Made by a program: the position numbers and the translations under genes. Shown piece by piece: positions 1 through 64,000 of a stretch of 64,000 nt of DNA. The notes below the pieces were generated by a model. That model had not been told where the DNA came from. It did no database searches and saw nothing but the letters and a program-made list of their open reading frames with translations. Source of the DNA: an uncultured delta proteobacterium (GTDB taxonomy: Bacteria; Myxococcota_A; UBA9160; SMWR01); the NCBI GenBank assembly GCA_963832165.1, contig CAWHTE010000011.1, forward strand, positions 64,001 to 128,000, given 5' to 3'. Numbering within the stretch: the first letter of the stretch is position 1; each line of letters begins with the position of its first letter.

Positions 1-230
1 TCATTCGTGTGGTCGAGGAGCAGGTCGAACTCGGTGGTCTTGATCTGTCTTTCTCGATCTCGACGTAGAGAACCCGCTTCTTAGCTGCGTCCATCTGCTC
101 CATAGCGCGCTGGATCATTCGCTGCTCTGCCTCAGCACACCCATCGGAAGGGTCTGACGCGCAACTCGCGTCAATCGGAGCCGGTACAAGAGCCGCAATG
201 ACTACGAGAAGCAAGAGAGGCGCACGCACG
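1..230 (-). CDS. Partial, possibly frameshifted secreted protein running off the window edge
   Basis: GTG near 230 followed by signal-peptide-like MRAPLLLLVVIAALVPAPIDA; lower GC than flanks; frame unclear. Confidence 0.3.
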
Positions 231-429
231 GGGACTACCTCATTCACACGGATCGGAAGCAAGTGGCGAGTTGAGGTGCTTCGCGCTCGGGCGATCGTCT
301 CTCCTGCGCGCTCCAGCGGGGCACAGGCGCTCGAACCTCCACCGCGACCCGGGCACGATCGCGGGGCTGTACTCGATCATCGTGACGTTGCCGCTGCCGT
401 CGAGCACGCGGATGTAGTGCGCAGGCCGA

Positions 430-924
430 TCAGCGCTGGCGCGCGATCGCGCGTTCGATCGCGGCGCGGATCAGCTTGTCGTTGTCCTTCGAGATGAAGC
501 GGTGCACGTAGCGCTCGAGGAAGAAGCGCAGGATCGGGTTGAATGCGTGGTAGGTCTCGCGGAAGTGGACGCGGGTGCGGCCGCCGCCGATGTCTTCGAG
601 CCGGTGCCAGCCCTCCGCGCGCGACCAGAGCGGCTTGCCGATCGCCTCGTAGTGCGACGACACGTTCGGCACCACCTGGGTGACCCATTCCCACGACTGG
701 CCCACGCCACTCGAGAGCAGCAGCTTCGGCACGCGGAAATAGCAGTGGCGGATCAGTCCGTCGCCGTGGTCGTCGCCCTCGTGCAGCACCTCGATCCGCA
801 CGTCGCCGTGTTCGATGACGCGCGGCTTGCCGGGCGTGGCGGGGTTCCGCACCGGCGGGTGCAGCGCTGCCCACACCAGTTCGGGCTTCGCCTCGATCTC
901 GAACGAGAACCTGTGGTCCTGCAT
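430..924 (-). CDS. SRPBCC/START-fold protein
   Basis: 164 aa; N-terminal 'FEIEAKPELVWAAL' and C-terminal 'GGRTRVHFRETY...' helix pattern typical of SRPBCC. Confidence 0.7.
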   Translation of the reverse strand: MQDHRFSFEIEAKPELVWAALHPPVRNPATPGKPRVIEHGDVRIEVLHEGDDHGDGLIRHCYFRVPKLLLSSGVGQSWEWVTQVVPNVSSHYEAIGKPLWSRAEGWHRLEDIGGGRTRVHFRETYHAFNPILRFFLERYVHRFISKDNDKLIRAAIERAIARQR

Positions 925-949
925 GCGCGAACTCTCGTCGCAAGGTAGC

Positions 950-1354
950 GTGGCGCGCGTGGATCGCGTGGTATCGGCGCTCTACCTGTTCGCGGCCGCG
1001 GGCAATCTCCTGCCCGCGATCGGGATCTCCTCGGCGGCTCGGCTCGAGGCGTTGTACGGCATCGCGATCGCGGACCCGAACCTGATCGTGCTGCTGCGTC
1101 ACCGCGCCGTGCTGCTCGGCATCGTCGGCGCGCTGCTCGCGGCTGCGGCGTTCCGGCCCGCGCTGCGCACGGCTGCGATCGCCGCGGGCTTCGTCAGCAT
1201 GATCTCGTTCATGGTGCTCGCATGGGGCGCGAGCGAGAGCAACGCTGCGCTGCGCCGCGTGGCGAGCGTCGACGTCGCTCTGTGCGCGGCGCTCGCAGGC
1301 GCGGCCGTGCTCGGGTCGACTAACGCGCGCGCTCGAGGAACGCCGATGAAGTGA
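950..1354 (+). CDS. Small integral membrane protein, unknown function
   Basis: GTG at 950 in frame with ORF 815..1354; about 4 hydrophobic segments; 'LLRHRAVLLG' motif. Confidence 0.65.
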   Translation: MARVDRVVSALYLFAAAGNLLPAIGISSAARLEALYGIAIADPNLIVLLRHRAVLLGIVGALLAAAAFRPALRTAAIAAGFVSMISFMVLAWGASESNAALRRVASVDVALCAALAGAAVLGSTNARARGTPMK

Positions 1355-2687
1355 GGTGGCGCAGCTCGTCGGCCGTGAGCGGCATCGAACGCGCGTCGTA
1401 CGATTCGCGGCGCCAGCCGCTGCCGTCGCGCTCGTCGAAGAACACCGCGGCGGCCGGGTCGAATACCGCGGCCGGCTCGCCGTCGGGCCACGCGGGGTAG
1501 CCCGGGAGGTCGCCGCTCCAGCGGTGGAGCAGAACGCCCACTCCCGCGCGCCGGTCGCCGCGGCGCTCGGTGATCCAGTACAGCGGCTGCTGGGTCTGCG
1601 TGTCGATGTAGAGCGTGAGCCAGTCGTGCTCGCGGCCGCGGTCGCGCAGCGCGCCCTGGATCGCGATCGCCTGACGCACGTCCCAGCGGTCGTCGCCGAG
1701 CGAGAGGCCGCTCGGCCCGAAGCTGCGCGCGGGATCGCCCGGGAAGCCGCTGCGCGCCGCATTCAGTGGCGCCAGCACTTCGCGCACGCCCAACACGCGC
1801 CAGACATAGGCATTGGGCCGGATCGAGAGACCCGCGAAGCCGCGCGGCTCCGCGACCGGGATCGCGCCGCCGCGCTCCCCGGTCGCGCTCGGCACGAACA
1901 GCCCGTCGACCCACGCGTTCGCGGCCCGCCGCACCGCGCGCAGCTTCGGCACGAACACGAACACGTCGTCGGGCAGCGCATACTGCTGCGCGGCCGCGCG
2001 CGCGCGCGTCTGCTGCCACGCGAGCCCGCGCGCGTCGGCGGGCTCCGCGAAGCGGCCGCCCGCGATCCACGCCGCCGGCCCCGCGTCCGCGACGCGGTAC
2101 TCCGGCGCGAGATCGGCGCGGTGTGCGAGCTGGAGCTGGAACCAGGTGCCGAGCGAGATTCGCCCCTGCTCCGCGCGCGACTGGTCGGTGATCCGGAACT
2201 GCCCGCTGGGTCCCGCACCGCGGTGGCGCCGCTCGAAGTTCCAGGCCCAGCGCGCGCCCGCATCGGCCGCGCCGGGATCGATGGCCTCGGCCGGGAAGGG
2301 CAGGCCCGCGGTGTAGTCCCCGAGGTTTCCGTCGCCGTCGAGCCGCGCACTCCCCGCGAAGCGTTCGGTCGCGCTCCGGTAGGAGCGCGGCGGCGGATAT
2401 CGGCGGTGACACGCTCCGATCACGAGCTTCATGCCGTCGTGGAAGAACAGATCGCGGTGACGCCACACCTCGGGCGGCAGGAGCGGCGCGAGGCGCAGCA
2501 CGTCGGCGCGCGCGAGCGCCATTCCCTCCTGGAGGCGTGTGGGCGCGGCGGGTGTTCCAGGCTCCGCCTCCGGAGGGGCCGCGAGCGCCGGGCACTCGTG
2601 CTCGCGCGGGAGCTCGCCTGCGCCCGCGCCCACGGCCGCGAGAGCGGCGGCGAGCCACGGGAGGACCCGAGTGCGGCATCGGACCAC
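1320..2687 (-). CDS. DUF1329-like exported protein (start approximate)
   Basis: Signal-peptide-like N-terminus; 'YTAGLPFP..IDP...AGARWAWNF' and 'DDVFVFVPKLRAVRR' motifs. Confidence 0.65.
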   Translation of the reverse strand: MVRCRTRVLPWLAAALAAVGAGAGELPREHECPALAAPPEAEPGTPAAPTRLQEGMALARADVLRLAPLLPPEVWRHRDLFFHDGMKLVIGACHRRYPPPRSYRSATERFAGSARLDGDGNLGDYTAGLPFPAEAIDPGAADAGARWAWNFERRHRGAGPSGQFRITDQSRAEQGRISLGTWFQLQLAHRADLAPEYRVADAGPAAWIAGGRFAEPADARGLAWQQTRARAAAQQYALPDDVFVFVPKLRAVRRAANAWVDGLFVPSATGERGGAIPVAEPRGFAGLSIRPNAYVWRVLGVREVLAPLNAARSGFPGDPARSFGPSGLSLGDDRWDVRQAIAIQGALRDRGREHDWLTLYIDTQTQQPLYWITERRGDRRAGVGVLLHRWSGDLPGYPAWPDGEPAAVFDPAAAVFFDERDGSGWRRESYDARSMPLTADELRHLTSSAFLERAR

Positions 2688-2760
2688 GCGCGGGCCCACC
2701 TCCCGCGGAGATTCTAACCCGCGGCGCCCGGGGCTACCCTTGCGACGAGGAGACGCGATC

Positions 2761-3690
2761 GTGCGGCGTTCCGTCGGCATTCCGCTCGCGCTCGGGATCG
2801 GCCTCACGATCCTGGTGCTCGTGCTCGCGGTCGGCTGGCAGATCCTCGTGCTCGACGATCCGCGGCAGCTCGCGCAGGGCCTGTCCACGCGCAACTGGAT
2901 CATGCTGATCCTGGGCACGGTCTTCTTCGTGCTCGTGCTCGCGGGCCTCGTCGCGCTCTCGACCTGGCTCGTGCGCGAGATGCGCCTGAATCAGCGCCAG
3001 CGCGCATTCCTCGATGCCGTCAGCCACGAGATGCGCACGCCGCTCGCGTCGCTGCGGCTCTATCTCGATACGCTCGGCCGCCACGACCCCGATCCGGAGC
3101 AGCGCCGCGCCTTCCTCGGGCGCATGCAGCGCGACGTCGACCGGCTCGACCACACGGTCGAGCAGGTGCTGCACGCGGCGCGCGCGGAGGAGCACCGGCG
3201 CGTGCTGCCGAACGAGGAGGTGATGCTCGTGCCGCTGCTCGACGAGTGCATCGAGGAGCTGCGCACGCGGCACGAGCTGCCCGCGTCGGCGGTACAGCTC
3301 GACGCACATGCGCCCGCCGCGGTGCGCGGAAACCGCACCGAGCTCGCCGTGGTGTTCCGCAACCTGCTCGAGAACGCCGCCAAGTACTCGGCCGCGCCGG
3401 TCGAGATCCGCGTGCGCGTGTCGCCGAAGGGCGACGACCGGATCGACGTCGCGATCTCGGACCGCGGGATCGGGATCCCCGCGCGCGAGCTGCGCAAGAT
3501 CTTCCAGCGCTTCTACCGCGCGGGCCGCGACGTACAGCGCACCGCGGCCGGGCTCGGGCTCGGCCTGTTCATCGTGCGCAACCTCGTGCGCCGCCAGGGC
3601 GGGCGCGTGGTCGCGCGCAGCCAGGGGTCGGGGACGGGCAGCCGGTTCGTCGTCACGCTGCGCGCCGTCGCGTCGCCGGAGGGTGCGTGA
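2761..3690 (+). CDS. Membrane sensor histidine kinase
   Basis: 2 TM; H-box 'VSHEMRTPL', N-box 'NLLENAAKYS', 'DRGIGI', 'GLGLGL'. Confidence 0.92.
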   Translation: MRRSVGIPLALGIGLTILVLVLAVGWQILVLDDPRQLAQGLSTRNWIMLILGTVFFVLVLAGLVALSTWLVREMRLNQRQRAFLDAVSHEMRTPLASLRLYLDTLGRHDPDPEQRRAFLGRMQRDVDRLDHTVEQVLHAARAEEHRRVLPNEEVMLVPLLDECIEELRTRHELPASAVQLDAHAPAAVRGNRTELAVVFRNLLENAAKYSAAPVEIRVRVSPKGDDRIDVAISDRGIGIPARELRKIFQRFYRAGRDVQRTAAGLGLGLFIVRNLVRRQGGRVVARSQGSGTGSRFVVTLRAVASPEGA

Positions 3691-4385
3691 CGCGCATCCT
3701 CGTCGTCGAAGACGAGGAGCACCTCGCCGAGGGATTGCGCTTCAATCTCGAGGCCGAGGACTACGAGGTGGCGGTCGCACCCGATGGAGTCCGCGCGATC
3801 GAGCTGCTCTCGGCGCGCGAGCGCAGCGTCGATCTCGTGATCCTCGACTTGATGCTGCCCGGTCTCTCGGGCTTCGAGGTGCTGCGGCGCACGCGCGCGG
3901 CGGGCGACTTCGTGCCCGTGCTGATCCTCACCGCGAAGGACTCGATCGAGGACCGCGTGCGCGGGCTCGAGGAGGGCGCCGACGATTATCTCGGCAAGCC
4001 GTTCCGACTCGACGAGCTGCTCGCACGCGTGCGCGGTCTCTTGCGCCGGCGGCGCTGGGATGGCGCCACGGACGGTGCGCTGCCCGAGCCCGTGACGATC
4101 GGCGCCGTGACGCTCCACTTCGATCGCTTCGAGCTCGAGACGCCCGCGGGTGTGGTGAGCCTCACCACGCGCGAGATGGGTCTCTTGCGCGCGCTCGTGG
4201 ACCGCGACGGCGAGGCCGTTACGCGCGGCGAGCTGCTGGAGAGCGTCTGGGGGCTGCGTCCGGACACGCAGACGCGCGTCGTCGACAGCTTCGTCGTGCG
4301 CCTGCGCCGCTATCTCGAGCCCGATCCGGCACGGCCTCGCCATCTGCTCTCGGTGCGCGGGCGCGGCTATCGGCTCGTGAGATAG
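3687..4385 (+). CDS. OmpR-family response regulator
   Basis: 'ILVVEDE', 'LDLMLPG', 'GADDYLGKPF', winged-helix 'VRGRGYRL'; GTGA overlap with kinase. Confidence 0.93.
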   Translation: MTRILVVEDEEHLAEGLRFNLEAEDYEVAVAPDGVRAIELLSARERSVDLVILDLMLPGLSGFEVLRRTRAAGDFVPVLILTAKDSIEDRVRGLEEGADDYLGKPFRLDELLARVRGLLRRRRWDGATDGALPEPVTIGAVTLHFDRFELETPAGVVSLTTREMGLLRALVDRDGEAVTRGELLESVWGLRPDTQTRVVDSFVVRLRRYLEPDPARPRHLLSVRGRGYRLVR

Positions 4386-4429
4386 CCGCCCCTTGAGAAC
4401 AGTGGGGCGACTTGCGAAGCTCACCGTCG

Positions 4430-5209
4430 GTGAGAGACGCGCTCACGTTCTTCGTCGAGCCGGTATTCGAGAATGCGACGCTGGTCGCCGCGTTCGAGGG
4501 TTGGAACGACGCGGGCGAGGCCGCAACCGGCGCGGCGCGCTACGTCGCAGAGGCGATCCATGCGGTGCCTCTGGCCGAGATCGACGGCGAGGACTTTCTC
4601 GACTTCACCGTGCACCGCCCGTGGGCGCGCGCAGCCGAGGACGGCACGCGCACGATCGAATGGCCCGTCACGCGCGTGAGCTACGGCGAGTGCGGCGTGG
4701 GGCAGGAGCTCGTGGTGGCGCTTGGCGTCGAGCCGCACCTGCGCTGGCGCGCCTACTGCGATCTGTTCCTCTCGCTCGTGAGTCGATTGCGCGTTCGACG
4801 CGTGGTGCTCCTGGGCGCCTACGTCGCCGACGTGGTCTACTCGCGCCCCGTCGACGTGACGGGCTTCGCGAGCGATGAGGATCGCCTCGAGGCGATCGGC
4901 GTCGCGCCCTCGCGCTACGAAGGGCCGACCGGGATCGTCGGCGTGCTCGGCGAGCTGCTTCGCGCAGAGGGCGTACAAGTGCTCTCGCTCTGGGCGGGGT
5001 TGCCGCACTACATCAGCGCGTCGCCGAACCCGCGCGGATCGCTCGCGCTCGTGCAGAAGCTCGTGTCCGACCTGCCGCTCGCGATCGACGAGAAGCCGCT
5101 GCGCGACGAGGCGGCCGCGTTCGAGCAGAAGATCTCCGCGCTCGTGTCCGGCGATCCCGAGCTCACCGAGTACGTGCGGCTGCTCAAGAAACGCGAATTC
5201 GCGCAATGA
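4430..5209 (+). CDS. PAC2 (proteasome assembly chaperone) family protein
   Basis: 'AFEGWNDAGEAA', 'EPHLRW', 'YEGPTGIVGVL', 'LPHY'. Confidence 0.85.
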   Translation: MRDALTFFVEPVFENATLVAAFEGWNDAGEAATGAARYVAEAIHAVPLAEIDGEDFLDFTVHRPWARAAEDGTRTIEWPVTRVSYGECGVGQELVVALGVEPHLRWRAYCDLFLSLVSRLRVRRVVLLGAYVADVVYSRPVDVTGFASDEDRLEAIGVAPSRYEGPTGIVGVLGELLRAEGVQVLSLWAGLPHYISASPNPRGSLALVQKLVSDLPLAIDEKPLRDEAAAFEQKISALVSGDPELTEYVRLLKKREFAQ

Positions 5210-5211
5210 TC

Positions 5212-5288
5212 GGCGGATTACGGCCTTCGGCCTAATCCGCCCTACGAGAAGGCGGTAGGGCGGATTAGCCCAACGGGCGTAATCCGCC
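5212..5288. repeat. Inverted pair of GTAG-type REP elements (5212-5245, 5255-5288)
   Basis: GTAGGGCGGATTAG-stem-GTAATCCGCC in opposite orientations between convergent genes; further copies at 36949 and 31620. Confidence 0.85.
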
Positions 5289-5302
5289 ATTGTCGAGTCG
5301 CG

Positions 5303-5551
5303 TCAGAGCTCGATCGACTCGTCGATCAGCATCACCGGGATGCCGTCGTCGACCGGGTAGAGGATGCGCCCGTCCTGGCGGATCAGCCCTTCGCCGATCC
5401 GGTTCTTGACGGTCTCACCCCCGCGGTTGCGCAGCCGCCCCGCGTCGATCTCGGCGTTCACGCGCGAGAGCACATCGGGGCCCGCGAGCCCCACGGGCTG
5501 CTTGGTCTCCGGACACACCAGGATCTCGAGTAGCTCCGGGCTTACGGTCAT
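5303..5551 (-). CDS. Trm112/YcaR-like protein
   Basis: 'LLEILVCPETK...YPVDDGIPVMLIDE'. Confidence 0.85.
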   Translation of the reverse strand: MTVSPELLEILVCPETKQPVGLAGPDVLSRVNAEIDAGRLRNRGGETVKNRIGEGLIRQDGRILYPVDDGIPVMLIDESIEL

Positions 5552-5655
5552 GATCTCCTCCACGCGGACGCGCGATCATAGCGGCGCGAAATCGCTTGCG
5601 AAATCGACGGTGCTTCGCGAGCTCTCGCGCGCGCGCGAATTCGCGCCAATTCGCC

Positions 5656-5684
5656 TTGACGCGAAGCGGCTTACGGGATATCAC
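5656..5684 (+). promoter_or_regulatory. Putative sigma70 promoter of the act operon
   Basis: TTGACG-N17-TATCAC about 100 bp upstream of actA. Confidence 0.4.
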
Positions 5685-5788
5685 ACCGCGCGTTTCGAGG
5701 GGCGCGCTGCTCCGCGTCGTCGTCCTGCCACGGGCTTTCCCGTTCTCTCACCCCGTTCGTCTGAGGACCAGGAGTCCCAAGCTCCCTC

Positions 5789-6520
5789 ATGCGAGACCGC
5801 GCCGCCCGTCCGTCGCTCCTCGTCGGGGTCCTGCTCGCAGCCGTCGCGGCCTGGATTGCCGCGACGGGCCTGGGCGGCGCCACGCCCGTGCACGCGAAAG
5901 ACGCCGTGCGCGTGGCCACGAGCGTGTGCGACGCGCACGAGCTGCGCGCGCTCCAGAAGAAGGATCCCGATCTCAAGATCGATACCACGCAGTTCGAGTC
6001 GCCCTGGCCGACCCGCGAGGCGTGCCTCTCGCACGCCGCGGCCGAAGACCCCGACGCGCCGGGTCCGATCCAGCCGATCCAGTTCAGCCACAAGCACCAC
6101 TCGGGCCTGTATCAGATCGACTGCCAGTACTGTCACTCGGGCACCGATCGCTCGCCCTCCGCGGGCGTTCCCGCGGTCGAGGTGTGCATGGGCTGCCATG
6201 CGCAGTTCCCGACGAGCTACGACGAGCTCGAGGGCATCAGGACGCTCAAGGATCACTGGGCCAAGAAGCAGCCGATCGAATGGGTGCAGATCCACCGCGT
6301 GCCCGAGTACGTGCAGTTCCAGCACCGCGCCCACGTTCAGAAGGGCTTCACGTGCCAGGAGTGCCACGGCGCCGTCGAGACCATGGACAAGGTGTCGATG
6401 ACGGAGGACACGGTCTGGTGGCCGTGGCTGCTGCCCGCCGCGAAGCTCGAGATGGGCTGGTGCATCGATTGTCACCGACGGAACAACGCGACACAGGATT
6501 GTGCCGCCTGTCATTACTAG
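5789..6520 (+). CDS. actA: Alternative complex III pentaheme cytochrome c
   Basis: Five CxxCH motifs (CQYCH, CMGCH, CQECH, CIDCH, CAACH); 'PIQPIQFSHKHH'; first gene of act cluster. Confidence 0.88.
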   Translation: MRDRAARPSLLVGVLLAAVAAWIAATGLGGATPVHAKDAVRVATSVCDAHELRALQKKDPDLKIDTTQFESPWPTREACLSHAAAEDPDAPGPIQPIQFSHKHHSGLYQIDCQYCHSGTDRSPSAGVPAVEVCMGCHAQFPTSYDELEGIRTLKDHWAKKQPIEWVQIHRVPEYVQFQHRAHVQKGFTCQECHGAVETMDKVSMTEDTVWWPWLLPAAKLEMGWCIDCHRRNNATQDCAACHY

Positions 6521-6553
6521 GCGGACCGCCAGCGCGCGGAAAACTGGAAACGA

Positions 6554-9675
<3,122 letters not shown>

Positions 9676-9679
<4 letters not shown>

Positions 9680-11047
9680 CGCCGCCGCCCGCAGAAGCCG
9701 TTGCCGCGATGATCCGGCCCGCGCCGAAGCGCGTGGATTCGAAGGTGAACCGCGACCTCCTGCGCGTGATGGAGGGCGCGTCGCTCAACTACTGGCTCCT
9801 CCTGCACCTGGCCGTGGGCTTCATGCTCGCCGCGGGCGGCGTGTGGATCTTCCAGGTCTACAAGGGTCTCGGCATCGCGGGCTACCGGCACCCGGTGTTC
9901 TGGGGCGCCTACATCGTCACGTTCGTGTTCTGGGTGGGCATCGCCCACGCGGGCACGCTGATCTCGGCGATCCTCTATCTGTTCCGCGCGAAGTGGCGCA
10001 ACGCCATCAACCGCAGCGCCGAGGCGATGACCGTGTTCGCGGTGCTCACCGCGGCACAGTTCCTGGGCATCCACGTCGGCCGGATCTGGAAGTCCTATTT
10101 CATCCTGCCGTATCCGAATCAGCGCGCGCTGTGGGTGAACTTCAAGAGCCCGCTGCTTGTGGGACACCTTCGCGATCACCACCTATGCCACGACCTCGAT
10201 CCTGTTCCTGTACGTGGGTCTGATTCCCGATCTCGCGATCGCGCGCGACCGCTCGACCGGCTGGCGTCGCGTGCTCTACGCCGTGCTCTCGCTGGGCTGG
10301 CAGGGCACCTCGAAGCAGTGGAAGTCGCACAACCGCGCGGTGCTCCACCTGTCGGGGCTCGCCACACCGCTCGTGCTCTCGGTGCACAGCGTCGTGTCCT
10401 GGGACTTCGCAATGGCGATCGTGCCCGGCTGGCACGCGACGATCTTCGCGCCCTACTTCGTGGCCGGTGCGATCTTCTCGGGCTTCGCGATGGTGCTCAC
10501 GATGATGATCCCGGTGCGCCGGATCTTCGCCCTCGAGGAGTACATCACCGACTATCACTTCGAGAACATGTCGCGCTTCATCCTGCTGACGTCGCTGATC
10601 GTCGGCTACGCGTACCTCTCGGAGTACTTCATCGCGTGGTACAGCGGGGTCGAGGCCGAGCAGACGTCGTTCTTCATGCGCGCGTTCGGGCCGTACTGGA
10701 TGTCGACCTGGACGATGATCATCTGCAACGCGGTCGTGCCACAGATCCTGTGGTTCAAGTGGGCGCGCACCAACGTGCCGACGCTGTTCATCGTCTCCGT
10801 GCTGATCAACATCGGCATGTGGTTCGAGCGCTACGTCATCATCATCGGCGGACTCTCGCGCGAGTACGACCCGGCGGTATGGGGCGTCTACACGCCGAGC
10901 TGGCCCGAGCTGGTGGTCGTGGCGGGCAGCTTCGGCTTCTTCTGCCAGTTCTTCCTGATCTTCCTGAAGCTGTTCCCGGTAGTGGCGATCGCCGAGGTCA
11001 AGGAGATCGAGATCCACAGCAAGATGCACGGCCAGGTGGGACACTGA
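9676..11047 (+). CDS. actC: Alternative complex III ActC (NrfD family), +1 frameshift near 10157
   Basis: '[25 protein letters not shown]...NFKSPLL' continues as 'WDTFAITTY...[12 protein letters not shown]' in next frame. Confidence 0.9.
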
Positions 11048-11550
11048 TGCCGACCCTGCTGGGCGTATTCGAGCAACCGGACCAGATCGCTGCGGCGGCG
11101 AGCCAGCTGCGCGCGCGCGGCTATGACGATCTCGAGACCTATTCGCCCGCGCCGTTCGCGGAGGTGGACGACGCCGTGATCGAGAAGCCGAGCACGGTGC
11201 GTCTGTTCACGCTGATCGGCGGGCTCACGGGTGTGGTGACGGGCTACGCGCTCACGCTCTGGATGGCGAACAACTGGCCGATCATCGTCGGCGGCAAGCC
11301 GTACTCTTCCGTGACGCCGTTCACGATCATCGCGTTCGAGCTCACGATCCTGTTCGGCGTGCTGATGACGGTGCTCGGCGTGTTCGTGTTCGGGAAGCTG
11401 CCCAAGTTCAAGCTCGACGCGGCGTACAGCCCGCGCTTCTCGGCCGAGGACTTCGGGCTCGCGGTGCGCTGCAAGGACCGCGACGTCGCCGAGATCGACG
11501 GCCTGCTGCGCGCCCACCACGCTGTCGAGGTCTCGATTGTCGAAGCTTAG
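11047..11550 (+). CDS. actD: Alternative complex III ActD (DUF3341)
   Basis: 'LETYSPAP', 'WPIIVGGKP', 'FELTILF', '[10 protein letters not shown]'. Confidence 0.88.
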
Positions 11551-12181
11551 CCACCCGATTGGCCTTCGCTCGGCTTCGCCTCGCTGCGCGCGCGCTTCGC
11601 GCGCTCGCGCTCTCCGTCTCTCGCGGAGCTTCTTCGCGGGCACCGCGCTCCTGCTGACCACCACGGTGGGCTGCTGGGAGCAGTGGTCGGACACGTGGTT
11701 TCCGCAGATGAAGCGGCAGAAGGCGGTGCAGGCGTTCGAGGAGGTCGGCTTCGGCGGCCGCGTGGAGGCGTTCACGCCGCCCGAGGGCACCGTGCCCGTC
11801 GCCACCGCGATGCCGCCCGAGATGGATCCGAACGACGTGGCCGCGCAGGACGCGCTCCAGAACCCGCGCCCGGTGACGCTCGCGTCGCTCGAGAACGGCC
11901 GCACCCAGTACATGCGCTACTGCGCCACCTGCCACGGCGAAAAGGGCGTGGGCGACGGGCCGGTCAGCATGATGAGCAAGCAGCGCGGGCCGTTCGGCGG
12001 CGTGCTCGCGATCGCGGGGCCCGCGAGCATCGCGAAGATCCGCACCGACGGGCACATCTATTCGACGATCCGCTACGGGCGGCGGCGCATGCCGTCCTAC
12101 CACCGGATCCCGTCGGACGACCGCTGGGACATCGTGAATTTCGTCCGGTACCTGGGCGATCAGAAGGAAATTGCGAAGTGA
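11537..12181 (+). CDS. actE: Alternative complex III ActE monoheme cytochrome c lipoprotein
   Basis: Lipobox TVGC; 'PPEGTVP'; single CATCH; 'MPSY...[10 protein letters not shown]'. Confidence 0.85.
11561..11590 (-). repeat. Partial copy of the ~94-bp repeat inside the actE 5' end
   Basis: Reverse complement CGCGCAGCGAGGCGAAGCCGAGCGAAGGCC matches the cores of the 44860 and 51211 copies. Confidence 0.75.
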
Positions 12182-13452
12182 GCAGCAACTACGCGGCGAG
12201 TCCCCGCGATCTTCCGCGCGCGCTCGTGTTCGCGTGTGTGGTGCTGATAGTCGTGGGCGCGATTGCGTTCGCCTCGGGTCTCATGCGCGACCCCGGCAGC
12301 GCCTGGCGCGCGTTTCACGTGAACTACCTCTTCTTCGGCATCATGGCGCAGGGCGCGCTCTGCCTCGCGTGCGCGTTCGTGATCATCGATACGAAGTGGA
12401 CCGGACCGATCCGCCACGTCTCCGAGGCGCTCGCCTCCTGGGTGCCGATCTCGTTCGTGCTGTTCCTGGTCGGGAACTGGTTCGGCCGCGAGTACATCCA
12501 CACCAACTGGCTCCACGGTGCACCGCCGGGCAAGGAGGGTTGGCTCAGCTTCGGGCGCGTCTATACCACCGACGCGTTCGTGCTCGGCGTGGGCGCGATC
12601 CTCACGTTCGTGTTCCTGCGCACGTCGTTCCGGCCCGCGCTCGCGGGCGCGGCCGACCGCGCGACGCGCGCGAAGGGCATGTTCCAGAGCTGGACCGCGG
12701 GCTGGCGCGGCGACGACGCGGAGTGGAAGGAGTCGCGTGCGCGCCTGCGCGTGCTCGCGCCGATCATCTGCCTCTGGTACGCGTTCGCGCACACGCTGAT
12801 CGCGTTCGATCAGGTGATGTCGCTCAACCCCACCTGGTTCTCGAACATCTTCGGCTGGTACTTCCTGTGGGGCGGGTTCCTGAACGGCGTGGCCGCGACC
12901 GCGCTCGCGTGCGTGCTCCTGCGCGCGACGACGCCGGGCTGGGACGTCGAGATCACGTCGAGCCGCATGCACGATCTCGGCAAGATGGTCTTCGCGTTCT
13001 CGATCTTCTGGATGTACCTGTTCTTCGCCCAGTACATCGTGATCTGGTACGGCAACCTGCCCGAGGAGACGCAGTTCTTCCAGGCGCGGCTCGGCCCGCA
13101 ATTCCTCCAGGACAGCTTCAAGCTGATCGACTGGAAGCTGCTCGATCTGCCGTACGTGAAGCTGTCGCTCGCGGCGTGGGTCGGCTGCTGGGTGACGCCG
13201 TTCTGGGTGCTGCTCGGTCAGCGCCCGAAGCGCACGCCCGCGATCCTCGGCGGTGTTGCGGCGATCTCGCTGCTGGGCTTCTGGCTCGAGCGCAACGCGC
13301 TGGTGTGGCCGTCGTTCGGGACCGAGAACGATCACCTGTGGGCGGGCCCGGCGCAGATCGCGATCGCGCTCGGCTTCCTCGGAGCGTTCGTGCTGAACTT
13401 CCTGATCTTCAGCCGGGTGTTTCCGACGCTGCCGCTGCCGAAGCGGCCGTAG
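12178..13452 (+). CDS. actF: Alternative complex III ActF membrane subunit
   Basis: 'DQVMSLNPTWFSNIFG', 'HDLGKMVFAFSIFWMYLFFAQYIVIWYGNLPEET'. Confidence 0.9.
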   Translation: MSSNYAASPRDLPRALVFACVVLIVVGAIAFASGLMRDPGSAWRAFHVNYLFFGIMAQGALCLACAFVIIDTKWTGPIRHVSEALASWVPISFVLFLVGNWFGREYIHTNWLHGAPPGKEGWLSFGRVYTTDAFVLGVGAILTFVFLRTSFRPALAGAADRATRAKGMFQSWTAGWRGDDAEWKESRARLRVLAPIICLWYAFAHTLIAFDQVMSLNPTWFSNIFGWYFLWGGFLNGVAATALACVLLRATTPGWDVEITSSRMHDLGKMVFAFSIFWMYLFFAQYIVIWYGNLPEETQFFQARLGPQFLQDSFKLIDWKLLDLPYVKLSLAAWVGCWVTPFWVLLGQRPKRTPAILGGVAAISLLGFWLERNALVWPSFGTENDHLWAGPAQIAIALGFLGAFVLNFLIFSRVFPTLPLPKRP

Positions 13453-13476
13453 CGAAGGTTCGGCTAGCTTCGTCGG

Positions 13477-14865
13477 GTGGAGAGCGAACCCCCGATTGCC
13501 GCGACCACGACGTTCTCGCTGAAGGGCCGTCCGCGCGCGATCGCGCTCGAGGCAGAGGGGCTCCACCACCCGACCGGATCGCGCTGGGGCCGCGGACGCG
13601 TCTACACGGCCTACCGCGACGTCACGCACCTCGCGACTTCGTCGCGCGCGGTCTGGCTCGGCACGCGGCGCTCCGTATACGTGATCGCGCGCCGCACGTT
13701 CGTGGATCTGCACGGCCCCGAGCACCTCGTGCGCGCGCTGCTCGCCGAGATCGCGCGCCAGCCGCTCGGCTCTGCGCAGCTCGCGCGCATGGCCGAGATC
13801 GAAGAGACCGCGCGCGAGCGGTCGCCGCTGCGCGCGACCTGGGGTCTCGTGCTCCTGTGCACCGCGATCTATGCCGCGCAGGTGATCGGCGGAGACGACG
13901 TGCATGCCGTGGGCTACTTCACGGGCGTACTCGCGGGCGATGGCGACTGGTGGCGTGTCGTTACCGGCAATCTGCTGCACGCGAACGCACTGCACCTGAT
14001 CCTGAATCTGCTCGGGCTGATCGCGATCGGCTCGCTCGTGGAACGCGCGCTCGGCACTGCGCGCGCGATCTGCGTGATGGCGGCGTCGGGTTTCGGCGCG
14101 ATGGGCGCGAGCGCGTGGTGGAGCGACCTTCCCGTGGTGGGCGTCTCGGGGGTCGTATTCGGGTTGATCGCGGCGCTGCTCGTGCTGGAGCTCCGCTTCG
14201 CCGACCGGCTGCCCGCGTGGTGGCGTGTGCCGCGCAGCGCGCTGTTCGGGATGATCGCGATGAGCGCGCTGCTCTCGCTCCTGCCGTTCATCGCGGCCGC
14301 CGCGCACGCGGGCGGCTTCCTGGCCGGCGGCGCGGCCGCGATCGTGCTCGCGGGATCCGGGCTCTCGATGCGGCCGAGCGCGCTCCCCGTGCGCGCAGTG
14401 GCCGGCGCGAGCGCGGTGATCGCGCTGATCGCGGTCGGAGCGGCTGCCTACGAGCTCACGAGGCCGGGGGAGTTCGCTGCGCGCTACGTGGCGCGGCTCG
14501 CTCATCTGCCCGACGTCAGCGCGGAAGAGCTCAACAACGCGGCGTGGATGATCGCGGTCGACGAGCAGTCGTCGCCCGAGCTGCTCGAGGCCGCGCTCGA
14601 GCTCGCCGAGCGCGCCGTCGACGACACCGAGCATTCGCAGGCGCACATCCTGGACACGCTCGCGGAAGTGCACTTCCAGCTCGGCCATCGCGAGGAAGCG
14701 GTCACGGCAATCGAAGAGGCGATCCAGCGCGAGCCCTCCGAGGACTACTACCGCGAGCAACGCCGGCGCTTCCTCGGCGAGCGCGAACCCGAGGATCGCC
14801 CCTACCTCCCGCCGCAGCCCGCTGAGCCCGAAGGGGAGACGGACGAGGGCGGGTTCAGCGTCTAG
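13477..14865 (+). CDS. Rhomboid intramembrane serine protease with C-terminal TPR-like region
   Basis: 'WWRVVTGNLLH...HLILN', 'VGVSG', 'AHAGG'; 'LNNAAW...ILDTLAEVHFQLG'. Confidence 0.88.
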   Translation: MESEPPIAATTTFSLKGRPRAIALEAEGLHHPTGSRWGRGRVYTAYRDVTHLATSSRAVWLGTRRSVYVIARRTFVDLHGPEHLVRALLAEIARQPLGSAQLARMAEIEETARERSPLRATWGLVLLCTAIYAAQVIGGDDVHAVGYFTGVLAGDGDWWRVVTGNLLHANALHLILNLLGLIAIGSLVERALGTARAICVMAASGFGAMGASAWWSDLPVVGVSGVVFGLIAALLVLELRFADRLPAWWRVPRSALFGMIAMSALLSLLPFIAAAAHAGGFLAGGAAAIVLAGSGLSMRPSALPVRAVAGASAVIALIAVGAAAYELTRPGEFAARYVARLAHLPDVSAEELNNAAWMIAVDEQSSPELLEAALELAERAVDDTEHSQAHILDTLAEVHFQLGHREEAVTAIEEAIQREPSEDYYREQRRRFLGEREPEDRPYLPPQPAEPEGETDEGGFSV

Positions 14866-14879
14866 GCCCGCGCAAGGTC

Positions 14880-16382
14880 GTGAAGCCGACGAAGCCGCCC
14901 GGATCCTGGAACGCTGCCTGTGCTCGCGCGGGAACGGCGGCGTGGCTCGTGCTTCCCGCGCCCGCGGCTGCGCATTCCTTCGGGCGCGTCTACAACCTGC
15001 CGGTCCCGTTCTGGCTCTACGGATTCGCAGCCGCTGCAGCGCTGCTCCTGTCCTTCCTGATCGTCGGATACTTCGTCGCGGTGCCGCGGTCTGCGTCGGC
15101 CGAGGGAGCGCGCGACATCGGGCAGCTCGGCTGGGTTCGCGCGCTGCGCCGCGTTCGTCTCGTGCCGGCGCTCGCAGTGATGAGCGTGCTCGGGCTGCTG
15201 CTCTGCATCCTCACGGGCTTCTTCGGCAGCCGCGATCCCTACCGGAATTTCAGCATGACCTTCTTCTGGGTCGTGTTCACGCTGGGATTCGCCTACTTCA
15301 CTGCTCTCGTCGGCAACCTGTACGACGCGATCAATCCCTGGCGTGTGATCACGCAGGCGCTCGCGCGGGTGTTTCCGCAGTTCGCGCGCGGGCGGGTGCA
15401 TTATCCGGATGCGCTCTCGTACTGGCCCGCGCTCGGTCTCTACATGGCGTTCATCTGGATCGAGCTCTTCGGTCGCACCACGCCGTTCTCGCTCGCCGCC
15501 TGTCTGCTCGCGTACACGTTCATCAACCTCGCCGGCGCGTGGTGGTTCGGATCGCCCGCATGGTTCCGATACGCCGAGTTCCTGAGCGTCTTCATGCGAC
15601 AGCTCGGGCGCATGGCGCCGCTCGAGTATCGGCTTGCGGTGCCCGACGGCACCGCAAGCCGATTGCGCTGGCGCGTCCCGTTCTCGGGCTTGCTGCAGGA
15701 ACGCGCCGAGAGCCTGAGCCTGGTCGTGTTCGGGCTGTTCATGCTCTCGTCCACGGCCTTTGACGGCCTGCGCACGACGGCGGTCTGGTTCAGGCTCTTC
15801 TGGGACGATCCCACGGGCCTCCTGTTCGCCTGGCAGGGACGCAACCCCATCTACGCGTTCGAGACGCTGCGGCCGTACTACCTCGCGTACGAGACGTTCT
15901 GGCTGGTGGCGTCTCCGTTCGTGTACCTGGCGATCTATCTCGGGTTCATCTGGCTCGCGCGGCTCGTCACGCGCAGCGTGCGGCCGATGCGCGAGCTCGC
16001 GCTCGACTTCGCCCATACGCTCTTGCCGATCGCCCTGGTCTACAACGTCACGCACTACTTCACGCTGATCCTGACCGAGGGCGCGAGGATCGTGAGCCTC
16101 TCGTCCGACCCCTTCGGCTGGGGATGGGATCTGCTGGGCACGGCGGGCGTGCTCCGCGCGCCGATCATCCCGGACATGAACTGGGTCTGGCACGCGCAGG
16201 TCGCGCTGATCCTGTTCGGCCACATCGCGAGCGTCTATTTCGCGCACGTCGTCGCGCTGCGCGTGTTCGCGACGCGACGCGCGGCGATGCTGAGTCAGCT
16301 GCCGATGCTGGGCCTGATGGTGCTCTTCACCGTCGCGGGGCTCTGGATCCTCGCGCAGCCGATCCAGTCGGGAGCGCGATAG
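14880..16382 (+). CDS. Polytopic membrane protein (FedB-like family)
   Basis: 'AHSFGRVYNLPVPFWLY', 'FAHTLLPIALVYNVTHY', 'SDPFGWGWDLLGT'. Confidence 0.7.
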   Translation: MKPTKPPGSWNAACARAGTAAWLVLPAPAAAHSFGRVYNLPVPFWLYGFAAAAALLLSFLIVGYFVAVPRSASAEGARDIGQLGWVRALRRVRLVPALAVMSVLGLLLCILTGFFGSRDPYRNFSMTFFWVVFTLGFAYFTALVGNLYDAINPWRVITQALARVFPQFARGRVHYPDALSYWPALGLYMAFIWIELFGRTTPFSLAACLLAYTFINLAGAWWFGSPAWFRYAEFLSVFMRQLGRMAPLEYRLAVPDGTASRLRWRVPFSGLLQERAESLSLVVFGLFMLSSTAFDGLRTTAVWFRLFWDDPTGLLFAWQGRNPIYAFETLRPYYLAYETFWLVASPFVYLAIYLGFIWLARLVTRSVRPMRELALDFAHTLLPIALVYNVTHYFTLILTEGARIVSLSSDPFGWGWDLLGTAGVLRAPIIPDMNWVWHAQVALILFGHIASVYFAHVVALRVFATRRAAMLSQLPMLGLMVLFTVAGLWILAQPIQSGAR

Positions 16383-18114
16383 CGCGCCGGCGCGCGAGCG
16401 CCGCGAGTACGGCGGCGCCCGCGGCGAGCGAGAGCGAGGTCCCGGACTCGGGCAGTGCGGTGAGCACGGCGGAGGTGCCCGGCGATCCGGGGTCGCCCAG
16501 CGGGATCTCGAGCGCGGGACGCCCGTGGGCGACGTTCTTGGCGTCGAGGGCCAGATGCTCGCGAAGCTTGCCCTCGAGCCGCACGACCCAGAAGCCGCCG
16601 CTCGCGGTCGAGAACCAGATCTCCCCGCGCTCGGCGTCGTAGTGGTTGTGCGCCCACGCCTGGTCGAGCTGCGTGGCCGCCGTCGGGTCGACGTCGCCCG
16701 GGTTGAAGTACGCGACTTCCGTCGGCCGCACCGGGTCGCGCACGTCGAACACGCGGATCCCGGCGTTCCACATCGACGCGATCGCGAAGGTGGTGTCCGT
16801 CGCGTCGTCGAAGTCGTGGTAATGCACCGACTGCGCGGTATTCGAGTCGTTCTGCGCCAGGCAGTTCTCGACCTGGTTGATCTCGAGGCCCATCTGCGAG
16901 GCGAGCACCGGAGCCGTGGGGTCGTCGATGTTGGTGAGCCACGGCTCCGCGGGCCCGAGGGCCGGGTTCAGGATCTCGGGAAGGCAACCGGTCGCGTCGC
17001 CGATGCTCTCCTCCGAGTGGATCACATAGCGCTTGCCGCCGATCGTGCCGGGACGCACCGAATGGCCGCGTCCGCTGCGCTGGCTGATGGCGCGCGGCAT
17101 CCCCTTCGGCGTGTTCGACGCGTCGCGCTCGAGCCACTCCGTGACGTCGAGGATCGTGAAGATCTCGAACACGGGGAGCTGCGAGCCGAGGTAGAGGATC
17201 TTGCTGTCCGCACTCCAGTCGATGTTGGTCGCGGCCTCGTGACTCGTGTAGAGCGGGTGCTGGATCTCGCGAATCTCGGGGGGCAGGAAGTCATCGACGT
17301 CGGCGTACGGTCCGGGCGCCAGCATCGGGCCTTCCATCACGTCGTGCAGGTTGCCGAGGTAGACGACGCCCGTCTGCGGATCGGAGTCCCACAGCCCGGA
17401 GATGTCGACCATCTGGAGCGGCTGCGTGGCAATGACGTATCGGCCGTCGGGCGAGATCGTCAGGTTGTGGATGTTGTCCGGCCAGAAGTACGTGGCCATG
17501 TGCTTCCACTTGCTGCAGTCCGGGTCCGAGACGTCGTAGATGTCCATCGGCCTCGGGTTCAGTTCCACTGGCAGGCTCAAGATGGTGTTGCCGTACTGGC
17601 CGGCCACGAGGATCGACCGGCCCGACGGTGTCGTGAGGGCATGAATCGTCTCGCCCACCGCGACCGAGCCGGGGTGGCGGAGCGTGGCGACGTGTTTCGG
17701 ATGTGCGCTGTCGGCGACGTCGACCACCGCCACTCCGCTGCCGGGCCCCACGCTCGGTAGGCCCGCCACCGTGAGGTTGTTGCCGACGTACGCGCAGTGG
17801 CCCGCGAACGCCGTGTTGGCGTTGCCCGTGGGCGTTCGACCGTCGAAGTCGAGCCGGGTGTGGCCAACGAGCGAGAGGCCGCAGTTGTAGCCGAGCTGCG
17901 CGCGCCCCGAGGTCTGATCCGGCCGCGGAACGTCTCCCTGGATGCCGGGCTCCGGAAGGTCGTTCGCACCGCACTGATGATCCTGTAACAGCACCGTTTC
18001 GAGGTTGTAGATGTCCGGATCCCAGTCGGCGGAGGCGAGGTAGGCGACGAGCGGGAGCCCGCACAGCGCACCACCGGCGGCCAGCGCGATCGTCGTCCTG
18101 CGGATGGACTTCAT
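16327..18114 (-). CDS. Secreted LVIVD-repeat/beta-propeller protein with PEP-CTERM-like tail
   Basis: Signal peptide; 'GVAVVDVAD', 'GIRVFDVRDP..PTEVAYF'; C-terminal 'LPESG'-hydrophobic-RRR. Confidence 0.72.
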   Translation of the reverse strand: MKSIRRTTIALAAGGALCGLPLVAYLASADWDPDIYNLETVLLQDHQCGANDLPEPGIQGDVPRPDQTSGRAQLGYNCGLSLVGHTRLDFDGRTPTGNANTAFAGHCAYVGNNLTVAGLPSVGPGSGVAVVDVADSAHPKHVATLRHPGSVAVGETIHALTTPSGRSILVAGQYGNTILSLPVELNPRPMDIYDVSDPDCSKWKHMATYFWPDNIHNLTISPDGRYVIATQPLQMVDISGLWDSDPQTGVVYLGNLHDVMEGPMLAPGPYADVDDFLPPEIREIQHPLYTSHEAATNIDWSADSKILYLGSQLPVFEIFTILDVTEWLERDASNTPKGMPRAISQRSGRGHSVRPGTIGGKRYVIHSEESIGDATGCLPEILNPALGPAEPWLTNIDDPTAPVLASQMGLEINQVENCLAQNDSNTAQSVHYHDFDDATDTTFAIASMWNAGIRVFDVRDPVRPTEVAYFNPGDVDPTAATQLDQAWAHNHYDAERGEIWFSTASGGFWVVRLEGKLREHLALDAKNVAHGRPALEIPLGDPGSPGTSAVLTALPESGTSLSLAAGAAVLAALARRRAIALPTGSAARGSRAPRR

Positions 18115-18272
18115 GATGGCCTCCCAACCCCCCGCGGCCGTCGCAGCGACAGCGTTAGTTCTGGAGCGGGCATGATCGCATCTGGGCGCGCCGCGCGGCA
18201 ACCCAATCTCTCACTGGAAGAGCGCCGTTCCGCGCCCCGGGGGTCGCGCGCGTGGATTCGCTGCCGAGATGG

Positions 18273-19391
18273 TTAGGCGTTCGTACTACGTGCGCTCCGG
18301 CGGCGCAGCACCTTCGCGCGGAACGCGCGGATCACCGGGAGCCGATCGGTCCAGGCCGACGCGTCGAGCCGCGCGGGGTCGAGCTCGCTCGGGGCACCCG
18401 CAAAGCCTTCGGGAATCTGACTGTGGAGCGTGGGCGGGCGCGTCGACTCGTCGACATAACAGTACTCGTAGCCGGGCACACAGAGATCTTCGGCTGCGTG
18501 CACGTCGATCGAGCGGACCCCGAACGGCGTGATCTCGGTGGTGAGCGCCTGCGGAGGAATGATCCACGCGTGCCGCGGCGCCGCGACGAACTGGTACTGG
18601 ATCTGCCGGTTGCGCGACAGGATCCGGAACTTGCGGATCGCGCCGCCGTAGAAGCGGCTGTGCGAGCGGTGCATCTCGAGCACGCCGCGCGTGAAGTCGG
18701 GCTCGAAGCCCGCGGCGAAGCGCAGTGAGCCCGGGTCGTTCTTGCGCGTGAACCACGCGACGTCGCGACCGCGCCGGATCCGGTTGCGCAGGTTCGCGCG
18801 CGCGCGCCGGCGCGGCCCGGCGAAGTCCTCGTAGGGCTCGAGTCGGCGGTCGGGTGCGCGGCGCAACAGCCGCCCCACCGCGGCGGTGTCGCTGCGCGGC
18901 CGCGCGGAGCGGCGCGTCAGATCGTCGAGCGCCCCCTGGATCTCGAGCGGGAGGTTCGTGGTCTCCTCGAACGTGGCCAGGATCTCCTCGCCGTCCTGGA
19001 CCACCCAGCGCACGTCTCCCTTGCCCATCCAGTTCTCGTGCTCGGAGCGGATGAAGTGGCTCGGCGACCGCCACACGAGCGAGTAGTCCTTCGAGAACAG
19101 GTGCGGATAGATCCGCTGCGAATCGCTCGTGGGCAGGATCCACGCCACGAAGAAGCGCAGCGTTCCCTCCCAGCTGCGGTCCTCGCGCATGTCCGTCAGG
19201 TAGTAGGTCGTGTCGAACAGTCGAATCGCATGCTTCGGCAGATACGCGCGCACCAGCTGCATCGGGTTGGCGCGCGCGCTGCCCGACGGGCGGATCTGTA
19301 CGCCCCGTTCGAGGAGGTCGCGGAACTCGCGCGCGATCTTCCGCGCGTCGCTCTCGGCTTCCACGCCCTTTGTGATTCGCGTCTCGAGCAC
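18273..19391 (-). CDS. Hypothetical protein (372 aa)
   Basis: Long ORF with protein-like composition; family not recognised. Confidence 0.7.
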   Translation of the reverse strand: MLETRITKGVEAESDARKIAREFRDLLERGVQIRPSGSARANPMQLVRAYLPKHAIRLFDTTYYLTDMREDRSWEGTLRFFVAWILPTSDSQRIYPHLFSKDYSLVWRSPSHFIRSEHENWMGKGDVRWVVQDGEEILATFEETTNLPLEIQGALDDLTRRSARPRSDTAAVGRLLRRAPDRRLEPYEDFAGPRRRARANLRNRIRRGRDVAWFTRKNDPGSLRFAAGFEPDFTRGVLEMHRSHSRFYGGAIRKFRILSRNRQIQYQFVAAPRHAWIIPPQALTTEITPFGVRSIDVHAAEDLCVPGYEYCYVDESTRPPTLHSQIPEGFAGAPSELDPARLDASAWTDRLPVIRAFRAKVLRRRSARSTNA

Positions 19392-19399
19392 CGCACACC

Positions 19400-20365
19400 C
19401 TACGGCGTGAATTCGTCCCCGTCGTGCGCGACCGCGATCGGACCGTCGTACGAGTCATCGACGAGGCTCGTGATCTGCAGGTCGAGCACGGCGGGCTGTC
19501 GCATGCGGATCAGCACGAGCGCGCCGACCTGGGCGCGCCGCGCGATCGCGCCGACCTCCGCGAAGTCGGTGTAGATCGCGGCCTCGCGCTTCAGGCGCTC
19601 CGGGTCGACGGTCAGGTTCGCGGCCTCCGCCTCCTCGGGCGTCGGCACGTGATTGAGATCGTGGAACAGGAAGTCGGCGCGGCGCGCGAGCGCCTCGAGC
19701 GCGGGACCGTCCCAGCCGGTGCCGCCGATCACTGCGCTCTTGTTCTTTGCCTCGATCCGCCATGCGAGCGCGGGCAGGGGACCCCCCGCGAGCGCGCCCG
19801 CGCGCAGCGCGAGCGCGCCGAGCGTCTCCTCGGCGCCATCGCCGACCTCGCGCGCGTCGAGCGCGGGCGGCGCGGGGTCGTCGCCGAGCGCGCGCGAGCG
19901 CGCGACCACGCCCGCGGAGATCTGCGCGACCACGTGCTGCGCGAGATCCGCGGTGCCGGGCGGGCCGACCACGCGCAGCGGCGCGCGCCGTCCGGCGAAC
20001 CACGCCGCGGCGAGCAGGTCGTCGAGGCCGACCGTGTTCTCGGGCAGGAGGCTCGTGAGCACGACGAGGCCGGGCTGGCTCGGCGGGATCTTCGCCGCGC
20101 GCAGAGCCTCGGCGACGCCACGGCCCGCGTCCACGAGCAGGACCGAGTCCCCGAGACCCACCGCGATCGAGGTCCCGCGCCGGTTGTGATCCTCGCCGGC
20201 CGCAGCGGTGCCGAGCACCACCAGCATAAAGCGTTCGAATTCGCGCGGCGTGAGCGGCAGGAAGCCCGCCGAGACGCGGTCGAACTGCCACGCCGCGCAC
20301 GTGAGCACCCAGCTCATCACGCCCACCGCGAGCGCAAGCACGAGCCCGACGACGCGCAGGTTCAC
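19400..20365 (-). CDS. MBL-fold (RNase Z/arylsulfatase-like) protein with N-terminal TM and degenerate metal motif
   Basis: 'VVLGTAA', 'LLVDAGRG', 'VVGPPG', 'VAHDG'; GTGA overlap with purU. Confidence 0.75.
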   Translation of the reverse strand: MNLRVVGLVLALAVGVMSWVLTCAAWQFDRVSAGFLPLTPREFERFMLVVLGTAAAGEDHNRRGTSIAVGLGDSVLLVDAGRGVAEALRAAKIPPSQPGLVVLTSLLPENTVGLDDLLAAAWFAGRRAPLRVVGPPGTADLAQHVVAQISAGVVARSRALGDDPAPPALDAREVGDGAEETLGALALRAGALAGGPLPALAWRIEAKNKSAVIGGTGWDGPALEALARRADFLFHDLNHVPTPEEAEAANLTVDPERLKREAAIYTDFAEVGAIARRAQVGALVLIRMRQPAVLDLQITSLVDDSYDGPIAVAHDGDEFTP

Positions 20366-21222
20366 GAGAAGACGACCGTCTTGTTTCCGTATACGAGCAC
20401 GCGGTCTTCGAGGTGCCAGCGAACCGCGCGCGAGAGCACGTTGCGCTCGACGTCGGCGCCCTTGCGAACCAGTTCGGCAGCGGTGTCCCGGTGCGAGGCG
20501 CGGATCACGTCCTGCTCGATGATCGGACCCTCGTCGAGGTCCTTGGTGGCGTAGTGCGCCGTAGCGCCGATCAGCTTCACGCCGCGCTCGTGCGCCTGCT
20601 GGTACGGGCGCCCGCCGCTGAACGAGGGCAGGAACGAGTGGTGGATGTTGATGATGCGATGGGCGAAGCGCTCGACGAACTCCGAGGAGAGGATCTGCAT
20701 GTAGCGCGCGAGCACGACCAGATCGATCCGCTCCGATTCGAGCAGCGCGATCTGCGCGGCCTCCGAAGCGGCCTTCGTCTCGGACTTCACGGGGATCACG
20801 CGGTACGGGATGCCGAACTGCGCCGCGACCGGTGCGAGCTGTTGGTGGTTGGAGACGATCAGCGGGAGATCGCACACGAGCTCGCCCGAGCGGTGGCGCA
20901 GCAGCAGATCCCAGAGGCAGTGATCGGTGCGCGAGACGAAGATCGCCACGCGCTTGCGGCACACGGAGTCGCACAGGCGCCAGGTCATGCGCAGGCGCTC
21001 GGCCACCTCGGCGATCGCGGCCTCGAGGCTCGTGCGATCGGTGCGCAGCTCCGCGGTGTCGAAGTGGATCCGCTGGAAGAAGATGCCCGCGGTCGTGTCG
21101 GTGTGCTGATCGGCGTCGAGGATGTTGGCGCCGTGCCCGTAGAGAAGCTGGGCGAGCGCCGCGACGATCCCGCGCTGGTCGGGGCAGGAGACGAGCAGCG
21201 TGGCAGTGGAGGAGTGGGGCAC
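20362..21222 (-). CDS. purU: Formyltetrahydrofolate deformylase
   Basis: ACT domain 'CPDQRGIVA'; 'LARYMQILS', 'INIHHSFLPSF', 'GVKLIGATAHY...LDEGPIIEQ'. Confidence 0.96.
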   Translation of the reverse strand: MPHSSTATLLVSCPDQRGIVAALAQLLYGHGANILDADQHTDTTAGIFFQRIHFDTAELRTDRTSLEAAIAEVAERLRMTWRLCDSVCRKRVAIFVSRTDHCLWDLLLRHRSGELVCDLPLIVSNHQQLAPVAAQFGIPYRVIPVKSETKAASEAAQIALLESERIDLVVLARYMQILSSEFVERFAHRIINIHHSFLPSFSGGRPYQQAHERGVKLIGATAHYATKDLDEGPIIEQDVIRASHRDTAAELVRKGADVERNVLSRAVRWHLEDRVLVYGNKTVVFS

Positions 21223-21254
21223 GCGCGCGAAGGTATCGGAATCGGAGTGCGGGC

Positions 21255-21330
21255 AAAAAAAGGCCCCGAGAGCAGGCGCCGGTGGTACCGGCAACCTTCG
21301 GAGCGGCTACGGCATCCGCGCTCTCGGGGC
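21255..21330 (-). terminator. Intrinsic-terminator-like hairpin upstream of purU
   Basis: 11-bp stem 21263-21273/21320-21330 followed by U7 on the minus strand. Confidence 0.6.
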
Positions 21331-21386
21331 GGTGGCGCTGGGAACCTGCGTCCCCTTTGCCGAGATTTGGAATTCGGCTCGTGGCG

Positions 21387-21431
21387 CTAGGACGCCGCCA
21401 CCTCACTCGCCGTAGTACTGCTTTGGTTCAC
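21387..21431 (-). CDS. Candidate 14-aa peptide MNQSSTTASEVAAS
   Basis: SD GGAGGTGA (21443-21436) just upstream of GTG; TAG at 21389-21387. Confidence 0.4.
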   Translation of the reverse strand: MNQSSTTASEVAAS

Positions 21432-21654
21432 CGAATCACCTCCGTCTCGGCGTGGGGTACATCCAGCGGGGCCCAGACCCCGCCTCCTGACCGGTTCCCA
21501 AGGTGGTCGCCGTTACCGCCCCTTTCCGGCCGCCCCACCCGGCCGACTTCGGCCGACTGGGACTTGGGGACGAGTGAGGTCCCCTGCAACGCAACTTATC
21601 GGACGGCCGGCGGGATCACCAGACTCGTTCCCTTGAAAGCCAGGCAGGCAAACG

Positions 21655-23628
21655 TCAGGGCAGCGTGTAGGCGATCACGGCGTCGCCGATCGGCGAGCCG
21701 ACCCCGGCGTGTCCGCCCGGCGCGACGACGAGGAACTGCTTGTGGCCCGGCGCGAGCTTGTAGCTGATCGGGCCCGCGTGAAGGCCTGCGGGCAGGTCGA
21801 ACGTGGCGATCCGCGCGCCCGTGCCGACGTCGTGGACGCGCAGCACCGGAAAGCGCGTGCCGCCGTGGAACACGAGGCCGCTCGCGGTGACGAGCGCGGG
21901 TCCGTAGCCCGAAGTGCCCGGGTCGCTCTCCGCTGTGCTCGTCGACGCGCTCCACGCGATCGCGCCGCGCGCGAGGTCGACACCGACGAGCCGGCCCCAG
22001 GGCGGCCGATTGCACGGGACGTCATCGTGCTCGAACACGACGCGGCCGCCGAGCGGATTCACGCGGTAGCGGTCGCCGGTGCCGCTGCCCTTCCACAGCC
22101 AATAGAGGCTGCGGAAGGAGAACCCGCTGAGCGGGCGCACGTCGGCGCCGCCGCCGGTCGTGCGCTCGCCGACCTGCTCGAGTGTCACGATGTGCACGAG
22201 GTTCTGCACGGGCACCACGAGCATCGCGCGCTCGGGGTCGAAGCTCGCGCCCGACCAGTTCGCACCGCCGCCCGTGAACGGGTAGAGCACCGACCCGCGC
22301 AGGCTCGGCGGCGTGAATAGACCATCGTTGCGCAGCTGGGCCAGGCGCTCGCGGCACGCCGCGAGATGTGCCGGCGAGAGCCCGTAGAGATCGCCCTCGG
22401 CGAGGCGCTGCGGAACGATCGGCGGCGGCGCGCTGGGCACCGGCTGCGTGGGCCACGCGCGCTCGCCCGGCACGTCGCTCGCGGGCGCGGGCTGCTCCTC
22501 GACCGGAAAGAGCGGGCGTCCGGTCGCGCGGTCGAGCACGAACACGAACCCGTGCTTGGTCGCCTGCACGACGGCCTCCACCGACGTGCCTTCGCGCTCG
22601 AGTGTCACGAGCACGGGCGGCGCGGCGAGGTCGTAGTCCCAGAGGTCGTGGTGCACGGTCTGGAAGTGCCAGACCGGCCGGCCCGTCGCGGCGTCGAGCG
22701 CGACGACGGAGTCGCTGTACAGGTTCGCGCCGGGGCGATCGCCGCCGTAGAAGTCGGGGCTCGGCGTCGAGACGGGCAGGAACAGCCAGCCGCGCGCGAG
22801 ATCCGCCGTCATCGTCGACCACACGTTCGCGGCGCCCGCGAGCGCGATGTCGCCCTCCCAGGTCTCGTGCCCGGGCTCGCCCGCGTGCGGAATGGTGTGG
22901 AACGTCCAGCGCAGCGCGCCCGTGCGCACGTCGAACGCGCGCACGTCGCCCGGTGGCGCGTCGGGGCGCAGCGTATCGGCGATCGAGGAGCCCACGGCGA
23001 TCACGTCGCCGACCACGGTGCCGGGCGAGGTGAGGTTGTACTCGCGCGGGTCGTGGAGCGGCGCGATCCCATCGAGCAGGTTCACGCTGCCGCCGGCGCC
23101 GAAGTCGGCGCACGGCTGCCCCGTCGCGGCGTCGAGCGCGATCAGGCGCGCGTCGAGCGTGCCCAGGAATACGCGCGCGGCGCAGGGTCCGCTCGCATTC
23201 GGATCGCGCCAGTACGCGACGCCGCGGTTCTGCCACATGTTCGCGTAGATCCCGCCGCGCTCGAGCTTGGGGTCGAAGGTCCACAGCTCGCGGCCCGTCT
23301 CGGGCTCGAGCGCGATCACGCGGTTGGAGGGCGTGGTGAAGATGAGCCGACCGTCGACGACGATCGGCGTCGCCTCGAACGCGCTGCTGCGCTCCCTTTG
23401 CGGGGGCAGGGTCGCCTGCCACGAGTCGCCGTGGTGATAGGTCCAGGCCACGCGCAGCGCCGCCACGTTCGACGCGGTGATGTCGGTGAGCGGCGTGTAG
23501 CGGCCGCCGCCGGGCGCGCCCTCGGTGAAACGCCAGTCGGCGCTCTGGGGAGGCTCCGCGCTCGCCGCGTGCGCTGCGATCACGAGGCCTGCGAGCCACC
23601 GCGAGCTCACCCGGTACATCGCCGACAT
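21655..23628 (-). CDS. PQQ-dependent dehydrogenase (glucose/quinate family)
   Basis: 'FEATPIVVDG', 'NRGVAYW', 'WHFQTVHHDLWDYD', 'GGANW', 'PPWGRL'. Confidence 0.92.
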   Translation of the reverse strand: MSAMYRVSSRWLAGLVIAAHAASAEPPQSADWRFTEGAPGGGRYTPLTDITASNVAALRVAWTYHHGDSWQATLPPQRERSSAFEATPIVVDGRLIFTTPSNRVIALEPETGRELWTFDPKLERGGIYANMWQNRGVAYWRDPNASGPCAARVFLGTLDARLIALDAATGQPCADFGAGGSVNLLDGIAPLHDPREYNLTSPGTVVGDVIAVGSSIADTLRPDAPPGDVRAFDVRTGALRWTFHTIPHAGEPGHETWEGDIALAGAANVWSTMTADLARGWLFLPVSTPSPDFYGGDRPGANLYSDSVVALDAATGRPVWHFQTVHHDLWDYDLAAPPVLVTLEREGTSVEAVVQATKHGFVFVLDRATGRPLFPVEEQPAPASDVPGERAWPTQPVPSAPPPIVPQRLAEGDLYGLSPAHLAACRERLAQLRNDGLFTPPSLRGSVLYPFTGGGANWSGASFDPERAMLVVPVQNLVHIVTLEQVGERTTGGGADVRPLSGFSFRSLYWLWKGSGTGDRYRVNPLGGRVVFEHDDVPCNRPPWGRLVGVDLARGAIAWSASTSTAESDPGTSGYGPALVTASGLVFHGGTRFPVLRVHDVGTGARIATFDLPAGLHAGPISYKLAPGHKQFLVVAPGGHAGVGSPIGDAVIAYTLP

Positions 23629-23646
23629 AGTAGAATGTCGCCCGCC

Positions 23647-25264
23647 ATGAGAGAACTCCATCCGGCTCGCGATGAATTGACGCCGCTCGTGTTCCTCGAG
23701 CGCACCGTGCGTGTGTTTCCGAACAAGACCGCCGTGGTCTACGGCGACGTGCGGCGGACCTGGGCCGAGTTCGGCGAAGACGTCGGGCGCTTCGCGGGTG
23801 CGCTCGTGCGCGCGGGGGTGGCGCCGGGCGACCGCGTGGCCGTGCTGGCGCCGAACGTGCCCGCGCTGCTCGCGGCGCACTTCGCGGTACTGCTCGTGCG
23901 CGGCGCGCTCGTCGCGATCAACACGCGGCTCAACGAGGCGGAGGTCGGCTACATCCTCGACCACTCGGGCGCCAAGGTGGTGTTCGCCGACCCCGAGCTC
24001 GCGCCGCGGGTCGTGGATGCGCCGGGCGGCCTGCGCGCGCGGCCGCTGCTCGTGAACCTCGAGGATCCGGTCGCGGGCGCCACCGAGCGCGTGCTCGACG
24101 GTCCGAGCTTCGCGGAATTCCAGGGCGGCGCGCCCGTGCTGCCGATCACCGGCGGGATCGACGACGAGAACCGGATCACCTCGATCAACTACACCTCGGG
24201 CACGACGGGCCGCCCGAAGGGGGTCATGTACACGCACCGCGGCGCCGCGATCAACGCGCTCGGCGAGGTGATCGCGCACGGACTCGAGCGCGACTCGGTC
24301 TTTCTCTGGACGCTGCCGCTGTTCCATTGCAACGGCTGGTGCTTTCCGTGGGCCGTCACCGCGGTGGGCGGCACGCACGTGATGCTGCGCGCGCTCGATC
24401 CCGGCCGCGTGATCCGGATGATCGAGTCCGAGCGCGTCACGCACTTCAACGGCGCACCCACGGTGCTGCTCATGCTCGCCGAGGCGCCCGAGGCGAAGGG
24501 CGTGCGCTTCGACCCGCCAGGTCCGCGTCGCGACGGGCGGATCGCCGCCATCGCCGACGCTGCTCGCGCGGGTCGAGCAGATGGGCATCCGCGTGACGCA
24601 CCTCTACGGCCTCACCGAGACCTACGGGCCGCACGTCTACTGCGAGCTCCAGCCCGGCTGGGAGCAGCTCGACGTCGAGAAGCGCGCCGCGGTGATGGCG
24701 CGCCAGGGCGTGCCCTACCACGTCGCCACCCACCTGCGCGTGGTCGACGACGAGATGCGCGACGTCCCCGCCGACGCGCAGACGATGGGCGAGGTGGTGA
24801 TGCGCGGGAACAACGTGATGGCGGGTTATTTCGAGGATCCCGAGGCCACCGCGAAGGCGTTCGCGGGCGGCTGGTTCCACTCCGGCGATCTCGGCGTGAT
24901 GCACCCGGACGGCTACATCGAGCTGCGCGACCGCAAGAAGGACATCATCATCAGCGGCGGCGAGAACATCTCGACGATCGAGGTCGAGCACACGGTCGTG
25001 AAGCATCCGGCGGTGCTCGAGTGCGCGGTGGTCGCGATGCCGCACGAGAAGTGGGGTGAGGTGCCCAAGGCGTTCGTCGCACTGCGCCCGGGCCAGAACG
25101 CGAGCGAGCAGGAGCTGATCGAGTTCTGCCGCGAGCGTCTCGCGCACTTCAAGTGCCCCAAGGCGATCGAGTTCGGCGACCTGCCGAAGACGTCGACGGG
25201 CAAGATCCAGAAGTTCCGGCTGCGCGAGAAGGAGTGGGCGGGTCGCACGAGCCGGATCTCGTGA
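23647..25264 (+). CDS. Acyl-CoA synthetase (AMP-binding), +1 frameshift near 24520
   Basis: 'NYTSGTTGRPKG', 'LPLFHCNGW' in one frame; 'YGLTET', 'WFHSGDL', 'DRKKDIIISGGEN', 'TGKIQK' in the next. Confidence 0.9.
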
Positions 25265-27351
25265 GGCTGCCGAGACCGGAGCGCGAGTCGAGGCGGTGGT
25301 CGCGCGCAGCTCTCTGGGGGCTCGTCGCGCCGGGTGTGTTCACGATCTTCGTGTATATCGCGGCTCCCTGGATCGATCCGCTGCTCACCGAGGCGGATCG
25401 GGCGCGTCTGGCCGTGGCGATCGGATTCGGAGCGGCATTCTGCTTCATCGGGATGATCGTCTTCGGCTCGCTTCGGCAGGCGCCGAGCGGAAGCGACGGC
25501 GCAGCGCGCCTCTCGCTGATGAGCGTGGCGACGTCGTTGATCGCGATCGGGCTCGGCGTCGCATTGCTCGGCACCTCCGGACCCGGCGGTCTTCTCGCGT
25601 CGGTGGGTTGGACGTTGCTCGTCGGTGGGGTCGCCATTCGCGTCGCAGCGCGCATCGGCGGTGCGATCTGGCGGCGCCGTCGGCGCCATCTCCCGGTGAT
25701 GATCTTCGCAGCGATGTGGCTCGGTGCGATCGCCCAGGTGTCGGACGCGCAGCCCGCTCCTCCCGACGACGCGGTGGCCGCGGCGATCCAGTCCCGGCTC
25801 GAGCGCGACTCCGACAGCGCGGCGCTCGCGGTCGAGGGCTCGCCGATTGCGTCGCAGGTCCTGCTGCCGCATTTCTACGAGCGCCGACACTTCCGGGCCG
25901 CGTGGTCGGACCCGGTGGACGTGGATGCGCTGCTCGGCGCGATCCGCGACAGCGAATCCCACGGGCTCGATCCGTCCGACTACCACCTCGCCGCGCTCGA
26001 GGCGCTGCGCCCGAAGCTCGCCGGCGAAGCAGCGCGCATCGCCGGCTTCGATCTGCTGTGCACCGACGCGCTGGTGCGACTGGCCTATCACCTCGAGTAC
26101 GGCAAGGTCGACCCCGCGAGCTACGACGCGGACTGGAACTTCGAGCAGCCGTTCCCCGACGAGGACCCGATCGCCGCGCTCCAGAGCGCACTCGATGCGC
26201 ACCGCGTGCGCGAGGCGGTCGAACAGCGCGCTCCGCAGAGCTGGATCTACGAGCGCATGCGCAGCAGGCTCGCGGAGCTGCGCAAAGTCGCGGCGGCGGG
26301 CGGTTGGCCGCAGGTCCCGGAGGGTCCCACGCTCCGCGCCGGAGACTCGGGTCCGCGCGTGGCGGCGCTGCGGATGCGGCTCGCCGCGGAGGGCGACCTC
26401 GCGCCGGCGGGTGGCGCCGAAGATGTTTTCGACGAGGCGCTCGCCGAAGCGCTGCGCCGCTTCCAGGCGCGCAGCGGGCTCGAGGCGGACGGTGTCGCAG
26501 GCGCGCGCACGGTGTCCGAGCTGAACGTCGCCGCCGCGTCGCGCGTCGATCAGCTGCGCGTCAACCTCGAGCGCACGCGCTGGGTATTGCAGGACCTCCC
26601 CGCGCGCTTCGTGCTCGCGAACGTCCCCTCTTTCGAGGTCTTCCTGTTCGAGGATCGCCAGCTCGTTTGGCGCGCGCGCGCGCAGGTGGGTCGCGAGGTG
26701 CGACGCACGCCGATCTTCCGCGCGGAGATGAAGTATCTCGTGTTGAATCCGACGTGGACGGTTCCGCCCGGGATCCTCGCCAACGACATCCTCTCGGCCG
26801 GTGCGAATGCCGGAGCCGTGGTGAGGCGCAAGGGGCTGCGCGTGATCGATGCCGGTGGCCGCGAGGTCGACCCGGGCAGCGTGAACTGGGGTCGTTATTC
26901 GGTGCGGAACTTCCCGTACCAGCTGCGCCAGGATCCCGGTCCGACCAATGCGCTCGGGCGCATCAAGTTCATGTTCCCGAATCCCCACCTCGTGTACCTG
27001 CACGACACGCCGTCCAAGGCGAAGTTCGAGGCGAGCGATCGCGCGCTGAGCTCGGGCTGCATCCGGATCGAAGACCCGTTCGGCCTGGCCGACGCACTGC
27101 TGCGCGGCTCGGACGGCTGGACGCGCGAGCGCATCGACGCTGTGGTCGCTTCCGAGAAGACCACCACCGTCTGGCTTCCCGAACCCGTGGCGGTGCTGCT
27201 CTTGTACTGGACCGCCCGACCGACACCGGACGGCGAGGTCCGCTTCTTCCGCGATCTCTACGGCCGCGATTCGAAAGTGCTCGCGGGGTTGGCGCGACCG
27301 TTCGAGTTCCGCCGCGCCGAGCGCGACGCGGCGCGGAGCCGCTTCGAGTGA
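25261..27351 (+). CDS. L,D-transpeptidase (YcbB/LdtD-like) with N-terminal multi-TM extension
   Basis: Scaffold and PG-binding domains; 'LRQDPGPTNALGRIKFMFPN...VYLHDTP...ALSSGCIR'. Confidence 0.88.
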   Translation: MRLPRPERESRRWSRAALWGLVAPGVFTIFVYIAAPWIDPLLTEADRARLAVAIGFGAAFCFIGMIVFGSLRQAPSGSDGAARLSLMSVATSLIAIGLGVALLGTSGPGGLLASVGWTLLVGGVAIRVAARIGGAIWRRRRRHLPVMIFAAMWLGAIAQVSDAQPAPPDDAVAAAIQSRLERDSDSAALAVEGSPIASQVLLPHFYERRHFRAAWSDPVDVDALLGAIRDSESHGLDPSDYHLAALEALRPKLAGEAARIAGFDLLCTDALVRLAYHLEYGKVDPASYDADWNFEQPFPDEDPIAALQSALDAHRVREAVEQRAPQSWIYERMRSRLAELRKVAAAGGWPQVPEGPTLRAGDSGPRVAALRMRLAAEGDLAPAGGAEDVFDEALAEALRRFQARSGLEADGVAGARTVSELNVAAASRVDQLRVNLERTRWVLQDLPARFVLANVPSFEVFLFEDRQLVWRARAQVGREVRRTPIFRAEMKYLVLNPTWTVPPGILANDILSAGANAGAVVRRKGLRVIDAGGREVDPGSVNWGRYSVRNFPYQLRQDPGPTNALGRIKFMFPNPHLVYLHDTPSKAKFEASDRALSSGCIRIEDPFGLADALLRGSDGWTRERIDAVVASEKTTTVWLPEPVAVLLLYWTARPTPDGEVRFFRDLYGRDSKVLAGLARPFEFRRAERDAARSRFE

Positions 27352-27382
27352 CCGAGCTTCGTCCCGAGAGGAGGACGCCTTC

Positions 27383-27832
27383 ATGAGACGAGTCGTGATC
27401 GCGCTCGTGCTCGTGGCGATCGTCGCCGGTTGCGAACCTCAGACACAAGAGCCGACAGAGGAGCCGATTGCAGAACCGAGAGGTGACATGCCGAGCGGGA
27501 TCTGGAACACCGCGTGGCGGCTCACGGACCTCGGCGGCGGCGGCGTGATCGACGGCGCTGAGGCGACGCTCGCGTTTCCCGAGGAGGGCAGGGCGGTCGG
27601 CCGCGGCACCTGCAATCGCTTCTTCGCGATCGTAGCCGTCTCGGGCGACTCGATGCGCTTCAGCGGAATCGGCTCGACGCGCATGGCCTGCGCGGAGCCG
27701 CTCTCGTCCCAGGAGACGAAATACCTGAAGGCGCTCGAGTCCGCCGAGCGGTTTGCGATCGAGGGCGGCGGGCTCGTGATCCATTCGAGCGCCCTGCCCG
27801 AGCCGCTGCGCTTCGCGCGCACGGGCCCGTAG
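27383..27832 (+). CDS. META/HslJ-domain lipoprotein
   Basis: Lipobox VAGC; 'GTCNRF', 'STRMAC', 'QETKYLKAL'. Confidence 0.88.
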   Translation: MRRVVIALVLVAIVAGCEPQTQEPTEEPIAEPRGDMPSGIWNTAWRLTDLGGGGVIDGAEATLAFPEEGRAVGRGTCNRFFAIVAVSGDSMRFSGIGSTRMACAEPLSSQETKYLKALESAERFAIEGGGLVIHSSALPEPLRFARTGP

Positions 27833-27842
27833 CGACGCGCCG

Positions 27843-28701
27843 CTACTTGACCACCAGCGGATTGATCGGCGCGTCGAACACGCGGTCGCTGGGCAGGGGA
27901 GGGGCGACGAACAGGAACGCATAGCGCCCGTCCGCGGCGCAGGCCTCGGCGAGCCGGTCGAGGTGGAAGGTGTTGCCGAAGCGCACGCCCATGTCGCGCA
28001 CGGCCACCTGGTGGAGCGGCAGCACGCAGTCGTCCGTCTCGGCGGGATGGACCTCGACGCGCGCGGTGTCGGAGGCGATCGCGGCGATCTGTCGCTCGTG
28101 GAGCCAGCGCGCACAGCGCAGCGAGAGGCCGGGCGAGGGTCCTTCCGCATAGCCCCGCCACGAGCCCTCGGCGAAGCAGCGCGAGAGACGGCCCGTGCGC
28201 ACGAGCAGGATGTCGCCCGTGTCGACCGTCACGCCGCACTTCTCCGCGCACGCGTCGAGGTCGGCGGGCAGGATGCGCGTGCCGTCTTCGAGCCAGGGCC
28301 GCCCCGCGAAGAGCGGAAGGTCGAGCAGCACGCCGCGCCCCACCACGCCGTCCGCGAAGCGGTCGATCGCGGCCGCGCGTGCACCGGCCGCCGGCAGCGT
28401 CTCGGGGTCGCGGTCGTTGTAGGCGCGGCCGTCGCGCGCGACGTGCGCGAGCGACTCCCAGCGCGCGCCGCGCGGCGCGCCGCGCTCGTCGTGTGCACCG
28501 AACGGCAGCGCGCACGAGACGACGAGGCCGCTGCGCACGAGGCTCGCGGCCGCGAGCACGCGCGCGCGCGTGACGAAGTTCAGCGTGCCGAGCTCGTCCT
28601 CGGGGCCGAAGCGCTCCCAGTTCGAATAGCTGCCGCCCCCATTCGCGGACCGTGTGCGCGTCGAGCCGTTCCCCGCCCTGCGCGGATAGAGCGCGGCTCA
28701 T
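27843..28701 (-). CDS. Cyclase/kynurenine-formamidase family protein, +1 frameshift near 28630
   Basis: 'SNWERFGPEDELGTLNFVT', 'VGRGVLLD', 'GDILLVRTG', 'NPLVVK'. Confidence 0.8.
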
Positions 28702-29423
28702 CGGGGTTCCCGGATGCGCGCCTCGACTACCGCGATGTCTCCGGGCACGTCCACCGCGGCGCTCGTCCAGCCCTCGATCACGGCGCAGCGGATCGCATGG
28801 CCGTGTTCGAGCGCGCGCAGCTGCTCGAGGCCCTCGGCGCGCTCGGCGGGCGTCGGCGTCAGCGCGGGGAAGCGGAGCAGGAACTCGCGGCGGTAGGCGT
28901 AGATCCCGACGTGCTGCCAGCAGCGCGGCTCGCCGTCGCGCGGGTAGGGGATCGCGCTGCGCGAGAAGTAGAGCGCGCGGCCGCGCCGATCGAGCACCAC
29001 CTTCACGCGGTTCGGATCGGCGAGTGCGTCGGACTCGGCCGCGTGCACGAGCGTGGCGATCGGCGCATCCAGGTCGTCCGCGAGCGCCTCCACGACGGCG
29101 TCCACGACGAAGCCCTCGATCAGCGGCTCGTCGCCCTGCACGTTCACGACCGCGTCGCAGTCGAGCTGCGCAGCGACTTCGGCGATCCGGTCGGTTCCGG
29201 TCGCGTGATCCGCACGCGTGAGCGCAACTTCCGCGCCGAAGCGCCTGCACGCCTCGGCGATGCGCTCGTCGTCGGTGGCGACGATCACGCGCGAGAGCGA
29301 TTTCGCGCTGCTCGCTCCGCGCCACACGCGCTCGATCATCGGCACGCCCGCGATCATCGCGAGCGGCTTGCCGGGAAAGCGCGAAGCCTGGTAACGCGCG
29401 GGAATTACGCCTACCGCTCGCAT
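28698..29423 (-). CDS. kdsB: CMP-KDO synthetase
   Basis: 'IPARYQASRFPGKPL', 'TGTDR', 'NVQGDEP', 'ALYFSRS', 'EGLEQLRAL'. Confidence 0.96.
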   Translation of the reverse strand: MRAVGVIPARYQASRFPGKPLAMIAGVPMIERVWRGASSAKSLSRVIVATDDERIAEACRRFGAEVALTRADHATGTDRIAEVAAQLDCDAVVNVQGDEPLIEGFVVDAVVEALADDLDAPIATLVHAAESDALADPNRVKVVLDRRGRALYFSRSAIPYPRDGEPRCWQHVGIYAYRREFLLRFPALTPTPAERAEGLEQLRALEHGHAIRCAVIEGWTSAAVDVPGDIAVVEARIREPR

Positions 29424-29458
29424 GACGCGATGCTAACCGAAGGGTACATTGTGCGCTG

Positions 29459-30400
29459 ATGAGCTCTTCTCCTGCCCGGCAGCGCGGTCCCGTCGTCACT
29501 GTTTCGTCGAACAAGGGCGGCGTGGGCAAGACGACGGTCGCGAGCAACCTCGCGATCTACACGCGCGCGCTGCGCGAGGATCTGCCGGTGCTCATCGTGG
29601 GCCTCGACGATCAGGGCACGCTCGACCGGATGTTCGCGATCCAGGACCGGCGCCCCTCCGATGGCAATCTCAAGCACGCCTGGGCAGAACGCAGTTTGGC
29701 GAGCGCCGCGCAGCTCGGGCAGTACGGCGTGCACTTCGTGCCGTCGCCGCCCGACGTGGCATTGCTCAAGGCGCGCGCGTCCGATCCGCGCACGCTCTCG
29801 CGGATCCTCGAGCAGACGGCGTGGCCGGGCCTCGTGATCCTCGACACGAAGAGCGATCTCGAGGCGCTCACCCAGAACGCCTATCACGCGGCCGACCGCA
29901 TCCTGGTGCCGGTCGCCGACTGGTCTTCGCTCGAAGAGGCCGAGAAGATCGTCGCGCTGCTCGAGCGATCGGGCGTGGGCGCCGCGCGGGCGCGGATCGT
30001 ATTCACGCTCGTCGACCGGCGCAGCCGGATCGGTGCAGAAGGGCCCACGCTGTTCGCGCGCCTGCGCGACGAGGTGCGCCGGCGCGGCTGGTCCTACTAC
30101 AAGACGGCGCTCTCGCGCAGCCCACGTGTCGAGACGCTCAACTCGGCCCAGCGCACGCCGCTGTCGATCCTGCACCACGCGAGGGGCACCGAAGTGCACT
30201 CGCAGTTCCGCGAGCTCACGCTCGAGGTGCTCGGCGATCTCGGGATCAGCGATCGGCTCGACCTCGCGCCCGCGCACGACGACGAGAGCGAGCTCTGGCA
30301 TGCGCCCGCGCCCCGCGCGAGCCCGAGAGCTCGGTCGCGAGCGGTGCGGTGCGCTGGGTGGCGCGCTGGCGGCGCTAGCGATAGGCGGAGAAAACGATGA
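29459..30400 (+). CDS. Orphan ParA/MinD-family ATPase (C-terminus uncertain)
   Basis: Deviant Walker A 'KGGVGKTT'; 'ILDT'. Confidence 0.85.
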   Translation: MSSSPARQRGPVVTVSSNKGGVGKTTVASNLAIYTRALREDLPVLIVGLDDQGTLDRMFAIQDRRPSDGNLKHAWAERSLASAAQLGQYGVHFVPSPPDVALLKARASDPRTLSRILEQTAWPGLVILDTKSDLEALTQNAYHAADRILVPVADWSSLEEAEKIVALLERSGVGAARARIVFTLVDRRSRIGAEGPTLFARLRDEVRRRGWSYYKTALSRSPRVETLNSAQRTPLSILHHARGTEVHSQFRELTLEVLGDLGISDRLDLAPAHDDESELWHAPAPRASPRARSRAVRCAGWRAGGASDRRRKR

Positions 30401-31623
30401 GCACGTTCGGCATCACCGTCGGGGGCGGCCCCGCGCCCGGGATCAACGGCGTGATCGGCGCCGCGGCCACGCGCGCGCTGCGCCGCGGCCACCGCGTGAT
30501 CGGGATCTACGACGGCTTCTCGCGGATCATGGAGGGCGACACGACCCGCGTGGTCGACCTCGATGTCGACGCGGTGGCTCGGATCCACCTCGAGGGCGGA
30601 TCGATCCTGCACACCTCGCGGGCCAACCCGACCAAGAAGCCCGAGCACCTCGCCAACGTCGTGAAGTCGCTGGGCGCGCTCGGCATCGATCACCTGATCA
30701 CGATCGGCGGCGACGACACCGCGTCGTCGTCGAGCCGCGTCGCCGAGCAGGCGGGTGGGAAGATCCGCGTCGCGCACGTGCCCAAGACGATCGACAACGA
30801 CCTGCCGCTGCCCGAAGGCGTGCCCACGTTCGGGTTCGAGACCGCGCGCGAGCACGGCACCACGGTGGTCGAGCGCCTGATCCTCGACATGCAGACCACG
30901 AACCGGTGGTTCTTCATCGTGATGATGGGCCGCTCGGCGGGGCACCTCGCGCTCGGCGCGGGCAAGTCCGCCGGAGCGCCGATCACGCTGATCCCCGAGG
31001 AGTTCCCGAATCCGCTCGCGATCGAGGACGTGGTTCGCACGCTCGAGGGCGCGATCGTGAAGCGGCTCGCCAACGGGCGCCCCGACGGCGTCGCGGTGAT
31101 CGCGGAGGGTGTGGCCTCGGCGATGGATCCGAACGATCCGCTGCTCGCGGATGCGCCGCGCGACGAGCACGGCCACGTTCGGCTCGCCGAGGTGCCGCTC
31201 GCTCGGGTGCTGCGCACGGCCGTCGCCGACGCGCTCGCGGCGCGCGGCGTCAAGGTGACGATCGGCGAGAAGGACGTCGGCTACGAGCTGCGCTGCGGCT
31301 ATCCGACCGCGTTCGATCGCGACTACACGCGCGACCTCGGCGTGGGCGCGGTCGATGCGCTGCTCGCGGGCCAATCGGGCGTACTGATCACGCGCCAGGC
31401 GGGCCGGATCGTGCCCGTGCCGTTCGGCGAGATCATCGATCCGAAGACGAAGAAGTCGCGCGTGCGCGGCGTCGACACGAGCTCGGACAGCTACCGCAAC
31501 GCGCTCGCGCTCCAGGATCGCGTCACCGCGGAAGACCTGGCCGACGCGAAGACGCTCGCCGCGATCGCGGCCGCAGCAGGCCTCACGCCCGAAGAGGCGC
31601 GCAAGCGGTACCAGCCGCTGTAG
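30397..31623 (+). CDS. 6-phosphofructokinase, probably PPi-dependent
   Basis: 'GGGPAPGIN', 'IGGDDT', 'PKTIDND', 'MGRSAG', 'GYELRC'. Confidence 0.92.
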   Translation: MSTFGITVGGGPAPGINGVIGAAATRALRRGHRVIGIYDGFSRIMEGDTTRVVDLDVDAVARIHLEGGSILHTSRANPTKKPEHLANVVKSLGALGIDHLITIGGDDTASSSSRVAEQAGGKIRVAHVPKTIDNDLPLPEGVPTFGFETAREHGTTVVERLILDMQTTNRWFFIVMMGRSAGHLALGAGKSAGAPITLIPEEFPNPLAIEDVVRTLEGAIVKRLANGRPDGVAVIAEGVASAMDPNDPLLADAPRDEHGHVRLAEVPLARVLRTAVADALAARGVKVTIGEKDVGYELRCGYPTAFDRDYTRDLGVGAVDALLAGQSGVLITRQAGRIVPVPFGEIIDPKTKKSRVRGVDTSSDSYRNALALQDRVTAEDLADAKTLAAIAAAAGLTPEEARKRYQPL

Positions 31624-31640
31624 GGCGGGTGAAACCCGCC
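31620..31640 (+). repeat. Short GTAG-type REP hairpin overlapping the pfk stop codon
   Basis: GTAGGGCGGGTGAAACCCGCC. Confidence 0.55.
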
Positions 31641-31904
31641 ATCTTGCTCAGGCTGTTCCAAAGCGACGGACTCGGCGGCCCCCTTGAACCCTGCCGCGGC
31701 CGCGATCGCGCCCCCTGAGCGATCCTGGCGCGTCCCCGCAGGTGCGCACCGATCCGATGGCGTCCGTGCGCGAGCGCCGGCGGGGCACCCGAGGGGCTCG
31801 TCCTGACATTCCAGCTAACTCAGCGATTTCATTGAGGCCGGCTCGACCGGCGACGACACGGAGTCGGCCCGCTCGCGCGCGGCGGATCCGCCCGCGGGTC
31901 GACC

Positions 31905-31930
31905 GCGAACTGGATTCAAATCCAGTTCGC
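31905..31930. promoter_or_regulatory. Perfect 12-bp palindrome containing an SOS-box-like CTG-N10-CAG
   Basis: GCGAACTGGATT-CA-AATCCAGTTCGC. Confidence 0.5.
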
Positions 31931-32109
31931 CAACCGCAACACTTCACCTTCCCCGCGCGCCGCTCGGATGGACTCGTCCGCGGGTCGGCGCGAACGCGGG
32001 TTCAACAGCTCTTCCGAAACTCCGAACATTATCCTGCGAAACGTCGCAGCCTAACCGAATCACTCACCGCGCAACCCCGCGATTCGACGCGACTCCCTAC
32101 CCACACCGG

Positions 32110-32174
32110 TAAAATAGGCTGCAAGCTCTCGCAGTATTCGCTGCATGGGGGCGCAAGCTAATAAGTAGTTAGCC
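32110..32174 (+). other. attI-like integron site
   Basis: GCTAATAAGTAGTTAGCC: GTTRRRY core at 32168 with inverted partner GCTAA, directly before the first cassette; no attC arms. Confidence 0.6.
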
Positions 32175-32186
32175 GGCGGGAAGGCG

Positions 32187-32567
32187 ATGCAGACCTTGCG
32201 GTCAATTCTCGTGCTCCTCCTCATCGCGATCATCCCGGCGTCGGCGCTCGCGGAGGTGTCCGACAAGGCACCCACGATTCCGCGCCATTGGGTTATCGCT
32301 ATCCCCATCGCTGCAGTTCTCTTCGCGGCGGGAAGCCACCGATGGTGGCTTGGCGCGCTACTCGCCGTCGTTCCCATCTTCATCCTGCTCGGCTCGATCG
32401 ACATGACGTTCGATCAGTACGTTGGTCCGGCTCTATGGCGCGAGCAGGGCTGGCCGTACTTCGCAAGCCTCTGGAGCTCGGACCTTCTCATGCTCGGTGC
32501 CCTGCTGCTCGGCATTCGTCGCGGCTGGGCACGCCGACAACACTCCCATGAGCTACCCGGCGGCTAA
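32187..32567 (+). CDS. Gene cassette 1: small membrane protein
   Basis: 126 aa, signal peptide plus TMs; bounded by GTTAGCC and GGCTAAC, with the stop codon inside R''. Confidence 0.8.
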   Translation: MQTLRSILVLLLIAIIPASALAEVSDKAPTIPRHWVIAIPIAAVLFAAGSHRWWLGALLAVVPIFILLGSIDMTFDQYVGPALWREQGWPYFASLWSSDLLMLGALLLGIRRGWARRQHSHELPGG

Positions 32568-32690
32568 CAAGCGCTTGAAGCTGCCGAGCCCTGCGAAGCG
32601 TATCGAGGCTCGATACTGTCTGGCGTCGGCGCTCGGGGCGGTTCCACTGGCGGTCAGCGGGCTCGCAGCTTAAGCGCCGATCCGTTAGAT
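32562..32690 (+). other. attC recombination site
   Basis: R'' GGCTAAC; arms GCTTgAAGCTGCcGAGCCC / GGGCTCGCAGCTTAAGC with two unpaired bases; R' GTTAGAT. Confidence 0.9.
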
Positions 32691-32703
32691 CCTCTCTGCG
32701 CTG

Positions 32704-33690
32704 TCAAGCGCTCATCGCGCAGAATTTCTCGCCGTCGAAGTTGCTATTGCTCGCCCACATTCCGTGGATGCTATGCAGGAGCTTTCGCTCTACGGCGACC
32801 AGGGCTTGGATGGGCTTGAGTCCTCCTGCGAGGCGCTTCTGATAGAAGGTCCTCACACTGGGCTCCTCACGGGCTGCGACCATCGCCGGCATGTAGAGCG
32901 CCGCTCGCAGGTGACTGTTTCCCTTCTTGCTGATCCGGGCGGGCTTGTGCAGCGAGGTTCCCGAGTCGTGCGCACGCGGGTCGAGTCCCGCGTGAGCGAC
33001 CCACTGACGAGGGGTCATGTCGGCGGGCAGCACGGCGAGCTCGGCGAGAATGCGCAGTGCGCTGGTGGTCGCGATGCCGCGGACCGAAATGAGCCGCTCG
33101 AAGCGTTGCGCGAGCTCGGGGTGCGCTTGCACGAGCTCGAGCGCCTGCTGCTGCAAACGCTCCAGGCTCTGCGCGAGATGCTCGAGGTGCGCTTCGATGT
33201 CCCAGGCGATCGCTTCGGTGAGCTCCGCACAGCGGCCCGCCGCATGAAGTCGATTGCGCTCCTGGGTTCGCGTGACGGTGAGGGCGCCGATCCGACGGAC
33301 GATCGCCCGTAGATCGAGGATCTCGGGCGCGGGCGGCTGCCACGATGCGAAAGGCATTCGCTGCGCAAACTCCAGCAGCACCCCTGCGTCCACGCGATCC
33401 GTCTTCGAGCGCTGCAGCAGCGCGCGTCCGAAGTCCCGCGCCGCCGAGGGGTTCACCACCATCACGTCGATCGCTCGCGCTCGATGCAGCGCTAATGCCA
33501 AGTCGAGGTGGTAGATGCCCGTCGCCTCCAGGCACACGCGCGCGGCCTTTCCGCGGCGGGTCAGCAACCGAATCAGTCGCTCGTGGCCCTCGATATCGTT
33601 GGCCAGTGTGACCCGCTCGGCACGCCCCTCGATCGCCACCGTGATCTCGTCCGCGCTGACATCGACTCCCACATAGCAGGCTCCACGCAT
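32704..33690 (-). CDS. IS110 DEDD recombinase/transposase, apparently intact
   Basis: 'VGVDVS', 'CLEATG', 'KTDRVDA', 'AGLDP...SGTS', 'ISKKGN..LR.ALY'. Confidence 0.96.
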   Translation of the reverse strand: MRGACYVGVDVSADEITVAIEGRAERVTLANDIEGHERLIRLLTRRGKAARVCLEATGIYHLDLALALHRARAIDVMVVNPSAARDFGRALLQRSKTDRVDAGVLLEFAQRMPFASWQPPAPEILDLRAIVRRIGALTVTRTQERNRLHAAGRCAELTEAIAWDIEAHLEHLAQSLERLQQQALELVQAHPELAQRFERLISVRGIATTSALRILAELAVLPADMTPRQWVAHAGLDPRAHDSGTSLHKPARISKKGNSHLRAALYMPAMVAAREEPSVRTFYQKRLAGGLKPIQALVAVERKLLHSIHGMWASNSNFDGEKFCAMSA

Positions 33691-33699
33691 GCGTCCCCC

Positions 33700-33895
33700 C
33701 GTGTTACGCTGCTTCCGGGTTCCCCGACCCTGTACCGTCGCCTACCGACCTTGTGGATGCAGGCTCTCGGGCCTCGGATCCTCCACGGCATGGGCGAAGA
33801 GGGCGGGGGACCCATCTAACGGACAAGCTCGTGGCTTCAGGCAGCAACGGTCTCCCCGGAAGCGTGATCATGCTAGGTCGGATCGTCGGCACGGC
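33700..33895 (-). ncRNA. Predicted IS110 bridge RNA (ends approximate)
   Basis: Guide-like segments matching target and donor in LTG-RTG-LDG-RDG order upstream of the recombinase. Confidence 0.75.
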
Positions 33896-33917
33896 CACGG
33901 GGTAGATACAAGGCGTC

Positions 33918-34296
33918 ATGAGCAGGATCGCCGCAACCGCCGTTCTGTGCGCCTGCTGCCGTCATCGCCATTCAGGCGTGTACACAGGTCGCTGGGACGC
34001 GCGCGTATTCGCTCGATTCCCTGCAAGGCGGTTGGTGGTCAGACTGCAATGATCCCGCCGTCGAGTTTCTAATTCGTGGCACCGAGTACTCAGGCGACTT
34101 CGACGGTGCATACGAGCTCACACTTACCGGTGATGTCCTCGTGTTCACGGATGGGCTCGTCGATGGACACAGCACCAATGTCACCCACAAGCCGCTGTCA
34201 TTTCAGATTCTGACTCTGACGGACGAGCGGCTTGTATTGCGCCCATCGCCTGGCAACCCTCATGTCGGCGACTGGGATCTACTATCCTGCAAGTGA
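33918..34296 (+). CDS. Gene cassette 2: putative lipoprotein, +1 frameshift near 33950
   Basis: MSRIAATAVLCA continues as AAVIAIQACTQ...LQGGWWSDC...DWDLLSCK* in next frame; lower GC. Confidence 0.6.
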
Positions 34297-34349
34297 ACTC
34301 CGCGAGATGAATGGCAGCGCGGACATTAGGCCGACGCGCGAGGGGCGGC

Positions 34350-35085
34350 ATGTTGCCCGAGAGCAGGAACATCGCCGACGCCTACTGGGCTGCAGACCTT
34401 GGTTGTGAAGCGGAGGCGCTCAGGCCGACGGAGCCGCGTGTGCAGCCCGTCAGCGGCAGGCACGCGGACTACAACGGCGCATTCATCCTGGTGCTCGATG
34501 GAGCGCCCGTCGTGTCCGTTCCGCCGTCGCTCCTTGCCGTCGTCTCTCCAAGGTCCGCCGAGTTCCGTGCGGATGTGGTTGCGGACCCGAAGCGGCTTCA
34601 CCCGCTCCTTCCTGGGTCGGACCCGACGCGCATGATTGGACCGGCCCACCTCTATTACGCCGATCGAGACCTGCTTCCGATCCACGTCGGCCCTGCCAGC
34701 GCGCCCGCTGAAACCCCTCGACGAAGCGGCCTTTCGGAGGCTCGAGGCCGCGTGCACACCTGGCGACTGGGAGCCGAAGGGATTCGACTTGGAGCCCGAC
34801 CGCACCCACGGCGCGTTCGACCCTGTTGGAGAGCTGCTTGCTGTCGCGAACTTCCGGGTCTGGGGCGAGCGCATCGCGCATCTCAGCGTCGTCGCCCGTC
34901 CGGATGCGCGCGGCAAGGGTCACGGCACGAGCGCGGTCGCTTCCGTCGCGCTCCATGCGCTGCAGTCCGGGTACCTCCTGCAGTACCGGGTTCTGGCTTC
35001 GAACGCGCCATCCATACGGATCGCGCAGAAGCTTGGCTTCCACTACTACGGTTGGTCCATGGCGGCGAGATTTGGCTCGGCTTAA
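34350..35085 (+). CDS. Cassette-derived GNAT acetyltransferase, +1 frameshift near 34668
   Basis: 'VVARPDARGKGHG', 'NAPSIRIAQKLGF'; stop lies in R''-like GCTTAAC. Confidence 0.75.
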
Positions 35086-35093
35086 CAAGGGCG

Positions 35094-35600
35094 CTGACGC
35101 TCGTCCGCAGACTCGCTCGGCATGAGTGGCGCGAGTATCGCGAGCTTCGCCTGCGCGCTCTCGCCGACTCACCTTCTGCCTTCGCGACGACGCTCGCTGA
35201 CGCTCGGGCTCGCGGGGACGAAGACTGGTCCCGTCAAGTGGCCTTGGGAGCGGAGTCTCCATCCGAGATCGCGCTCGTCGCGGAGATGCACTCGCAGCTG
35301 GTCGGTCTCGTGTGGAGCCGGATCGACGATTCGGATCCCCACCGTGCTCATCTCTATCAGATGTGGGTCGACCCGGACTTCCGCGGCCTTGGAGCGGGAC
35401 GGGAGCTGCTGGCCTCCGCAATCCGCTGGGTCGCGAGCGTCAACGCCCGTGTCATCGTCCTGTCGGTCACCTGTGGCGACACTCCGGCGACGCGCTTGTA
35501 CGGGAACGCGGGCTTCGAGCCCGTCGGGCATCCCGAGCCCCTTAGGCCTGGATCAGACATACTGGCACAGCCCATGCAGCTCGAGTTGCGTGGTGCCTAA
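35094..35600 (+). CDS. Cassette-derived GNAT acetyltransferase lacking a canonical start codon
   Basis: 'YRELRLRALADSPSAF', 'MWVDPDFRGLGAG', 'ATRLY..AGF'; stop lies in GCCTAAC. Confidence 0.75.
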   Translation: MTLVRRLARHEWREYRELRLRALADSPSAFATTLADARARGDEDWSRQVALGAESPSEIALVAEMHSQLVGLVWSRIDDSDPHRAHLYQMWVDPDFRGLGAGRELLASAIRWVASVNARVIVLSVTCGDTPATRLYGNAGFEPVGHPEPLRPGSDILAQPMQLELRGA

Positions 35601-35714
35601 CAAGGCGCGGTTGCACCACTTGCGGCCGCGGTTGGTGACTCCCTTCCTTAGTCGCCACCCCGTTGACTTTCTCCGCGTGATGTGGCGAGATCCCTGCGGG
35701 GGGAATCGCATCGC

Positions 35715-36941
35715 GTGAGCGAGCCCGCTCGACCCGAAAAAAGCCTCGAGCGCGAGATCCGAGCGTTTCACTGGATCCGCCTGCTCGCGGAGCTCTCGGG
35801 CCGCTTCGCGGGCACCGATCAGGAGGGCGAGGCGGCGCGGCGCATCGAGTCGTGGCTGCGCGAGCTCGGCTTCGACGAGATCGGGTTCGCTTCGGTGCCG
35901 TCGCGGCCGCGCGCGGGTTGGGTGTGGGCCGCGCACTTCGTGCTGGGCGCGCTCGGCTGTGCGCTCGGCGGCCCTGCGGGACTGATCCTGGCGGGAGCTG
36001 CGATGCTCTCGTTCCGGCGCGAGGTCACGGGCGGGGCACCGCTGCTCTCGCGCTTGTTCCCCGCACGCGATTCGCAGAACATCGTCGCGCGCGTCGGATC
36101 GCTGCGGCCGCGCCGGCGCGTCGTGATCACGGCGCCGCTCGACGCCGCGCCCGCGAGCGGGCTGTTCGCGGGCCGGATCGCGGCGCGCAGCGCCGCTCCG
36201 CGTGCGGGCGATCGGCCGCCGCGCGGCCTAGCCGCGCTTCCCGTGTTGCTCTTCGACGCGGCGGCGATCGTCTGCGCGGCCGCTGCGCTGGGTGCGGACG
36301 GCACCGTGGTGCTGGCTGCACGCGCGGTGACGGGCGCAGCGCTCGCATTCGGCGCGCTCGCGGCGCTGCGCTGGGCGAGTGTCGCCGCGTCAGCGGGAGC
36401 GAACGACGCGTCGGGCGTGGCCGCGATGCTGTCGGCCGCCGAGCAGCTCGCGGCGCAGCTCCCTCCCGACGTCGAGCTCTGGTGCGCTGCGACCGGCGCC
36501 GAACACACGGGCTCGCGCGGCGTACACGCGCTGCTCGAGGCGCACCCCGAGTGGCACGACGGCAATACGGCGTTCGCGCACTTCGCGTGGGTCGGCGGCG
36601 GCGTGCTGCACTATGCGTGCAGCGAGGGTGAGCTCAAGCGCGCGCACTATCCGACCTCGCTGCTCGAGCTCGCGCGGCGGATCGCCGCGAGCGGCAGCTA
36701 CGGCGTCGTGTCTCCGGCCGACCTCGCCTTCCATACCGCGGGGGGGCTCACCGCGAAGCGCAGTCCACACGTGCTCTCGCTGGTCGCGCTCGAGCCGAAC
36801 GGCCTGCCGCGCGGCTTCCGCACGCGCGGCGGCGAGCCCGAGCAGATCGACACCGAGCTCGTGGTGCGCGCTGCCGACTTCGGCAGCTGCGTGCTGTCGG
36901 CCTGGCTGCGCGGGGACGCGGAGCCGCTCTCGTACGTGTAG
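35715..36941 (+). CDS. Membrane M28-peptidase-like protein with degenerate active site
   Basis: 'SQNIVAR', 'GANDASGVAAML', 'TGAEH'. Confidence 0.7.
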   Translation: MSEPARPEKSLEREIRAFHWIRLLAELSGRFAGTDQEGEAARRIESWLRELGFDEIGFASVPSRPRAGWVWAAHFVLGALGCALGGPAGLILAGAAMLSFRREVTGGAPLLSRLFPARDSQNIVARVGSLRPRRRVVITAPLDAAPASGLFAGRIAARSAAPRAGDRPPRGLAALPVLLFDAAAIVCAAAALGADGTVVLAARAVTGAALAFGALAALRWASVAASAGANDASGVAAMLSAAEQLAAQLPPDVELWCAATGAEHTGSRGVHALLEAHPEWHDGNTAFAHFAWVGGGVLHYACSEGELKRAHYPTSLLELARRIAASGSYGVVSPADLAFHTAGGLTAKRSPHVLSLVALEPNGLPRGFRTRGGEPEQIDTELVVRAADFGSCVLSAWLRGDAEPLSYV

Positions 36942-36948
36942 GCGATGT

Positions 36949-36982
36949 GGCGGATTACGCCCTTCGGGCTAATCCGCCCTAC
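36949..36982 (-). repeat. GTAG-type REP element
   Basis: GGCGGATTACGCCCTTCGGGCTAATCCGCCCTAC, near-identical to the 5212-5288 copies. Confidence 0.85.
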
Positions 36983-37545
36983 AGCCGGATGCGCGGGCGC
37001 GCGCGGCGCCCGTTGGCGCTCTGCACGATCGCGCCCATGAGCATCCCCGCCGCGAGCACGCTCGCACCCGTGATCCACTCGGGCCAACGCGCTCCCGCGC
37101 GAAGCTCGAGATTCTCGCGCGTGAGCGAATCGAGCTCTTCCTTCTGAGCGGCGTCGGCCTCGCTGAGCTTCGTGTTCTCGGTCTCGAGCTGCTTCACGCG
37201 CTCGGTGAGCGTTCCGAATTGCCCGCGGGCCTCGGCGGTCTCCGTTCGCATGCGATCGATTCTCATCGCCGCGGGGGGCTCCGCGGCGAGGAAGCCGTCC
37301 TCGATCCAGCCGTCGCCGAGCTCGGACGACGTGCGCACCTGCACCCAACCCTCGCGGCGCGCGACGATCCCCACGGAATCGCCGGTCTTGATGAACCCCT
37401 TGATCCGGAACTCGTTCCCGGGACCCGAGCGCACGTTGAGGCGCAGCTCGTCCTTGACCCAGGCCGTCTCCGCGTCTGCGGCGAGCGCCGCGAACGCCAG
37501 GATCGCCGTGCCGGCCCACCGCGCCGTACGGGCGAAGCGCATCAT
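36979..37545 (-). CDS. SH3-domain, coiled-coil and membrane-anchor protein (YgiM-like)
   Basis: 'WVKDELRLNVRSGPG', 'GWVQVR', 'GWI'; C-terminal TM. Confidence 0.82.
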   Translation of the reverse strand: MMRFARTARWAGTAILAFAALAADAETAWVKDELRLNVRSGPGNEFRIKGFIKTGDSVGIVARREGWVQVRTSSELGDGWIEDGFLAAEPPAAMRIDRMRTETAEARGQFGTLTERVKQLETENTKLSEADAAQKEELDSLTRENLELRAGARWPEWITGASVLAAGMLMGAIVQSANGRRARPRIRL

Positions 37546-37787
37546 GCCTCGAACCCCCTTGCGTTCGAGGTTTTAACCTCTTCTCGGGCCGATTTCCACC
37601 GCCCGCTCGACAGGTTGCATCGGGGTTGCTGGGGGCGCTTCCGGGGGGGCAACCTAGACTGTCCCCGGGTTCCCGCCGCTCGTCGTGAACCCGGAATACG
37701 GCTCCAGCCGCCGGAGGCCGATCACGTGTCCACGAGTCTGTTCAGCGCTGCGGCGCCCGCCACCGCGAGCGCGCAGAGCTCCAGGAA

Positions 37788-38408
37788 GTGCACCACCGCG
37801 TCGGGGACAACCTCAGCGTGATCTCGAGCCTGATCGACATGCAGACGCTCCAGGTGCGAGACGCCGCGGGCAGGCGCGAGCTCGAGGAATGCCACAGCCG
37901 GATCGTCGCGATCGCGCAGATCCACGAGCACATCTACCGCGCGAAGGACTACTCGCACGTGCCGTTCTCGGACTATGCGCGCAGCCTCGCGAGCGACCTG
38001 CTCAAGACGATCCCGGGCGCGCGTGCGCGCGTGGCGCTCGAATTCGAGCTCGAAGACGTCGCGCTGCCGATCGCCGTGGCGATCCCGTGCGGTCTGGTGC
38101 TGAACGAGCTGATCACGAACGCGTTCGAGCACGCGTTTCCGCCGCCGCGGAACGGCACCGTCCGCATCGAGCTCGCGTGGCTCGAGGGCGCGCGGCTGCG
38201 GCTCGCCGTGTCCGACGACGGGGTCGGCCTGCCGGAGGGATTCGACCTCCAACGCTCCGGCTCGCTCGGAATGCAGCTCGTCGTCGCGCTCGCGAAGCAG
38301 CTCGACGCGGTGATCGGCGCGGAGGCCGGACGCGGCGCTTCGTTCGCGATGACGCTCGCCGTCCGCAGGCGCTCCGCGGCGCCGCGATCGGAATGGCTCC
38401 CCGGGTAG
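37788..38408 (+). CDS. Sensorless HisKA_2-type histidine kinase (possibly truncated)
   Basis: 'EVHHRVGDNL', 'GLVLNELITNA', 'DDGVGLP', 'SLGMQLV'; no sensor domain. Confidence 0.75.
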   Translation: MHHRVGDNLSVISSLIDMQTLQVRDAAGRRELEECHSRIVAIAQIHEHIYRAKDYSHVPFSDYARSLASDLLKTIPGARARVALEFELEDVALPIAVAIPCGLVLNELITNAFEHAFPPPRNGTVRIELAWLEGARLRLAVSDDGVGLPEGFDLQRSGSLGMQLVVALAKQLDAVIGAEAGRGASFAMTLAVRRRSAAPRSEWLPG

Positions 38409-38469
38409 GACTTGAACCTACGACCCAGCGGTTAACAGCCGCTTGCTCTGCCAACTGAGCTACCGGGGA
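38394..38469 (-). tRNA. tRNA-Asn(GTT)
   Basis: 76-nt cloverleaf, anticodon GTT, TTC loop, CCA end. Confidence 0.96.
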
Positions 38470-39815
38470 TCGCCCTCGGGCTGCGGGAGTCTAGAGGCTG
38501 GAGGCTGGATTTCAACGAAGCCCGAGCCGGTCTTCGGCACCGCGATCACGATCGGCCGCGAGGTAGGGGCCTTGCGCCCGTCGCTGCGTTCGAGCTGGAT
38601 CCGGTAGCGGTAGGTCTGGCCCGGCATCACGTCCTCGTCGCGCAGCTCCGCAGTCTCGCTCGTGAACGTGCGCTCCTCGTAGAGCCCCCTCGTGCGCGTG
38701 ATGAGCGCGCGCACGAAGCCCTCGTTGGGACGCGCGTTCCAGGTGAGTCGCACCTCGTTCGGGCTCGCAGAGGCCCGCCATTCGTAGCCGAGGCCGGTCG
38801 CGTTCACGGGCGTCGAGGGCCGACTCTCGAGCCCGTCGCGGTCTACCGCGACCAGCGTGTACTGATAGGTGGCCTCGGCTCCCGCGCGGATGTCCTCGGC
38901 GCTCGTCTTGCTTGCGCCCACGTAGGTGACCGTCTGGGCGGGTTTCCCCTTTCGCCAGCGGAGCAGCCGGTAGCCGAGCAGATCGGTCTCGACGTTCGGC
39001 TCCCACGCGAGCGCGATCGCGCCGAGGCGGCGTCCATCGACGTGCAGCGAGATCGGCGGCAGCGGAGCGGGCTTCGTCACCGCGCGCAGCACTGCGCTCG
39101 GGGCGCCGCGCTCGCCGGCGAGATTGCGGCACGACACGCGGTAGTGTAGAACGCGCAGGTTGCCGAGACCCGTGTCGAGCAGGTGCGTGGTTTGACGGCC
39201 GTCGAGCTCGGCCACCACCTCGAACGGTCCGCCCGGATTGGGGCTGCGCTCGACGATGTAGCCCGACACGGTCGGATCGCTCGAGGGGCTCCACGTGAGC
39301 GGAATCGACCGCGGTTGGTGACTCCACGCGCGCAATCCCTCGGGAGGCGCCGGCAGCGGCGCGCTCGTCGCGGTCACGACCGGCGAGGCGGTCGACGACA
39401 CGTGCCCGTCGTGCGCGAACGCGCGCAGGCGGTAGAAGCGCGTGGCGCCGTCGCCGAGCGGCTCGTTGGGCTCACCGCGATCGACCCACGCGAGCATGCC
39501 GCGGTCGCGCAGCGCCACGCGCGCGCGGAACGGTCCCGACGCGGAGGCGCTGCTCTCGACGACGTAGCCCGCAACGCCCGGGATCAGCACGGGATCCCAG
39601 CGCAGCGGGATCTCGCGGTACTGCCCGTCCGCCGCGCGGACCGCCTCGGGAGCGGGCAGATCGGCGGGCGGGTCGTAGACGAGCGCGGGTTCGGGCGCGG
39701 CGACCGGCGCACGCGCGGCGACCCAGGGCAGCGACGCGTTCGCGCACGCGCTGGCGGCGCCCGCGGCGACGACGGCGAGCGCGTAGAGCGGGATCCGGCG
39801 CCAGCGAGAGTTCAT
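38460..39815 (-). CDS. Fibronectin type III repeat lipoprotein
   Basis: Lipobox ASAC; repeated 'L.W.P....GY.v.R' and 'Y.Y.l.A.D..G.ES' FN3 patterns. Confidence 0.82.
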   Translation of the reverse strand: MNSRWRRIPLYALAVVAAGAASACANASLPWVAARAPVAAPEPALVYDPPADLPAPEAVRAADGQYREIPLRWDPVLIPGVAGYVVESSASASGPFRARVALRDRGMLAWVDRGEPNEPLGDGATRFYRLRAFAHDGHVSSTASPVVTATSAPLPAPPEGLRAWSHQPRSIPLTWSPSSDPTVSGYIVERSPNPGGPFEVVAELDGRQTTHLLDTGLGNLRVLHYRVSCRNLAGERGAPSAVLRAVTKPAPLPPISLHVDGRRLGAIALAWEPNVETDLLGYRLLRWRKGKPAQTVTYVGASKTSAEDIRAGAEATYQYTLVAVDRDGLESRPSTPVNATGLGYEWRASASPNEVRLTWNARPNEGFVRALITRTRGLYEERTFTSETAELRDEDVMPGQTYRYRIQLERSDGRKAPTSRPIVIAVPKTGSGFVEIQPPASRLPQPEGDPR

Positions 39816-40505
39816 GCCCCGCCGTCGCGCTCGGCGCGCAGCTGCTCGAGCGTTTCGAGCTGTCGTTCGGCGCGCGCGATGTACGCCTGGATCCGCTCGT
39901 TCTCGGGATCGATCAGGAGCGCGCGCCGCCACAGGTCGAGCGCCGTCTCGAGCTGTTCGTCGCCGAATGCGGCGCGACCCGCTTCCACGAGCGATTCGAC
40001 CTGTGCCACGCGCGCCGCACGCGCTCGCTCGCGCCGCTCGCGCCGCTCGCTCCTCGATCACCGCGCGCAGCCTCAGCTCTTCGCTCTGGTACGCGGGCTC
40101 GAAGGGGTCGAGCCGGCGCAGCTTCTCGAGCGCGGGCTCGGCCGAGGCGAGATCGCCGCGCGTGCGTACCTCGCGATACTCGTCGAGCAGCGCGTTGCGC
40201 TGGGCCACGACCTCGCGCGCGAGCCGCTGCACGTGGGCGAGGTTCGCCTCGTCGTCGGGTTGTAACTCGAGCGCGAGGCGATAGTCGATCAGCGCCTCCG
40301 CGAGTCGCCCTTCGCTCTCGAGCATGCGCGCGTTCGAGATGTAGCGCCCGACGCGTCCGGCCAGCTCCGCCTCCACCTCGCGGATCCGCGGCGCGAGCCC
40401 GTCCGGGTCGACCGCGCGCCAGCTCTCGATCGCGCCGTGCAGATCTCCGGCGCTGTAGAGCAATTCGCCTTGCTCGCCCGAGGTGGCGCATCCGAGTCCG
40501 AGCAC
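39812..40505 (-). CDS. TPR lipoprotein, +1 frameshift near 40050 (start uncertain)
   Basis: 'LGLGC'; 'EALIDYRLALELQPDD' and 'ALDLWRRALLIDPEN' in adjacent frames. Confidence 0.72.
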
Positions 40506-40544
40506 GCCACATCCGAGCCATCGCGGCCACCGTGCGAGCGGCCC

Positions 40545-41954
40545 TCAAACGCGGGCCGCCTTGCCCTCCGCTCCCGCGCCAGCGAGCGGACCGAGGTCGA
40601 CCGAATAGACGTGCACGGGCTCCTCTCGGCCGGAGAGCTGCCGCTCGCCCTCGAAGCGCAGCCGCGCCGCGCCGCGCGCCTGGAGCTGGACCGCCTCGGA
40701 TACGAGGATTTCGCCCGGCCGCGCGAGCTTCTCGAGGCGGTGCGCCACGTTCACGGCGTCGCCGACGGCCGTGAAGTCGGAGCGCCGATCCGAGCCGATG
40801 TTGCCCACCACGACGACGCCGGTGTGGATGCCGATGCCGATCGAGATCGGCACGCCGTCTCCACCCGCGGCGATCTGCACGTTGCGCCGCTCCACGCCGC
40901 GCGCGATCTCGATCGCAGCCGTCACGGCGCGCAGCGCGTGGTCGGCCTGCGGCAGCGGTGCGCCGAAGTAGGCCATCACCGAATCGCCGATGAATTTGTC
41001 GATCGTGCCACCGGCACCCAGGATCAGGTCGGAGATCAGCTGGAAGCACTCGTTCAACAGGCCGACGACGTCGTTCGCGTCCATGCCCTCGGACAGGCGC
41101 GTGAACTGGCGGATGTCGACGAACAGGATCGTCACCTCGCGCTCGATGCCGGACTGTTTCTCGTCGGTGTCGTTCTCGAGCAGCTGGTTCAAGACGTAGT
41201 CGTCGACGTAGCGGCCGAACGCCTGCTGGATCTTGTGCTTCTGCTCGAGCGAGTCGCCCATCTCGTTGAACGCGCGCGTGAGCTCCCCGACCTCGTCGTG
41301 CGATGTCGGCGGCACGCGGACGTTGACGTCGCCCGCGGCGAGCCGTTCGACACCCACGCGCAGGCGCCGCAGCGGGCCGACCAGCAGCGCAACGAAGCCG
41401 ATTCCCGCGAGCACGCCCACCACCACCACCACCACGGCCACCGCTGCGAGCTGCTGTGCATTGCTCGCGACCACGGGGTCGACGAGCAGGCGCAGATCGA
41501 GCTCGACCTGGGCTTCGCCGATCAGCACGTCGCTGTAGATCACGGGCGCGGCGACCTGGAGGCGGCTGCCGTCGCGCGCCACCGAGACGCCGTCGGCCGC
41601 GTTCGGGTGGCCCGCGAGGCTCTCGCGCCGCTGATCGCGCTGGCCGGCATCGCTCGACGCGAGCACGCGTCCCTCGTGGTCGAGCAGCCGGACCGCGACC
41701 ACGCCCTCGCGGTTGCCGACGTCCTGGATCAGCTTGTCGAGCGAGAGCTCGGGCGAAAACGCGCCGCGGCCGGCCTCGAGCAGCGGCTCCTTCGCCGCCC
41801 CCGCGAGGTTCGCGGCGAGCGCACGGGCGCGTTTCTCGACTTCGGATTCGAGCGCGCGTCGCTCGTGCCGGGTGGCCAGCACGGCGAGGACCACACAAGC
41901 CGTCACGAGTAACGCGACGACGAGCGCGCTGAACTTGACCTGGAGCGATCGCAA
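40545..41954 (-). CDS. Membrane class III adenylate cyclase with HAMP domain
   Basis: 2 TM; HAMP 'DEVGELTRAFNEM'; 'LFVDIRQFT', 'DKFIGDSVMA', 'DFTAVGDAVNVAHRLE'. Confidence 0.92.
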   Translation of the reverse strand: MRSLQVKFSALVVALLVTACVVLAVLATRHERRALESEVEKRARALAANLAGAAKEPLLEAGRGAFSPELSLDKLIQDVGNREGVVAVRLLDHEGRVLASSDAGQRDQRRESLAGHPNAADGVSVARDGSRLQVAAPVIYSDVLIGEAQVELDLRLLVDPVVASNAQQLAAVAVVVVVVGVLAGIGFVALLVGPLRRLRVGVERLAAGDVNVRVPPTSHDEVGELTRAFNEMGDSLEQKHKIQQAFGRYVDDYVLNQLLENDTDEKQSGIEREVTILFVDIRQFTRLSEGMDANDVVGLLNECFQLISDLILGAGGTIDKFIGDSVMAYFGAPLPQADHALRAVTAAIEIARGVERRNVQIAAGGDGVPISIGIGIHTGVVVVGNIGSDRRSDFTAVGDAVNVAHRLEKLARPGEILVSEAVQLQARGAARLRFEGERQLSGREEPVHVYSVDLGPLAGAGAEGKAARV

Positions 41955-42083
41955 AAGGGGAGCTGCCTTATGCGGTGGCGGGGGACACCGCGTCTTGGGG
42001 AGGGCCGCACCCTTCCTTCCTTGAAGTTGCGTGCGAGCTTATCGGACCGGCAGGGTCTGTCGACCAAACCTTCCCGGCGGGGC

Positions 42084-42560
42084 TCACTCGAATCGGATCT
42101 TGCGGACCTCGAATTCGCGGGTTCCCTTCGGAACCTGGACCCGAACCACGTCGTCGACCGTTTTCCCGAGCAGGGCCCGGGCGATCGGCGACGAGATCGA
42201 GAGCTTCCCGGATGCGATGTCCGACTCGTCTTCGCCCACGAGCGTGTACGTCACCTCTTCTTCCGTTTCGGCGTCGAGCAGCACCACCGTGACGCCAAAG
42301 CGAACCGAGTTCGGAGCGGGCCCCGAGGGGTCGATCACCTGGGCGCGCGCGAGCTTGTCCTCGATCGCGCGGATCCGCCCCTCGATGTGGCTCTGGCGCT
42401 CCTTCGCGGCGTGGAACTCGGCGTTCTCCGAGATGTCGCCGTGCGCGCGCGCGATCTCGATTTCCTTCACGATCTGCAGCCGGTCGACGTACTTGAGCTC
42501 GCGCAGGTCCGCCTCGAGCTTGTCGTAACCCTGTCGGGTCATGGGCACGCGCTCGGACAT
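42084..42560 (-). CDS. greA: Transcription elongation factor GreA
   Basis: 'ARAHGDISENAEFHAAKE', 'SISSPIARALLGK'. Confidence 0.96.
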   Translation of the reverse strand: MSERVPMTRQGYDKLEADLRELKYVDRLQIVKEIEIARAHGDISENAEFHAAKERQSHIEGRIRAIEDKLARAQVIDPSGPAPNSVRFGVTVVLLDAETEEEVTYTLVGEDESDIASGKLSISSPIARALLGKTVDDVVRVQVPKGTREFEVRKIRFE

Positions 42561-42671
42561 GCTCGCTGGTTCTCCGCCCACCGGGATTGCATCTGCGAGG
42601 CGCCGCGCACGACACCCGGGAGCGCGGGGGGCCCGGGTGCGCGGGCGCCTCTCACCGCGCCGGTGTCGCGG

Positions 42672-42699
42672 AGCCTACCGAGAGGGAAGGGGCTGTCAA
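42672..42699 (-). promoter_or_regulatory. Putative sigma70 promoter of greA
   Basis: TTGACA-N16-TAGGCT. Confidence 0.45.
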
Positions 42700-42744
42700 C
42701 GCAGCGGAATAGTCGGGTGGGAAGAGGCCTGTGGGCGTGGAATC

Positions 42745-43350
42745 ATGACTGAAATGGTGTCCCGCTCGCCCACGAATGCCGCGAGCGCCGAGCAGGCCCC
42801 GCGCGTGCCGCTGCTGCGCTGGGCGACCATTGCCTACGGCCTGCTCGCCGCGGTCGCGCTCGGATGGAATGGATGGGCGGGCCGGCCCTGGGCCTACCTC
42901 GACCCGGCAGCTGCGGCGGCCGGGATTCGCTGGGGGCGAGACCTCGGGCTCGGGATCGCGTGCGCGGCCGCTGTGATCGCCGCCTCGCACGTGCTCACCA
43001 CCCGGACGCGCTGGGGGGCGGCGCTTGCGCGCGAGCTCACCGAGGCGCTGGGCCCGCTCACGCTGCGCGAGTGTCTCGCGCTCGCGGCGCTGTCGGGATT
43101 CGCCGAGGAGGTGTTCTTTCGCGGCGCGCTCCAGCCGCGCCTGGGCTGGCTCGGCGCGAGTCTCGTGTTCGGCTTCGCCCACATCGCGCCGCGCCGTTCG
43201 CTCTGGCCGTGGACGGGCTTCGCGCTGATCGCGGGCGGTCTGCTCGGCGGGCTGTTCGAGGTGACGGGCAATCTCGTGGCGCCGATCGCCGCTCACGCCG
43301 CGATCAACGCGGTGAACCTGCGCCTGCTCTCGCGCCCGGATCCCCGATAG
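42745..43350 (+). CDS. CPBP/Abi (CAAX) intramembrane protease
   Basis: 'EEVFFRG', 'FGFAH', 'AHAAIN'. Confidence 0.88.
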   Translation: MTEMVSRSPTNAASAEQAPRVPLLRWATIAYGLLAAVALGWNGWAGRPWAYLDPAAAAAGIRWGRDLGLGIACAAAVIAASHVLTTRTRWGAALARELTEALGPLTLRECLALAALSGFAEEVFFRGALQPRLGWLGASLVFGFAHIAPRRSLWPWTGFALIAGGLLGGLFEVTGNLVAPIAAHAAINAVNLRLLSRPDPR

Positions 43351-43720
43351 TCGCGACCGCGTCGATCTCCACAGCGGCCCCCAGCGGCAGCGCCGCAACC
43401 TGCACGGTCGCGCGCGCGGGCGGTACGGCGCCCGGGAAGTGCCGGGCGTAGACCGCGTTGATCCGCGCGAACAGCGCGAGGTCGGTCACGTAGACGGTCG
43501 TCTTCACGACGTGCGCGAGACTGGAACCCGCCGCCTCGAGCACCGCGGCGAGGTTCGCGAGCACCTGCTCGGTCTGCGCCTCGATGTCGCCCGGCACGAG
43601 CGCGCCCGTGCGCGGATCGAGCGGAATCTGGCCCGACGCAAACACCCAGCCCGCGTGGCAGACGGCCTGGGAGTACGGACCGACCGGAGCGGGAGCGCGT
43701 TCGCTGTGGACGCGATCCAC
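43304..43720 (-). CDS. RidA/YjgF family deaminase
   Basis: 'APAPVGPYSQA', 'SGQIP', 'PARATVQVAALP'. Confidence 0.92.
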   Translation of the reverse strand: MDRVHSERAPAPVGPYSQAVCHAGWVFASGQIPLDPRTGALVPGDIEAQTEQVLANLAAVLEAAGSSLAHVVKTTVYVTDLALFARINAVYARHFPGAVPPARATVQVAALPLGAAVEIDAVATIGDPGARAGAGSPR

Positions 43721-43723
43721 GTC

Positions 43724-44071
43724 TCAGGCGTCGAACGACTCGGCGGGCGTCGTGAGCAGCCGCTCCTCGAGCACGCGCAGCAGATAGCCGAGCAGCATCA
43801 GATTCGGCAGGCGCGCTCCGACCGACTTGTCGATCGGGAGCCCCTCGCAGAACTCGCGCGCATAGTGCGTGAAGAACTCGTGCGCTTCGCTCGGGACGTT
43901 CTTCGCCACGAGCTCGGCGAGCTCCTCCGCGGTGAGCTCGTCGAGCACTTCGACGAGCTCCCATGCGAGCTCCTCGCGCGTGAGCTCGGGCTCGTTCTCG
44001 TCGGTGTGCTCGTCCTCGAGTCGCTCGAGATCTTCGGGCGTGAGGCGGATCGGGTGTCGCGGATCGTCCAT
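43724..44071 (-). CDS. Hypothetical acidic protein
   Basis: 115-aa Glu-rich ORF; TTGACA-N17-CAGGAT upstream. Confidence 0.65.
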   Translation of the reverse strand: MDDPRHPIRLTPEDLERLEDEHTDENEPELTREELAWELVEVLDELTAEELAELVAKNVPSEAHEFFTHYAREFCEGLPIDKSVGARLPNLMLLGYLLRVLEERLLTTPAESFDA

Positions 44072-44254
44072 CGTTCGCCTCGCGGGACGCCCTCGAGCCA
44101 GTCCCAGGATAGGAGTTGAACGCATCCTGACAGCGGTGTCTTTCCGTGTCAATGCACGTATCCAGTGCTGCCGAAATCGCCGCATACCGCGCTCGCGAAC
44201 TCTTTCACGCGCGGATTCGCGACTTGCACCGGGATAGTTGCCGATCGCTTGCCG

Positions 44255-44779
44255 TCAGATCGACGGGCCGGAATCGGACAGTTGCGCATCGGATGCGGGG
44301 CGCTCGAGCAGATGTTCGCGCACGAAGATTGGCGCGTGCGTGCGCAGCGCGATCGCGATCGCATCGCTCGGCCGCGCGTCGATCTCCACGCGCTGGCCTC
44401 CCGCGCGAATCGCGAGCGTCGCGTAGTACGTGCCTTCGCGCAGATCGGTCACCACCACGCGCTCGAGCTCGCCGTGAAGGCCGTCGATCACGCTGCGCGC
44501 GAGGTCGTGCGAGTTCGGGCGCGGGCTCGCGATCTCCTCGATCGACATCGCGATCGACTCGGCCTCGGCGGTGCCGATCCAGATCGCGAGCCAGCGCGAT
44601 CCATCGCGCTCTTCGAGCAGCACCACGGGCAGGTCGTGCGCGTCGAGACCCACGCGCTGGACGCCCACCGCGACCTCGTGCCCGGACGCGTCCTTCGCGC
44701 GCCCACACGCGAGCGGTGACGACGCGGTGATCGCAAGCGCGATCCAGACCAGCACGGAGACCAGAGGGGAGCCCTGCAC
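44255..44779 (-). CDS. Bifunctional nuclease (DUF151) family
   Basis: 'LAIWIG..EA..I', 'RPNSHDL', 'IDARPSDAIAIALR'. Confidence 0.88.
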   Translation of the reverse strand: MQGSPLVSVLVWIALAITASSPLACGRAKDASGHEVAVGVQRVGLDAHDLPVVLLEERDGSRWLAIWIGTAEAESIAMSIEEIASPRPNSHDLARSVIDGLHGELERVVVTDLREGTYYATLAIRAGGQRVEIDARPSDAIAIALRTHAPIFVREHLLERPASDAQLSDSGPSI

Positions 44780-44859
44780 GGACGGTCCTCCACCCCCCGT
44801 GATCCAGAGTAGAGCGGTGGCCGAGCGGGGTCGACTCTGAGCGCGATGAGTGGCTTGAC

Positions 44860-44953
44860 CGCAAGGAGGCCGACGGAGTCGGCCGACGCGCAGCGAGGCG
44901 AAGCCGAGCGAAGGGCCGGGCCCGAGCGCGAACGAATAGTGAGCGCGATGGCC
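44860..44953 (+). repeat. ~94-bp interspersed repeat, copy 1
   Basis: Aligns end to end with 51211-51304; next to the tRNA-Pro 3' end. Confidence 0.85.
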
Positions 44954-44962
44954 GGCCCGGAG

Positions 44963-45039
<77 letters not shown>

Positions 45040-45060
45040 AAACTCCGAACAGCTGGCCGA

Positions 45061-45756
45061 TTATCGCGCCTCGGCGCGCGGAAGCAAGCTGGCCGAGGCC
45101 GCGCGGCGCAGCGCCGCGATCGCATCGCCGCGATCACGCGCACCGAACACCGCGGTGCCCGCGACGAATACATCGGCGCCCGCGCGCGCCGCGAGTGCGA
45201 TCGTCTCGGGACCGATGCCGCCGTCCACTTCGAGGGCGACATCGAGTCCGCGCTCGTCGATCCAGCGCCGCAGCGTCTCGATCTTGCCCAGCATGCTCGC
45301 GATGAACTTCTGACCGCCGAAGCCCGGGTTGACCGTCATCACGAGCACCTGGTCGACGTCTCCGAGCACGTGCTCGATGCTCGATGCGGGTGTCGACGGG
45401 TTCAGCACCACGCTCGCTCGCGCGCCGGCCTCGCGGATCTGCGCCACGCTGCGGTGCAGGTGCGGGCAGGTCTCGACGTGGATGCCCACCGTGTGGGCTC
45501 CCGCGCGCACGAAGTCCTGCACGTAGCGCTCGGGCTCGACGATCATCAGGTGCACGTCGAGCGGAAGCGCAGTGGAGCGGCGCACCGCCTCCACGATCAG
45601 CGGCCCGATCGTGATGTTGGGTACGAAGCGGCCGTCCATCACGTCCACGTGCACCCAGTCGGCTCCGCCCTGCTCGATGCTCGCGAGCTCGCTCGCGAGC
45701 GCCGAGAAGTCGGCGGAGAGGATCGACGGGGCGATCCGCGGCTCGCGCTGGCTCAT
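45061..45756 (-). CDS. rpe: Ribulose-phosphate 3-epimerase
   Basis: '[10 protein letters not shown]', '[12 protein letters not shown]', '[10 protein letters not shown]', 'EVDGG'. Confidence 0.97.
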
Positions 45757-47183
45757 GCCGACGCCCTTCGCTCGAGCCGCGCCGCGAAGAAGCCATCGGT
45801 GTCGTGGCGATGGGGCCAGCAGCGCAGCGCTCCGTTCGCGTCCACGAGCTCGCGCACCTCCTCGGGCACCTCTCGCTGCCACACGAAGTTCGGTGAGTCG
45901 CGCAAGAACGATTCCACCAGGGCCTCGTTCTCCTCGGGCAGCAGAGTGCACGTACTGTAGACGAGCACGCCGCCGGGCCTCAACACGCGGCTCGCGCGTG
46001 TGAGCAGCGCTCGCTGCACTTCCGCGAGTCGCGCGGGGTCGGTCGGGCGCACGCGCCAGCGCGCGTCGGGATTGCGGCGCAGGCTGCCGAGTCCCGAGCA
46101 GGGCGCATCCACGAGCACGCGATCGAAGCCGCCCTCGGGTGCGTGCTCGGCGAGGTCGAGCGCGGCGTCGAACGCGCGGCAATCGATCCGTCCGAGCTTG
46201 AGCCGGCGCGCCGTGCGGCGCACGAGTTCGAGTCGGCCCGGGTGGCGGTCGAGCGCGAGCACCCAGCCGCTCTCGCCCACGCGCTCCGCGATCGCAGTGG
46301 CCTTGCCGCCCGGAGCCGCACAGGTGTCGAGCACGCGCTCGCCCGGCTGCGGATCGAGCAGACCCACCACGAGCTGAGAGGCTTCGTCCTGCACCGTGAA
46401 GCGACCCGCGAGGAAGCTCGGCAGCGCCGTGGCATTTCCGCGTCGCCCCAACACGGCTCCGTAGCGCGCAAAGCGACACGGACGTGCGTCGGGGAAGACC
46501 GGGCGCAACTCCGCGAGCAGCTCGTCCATTTTGCACTGGTGCGGATTCACGCGCACGGTGAGCGGCGGCACCTCGGTGCACGCGGCGGCGAGCGCAGCGG
46601 CTTCTGCGGGCCCGTACAGCTCGAGCCAGCGTGCCGCGATCCAGGCGGGCAGGCTCTGCGCGTGCATGAGGTGCCCGAGCGGGTCGCTGTCGAGCTCGGG
46701 CAGCGGCTCGCTCGCGTGGCGCTCGGCGAACGCGCGCAGCACCGCGTTCACGAGACCCGTGACGCGCTCGGCACCCGCGGCGCGCGCGCAGCGCACCGCT
46801 TCGTCGACCGCGGCGCTCGTGGGCACGCGGTCGTTGAACAGGATCTGGTAGGCGCCGAGCCGCAGCGCGGTCGCCGCGATGCCCTCGATCCGATCGAGCG
46901 GGCGATCGAGGAAGCGCCCGAGCAGGTAGTCGATCCGGCCGCGCCAGCGCAGCGTGCCGTACACGAGCTCGGTCGCGAACGCGCGGTCGACCGGCCCGAG
47001 CCCGCTGTGCGCGAGCTGGCTGTGCAGGAGCAAGTCCGCGTAGGCGCCCGCGCGCTGCACGCGCTCGAGCACGCGCAGCGCGAGCAGTCGCGCGCGCGTG
47101 GGCGCGTGTGCGTGCAGGTCCGCACCCGCGCGCCGCGGCGGACCGCGCCGCCGCGTCGGGCGGCCCGTGGGCTTGGCAGGCAT
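45753..47183 (-). CDS. rsmB: 16S rRNA m5C967 methyltransferase
   Basis: NusB-like N-terminus; 'VQDEASQ', 'CAAPGGK', 'DAPCSGLG', 'YSTCT'. Confidence 0.95.
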   Translation of the reverse strand: MPAKPTGRPTRRRGPPRRAGADLHAHAPTRARLLALRVLERVQRAGAYADLLLHSQLAHSGLGPVDRAFATELVYGTLRWRGRIDYLLGRFLDRPLDRIEGIAATALRLGAYQILFNDRVPTSAAVDEAVRCARAAGAERVTGLVNAVLRAFAERHASEPLPELDSDPLGHLMHAQSLPAWIAARWLELYGPAEAAALAAACTEVPPLTVRVNPHQCKMDELLAELRPVFPDARPCRFARYGAVLGRRGNATALPSFLAGRFTVQDEASQLVVGLLDPQPGERVLDTCAAPGGKATAIAERVGESGWVLALDRHPGRLELVRRTARRLKLGRIDCRAFDAALDLAEHAPEGGFDRVLVDAPCSGLGSLRRNPDARWRVRPTDPARLAEVQRALLTRASRVLRPGGVLVYSTCTLLPEENEALVESFLRDSPNFVWQREVPEEVRELVDANGALRCWPHRHDTDGFFAARLERRASA

Positions 47184-47192
47184 TGCACGAGT

Positions 47193-48140
47193 CTACTCGT
47201 TGCTGCCGGATGCGCCGAGGCGCTCTCCGTCGGAGATCGGGCGCCCGCGCAGATAGGATGCGGTGTCGAGCGGTTTGCCGCCTGCGCGCTGGACCCGCTC
47301 CGGTACGAGCCACCCGTCGCCGGTGGCCACGCGCAGCGGCTCGCCCGAGGGCGCGCGGACCTCTCCCGGCGCGCGATCGGCCGGCCCGGGCTCGACGCGC
47401 GCGGCCAGGATCCGCAGCGGCTCTCCGCGCAGCGCGGTGCGCGCCCCGGGCGCGGGCGCGAATGCGCGCACGCGGCGCGCGATCGCGGCCGCGGGAGCGC
47501 TCCAGTCGATCTCGAGATCGGCGGATTCGATCTTGGGCGCGAGCGTCGCGCGCGCAGCGTCCTGTTCGCGCCAGACCACGCGGCCGTCGGCGATCTGCGC
47601 GAGCGCCTCCGCGATCGCGTCGGCGGCGAGCGGCGCGAGCCGGTCGCCGAGCTGCCCCGCATCCTCGTCCGGCCCGATCGCGAGCGTGCGCACGAGCGCC
47701 ACGGGGCCGGCGTCCATCTCGCGCTCGACGCGCATCACCGAGATGCCGGTCTCCGTGTCGCCCGCGAGCACCGCACGCGCGATCGGTGCGGCGCCGCGGT
47801 GGCGCGGCAACACACTTGCGTGTCCATTCACGAGATAGCCGAGCCGCGGCAGCTCGCGGACCTGGCGCGGCAGGAACTGTCCGAACGCCACCACCACGCC
47901 GAGATCCGGCGCCGCGGCGCGCAGAGCCTCTACCACGTCGGGTGCACCGACGCGCTCGGGTCGCAAGAGCGGGAGCCCGCGCTCGAGCGCCGCGGCCGAG
48001 ACCGCCGACGGTTGCACGCGCCGGCCGCGGCCGCTCGGCCGATCCGGCTGGCTGATCACCGCGGCGATCTCGTGCTCGCGCGCGAGTCGGGCCAGCGTGG
48101 GCACCGCGAACTCGGGCGTGCCGAAGAAGATCAGGCGCAC
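47193..48140 (-). CDS. fmt: Methionyl-tRNA formyltransferase
   Basis: 'FFGTPEFA', 'QPDRPSGRG', 'RHRGAAPI', 'MDAGP'. Confidence 0.96.
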   Translation of the reverse strand: MRLIFFGTPEFAVPTLARLAREHEIAAVISQPDRPSGRGRRVQPSAVSAAALERGLPLLRPERVGAPDVVEALRAAAPDLGVVVAFGQFLPRQVRELPRLGYLVNGHASVLPRHRGAAPIARAVLAGDTETGISVMRVEREMDAGPVALVRTLAIGPDEDAGQLGDRLAPLAADAIAEALAQIADGRVVWREQDAARATLAPKIESADLEIDWSAPAAAIARRVRAFAPAPGARTALRGEPLRILAARVEPGPADRAPGEVRAPSGEPLRVATGDGWLVPERVQRAGGKPLDTASYLRGRPISDGERLGASGSNE

Positions 48141-48148
48141 CGGAGCTG

Positions 48149-48688
48149 TCAGGAGGACCGGGGCGAGCGTTCCTCGGCCTCGCGCTTGAGCTGCTTCTTG
48201 CGCCTCGCCACGTAGAGGCTGCGCTTGAGCTTGCTGATCCGATCGATGAACAGCTTTCCGTCGAGGTGGTCGACCTCGTGCTGGAAGCACACCGCCAGCA
48301 GGCCCTCCGCGCGGATCTCGACCTCCTTGCCATCGAGATCGAGCGCGCGCATGAGCACGCGCTCGGCGCGCTTCACCTCGGCCTCGAAGTCGGGCACCGA
48401 GAGGCAACCCTCCTTCCATCCGATCTCGCCTTCCTGCTCGGAGAGCTCGGGGTTCACCAGGATCAGCGGATTCCTCTCGTGGTTCTCGTCCTTCCAGTCC
48501 GTGTCGACCACGATCAGGCGCACGGCCTCACCCACCTGGGTCGCCGCGAGGCCGATGCCGGGCTCGTCGTACATGACCTCGCACATGTCCTGGGCGAGCT
48601 GGCGGATCTCGTCGGTGATCGACTCGATCGGCTTCGCTTCGACGGTCAGCCGTTTGTCCGGGAACTGAAGGACGGGTCGCAGCGCCAT
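48149..48688 (-). CDS. def: Peptide deformylase
   Basis: 'GIGLAATQVG', 'EGCLSVP', 'QHEVDHLDG'. Confidence 0.97.
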   Translation of the reverse strand: MALRPVLQFPDKRLTVEAKPIESITDEIRQLAQDMCEVMYDEPGIGLAATQVGEAVRLIVVDTDWKDENHERNPLILVNPELSEQEGEIGWKEGCLSVPDFEAEVKRAERVLMRALDLDGKEVEIRAEGLLAVCFQHEVDHLDGKLFIDRISKLKRSLYVARRKKQLKREAEERSPRSS

Positions 48689-48707
48689 CCGTCAAAAATA
48701 ACGAAGC

Positions 48708-51161
48708 CTAGAGCATGCTCCAGGGACGCACGTCCACGGTGGCCGAGATGCCCTCGCGCAGTCGCGCTGCCGCGGCGATCGCGGCCTGCGCGGCGCACCG
48801 CACCGCGAGCCTCTCGCCCTTGATCAGCAGCTGCTGGCGGTGGCGTCCGCGCAGCCGCGGCAGCGGCGCGGGCGCGGGCCCGAGCAGCTCGCACGAGCCT
48901 GCCGCCGCGATCGCGGTGGCGAGCTGCGCTGCGCCGGCGACCGCATCGCTCTCGAGCGGGGCGGAGACCAGCACGCTCGCGAGATGTCCGAGCGGCGGGA
49001 AGCCGAGCGCGGTGCGGTGGGCGAGCTCCTGCGCATAGAACGTCTCGTAGTCGTGATCGCGCACGGGGCGAATCGCGTAGTGATCGGGCACGAACGTCTG
49101 GACGATCACGCGACCCGGGGCGGTGTCGCGGCCCGCGCGCCCGGCCACCTGGGTGAGCAGCTGAAACGTGCGCTCGGCCGCGCGGAAGTCCGGCAGGTGC
49201 AGACCGATGTCGGCCGCGATCACGCCGACCAGCCGTACGCCCGGGAAGTCGTGTCCCTTCGCCACCATCTGTGTGCCGATCAGCACATCGAGCTGGCCGT
49301 CGCGCAGCCGGCGCAATACGTCCTCGGTGGCGCCGCGGCGCGCCGCGGTGTCGCGGTCGAGCCGCGCGATCCGCGCGCGCGGGAACAGCCCGCGCACTTC
49401 CTCCTCGAGCCGCTCGGTGCCGAGGCCGAGCAGCGCAGTGTCGGGCGCGCCGCAGCCCGCGCAGCGCTCGGGCGGCGGGCGCCGGTGTTCGCAGTAGTGG
49501 CAGTGCAGCGCACCGTCGGAAGTGTGATACACGAGCCCGACGTCGCAGTCGGTGCAGCGCTCGGCGTGGCCGCAATCGAAGCAGAAGATCCGCGTCGAGA
49601 AGCCCCGCCGGTTCAGGAACAGGATCGCCTGCGCGCCCGCGTCCAAGGTCTGCGCTAGCGCGCTCCGCAGCGGCCGCGAGAGCGCGAGCTTGCGCCCGCG
49701 CGGCGCCGCCTCGCGCTCGCGCGCGAGGTCGACGATCTCGACCGCGGGCAGCGGCTGCCCGCCGATCCGGTGCGCGAGCACGAGCCGCGTGAGCTCGCCG
49801 CAATCGGCCGCATAGCGCGTCTCGAGCGAAGGTGTCGCCGAGCCGAGCACTACGGGGCAGCTCGCCGCGTCCGCGCGCAAGCGCGCGAGATCGCGCGCGT
49901 GGTAGCGGAAGCCCTCTTCGTTCTTGTACGCGCCGTCGTGCTCTTCGTCGATCACGACGAGGCCCAGGTTCTCGATCGGCGCAAACAACGCGGAGCGCGC
50001 GCCCACGGCGATCGGTGCCGCGCCGCTGTGCAGCCGCCGCCACTGCTCGAGCCGCTCGCCCGGGCGCAGTCCGCTGTGGAGCACCGCGAGCGAGTCGCCG
50101 AAACGGCCGCGCAGCCGCGCGAGGATCTGGTGCGTGAGCGTGATCTCGGGGACCAGCACGAGCGCGCGGCGACCCGCGTCGAGCGCGGCGGCCACCGCGC
50201 GCAGGTAGATCTCGGTCTTCCCGCTGCCCGTGACTCCGTGCAGCAGGAATGTCTTTGCCTCGCGCGCCCGGACCGCCGCCTCGATCGGCGCGAGCGCCTG
50301 CGCCTGGTCGCTCGTGAGCTGGACGTGGCGCGCGCCCTCGAGCGGCTCGCCCAGCACGTCGCGCGGCGCCCCCCGCCGGTGGACGCGTGCGAAGCCGCGC
50401 GCCACGAGCGCGCGCAGCGCGGCCGAGGGCAGGGCAGGGGCGAGCTGCTCGCCCGCGGCGGCGAGCTGCTCGAGCACGTCGAGCTGCCGCGGCGCGCGCG
50501 CGAGCGCGGCGCGCGCCGCGGCGAGATCGACGCCCGGGGCCAGGCTCGCCACTCGCTCGACGGTGACGCGCGCGCGCGGACCCTGCTCGATCTCGCACGC
50601 CGCGACCAGGCCATCGCGCTCGAGCGAGGAGAGCGCTGCGCGCGTGTCTGCGCCGAGCTGGCGCGCGAGCGCCGCGCGCGCGATCGGGCCCGTGGCGAGC
50701 GCCTCGAGTGCGCGACCCGCGGCGCCGCGCGCGGCGCCGCTCTGGGCGGCCGCGCGGCCGCGCGGCGTGAGCGTGAATCCGCGCGCAAAGAACGGCGCGG
50801 AGCCCGTCGGCAGCGCTGCGGCGAACGCGAGTCCCACAGGGCACAGCACCTCGCGCGCGGCCTCGCGCAGCACGTCGAGCAGCTCGCTCGAGATGACGGG
50901 CGCCTCGTCGACGACAGCTTCGATCGGACGCAGGCGGCCCGCGTAGTCCGAGCGATCGGTGCGTTCGACCACGACGCCGATCAGCGTGCGCCCGCCGAAT
51001 CGCACACGCACGCGACAGCCGGGCCGCACCGTCGCGGCGCGCGCGGCCGGAATGGTGTACTCGAAGAGCTCGTCGACGGGCACCGGCAGCGCCACCTTCG
51101 CCACGCTGTCGCCCGCGCTCACGGAAGGATCGATGCGGACGAGCGGCTGCTGTTCGAGCAC
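48708..51161 (-). CDS. priA: Primosomal protein N'
   Basis: 'GVTGSGKT', 'DEEH', zinc-binding Cys pairs, 'GTQMVAKGHDF', 'QVAGRAGR'. Confidence 0.96.
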   Translation of the reverse strand: MLEQQPLVRIDPSVSAGDSVAKVALPVPVDELFEYTIPAARAATVRPGCRVRVRFGGRTLIGVVVERTDRSDYAGRLRPIEAVVDEAPVISSELLDVLREAAREVLCPVGLAFAAALPTGSAPFFARGFTLTPRGRAAAQSGAARGAAGRALEALATGPIARAALARQLGADTRAALSSLERDGLVAACEIEQGPRARVTVERVASLAPGVDLAAARAALARAPRQLDVLEQLAAAGEQLAPALPSAALRALVARGFARVHRRGAPRDVLGEPLEGARHVQLTSDQAQALAPIEAAVRAREAKTFLLHGVTGSGKTEIYLRAVAAALDAGRRALVLVPEITLTHQILARLRGRFGDSLAVLHSGLRPGERLEQWRRLHSGAAPIAVGARSALFAPIENLGLVVIDEEHDGAYKNEEGFRYHARDLARLRADAASCPVVLGSATPSLETRYAADCGELTRLVLAHRIGGQPLPAVEIVDLAREREAAPRGRKLALSRPLRSALAQTLDAGAQAILFLNRRGFSTRIFCFDCGHAERCTDCDVGLVYHTSDGALHCHYCEHRRPPPERCAGCGAPDTALLGLGTERLEEEVRGLFPRARIARLDRDTAARRGATEDVLRRLRDGQLDVLIGTQMVAKGHDFPGVRLVGVIAADIGLHLPDFRAAERTFQLLTQVAGRAGRDTAPGRVIVQTFVPDHYAIRPVRDHDYETFYAQELAHRTALGFPPLGHLASVLVSAPLESDAVAGAAQLATAIAAAGSCELLGPAPAPLPRLRGRHRQQLLIKGERLAVRCAAQAAIAAAARLREGISATVDVRPWSML

Positions 51162-51210
51162 GTGCGGATTGTATGCGGCGCCCGCGCGCCTGCGAAGGCT
51201 CCGATGACGT

Positions 51211-51304
51211 CGCAAGGAGGGCGACGGAGTCGCCCGACGCGCAGCGAGGCGCAGCCGAGCGAAGGCCGGATCCCGAGCGCGAGCGATCAGCGAGCGCGAA
51301 GGCC
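51211..51304 (+). repeat. ~94-bp interspersed repeat, copy 2
   Basis: Aligns with 44860-44953; compensatory change in the first stem. Confidence 0.85.
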
Positions 51305-51311
51305 CGGCGAG

Positions 51312-52010
51312 TTGGCACGGCGACCGAGCCAACGCGTCTGCGTCGAGAAGCGGCGCGGCGTGTTGTCGCTGCGCGTCGACGGAACCTGGGCGTCGTCGTA
51401 CCGCCCGGACAGCCCGCTCACGGGATCGGTCTGGGACGCGCTCGTGGCGCCGCTCGCGTGGCTGCCGCCCGGGCGCCGCCGCTCCGTGCTCGTGCTGGGG
51501 CTCGGCGGAGGCAGCGCGGCGCGGCTCGTGCGCGCGATCGCGCCGCGCAGCCGCGTGGTGGGCGTCGAGAGCAGCGCCGAGGTGCTCGACGCGGCGCGGC
51601 GCTGGTTCGAGCTCGACGCGCTCGGCATCGAGGTCGTGCACGGCTGCGCGCGCCAGTATCTGCGCCGCTGCCGCGCGCGCTTCGATCTCGTGATCGAGGA
51701 TGTGTTCGTGGGCGAGGGCCGAGCCGTCCACAAGCCGGATTGGCTGCCCACGCCGGGGCTCGCGATCGCGGCGCGCCTGGTGCACCGCGGGGGGCTTCTG
51801 ATCAGCAACGCGCTCGACGAGGCGCGCGACGTCTCGCGTGCGGTGCGCTCGCTGTTTCCCGCGTCGGTGCGGATCGGGGTCGAGGGTTATGACAACGCGA
51901 TCATGGTCGGCGGACCCGGCTCGCTCTCGGCGCGCGGTCTGCGCGCGGCCGCGGCGGCCCATCCTCTGCTGCGCGAGACGCTGCCGCAGTTGTCGTTCCG
52001 GACGCGGTAG
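51312..52010 (+). CDS. Spermidine-synthase-like SAM methyltransferase (alternative start 51204)
   Basis: 'VLVLGLGGGS', 'FDLVIEDVF'. Confidence 0.8.
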   Translation: MARRPSQRVCVEKRRGVLSLRVDGTWASSYRPDSPLTGSVWDALVAPLAWLPPGRRRSVLVLGLGGGSAARLVRAIAPRSRVVGVESSAEVLDAARRWFELDALGIEVVHGCARQYLRRCRARFDLVIEDVFVGEGRAVHKPDWLPTPGLAIAARLVHRGGLLISNALDEARDVSRAVRSLFPASVRIGVEGYDNAIMVGGPGSLSARGLRAAAAAHPLLRETLPQLSFRTR

Positions 52011-52023
52011 GTAGGTTCTGAAC

Positions 52024-52686
52024 GTGAACCCGCTCTCGATCGTGTGTGCCGCGGCGACCGCCGCGCTGCTCTGCGCGTGCGACCGCGCCGAGCCCGCACC
52101 CGCGCCGAGCACACCGCCCGTCGACGTGGCAGCGGTGCCCGCACCCGACGAGTCCACGGGATCCACCGAGTCCAGCGAATCCAGCATCGTGGTGATTCCG
52201 CCGTTCGACCCCGCGCTGCCGACGCTCGAGCTGGAGCTCCCGCCGCCCGCGGAGGTACCGGCCGCGAAGCCGCCCGCGCGCGCCCCCCGGCCGCGCCCCC
52301 CGGAGACGACCGCTACCGCCGTCGAGCCGCCCTCGGAGCATCTGCCGCTCGACCTGCTGCTGCGCACTCCGCAGGGAGCGCGCTCCGAGTCGAGCGCGGT
52401 GGATTTCCGAGCGCCCGAGGAGGCTGCGGCGCCGGCAGCACCCAAGCCGCCGGGCACGCTCGACCGCCTCGGACAGAGCATCCGGCTCGAGCGCCGAAAG
52501 GAAGCGATCGGCGTCGCGGGGCCGCGCCAGGGAACCCACTACGAGACGGATGCGGGCGTGCGCATTCCCGTCGACAAGGGTGTCGCGCTCGAGGGCGGCG
52601 TGCGCGTCGACTCGCGCGAGGAGCCCGGCGCGAAGGAGCCGCAGCGCAGCTCGACGCCGCGCGTGGGCGTCGAAGTGCAGTTCTGA
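52024..52686 (+). CDS. Pro-rich lipoprotein with beta-strand C-terminus ending in Phe
   Basis: Lipobox LCAC; C-terminal 'RVGVEVQF'. Confidence 0.6.
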   Translation: MNPLSIVCAAATAALLCACDRAEPAPAPSTPPVDVAAVPAPDESTGSTESSESSIVVIPPFDPALPTLELELPPPAEVPAAKPPARAPRPRPPETTATAVEPPSEHLPLDLLLRTPQGARSESSAVDFRAPEEAAAPAAPKPPGTLDRLGQSIRLERRKEAIGVAGPRQGTHYETDAGVRIPVDKGVALEGGVRVDSREEPGAKEPQRSSTPRVGVEVQF

Positions 52687-52698
52687 CCGGAAGCTCCG

Positions 52699-53508
52699 TT
52701 AATCCGCTTCCGAGGCGAACTCGATCACCGCGCGGTTGAACGCCTGCGCGGCCTCGACCATGACGAGGTGCGCGCCGTAGGCGAACGTGACGAGCCGCGC
52801 CCCCGGGATCTCGTCGGCGAGCTGGCGGTGGAATTTGGGCGGAGCGAGCGCGTCGTTGCGGCCGCACACCACGAGCGTCGGCTGATGGATGGCGTGGAGC
52901 CGGTCGAGAGTGTCGTGCGTGAGGCACGCCTCGCACTGGCGCGCGAACAGCTCCGGAGTGAGCGGCGCACCGTCGCGGCTGAAGAACGCGATCATCTGCT
53001 CGATCAGATCGGTCTGCTCGATCGTCTCGTCCTGCGCGGTCCAGAGCAGCCGGTCGCGCACGAGCACCTCGAGCGGCGCCCCGATCCGCGCGAGCTCGCG
53101 CCACTGCGTGAGCAGCATGCGGCGCTTCGCGTCGGGACGCGCGTAGGTGCCCACGAGCACGAGGCGCTCCACGCGCTCGGCGTGCCGCAGCGCGAGCTGC
53201 TGGGCCACCATGCCGCCCATGAACGCGCCGAGCACTGCGGCGCGCTTGATCGCGAGCGAGTCGAGCAGCTCCGCGAGCGTGTCGGCGAGATCGCTCGTGG
53301 TAAACGGTGCGTCGTCGCCCTCGCTGTTGCCCACGCCCGGGTAGTCGAAGATCACCGTGCGGCGGTGTCGCGAGAATTCCGGAACCTGGATCGGCAGCCA
53401 GCCGCGGCACGAGCCGCCGATGCCCATCGCGAGCACGAGCGGTGTGCCAGCCTGATCGCCGTGCTGCTCGTAGTAGAGCTTGCGACCGCGGACGACTGCG
53501 TGGGGCAC
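52699..53508 (-). CDS. Alpha/beta hydrolase
   Basis: 'FDYPGVGNS', 'GAFMGG', 'PTLVVCGRND', 'GAH'. Confidence 0.85.
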   Translation of the reverse strand: MPHAVVRGRKLYYEQHGDQAGTPLVLAMGIGGSCRGWLPIQVPEFSRHRRTVIFDYPGVGNSEGDDAPFTTSDLADTLAELLDSLAIKRAAVLGAFMGGMVAQQLALRHAERVERLVLVGTYARPDAKRRMLLTQWRELARIGAPLEVLVRDRLLWTAQDETIEQTDLIEQMIAFFSRDGAPLTPELFARQCEACLTHDTLDRLHAIHQPTLVVCGRNDALAPPKFHRQLADEIPGARLVTFAYGAHLVMVEAAQAFNRAVIEFASEAD

Positions 53509-53552
53509 GGCTCCGAAGTCTAAGCGGTCGCGCGCAGGGCTGCCGCGCGGGC

Positions 53553-53987
53553 TCAGTATCCGCCGCCGCCTCCCCCTCCTCCTCCCGCGGGCGAGCCGCT
53601 CGGTATCGCTGCGGCAGGCCGGTTGACGCGGAAGCGCAGCATGGCCCGCACCTCGCGCGGCTTCGAGTCGCGCGGTGCTTCGTACCGCCACTGGTCGAAC
53701 GCCTCGATCGCCGCGCGGTCGAAGATCTCGGCTGGATCCGAGGCCAGCACGATCGGATCGGTGACGAAGCCCCGCGAGTCGAGAATTCCCGAGACGATCA
53801 CCCACCCGCTCGGCCCGCGCGCAGCGACCGCGGCCGGGTACTTCGGCTTCGTTTCCTCCAGAGGCTTGCCACAGCAATCCTCCTCGAGGACCGCTCCCAT
53901 GCGCGCAGGAAAGGACGTGAGCGAGGGCGGCGGCGGAGACAGGCACCCCAGTACGAGAGCGGTCGCGGCGATCGTGACTCTGCGCAT
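53553..53987 (-). CDS. TonB C-terminal domain lipoprotein
   Basis: 'PKYP..A...G.V.V', 'FDRAAIEAFDQWRYEA'. Confidence 0.75.
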   Translation of the reverse strand: MRRVTIAATALVLGCLSPPPPSLTSFPARMGAVLEEDCCGKPLEETKPKYPAAVAARGPSGWVIVSGILDSRGFVTDPIVLASDPAEIFDRAAIEAFDQWRYEAPRDSKPREVRAMLRFRVNRPAAAIPSGSPAGGGGGGGGGY

Positions 53988-53995
53988 GGCTGACC

Positions 53996-54403
53996 TCAGG
54001 CTTCCCTGCTCCGTTCGAACGCAGGAAGCGAATCCGTGGGGCGACTCCAGCGCGGCGCATCGCCGACCCACGCGTGGTAAGAGGGCGGGAACGCCTCCGG
54101 GTCGTCCAGCGTTCGCGTGGTGACGTCGATCTCCGACGGCCTCTTCACGTGCTCGTACGTGAGCGGCGTGCCGCACGACCCGCAGAACCGGCGCGTCACG
54201 GGCGGGCTCGAGTGGAACGCCGCCGTGTCCCCGCGCTCGAAGCGGAACGCATGTGTTTGAAACGTCACCCACGCGACGGCGGTCGCGCCGGACGCGCGCG
54301 TGCACGAGTCGCAGTGGCAGACCATGCTCGACGTGGGGCGGCCGACGGCGCGATAACGAATCGCACCGCACGAACATCCGCCTTCGAACACGGGTTCCGT
54401 CAC
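53996..54403 (-). CDS. GFA/CENP-V family protein
   Basis: '[10 protein letters not shown]', 'CHCDSC', '[10 protein letters not shown]'. Confidence 0.9.
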
Positions 54404-54453
54404 CGTGATCGACAGTGTAGCCGCAGTTCGGCGCAGGTCGGGCGTCGCCCGAC

Positions 54454-55045
<592 letters not shown>

Positions 55046-55077
55046 GTGGTGAGCTGGGATTCTCGAGCCCCGGCCTG

Positions 55078-55566
55078 TCAGACCGAGAACAGGTTGTCGA
55101 TGTCGTCGTCCGTGATCTCGGAGAACGGCGTGCCGCCTCGCGCAGCCGCGCGCTCCGTCTTCTTCTGGATGTCCTCGAACACCTTCGCGAGCTCGGCGCC
55201 GGCCTTCTTCACGCGCAGGCGCACGAGTCCGAGCGAGCTCCGGTCGTCGAAGACCACCACGAGGATGATCCGCTGCGAAACCAGCGTGATGTGCAGGTTG
55301 TCGCGCTGGCCCTGGTGGAAGTGAACCGGGAAGTCGTCCTCACCGACGAGCTTGGCGAGCCCGCCCGTGGCTGCCACGCAGCCCGCGGTCAGCGACGCGA
55401 GGCTCGTCGTGTCGATGCCGCGCATCTCGCCGGCTTCCGCGATCAGCTGGCCGTTGCGATCGACCACGAAGATGCCCTTGGCGTTCGCGTCGCGGACGAG
55501 CCGCTGCACCACGCCGAGAATCCGGCGGTAGTCTTCGTCGTACATCACGAGCTGTGTGTCGCGCAT
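55078..55566 (-). CDS. mglB: Roadblock-domain GAP MglB
   Basis: '[11 protein letters not shown]', '[12 protein letters not shown]', '[13 protein letters not shown]'. Confidence 0.95.
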
Positions 55567-55707
55567 CCGCAAATGTCTCGATAACCGCTCGGGACTAAAG
55601 TGTTTTGCCGGCCCGCAAGGTACCCCCCCGGCGATGCGCGTGGCAACTCGCCAACGCGTCTACGTCTCGGCGTTCTGGGTGCAGATCTTGAGTTGCGCAC
55701 GGCGCAA

Positions 55708-56310
55708 TCACAACGTTCTCCGGTTCTCGACCGACATGCCCACCGTCACGTGATCGGCGTACTCGAGATCGCCGCCGAGCGGCATCCCGAATGCGATCCG
55801 CGACAGGCGCACGCCGGTCGGGCGCAGCGCGTCGATCAGATAGTGCGCGGTGGCGTCTCCCTCGGCGTTCGGGTTCGTGGCGAGCACCACCTCCTCGATC
55901 TCCCCGCTCTTCACGCGCGCCTCGAGCTCTGCGATCCGCAGCTCGTCGGGGCCGACGCCGTCGATCGGCGCGAACGCGCCGCCGAGCACGTGGTAGCGGC
56001 CGCGGAAACGCCCGCTGCGCTCGATCGCGGCGAGATCGGCGGGCTCCTCCACCACGCACAAGAGCTTGCGATCGCGGCGCTCGTCGCGACAGATCTCGCA
56101 CGGCGAGCGGTCGGTGAGGTCGAAGCAGAGCTCGCATAGCACGACGTCCTGCTTCAGCCGCGCGATCGAATCGGCGAGCTCGCTCACGTTCTCGTCGCTC
56201 GCGCCGAGCAGGTGGAATGCGAGTCGCGTCGCAGATTTCTCGCCGATGCCGGGCAGGCGCTTCAGGCTCGTGACGAGCCGGTCGATCGCGACGGAGCGGC
56301 GCATGGCCAC
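55708..56310 (-). CDS. recR: Recombination mediator RecR
   Basis: 'LPGIGEKSA', Cys4 finger, 'YHVLGG', 'EGDATA'. Confidence 0.97.
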   Translation of the reverse strand: MAMRRSVAIDRLVTSLKRLPGIGEKSATRLAFHLLGASDENVSELADSIARLKQDVVLCELCFDLTDRSPCEICRDERRDRKLLCVVEEPADLAAIERSGRFRGRYHVLGGAFAPIDGVGPDELRIAELEARVKSGEIEEVVLATNPNAEGDATAHYLIDALRPTGVRLSRIAFGMPLGGDLEYADHVTVGMSVENRRTL

Positions 56311-56313
56311 TCG

Positions 56314-56640
56314 CTAGACCGGCTTCCCGCCGCCCGCGAACGGCAGCCCGAGCCCACTCGACGCCTTCTGCATCTCTTCCTGCATCAGGCGCTGGGCGTT
56401 CGCGATCGCGGAATTGACGGCCGCTGCCGTGAGGTCCTGGAGCATCTCGCGGTCGCCCGACGCGACGAGTGAGGGCTCGATCGAGATCTTGAGCACGCGC
56501 AGTGCGCCCGAGACCTCCGCGCGCACCATGCCGCCGCCCGCGCTGCCCTCGATCCGGCGCGCCGCGAGCCTCTGCTGCAGCTCCGCGAGCTTGCTCTGCG
56601 CCTCCTGCGCCTTCGCGATCAGCTCGGCGATGTCCGCCAC
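56314..56640 (-). CDS. ybaB: YbaB/EbfC nucleoid-associated protein
   Basis: 'GSAGGGMV', 'EMLQDL..AA.N.A'; lies between dnaX and recR. Confidence 0.93.
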   Translation of the reverse strand: MADIAELIAKAQEAQSKLAELQQRLAARRIEGSAGGGMVRAEVSGALRVLKISIEPSLVASGDREMLQDLTAAAVNSAIANAQRLMQEEMQKASSGLGLPFAGGGKPV

Positions 56641-58316
56641 TAGCGGCTCCCTCCGAGCGGTCGGATGTCGACGATGTCGGCGCCGAGAATCTCGAGCGCG
56701 CGGTTCACGGCGGGATCGTTGAGCGCCTGCTGGCGCCGCTGGCGCACGACCTCGTTCGACGAAGCGCCGGGCGCGGGTGCCGCCACTTCAGGAGCGTCCT
56801 CGATCAGTACGCGCGTCGCGCGCCCGAAGAAGCTCGCGGCGAGCGCGTCGACCGCGTCCTGGCGCTCGCGCAGCCGGCGTGCCGCGAACGGCTCGGGCAC
56901 GCGGATCCGCACGCGCTCGGGATCGCGCTCGAGCAGCTCCGCGCCATCGAGCGCCGCGAAGATCCCGGGCTGGCTCGCGCGCGCGAACGCGCGCAGGCGG
57001 TCGAGCACGGTCGCGAGCGGCGCACCCGCGTCGGGTGCGGTGTGCGTCTCGGGCGCATCCGCGGGCGCGGCGTCGCTCTTGCGCGCGGGGCCACCGCGCG
57101 GCTTGCCCGAGGCGGCGGGCCCCGGACCGCTCGCGATCGGCGGCGAGCCGCCTTCGCTGCCGTCGGCGCCTGCGAGGCGCTTCTCGAGCGCGTCGAGCCG
57201 CGCGAGCAGCCGGCCCACGTCGTCGCCGTCGGGCATCGTGGCGAGTCGCACGACCGCGATCTCGAGCACCGCGAACGGTTGCGGTGCCCACGCGAGGTCC
57301 TCCTGCTCCTTCACGAGCGCGCGGAACATGCGCCGCAGGCGCGTCGCGTCGCTCTTCTCGGCGAGCGCGCGCAGCTCGGCGATCTCCTCGTCGGCGGCCT
57401 CGATCAGATCGGGCTGCTCGGGCGCGATCCGCACCACGACCAGATCGCGGAACAGCTGCAGGAGCGTCTCCGACAGGCGCTTCGCGTCGAGCCCCGCTTC
57501 GCCGGCTTCGCGGCACGCCGCGAGCGCGGCTGCCGCGTCGCTCTCGACGATCGCGGTGGCGATCCGCAAGAGCACGCGCCGGTCGACGAGGTCGAGCACG
57601 TCGAGCACCGCGGCGTCTTCGATCGCGCTGCCCGCGTAGGAGATCACCTGATCGAGCAGCGTCTGCGCGTCGCGCATCGAGCCGTCGGCTTCGCGCGCGA
57701 TCGCGAGCAGGCTCTTGTTCGACACGTCGATCGACTCGGCACGCGTGATCTCGGCCAGGCGCTCGACGATCTCCGGGGTGCGGATCCGGCGGAGGTCGTA
57801 GCGCTGGCAGCGCGACACGACCGTGAACGGGATCTTCTCGGGGTTGGTGGTCGCAAACACGAACAGGCTGCGCGCGGGCGGCTCCTCGAGCGTCTTCAGC
57901 AGCGCGTTGAACGCGGCCGCCGAGAGCATGTGCACCTCGTCGACGACGAAGATGCGGTACTTGCCCGGGGCCGCGGCATAGCGGATCGCCGAGATCAGCT
58001 CGCGCACGTCGTCGACGCTGGTGCGGCTCGCCGCGTCGATCTCCTGCACGTCGGTCGAGGTGCCCGAGATGATCTCGCGGCACGGATCGCACTCGCCGCA
58101 CGGCGTGTCGGTGGGGCCCTTGTCGCAGTTCAGGCAGCGCGCGAGGATGCGCGCGAGCGTCGTCTTGCCGACCCCGCGCGGGCCCGAGAGCAGGATCGCG
58201 TGCGGGACGCGCCCGGTGCGGATCGCGTTGCGCAGCGGCGTCGTGACGTGCGCCTGACCGCTGACGTCGTCGAACGTCTGCGGTCGCCACTTGCGCGCGA
58301 GTACCTGGTAGGACAT
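56640..58316 (-). CDS. dnaX: DNA polymerase III gamma/tau
   Basis: 'YQVLARKWRP', 'GPRGVGKTT', 'DEVHMLS', 'SRC'. Confidence 0.97.
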   Translation of the reverse strand: MSYQVLARKWRPQTFDDVSGQAHVTTPLRNAIRTGRVPHAILLSGPRGVGKTTLARILARCLNCDKGPTDTPCGECDPCREIISGTSTDVQEIDAASRTSVDDVRELISAIRYAAAPGKYRIFVVDEVHMLSAAAFNALLKTLEEPPARSLFVFATTNPEKIPFTVVSRCQRYDLRRIRTPEIVERLAEITRAESIDVSNKSLLAIAREADGSMRDAQTLLDQVISYAGSAIEDAAVLDVLDLVDRRVLLRIATAIVESDAAAALAACREAGEAGLDAKRLSETLLQLFRDLVVVRIAPEQPDLIEAADEEIAELRALAEKSDATRLRRMFRALVKEQEDLAWAPQPFAVLEIAVVRLATMPDGDDVGRLLARLDALEKRLAGADGSEGGSPPIASGPGPAASGKPRGGPARKSDAAPADAPETHTAPDAGAPLATVLDRLRAFARASQPGIFAALDGAELLERDPERVRIRVPEPFAARRLRERQDAVDALAASFFGRATRVLIEDAPEVAAPAPGASSNEVVRQRRQQALNDPAVNRALEILGADIVDIRPLGGSR

Positions 58317-58347
58317 CGGGGGGTGGTTTTCCTCGGCGCGGAGCGGA

Positions 58348-58450
58348 GATCGCAGGGCACCCCCGCTCGCAATCGAACACCGCTACCGCTGCTTCCTTCC
58401 GGATCTGACGGGGTTCACGGAGTCCGTGATTCGAGCGGGACCCTGCGATC
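58348..58450 (-). ncRNA. ffs: SRP (4.5S) RNA
   Basis: Helix 8 'GTCAGATCCGGAAGGAAGCAGC', complementary ends, upstream of dnaX. Confidence 0.93.
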
Positions 58451-58479
58451 GCAGCTCCGCGCCGGTGGGAACCCCCAAG

Positions 58480-59118
58480 TTAACGCGGGGCGACCCCCGC
58501 GTGCGACTTCCGCGCCAGAACCGCGAGCAGGAGCACGCCCGCGACCAGCTGAGCCGAGCGCCCCGGCTCGGGCACGTTGTCGATGTAGGGGCCTAGCCCG
58601 CTGTGGTCGAGAATCCCGTCGCTGAATTCGACCGTTGATGTCGGACCCGTCGCCGTGACGAAGACCGAACGGTGCGTCCAATTCGTATCTTCGCCGAGCG
58701 ATTGTTCGGTCTCGTTGAAGACCTCCGCCCCGTTCCAGCGGACGACCAGGTTGTAGAAGCTCATGAAGCCCCCGGGACGCGCCGCGAAGTCGAAGTTGAG
58801 CAGGTAGGAGGCGCCCGCCTGCGTCGCCACGGTCTGGCTGATCGCGCCCGAACAGTCCTGAGTGTCCAGCTCCGCGTGTTGCTCGCCGTCGGAGGGCGAT
58901 CCGCAGCAGTGGTCCTGTACCTCGATCCCGCAAAGGCTGAAACCGCTGGAGTCGGTCCAGCCGGGGACGTCCTCGGGGTCGTCGGGGGTCTCAAAGACCC
59001 GCGCGGTGCCGGCCTCGACGTCCGGCTCCTCGAAGCTCCCATTCACGAGCAGGTTCTGGGCGCTGGCCCCTTCCACGAACAGCAGCACCGCACCGATCGC
59101 GAGCAGCAGAATGCGCAT
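58480..59118 (-). CDS. DUF642/CBM-like PEP-CTERM protein
   Basis: Signal peptide; 'NLLVNGSFE', 'ISQTVAT..G..Y.L.F', 'GPYIDNVPEP'-TM-RK. Confidence 0.82.
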   Translation of the reverse strand: MRILLLAIGAVLLFVEGASAQNLLVNGSFEEPDVEAGTARVFETPDDPEDVPGWTDSSGFSLCGIEVQDHCCGSPSDGEQHAELDTQDCSGAISQTVATQAGASYLLNFDFAARPGGFMSFYNLVVRWNGAEVFNETEQSLGEDTNWTHRSVFVTATGPTSTVEFSDGILDHSGLGPYIDNVPEPGRSAQLVAGVLLLAVLARKSHAGVAPR

Positions 59119-59219
59119 AACTCCCCCGCAGCAACTGAGGAACGCTACCGCTCGGACGGGAGCCTTCCGTACTACAGGGGAAGGCGGAACAGGTCAAGCG
59201 CGAAAAAGGGAAGAGAGAT

Positions 59220-59309
<90 letters not shown>

Positions 59310-59441
59310 GCTCGACCCCCGACGACTCGCTATCGAGCCTCGACGTCGGTGACCCTCGGGGGCCCGATCTTATCGCATCCGCTGGCTCTGGATGACCCGC
59401 TCGACAGCGTTCGATAGTCTGCGAGAGAATCCTCTGGGGCG

Positions 59442-60710
59442 GTGCCAACGGTGATCTCCCTCTTCTGGATCGGGCTCGTCGCGTTCCTGTTACTCGCGCT
59501 CGCGCTCGATCTCGGCGTCTTCCACCGCGAGGCGCGCGAGCAGACCGCCGCCGAAGCGGCGCGCTGGTCGCTGGTCTGGGTCAGCCTGGCGCTCGTCTTC
59601 AACGTGTTCGTCTACTTCGCGTACGAACACCACTGGTTGGGAATCGGCTACGTCGGGGGCGTCGCGGTCGCCGGCAAGGACGCGGCGCTCGAGTTCCTGA
59701 CCGCGTGGGTGGTCGAGGAGTCGCTCAGCCTCGACAACATCTTCGTCATCGCGACGGTGATGGCCTACTTCAGGATTCCGGCCGAGAGCCAGTACCGCCT
59801 GCTGTACTGGGGAGTGCTCGGCGCGCTCGTGATGCGCTTCGTGTTCATCGTGTCGGGCCTCGCGCTGGTCCAGCGCTTCGCATGGACCACCTACATCTTC
59901 GGCGCCTTCCTGATCGTGACCGCCGTCAAGATGATGATCCAGAAGGAGGAGCTCCATCCGGAGCGGAACGGCCTCATGCGCCTGTTCCAGCGCTTCATGC
60001 CGCTGACCTCTGGGTTCCACGGCACGTCGTTCTTCACGCGCGACGCCAACCATCGTTGGATCGCGACGCCGATGTTCCTCGCGCTGCTCGTGGTCGAGAG
60101 CTCGGATCTGATGTTCGCGATCGATTCGCTGCCCGCGGTGATCGCGGTGACCTCGGATCCGTTCATCGCGTTCAGCTCGAACGCGTTCGCGATCCTGGGT
60201 CTGCGGAGCCTGTACTTCGTGATCGCGCCGCTGATCGCGCGCTTCCACTACATGAAGCAGAGCCTGATCTTCCTGCTCGCCTTCATCGGCGTGAAGATGC
60301 TGCTCTCCCACCACTACCCGATTCCGACGGCCGTCTCGCTCGTGTTCATCGTCGGGATTCTCAGCATCGGGATCCTCGCGTCGCTCTTGACCAGGTCCGA
60401 CAGCGACGAGCGAACCCGGCCGGACATGATGCGCAGCGCGCTGCGCACGGCGCGACGCGTGGTGGTGGGGATCATCGGCACCACCGTGTTCTCGCTCGGC
60501 ATCGTGATGATCATCCTGCCCGGCCCCGCGTTCCTGGTGATCCCGTTCGGCCTCGCGATCCTCGCCTCCGAGTTCGTGTGGGCACGGCGCTGGCTCGCGC
60601 GGATCCGCGGGAACGGCACGGCGTCTCCGTCGCCGGCCGCACTCGGAAAGGTGGTCGTGCTCTTCTTCGGCGCGGCGCTGCTCGCCGGATGGGCCGTCAC
60701 CCGTCTCTAG
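59442..60710 (+). CDS. TerC/Alx membrane protein fused to a PGPGW-like domain
   Basis: 'ESLSLDNIFV', 'DLMFAIDSLPA'; C-terminal 'LPGPA...GLAILASEFVWARR'. Confidence 0.9.
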   Translation: MPTVISLFWIGLVAFLLLALALDLGVFHREAREQTAAEAARWSLVWVSLALVFNVFVYFAYEHHWLGIGYVGGVAVAGKDAALEFLTAWVVEESLSLDNIFVIATVMAYFRIPAESQYRLLYWGVLGALVMRFVFIVSGLALVQRFAWTTYIFGAFLIVTAVKMMIQKEELHPERNGLMRLFQRFMPLTSGFHGTSFFTRDANHRWIATPMFLALLVVESSDLMFAIDSLPAVIAVTSDPFIAFSSNAFAILGLRSLYFVIAPLIARFHYMKQSLIFLLAFIGVKMLLSHHYPIPTAVSLVFIVGILSIGILASLLTRSDSDERTRPDMMRSALRTARRVVVGIIGTTVFSLGIVMIILPGPAFLVIPFGLAILASEFVWARRWLARIRGNGTASPSPAALGKVVVLFFGAALLAGWAVTRL

Positions 60711-61969
60711 CGGGTTCTGTCGATCTCGGATCGGAGCCACCAGAGCGCCGCGAGCCGCCCCGCCATCGAGACCGCGAACAGCATCGCGTATCCCTCGAGG
60801 GTGCGGTCCATGTGCGTGAAGATCTGGCTGCCGATCAGGGCGCCGATCGCGATCGCCACCGAATTCGCGAACGTGAACGCGGAGAGCACGCGCGCGCGGT
60901 CGCGATCTTCGATGCCTTCGAAGAACGACATCATCGTGGCGAATTCGAGCGCGGCCCACGACGTGCCCGCGAACGCCTGGAGCGCGAGCAGATAGGCGAA
61001 GTGATTGGAGACGAGCCACAGAACCGGCAGCGGCACGATCCCGAACGCGCCCCAGACCAGCAGCGCGCGGGTTCCACGGCGCTCCGCGAACGCGCCGAAG
61101 AACGGGAGGATCGCGATCCGCGCGACGAGCGCCGTCGCCGTGAGCGCCATGAACTCCGCGTAGGAGAGCCCGAGCGGGCCGAACATGTACGGCGTGAAAT
61201 AGGGGGCGGCGATGTGCACGGTCGCCGTCATCGAGAGCAGATAGACGATCACGCGCCCCGACCCCGCACCGCGAATCGCCTCGCGGATTCCGCTCGCCGC
61301 GAGCGCGCGGTGCTGATCGGCGAGCCCCCTCGCCTCGCTCTGCCGCGCGAGAAAGCTCGCGGAGATCAGGCGCGCGAGCAGCGCACCCGCGAACAGCGAT
61401 CCGAAGAGCGCGAGCGCACTGCCGTGCGAGTCGCCCCATTGCAGCGCGAGGCCGCCGACGAGCATGGCCGTGAGCAGTGCCGCGTGGCACAGGCGCGCTC
61501 GGCGTGCGAAGAAGCGCGCGCGGATGTCGGACGGAACGAGCGTGGTCACCCAGGCGTTCCAGGCGGGGCCGGTCGCCATCCCGAACGACCAGTACGCGAC
61601 GGTGGCGATCGCCACCCAGACGAGCTCGATGTGCCCGCGCCAGCCGCCGAAGGCGAGCGGCGCGAGCGCGAGCGCCTGCAGCGCCGCGCACACCGCCACC
61701 CAGCGCCGGTACGAATGGAGATGGCGCACCGCAAACGGCGTGATCAGCTGGAACACCGCACCCGCGAGCATCGGCAGCGTCGCGACGAGGCCCGCGGCCA
61801 CCTCGCCGTGGCCCGCGGCGAGCACGAACGCCGAGATGTAGGTCTCCCCGAGCCCGACCATCACGCTGAACGAGATGCCGTCCGCGGTGATCGCGCGCAG
61901 GTCGCGCGGCTGGTGCGGCTGCGAGGAGGTGAGTGCGGTCAAGGTTCGCGCAGCGGCGGGCCCGATCAT
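60707..61969 (-). CDS. MFS transporter
   Basis: About 12 TM; 'PAWNAWVTTLVP..IRARFFARR', 'AERRGTR'. Confidence 0.85.
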   Translation of the reverse strand: MIGPAAARTLTALTSSQPHQPRDLRAITADGISFSVMVGLGETYISAFVLAAGHGEVAAGLVATLPMLAGAVFQLITPFAVRHLHSYRRWVAVCAALQALALAPLAFGGWRGHIELVWVAIATVAYWSFGMATGPAWNAWVTTLVPSDIRARFFARRARLCHAALLTAMLVGGLALQWGDSHGSALALFGSLFAGALLARLISASFLARQSEARGLADQHRALAASGIREAIRGAGSGRVIVYLLSMTATVHIAAPYFTPYMFGPLGLSYAEFMALTATALVARIAILPFFGAFAERRGTRALLVWGAFGIVPLPVLWLVSNHFAYLLALQAFAGTSWAALEFATMMSFFEGIEDRDRARVLSAFTFANSVAIAIGALIGSQIFTHMDRTLEGYAMLFAVSMAGRLAALWWLRSEIDRTR

Positions 61970-62005
61970 CGGGCCCGCCGCGAGCGCGAGTCTAAACAAG
62001 AACGA

Positions 62006-63990
<1,985 letters not shown>

Positions 63991-64000
63991 GATTCGCTCC

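Follow-up and report, generated by a model that had tools for sequence, protein, structure and literature searches.

An IS621-like insertion sequence with a predicted bridge RNA directed at integron attC sites in Myxococcota-type bacteria

Described here is a jumping gene of the IS621/IS110 type, intact and active in the recent past, that interrupts an integron attC site in an uncultured delta proteobacterium. It lies within a 64,000-nucleotide stretch of contig CAWHTE010000011.1 (assembly GCA_963832165.1), hereafter the window, whose numbering is used throughout. With a probability of roughly 0.88, we read it as an IS110-group, IS621-like insertion sequence whose movement would depend on bridge-RNA-guided recombination, with the target loop of its RNA matched to the R' end of attC sites as they occur in the host lineage. 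This reading is supported by sequence matches, by covariation in the RNA fold and between guides and flanks, by insertions that recur at one and the same base of attC sites in integrons, and by two identical copies of the element. Transcription, binding of the RNA by the protein, a circular form and the chemistry of exchange are the parts of the cycle that we infer.

The boundaries of the element can be read directly from its junctions (Table 1). On the minus strand these are ATGACGC-CT-TGTAT (CT at 33912-33911) and AGAGGAT-CT-AACGGA (CT at 32688-32687). The CT cores that the initial annotation had proposed are therefore present on both sides of the element, and CT is also included in the guides. 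Where attC-like sites of the window's own genome are uninterrupted, they carry one CT at the insertion place. Another copy with the same ends was found on a different contig (G000:C1:234286-235520); it is 100% identical across 1,235 bases and flanked as GCGCCGC-CT-element-CT-AACGGATCG. Both identical copies are seated between GC-CT and CT-AACGGATCG, and the site of the second is a truncated attC. The two ends are not joined by a sub-terminal inverted repeat: inverted matches between the first 60 nt and the last 60 reach 5 nt at most, and none of the 25 longest inverted repeats connects one end with the other.

Table 1. Features of the insertion sequence and its target in the window
Feature	Position	Strand	Basis or remark
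Whole IS110-group insertion sequence with both CT cores	32687..33912	-	Junction reading, identical second copy; 1,222 bp between cores, 1,224 bp with one core
Left core CT, after left target ATGACGC	33911..33912	-	Junction reading; same position in 29 insertions of relatives
Right core CT, before right target AACGGA	32687..32688	-	On the plus strand, AG of attC R' GTTAG
Left non-coding end, 220 nt, encoding the predicted bridge RNA	33691..33910	-	Sequence and alignment/fold
Right non-coding end, 15 nt	32689..32703	-	Sequence reading
Recombinase gene, 328 aa, DEDD RuvC-like domain and Tnp domain	32704..33690	-	PF01548, PF02371; residue alignment
Conserved bridge-RNA core, outer helix around two internal loops	33711..33864	-	Covariance model R1, 177.7 bits, E 5.8e-37; consensus fold
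Left target guide TTGCTGCCT, same sense as left target and core	33839..33847	-	5' side of internal loop 1; co-varies with left flanks
Hairpin closing the target-binding loop, AAGC...GCTT	33825..33837	-	4 pairs, 100% paired; one pair A-U to G-C in 6 sequences
Right target guide TCCGTTAG, complement of CT-AACGGA, 8/8	33816..33823	-	Sequence match, relatives' guides
Left donor guide GGAGGATCC, matching right end AGAGGAT-C	33776..33784	-	Internal loop 2; co-varies with right end
Hairpin closing the donor-binding loop, AGGC...GCCT	33761..33774	-	Helix 6, 98.9% paired
Right donor guide CCACAAG	33750..33756	-	ACAAG complements CT-TGT of left end
TTGACA, candidate -35 half of a promoter formed only on the circular junction	32702..32707	-	17 nt before TATCTA (33908-33903); predicted function
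attC site hit: R'' GGCTAAC (32562-32568), imperfect hairpin, R' GTTAG (32684-32688)	32562..32688	+	Sequence; bottom-strand fold -33 kcal/mol, z -2.56
Cassette body upstream of attC: GTTAGCC (32168-32174) and ORF (32187-32567)	32168..32567	+	ORF of 126 aa, no Pfam family

The recombinase resembles that of IS621. Its product matches the Pfam families DEDD_Tnp_IS110 (E 2.9e-18) and Transposase_20 (E 9.8e-19), and its D10, E55, D98, D101 and S243 have counterparts at the aligned positions of the IS621 protein. IS621-family proteins are its best named matches in the best-hit comparison, the closest being IS621 itself, with 35.5% identity across 98% of the protein length. Read side by side, a PGAP-annotated IS621 copy and the window element also have in common the DEDD and Ser recombinase, a long left and short right end, and the CT core. 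Their donor ends are alike, ...GTAT-CT-TGTAT... in the IS621 copy and ...GGAT-CT-TGTAT... here, and that copy shows the same order and spacing of left target guide (LTG), hairpin, right target guide (RTG), left donor guide (LDG), hairpin and right donor guide (RDG), bearing out the comparison with IS621 made in the initial annotation. In both, a -35 box stands in the right end 15 nt before the core end, and the junction promoter of IS621 has the same geometry (TTGCAG-17-TATTAT). They differ in target, which is the attC R' end here and REP for IS621; in the RTG, 8 nt long here as against the four bases stated for IS621 in the available part of PMC11208160 (Durrant et al. 2024); and in the outer helix that encloses both loops in the RNA of the window element. 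The upstream non-coding layout, guide order, fold and attC R' target all support the reading of an IS621-like element retargeted to attC.

The interrupted site has the hallmarks of an attC. Its 127 nt (GGCTAAC ... GTTAG(GC)) form an imperfect inverted repeat bounded by R'' RYYYAAC and R' GTTRRRY, and the stop codon of the upstream cassette ORF falls within R''; the assignment of the target to an attC R' box was correct. The sequence targeted is the R' core GTTAG^GC; the cassettes read along the plus strand of the window, antisense to the element. The interrupted R' now reads GTTAGAT, using the first two bases of the element, and the next open frame past the element starts at 33918. This attC stands alone, and the genome holds 9 paired attC-like sites in small clusters. 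No integron integrase was found in this genome (89% complete), the best score being 72.6 bits against a cut-off of 265. A search around a T-arm-like hairpin at 31908-31932 gave neither tRNA nor tmRNA.

The guides match both sides of this target. The strings TTGCTGCCT (33847-33839), TCCGTTAG (33823-33816), GAGGATC (33783-33777) and ACAAG (33754-33750) all lie on the minus strand where the initial annotation had put them. The 8/8 complement between RTG and right target was confirmed, as was the 6/9 match between LTG and left target, in which one of the three mismatches is a potential G-U wobble. The string CTAACGGA has only two occurrences in the 64-kb window, one being the right junction and the other its complement within the left end; the shuffle mean is 0.37, and 5 of 100 shuffles reach 2. 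The 8-nt RTG reaches three bases beyond AAC, where R' (AACGGA) and R'' (AACAAG) differ, and would therefore set both the side and the orientation of insertion. It had been suggested that this long perfect guide on the conserved attC side is paired with a tolerant guide on the variable cassette side. In this attC family, however, the cassette side is hardly variable, GCCGC-CT being conserved beside R'. Across 18 uninterrupted array sites of one relative's genome (G167), the LTG of the resident element tracks the left target at 7-9 of 9 positions in 16. Since the relatives' LTG follows a conserved left target, the 6/9 of the window element is better described as a below-average match than as designed tolerance.

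Comparison of left ends supports the predicted RNA. We aligned 22 sequences, the window element and 21 relatives at 51-90% protein identity. Their consensus fold has two loops and 33 pairs, with 96.6% of cells paired and compensatory changes at 11 pairs. These statistics were reached by 0 of 500 shuffles, and a shift of the 3' partners by a single column left only 50-56% paired. All four guide segments fall in the two internal loops of this covariation-supported fold, as the bridge-RNA architecture first proposed would have it. The 5' 45 nt of the 22 left ends are without sequence conservation. The left end folded as a single sequence is uninformative (z 0.09, stability no better than that of shuffles), the sequence being G+C-rich. 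Covariance model R1 also picks up left ends from relatives whose proteins are 46% and 45% identical (60.1 and 31.3 bits; Acidobacteriota, Rhodothermota plasmids), and in an Acidisarcina relative found by R1, whose whole element was inspected, the target differs from that of the attC-targeting element. Against the IS621 left end, R1 gave nothing with default filters and, with filters off, E 0.7 in register with the donor loop only. As this is not a significant match, the case for RNA homology to IS621 is built on layout and protein similarity. No Rfam family matched the left end, and scans of 32000-34500 and 31500-32300 gave chance miRNA-like matches or nothing. Contigs of three RNA libraries cover 33686-33862; DNA carry-over is possible, and these contigs end where the DNA contig also ends, so that their ends are no guide to transcript ends. 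No circle junction or empty-site joint appeared in four sequencing runs (contigs, shares of at most 0.19), which bears neither way.

Relatives show where such elements insert. A contig search with the single protein gave only 3 loci, and the relatives came from a class-wide genome search, in which 22 of the 225 genomes had element matches; among the metagenomic candidates scored, about 3,000 proteins reached E <= 1e-40. Among 26 independent insertions whose right flank could be read for 80 nt or more, 17 were at the same base, the start of a complete attC hairpin of 58-180 nt ending in ...TTGTTAGGC; the partner arm of L035 was assigned by eye, and the automated partner arm of L034 was poor. 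Of 10 carrier genomes tested, 8 exceeded the cut-off of the integron integrase model TIGR02249, and in four genomes (G005, G031, G192 and G166) a distance of 1.1-3.7 kb separates the element from intI. The element of G167 sits within a 28-kb array with 38 attC half-site matches; G166 has 10 attC sites, in an array that begins 1.3 kb from intI, and G031 also has an array. The half-site profiles were derived from the flanks of these same elements, and the arrays that they found adjoin intI and are independent of the elements. These arrays run in one orientation at a spacing of about 0.4-0.9 kb. In G166 and G167, 24 of 26 uninterrupted R' ends read GCCGC-AT-AACGGA. The expectation that other copies would likewise occupy attC sites held for most of them and failed for some copies in one relative: in G192, 4 of 4 copies examined are without a recognisable attC hairpin and keep parts of a 14-nt motif. 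The non-attC copies share only part of this motif (~14 nt); specificity is for sequence and not for attC as such.

Guides and flanks also change together, with the reservation that the compared sequences are relatives, so that the permutation figures overstate independence: LTG matched left flanks at 183 of 260 positions (permuted mean 160.7 +/- 4.9; 0 of 10,000 permutations as high), LDG matched the right end (GGAT, GTAT, GCGT) at 150 of 160 (139.3 +/- 1.9; 0 of 10,000), and RTG matched right flanks at 185 of 208 (174.3 +/- 5.0; 273 of 10,000), this last signal being weak because most elements share one target. Individual elements are telling as well. Where the LTG ends in CAT or TAT, AT stands at the left junction in all five cases. 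Element L044 matches GTGTCCGCCT at 10 of 10 positions, and L041, with the RTG AGCGGAG, is located at CT-CCGCT, a retargeted, non-attC site.

These joint changes bear on the idea that the protein recognises attC as a folded DNA hairpin, the guide matches being by-products of shared ancestry or of mis-set ends. That attC sites are structured and that most insertions lie in complete hairpins would fit such recognition, but a structural readout does not account for an RTG switched to a non-attC site in L041, for the AT-core LTGs, for the complete match of L044 or for the hairpin-less copies of G192 that retain parts of the motif. Uninterrupted attC sites, moreover, carry the target without element sequence, which shows that the element ends are not mis-set. 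We consider hairpin recognition improbable. It is more improbable still that the palindromes hit are REP-like repeats that resemble attC, as in the REP targets of IS621 and ISPa11. The solitary site of the window and the lack of an integrase hit in its genome would suit that view; the R''/R' consensus around an imperfect hairpin, with a stop codon in R'', and the one-orientation arrays of relatives, which start beside integrase genes scoring 410-452 bits (cut-off 265), speak for genuine attC sites.

A similarly slim chance attaches to the element belonging to the described IS1111-attC group (ISKpn4, ISPst6, ISPa21, ISPa25), in which case its guide would be a seekRNA of that type and nothing new. 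Papers reportedly devoted to such elements are Tetu & Holmes 2008 and Post & Hall 2009. As far as the available part of PMC11187229 goes, these elements belong to the same ISfinder family as ours, have a recombinase of the same superfamily, are RNA-guided, site-specific and orientation-specific, and also target one attC end; seekRNAs were shown for ISKpn4, ISPst6 and ISPa25 (Siddiquee et al. 2024). However, the same source gives them an RNA downstream of the gene, long sub-terminal inverted repeats (7-17 bp) and two target matches in reverse order. This follows the general division drawn in the available parts of PMC11208160 and PMC11187229, which put the non-coding RNA upstream in IS110, and downstream, together with long sub-terminal repeats, in IS1111. 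The window element has a left end of 220 nt as against a right end of 15 nt, guides upstream as LTG, RTG, LDG and RDG, an inverted match between its ends of at most 5 nt where the IS1111-attC group has repeats of 7-17 bp, and IS621 as its closest named protein.

Under the preferred IS621-like reading, a cycle of movement can be proposed. The element would excise as a circle in which the right and left ends abut across one CT, bringing TTGACA to 17 nt before TATCTA. From this candidate promoter, transcription would run through the left end (about 190 nt) and the recombinase gene. Right ends of relatives retain TTGAC, and the candidate -10, TATCTA, agrees with the consensus at only 3 of 6 positions; a search of the integrated element gave neither a sigma-70-like promoter nor a terminator. 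The RNA would fold into its two internal loops, the donor loop (GGAGGATC / ACAAG) pairing with both strands of the junction AGAGGAT-CT-TGTAT, and the target loop (GCTGCCT / TCCGTTAG) with both strands of GC(C/T)GC-CT-AACGGA, which on the cassette strand is TCC-GTTAG^GC-GGC, the attC R' core. The DEDD/Ser recombinase would then exchange strands at CT, leaving the element antisense to the cassettes with CT on both flanks.

A further reading is tentative, and we hold it to be possible rather than likely: that this IS621-like lineage, resident on chromosomal integrons of Myxococcota-type bacteria, follows the attC "dialect" of its host, with GTTAT^GC sites answered by A as the LTG core base. In the five elements with an A-core LTG, the other three guides keep CT, the A of the target standing at the left junction and the C of the donor at the right. 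The right end finishes in ...AT-CT, so that the interrupted site, GTTAGAT, fits GTTRRRY; the element and the next cassette may therefore stay a substrate of the integron integrase, and the element might be shuffled and exported as cargo. If the reading of the A-core elements is true, they represent a natural mismatched-core experiment that bears on the place of strand exchange.

RNA-guided IS110 recombination and attC-targeting IS1111 elements are already published, and the mechanism itself is known. The IS621-like branch was not previously known to aim at integrons. In the literature that it covered, our search found no paper on an IS110-type lineage (upstream RNA) or an IS621-like lineage aimed at attC, and in the supplements of PMC11208160, as far as they were covered, the word "integron" is absent, with a few GCCTAAC-type targets left uncommented. 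By comparison, group IIC-attC introns, as presented in the available part of PMC3001079, are also RNA-guided retroelements that invade attC in one orientation, but with other machinery, a ribozyme and a reverse transcriptase.

The finding matters in several ways. IS621-like bridge recombinases, a second IS110 branch and one used in genome engineering, are also aimed at integron sites, in parallel to the IS1111-attC elements. The collection offers about 30 natural guide/target pairs, among them an 8-nt right guide, partial-match insertions, one retargeted element and a natural mismatch between target and donor cores, and such pairs can inform rules of specificity and off-target insertion. For integron biology, an abundant element is added to the parasites able to block or remodel cassette arrays in environmental bacteria.

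The element is bounded on both sides by CT dinucleotides lying 1,222 bp apart. On the minus strand its left junction (33920-33901) reads CATGACGC-CT-TGTATCTACC and its right junction (32697-32677) reads CAGAGAGGAT-CT-AACGGATCGG. The string CTAACGGA has two occurrences in the 64-kb window, one at the right junction and one, as its complement, within the left end; 0.37 would be expected. The 328-aa protein matches Pfam families DEDD_Tnp_IS110 and Transposase_20, and D10, E55, D98, D101 and S243 are kept in an alignment with the IS621 protein. Another contig of the same assembly holds a second copy, 100% identical and flanked as GCGCCGC-CT-[element]-CT-AACGGATCGCGG; the presence of two identical copies, at sites that resemble each other without being the same, argues for recent activity. 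This second copy sits inside a truncated attC (G000:C1:235513 onward; L002 2729-) from which the partner arm and the R'' core box are missing, and the first ~115 nt of that attC resemble the site G000:C2:367277. No sigma-70-like site was found in the integrated element; by computed spacing, a joined circle would place a predicted promoter, TTGACA-17-TATCTA.

Parts of the element and guide segments of its predicted bridge RNA (LTG and RTG, left and right target guides; LDG and RDG, left and right donor guides)
Feature	Position	Strand	Size	Place in consensus fold
Left end	33910-33691	minus	220 nt	
Recombinase ORF	33690-32704	minus	328 aa	
Right end	between ORF and right CT	minus	15 nt	
LTG	33847-33839	minus		loop 1, one side of hairpin AAGC...GCTT
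RTG	33823-33816	minus		loop 1, opposite side of hairpin AAGC...GCTT
LDG	33784-33776	minus		loop 2, one side of hairpin AGGC...GCCT
RDG	33756-33750	minus		loop 2, opposite side of hairpin AGGC...GCCT

The initial annotation had read the target as the R' box, GTTAGGC, of an integron attC, and this is correct. A plus-strand ORF (32187-32567) has its TAA stop within an R'' box, GGCTAAC; the imperfect hairpin that follows ends GATCC-GTTAG at 32684-32688, where the element starts. The cassette starts with GTTAGCC (32168-32174), which complements its own R'' exactly, and the bottom-strand fold of the attC has a z of -2.56. The element is antisense to the cassette. Positions 32168-32688 (+) comprise a complete single cassette (GTTAGCC, 126-aa ORF, attC), whose product has hydrophobic stretches and no Pfam family and whose attC is the sole attC-like site found on the contig. 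G+C is lower around the cassette (0.645-0.66 over 32-36 kb) than in the neighbouring sequence (~0.70-0.72). Just past the element, an ATG at 33918 (+) opens a frame of 44 codons, and a longer open frame in +1, with no Pfam family, runs from ~33922 to 34296 (+); possible readings are an alternative start codon, a frameshift or decay of a cassette gene. Farther out, in a 429-aa open frame (34311-35600, +), a GNAT acetyltransferase domain is confined to residues 306-404, and the long N-terminal part, which matches no family, may be a separate or spurious reading. On the other side, a hairpin like a tRNA T-arm (GAACTGGATTCAAATCCAGTTC; 31908-31932, +) sits in a 540-nt gene-free stretch past a phosphofructokinase gene; ARAGORN and Rfam found nothing there.

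Because Rfam holds no family matching the left-end RNA and its single-sequence fold was uninformative (z 0.09), relatives were collected. A protein search (E <= 1e-70) gave matches in 22 of 225 genomes of the same class, own genome included, and a genome_contigs scan gave three further MAG contigs titled Deltaproteobacteria. The 22 distinct left ends align well from ~45 nt past TGTAT to ~15 nt before the start codon, and RNAalifold predicts an outer helix around two stem-loops, each consisting of a large internal loop and a small closing hairpin. Counted after two predicted guide-to-guide pairs were dropped, the consensus comprises 33 pairs; 96.6% of its 725 cells are paired, and 11 pairs show both-side changes. 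None of 500 column shuffles did as well as the alignment in pairing, in covariation score or in the count of compensatory pairs, a figure that is not a probability because the aligned sequences are related. The fairer control is to slide the 3' partners by one column, upon which pairing falls to 50-56%. The four segments proposed as guides from the sequence alone, whose strings, coordinates and match counts (6/9 for LTG, 8/8 for RTG) all held on re-reading, fall exactly within the internal loops of this predicted fold. In the own genome, a covariance model of the bridge-RNA core (R1) picks out the two copies of the element and nothing else. It also matches left ends of more distant relatives, on an Acidisarcina plasmid (60.1 bits; 46% protein identity) and a Salinibacter plasmid (31.3 bits; 45%). 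The Acidisarcina target is TCCCACC-CT-TCCCAC, with guides matching. The element on Salinibacter ruber plasmid NZ_CP030363.1 (L065; 45% protein identity) is bounded by an AT core at each end, with the target GGGAC-AT-AACGGGCC and the RTG GCCGTTAT; its flank may be another attC-like site. Three metatranscriptome runs, each from a different study, contain contigs that span 33686-33862 with between 0 and 8 differences, and a DNA contig covers 33489-33863. Near-identical left ends therefore occur in soil, rhizosphere and sediment RNA libraries, which is not proof of transcription; these contigs reveal no transcript ends or joints.

Guides and flanks vary together among 30 distinct insertions. When guides were permuted among elements 10,000 times, the observed matches were 183/260 for LTG (permuted 160.7 +/- 4.9, sd; as high in 0/10,000), 150/160 for LDG (139.3 +/- 1.9; 0/10,000) and 185/208 for RTG (174.3 +/- 5.0; 273/10,000), all of these figures being inflated by kinship. 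The RTG signal is weaker because only six RTG variants exist. Individual elements point the same way: the LDG variants GGAT, GTAT and GCGT track the right end in every element, the L044 guide matches GTGTCCGCCT at 10/10 positions, L040 has GCCGTAT in both guide and flank, and GTCT is common to L046 and its element. One insertion, L041, is retargeted: its RTG is AGCGGAG and its site is CT-CCGCT, which is not attC, with the LTG matching the left flank at 7/10 by eye with a one-base shift. Copies in genome G192 match well at one target half only, a pattern reminiscent of the off-target "half-match" insertions that a 2026 preprint reports for IS621. Right flanks of 80 nt or more are available for 26 distinct insertions, of which 17 lie at the start of a complete hairpin ending ...TTGTT(A/G)GGC (L035 placed by eye). 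Four more (L018, L022, L023, L029) have an attC-like start with no GTT partner called, although in L029 a partner arm with a degenerate R'' is visible by eye; the remaining five, four G192 copies and L041, are not attC-like.

The left target had been taken for the variable cassette side, but it is not free: in this family of attC sites, the core is preceded by GCCGC. Of 26 uninterrupted R' ends in the arrays of genomes G166 and G167, 24 have the sequence GCCGC-AT-AACGGA, and the resident LTG, (A/T)TGCCGCAT, matches G167 sites at 7-9 of nine positions in 16 of 18 cases. Therefore the guide follows the host's attC dialect, first core base included. An LTG ending in CAT or TAT occurs in five elements, all of which have AT rather than CT at the left junction. 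The related elements L033, L034, L037, L040 and L043 carry AT in the LTG alone, keeping CT in RTG, LDG and RDG, and in 5/5 the junctions are AT on the left and CT on the right. In hosts with an AT target core (arrays L059-L061), the attC R' reads GTTAT|GC and the donor core is CT. The attC is itself nearly symmetric, with GCCGC-CT-AAC on both arms and a difference only past AAC, where GGA follows at R' and AAG at R''; the 8-nt RTG spans exactly these bases. Since the element's right end finishes AT-CT, and that of every relative AT-CT or GT-CT (the latter in L044), an interrupted R' becomes GTTAGAT or GTTAGAC and still fits GTTRRRY, as does GTTAGAT at 32684-32690 (+) in the window. Judged from sequence, the interrupted site might stay usable by IntI, and the element plus the next cassette might form an IntI substrate.

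Integron integrases (profile TIGR02249, cut-off 265 bits) score 410-452 bits in eight of ten carrier genomes tested. Genome G074 (L041, L048), which holds the retargeted L041, is among the two without one over the cut-off. The element lies 1.1 kb from intI in G005, 1.8 kb in G031 (with attC half-site hits), 2.8 kb in G192 and 3.7 kb in G166, which has an array of ten sites in one orientation; in G167 it lies within the same array as intI, with 38 half-site hits over 28 kb in one orientation. In G166 and G167, where arrays start at the intI 5' end, the element strikes the far attC end, R'. On G166:C8, G167:C3 and G192:C1, from other families, intI is divergent, the classical layout; on G031:C14 and G005:C272, from the window's own family, intI runs in the direction of the cassettes and the array lies beyond its 3' end. 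Small clusters in the own genome, which is 89% complete, hold nine paired attC-like sites, and the best integrase score there is 72.6 bits, below the cut-off.

In the plasmid collection, the best named matches are proteins titled "IS110-like element IS621 family transposase", which align over 98% of the query at 35.5% identity. An IS621 copy reads TTATCAGGC-CT-[TGTATTATCC...ACAGTAT]-CT-ACGTG, and its left end contains, in order, ATCGGGCCT, a hairpin, TGCGTAG, ACAGTATC, a hairpin and GCAAGG. Guide order, sense and spacing are the same in the window element; the donor ends (GTAT/GGAT-CT-TGTAT) are shared as well; and a -35-like box (TTGCAG in IS621, TTGACA here) lies 15 nt before the core end in both. 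R1 gave no significant match on the IS621 left end (E 0.7). The RTG is four bases in IS621 and longer in some orthologues (PMC11208160). IS110-type and IS1111-type elements are told apart by the side of the non-coding region and of the RNA and by long sub-terminal repeats (PMC11208160, PMC11187229), and by its sequence features the window element falls with the IS110 type in each of these three respects.

Published work already describes RNA-guided recombination for IS110 elements (PMC11208160) and attC targeting for IS1111 elements (PMC11187229). A full-text literature search turned up no account of an attC-targeting IS110-type element whose bridge RNA lies upstream. In the examined parts of the PMC11208160 supplements, integrons are never mentioned; RNA scaffolds of a related kind are listed there with REP-like targets, as are a few targets of the GCCTAAC type, uncommented, and a fuller list may exist. 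The protein family is large in metagenomes, under generic names only. The elements with an AT target and a CT donor provide a natural example of mismatched cores, which may be informative about the position of strand exchange. Overall, this group of elements offers useful natural variation for specificity rules.
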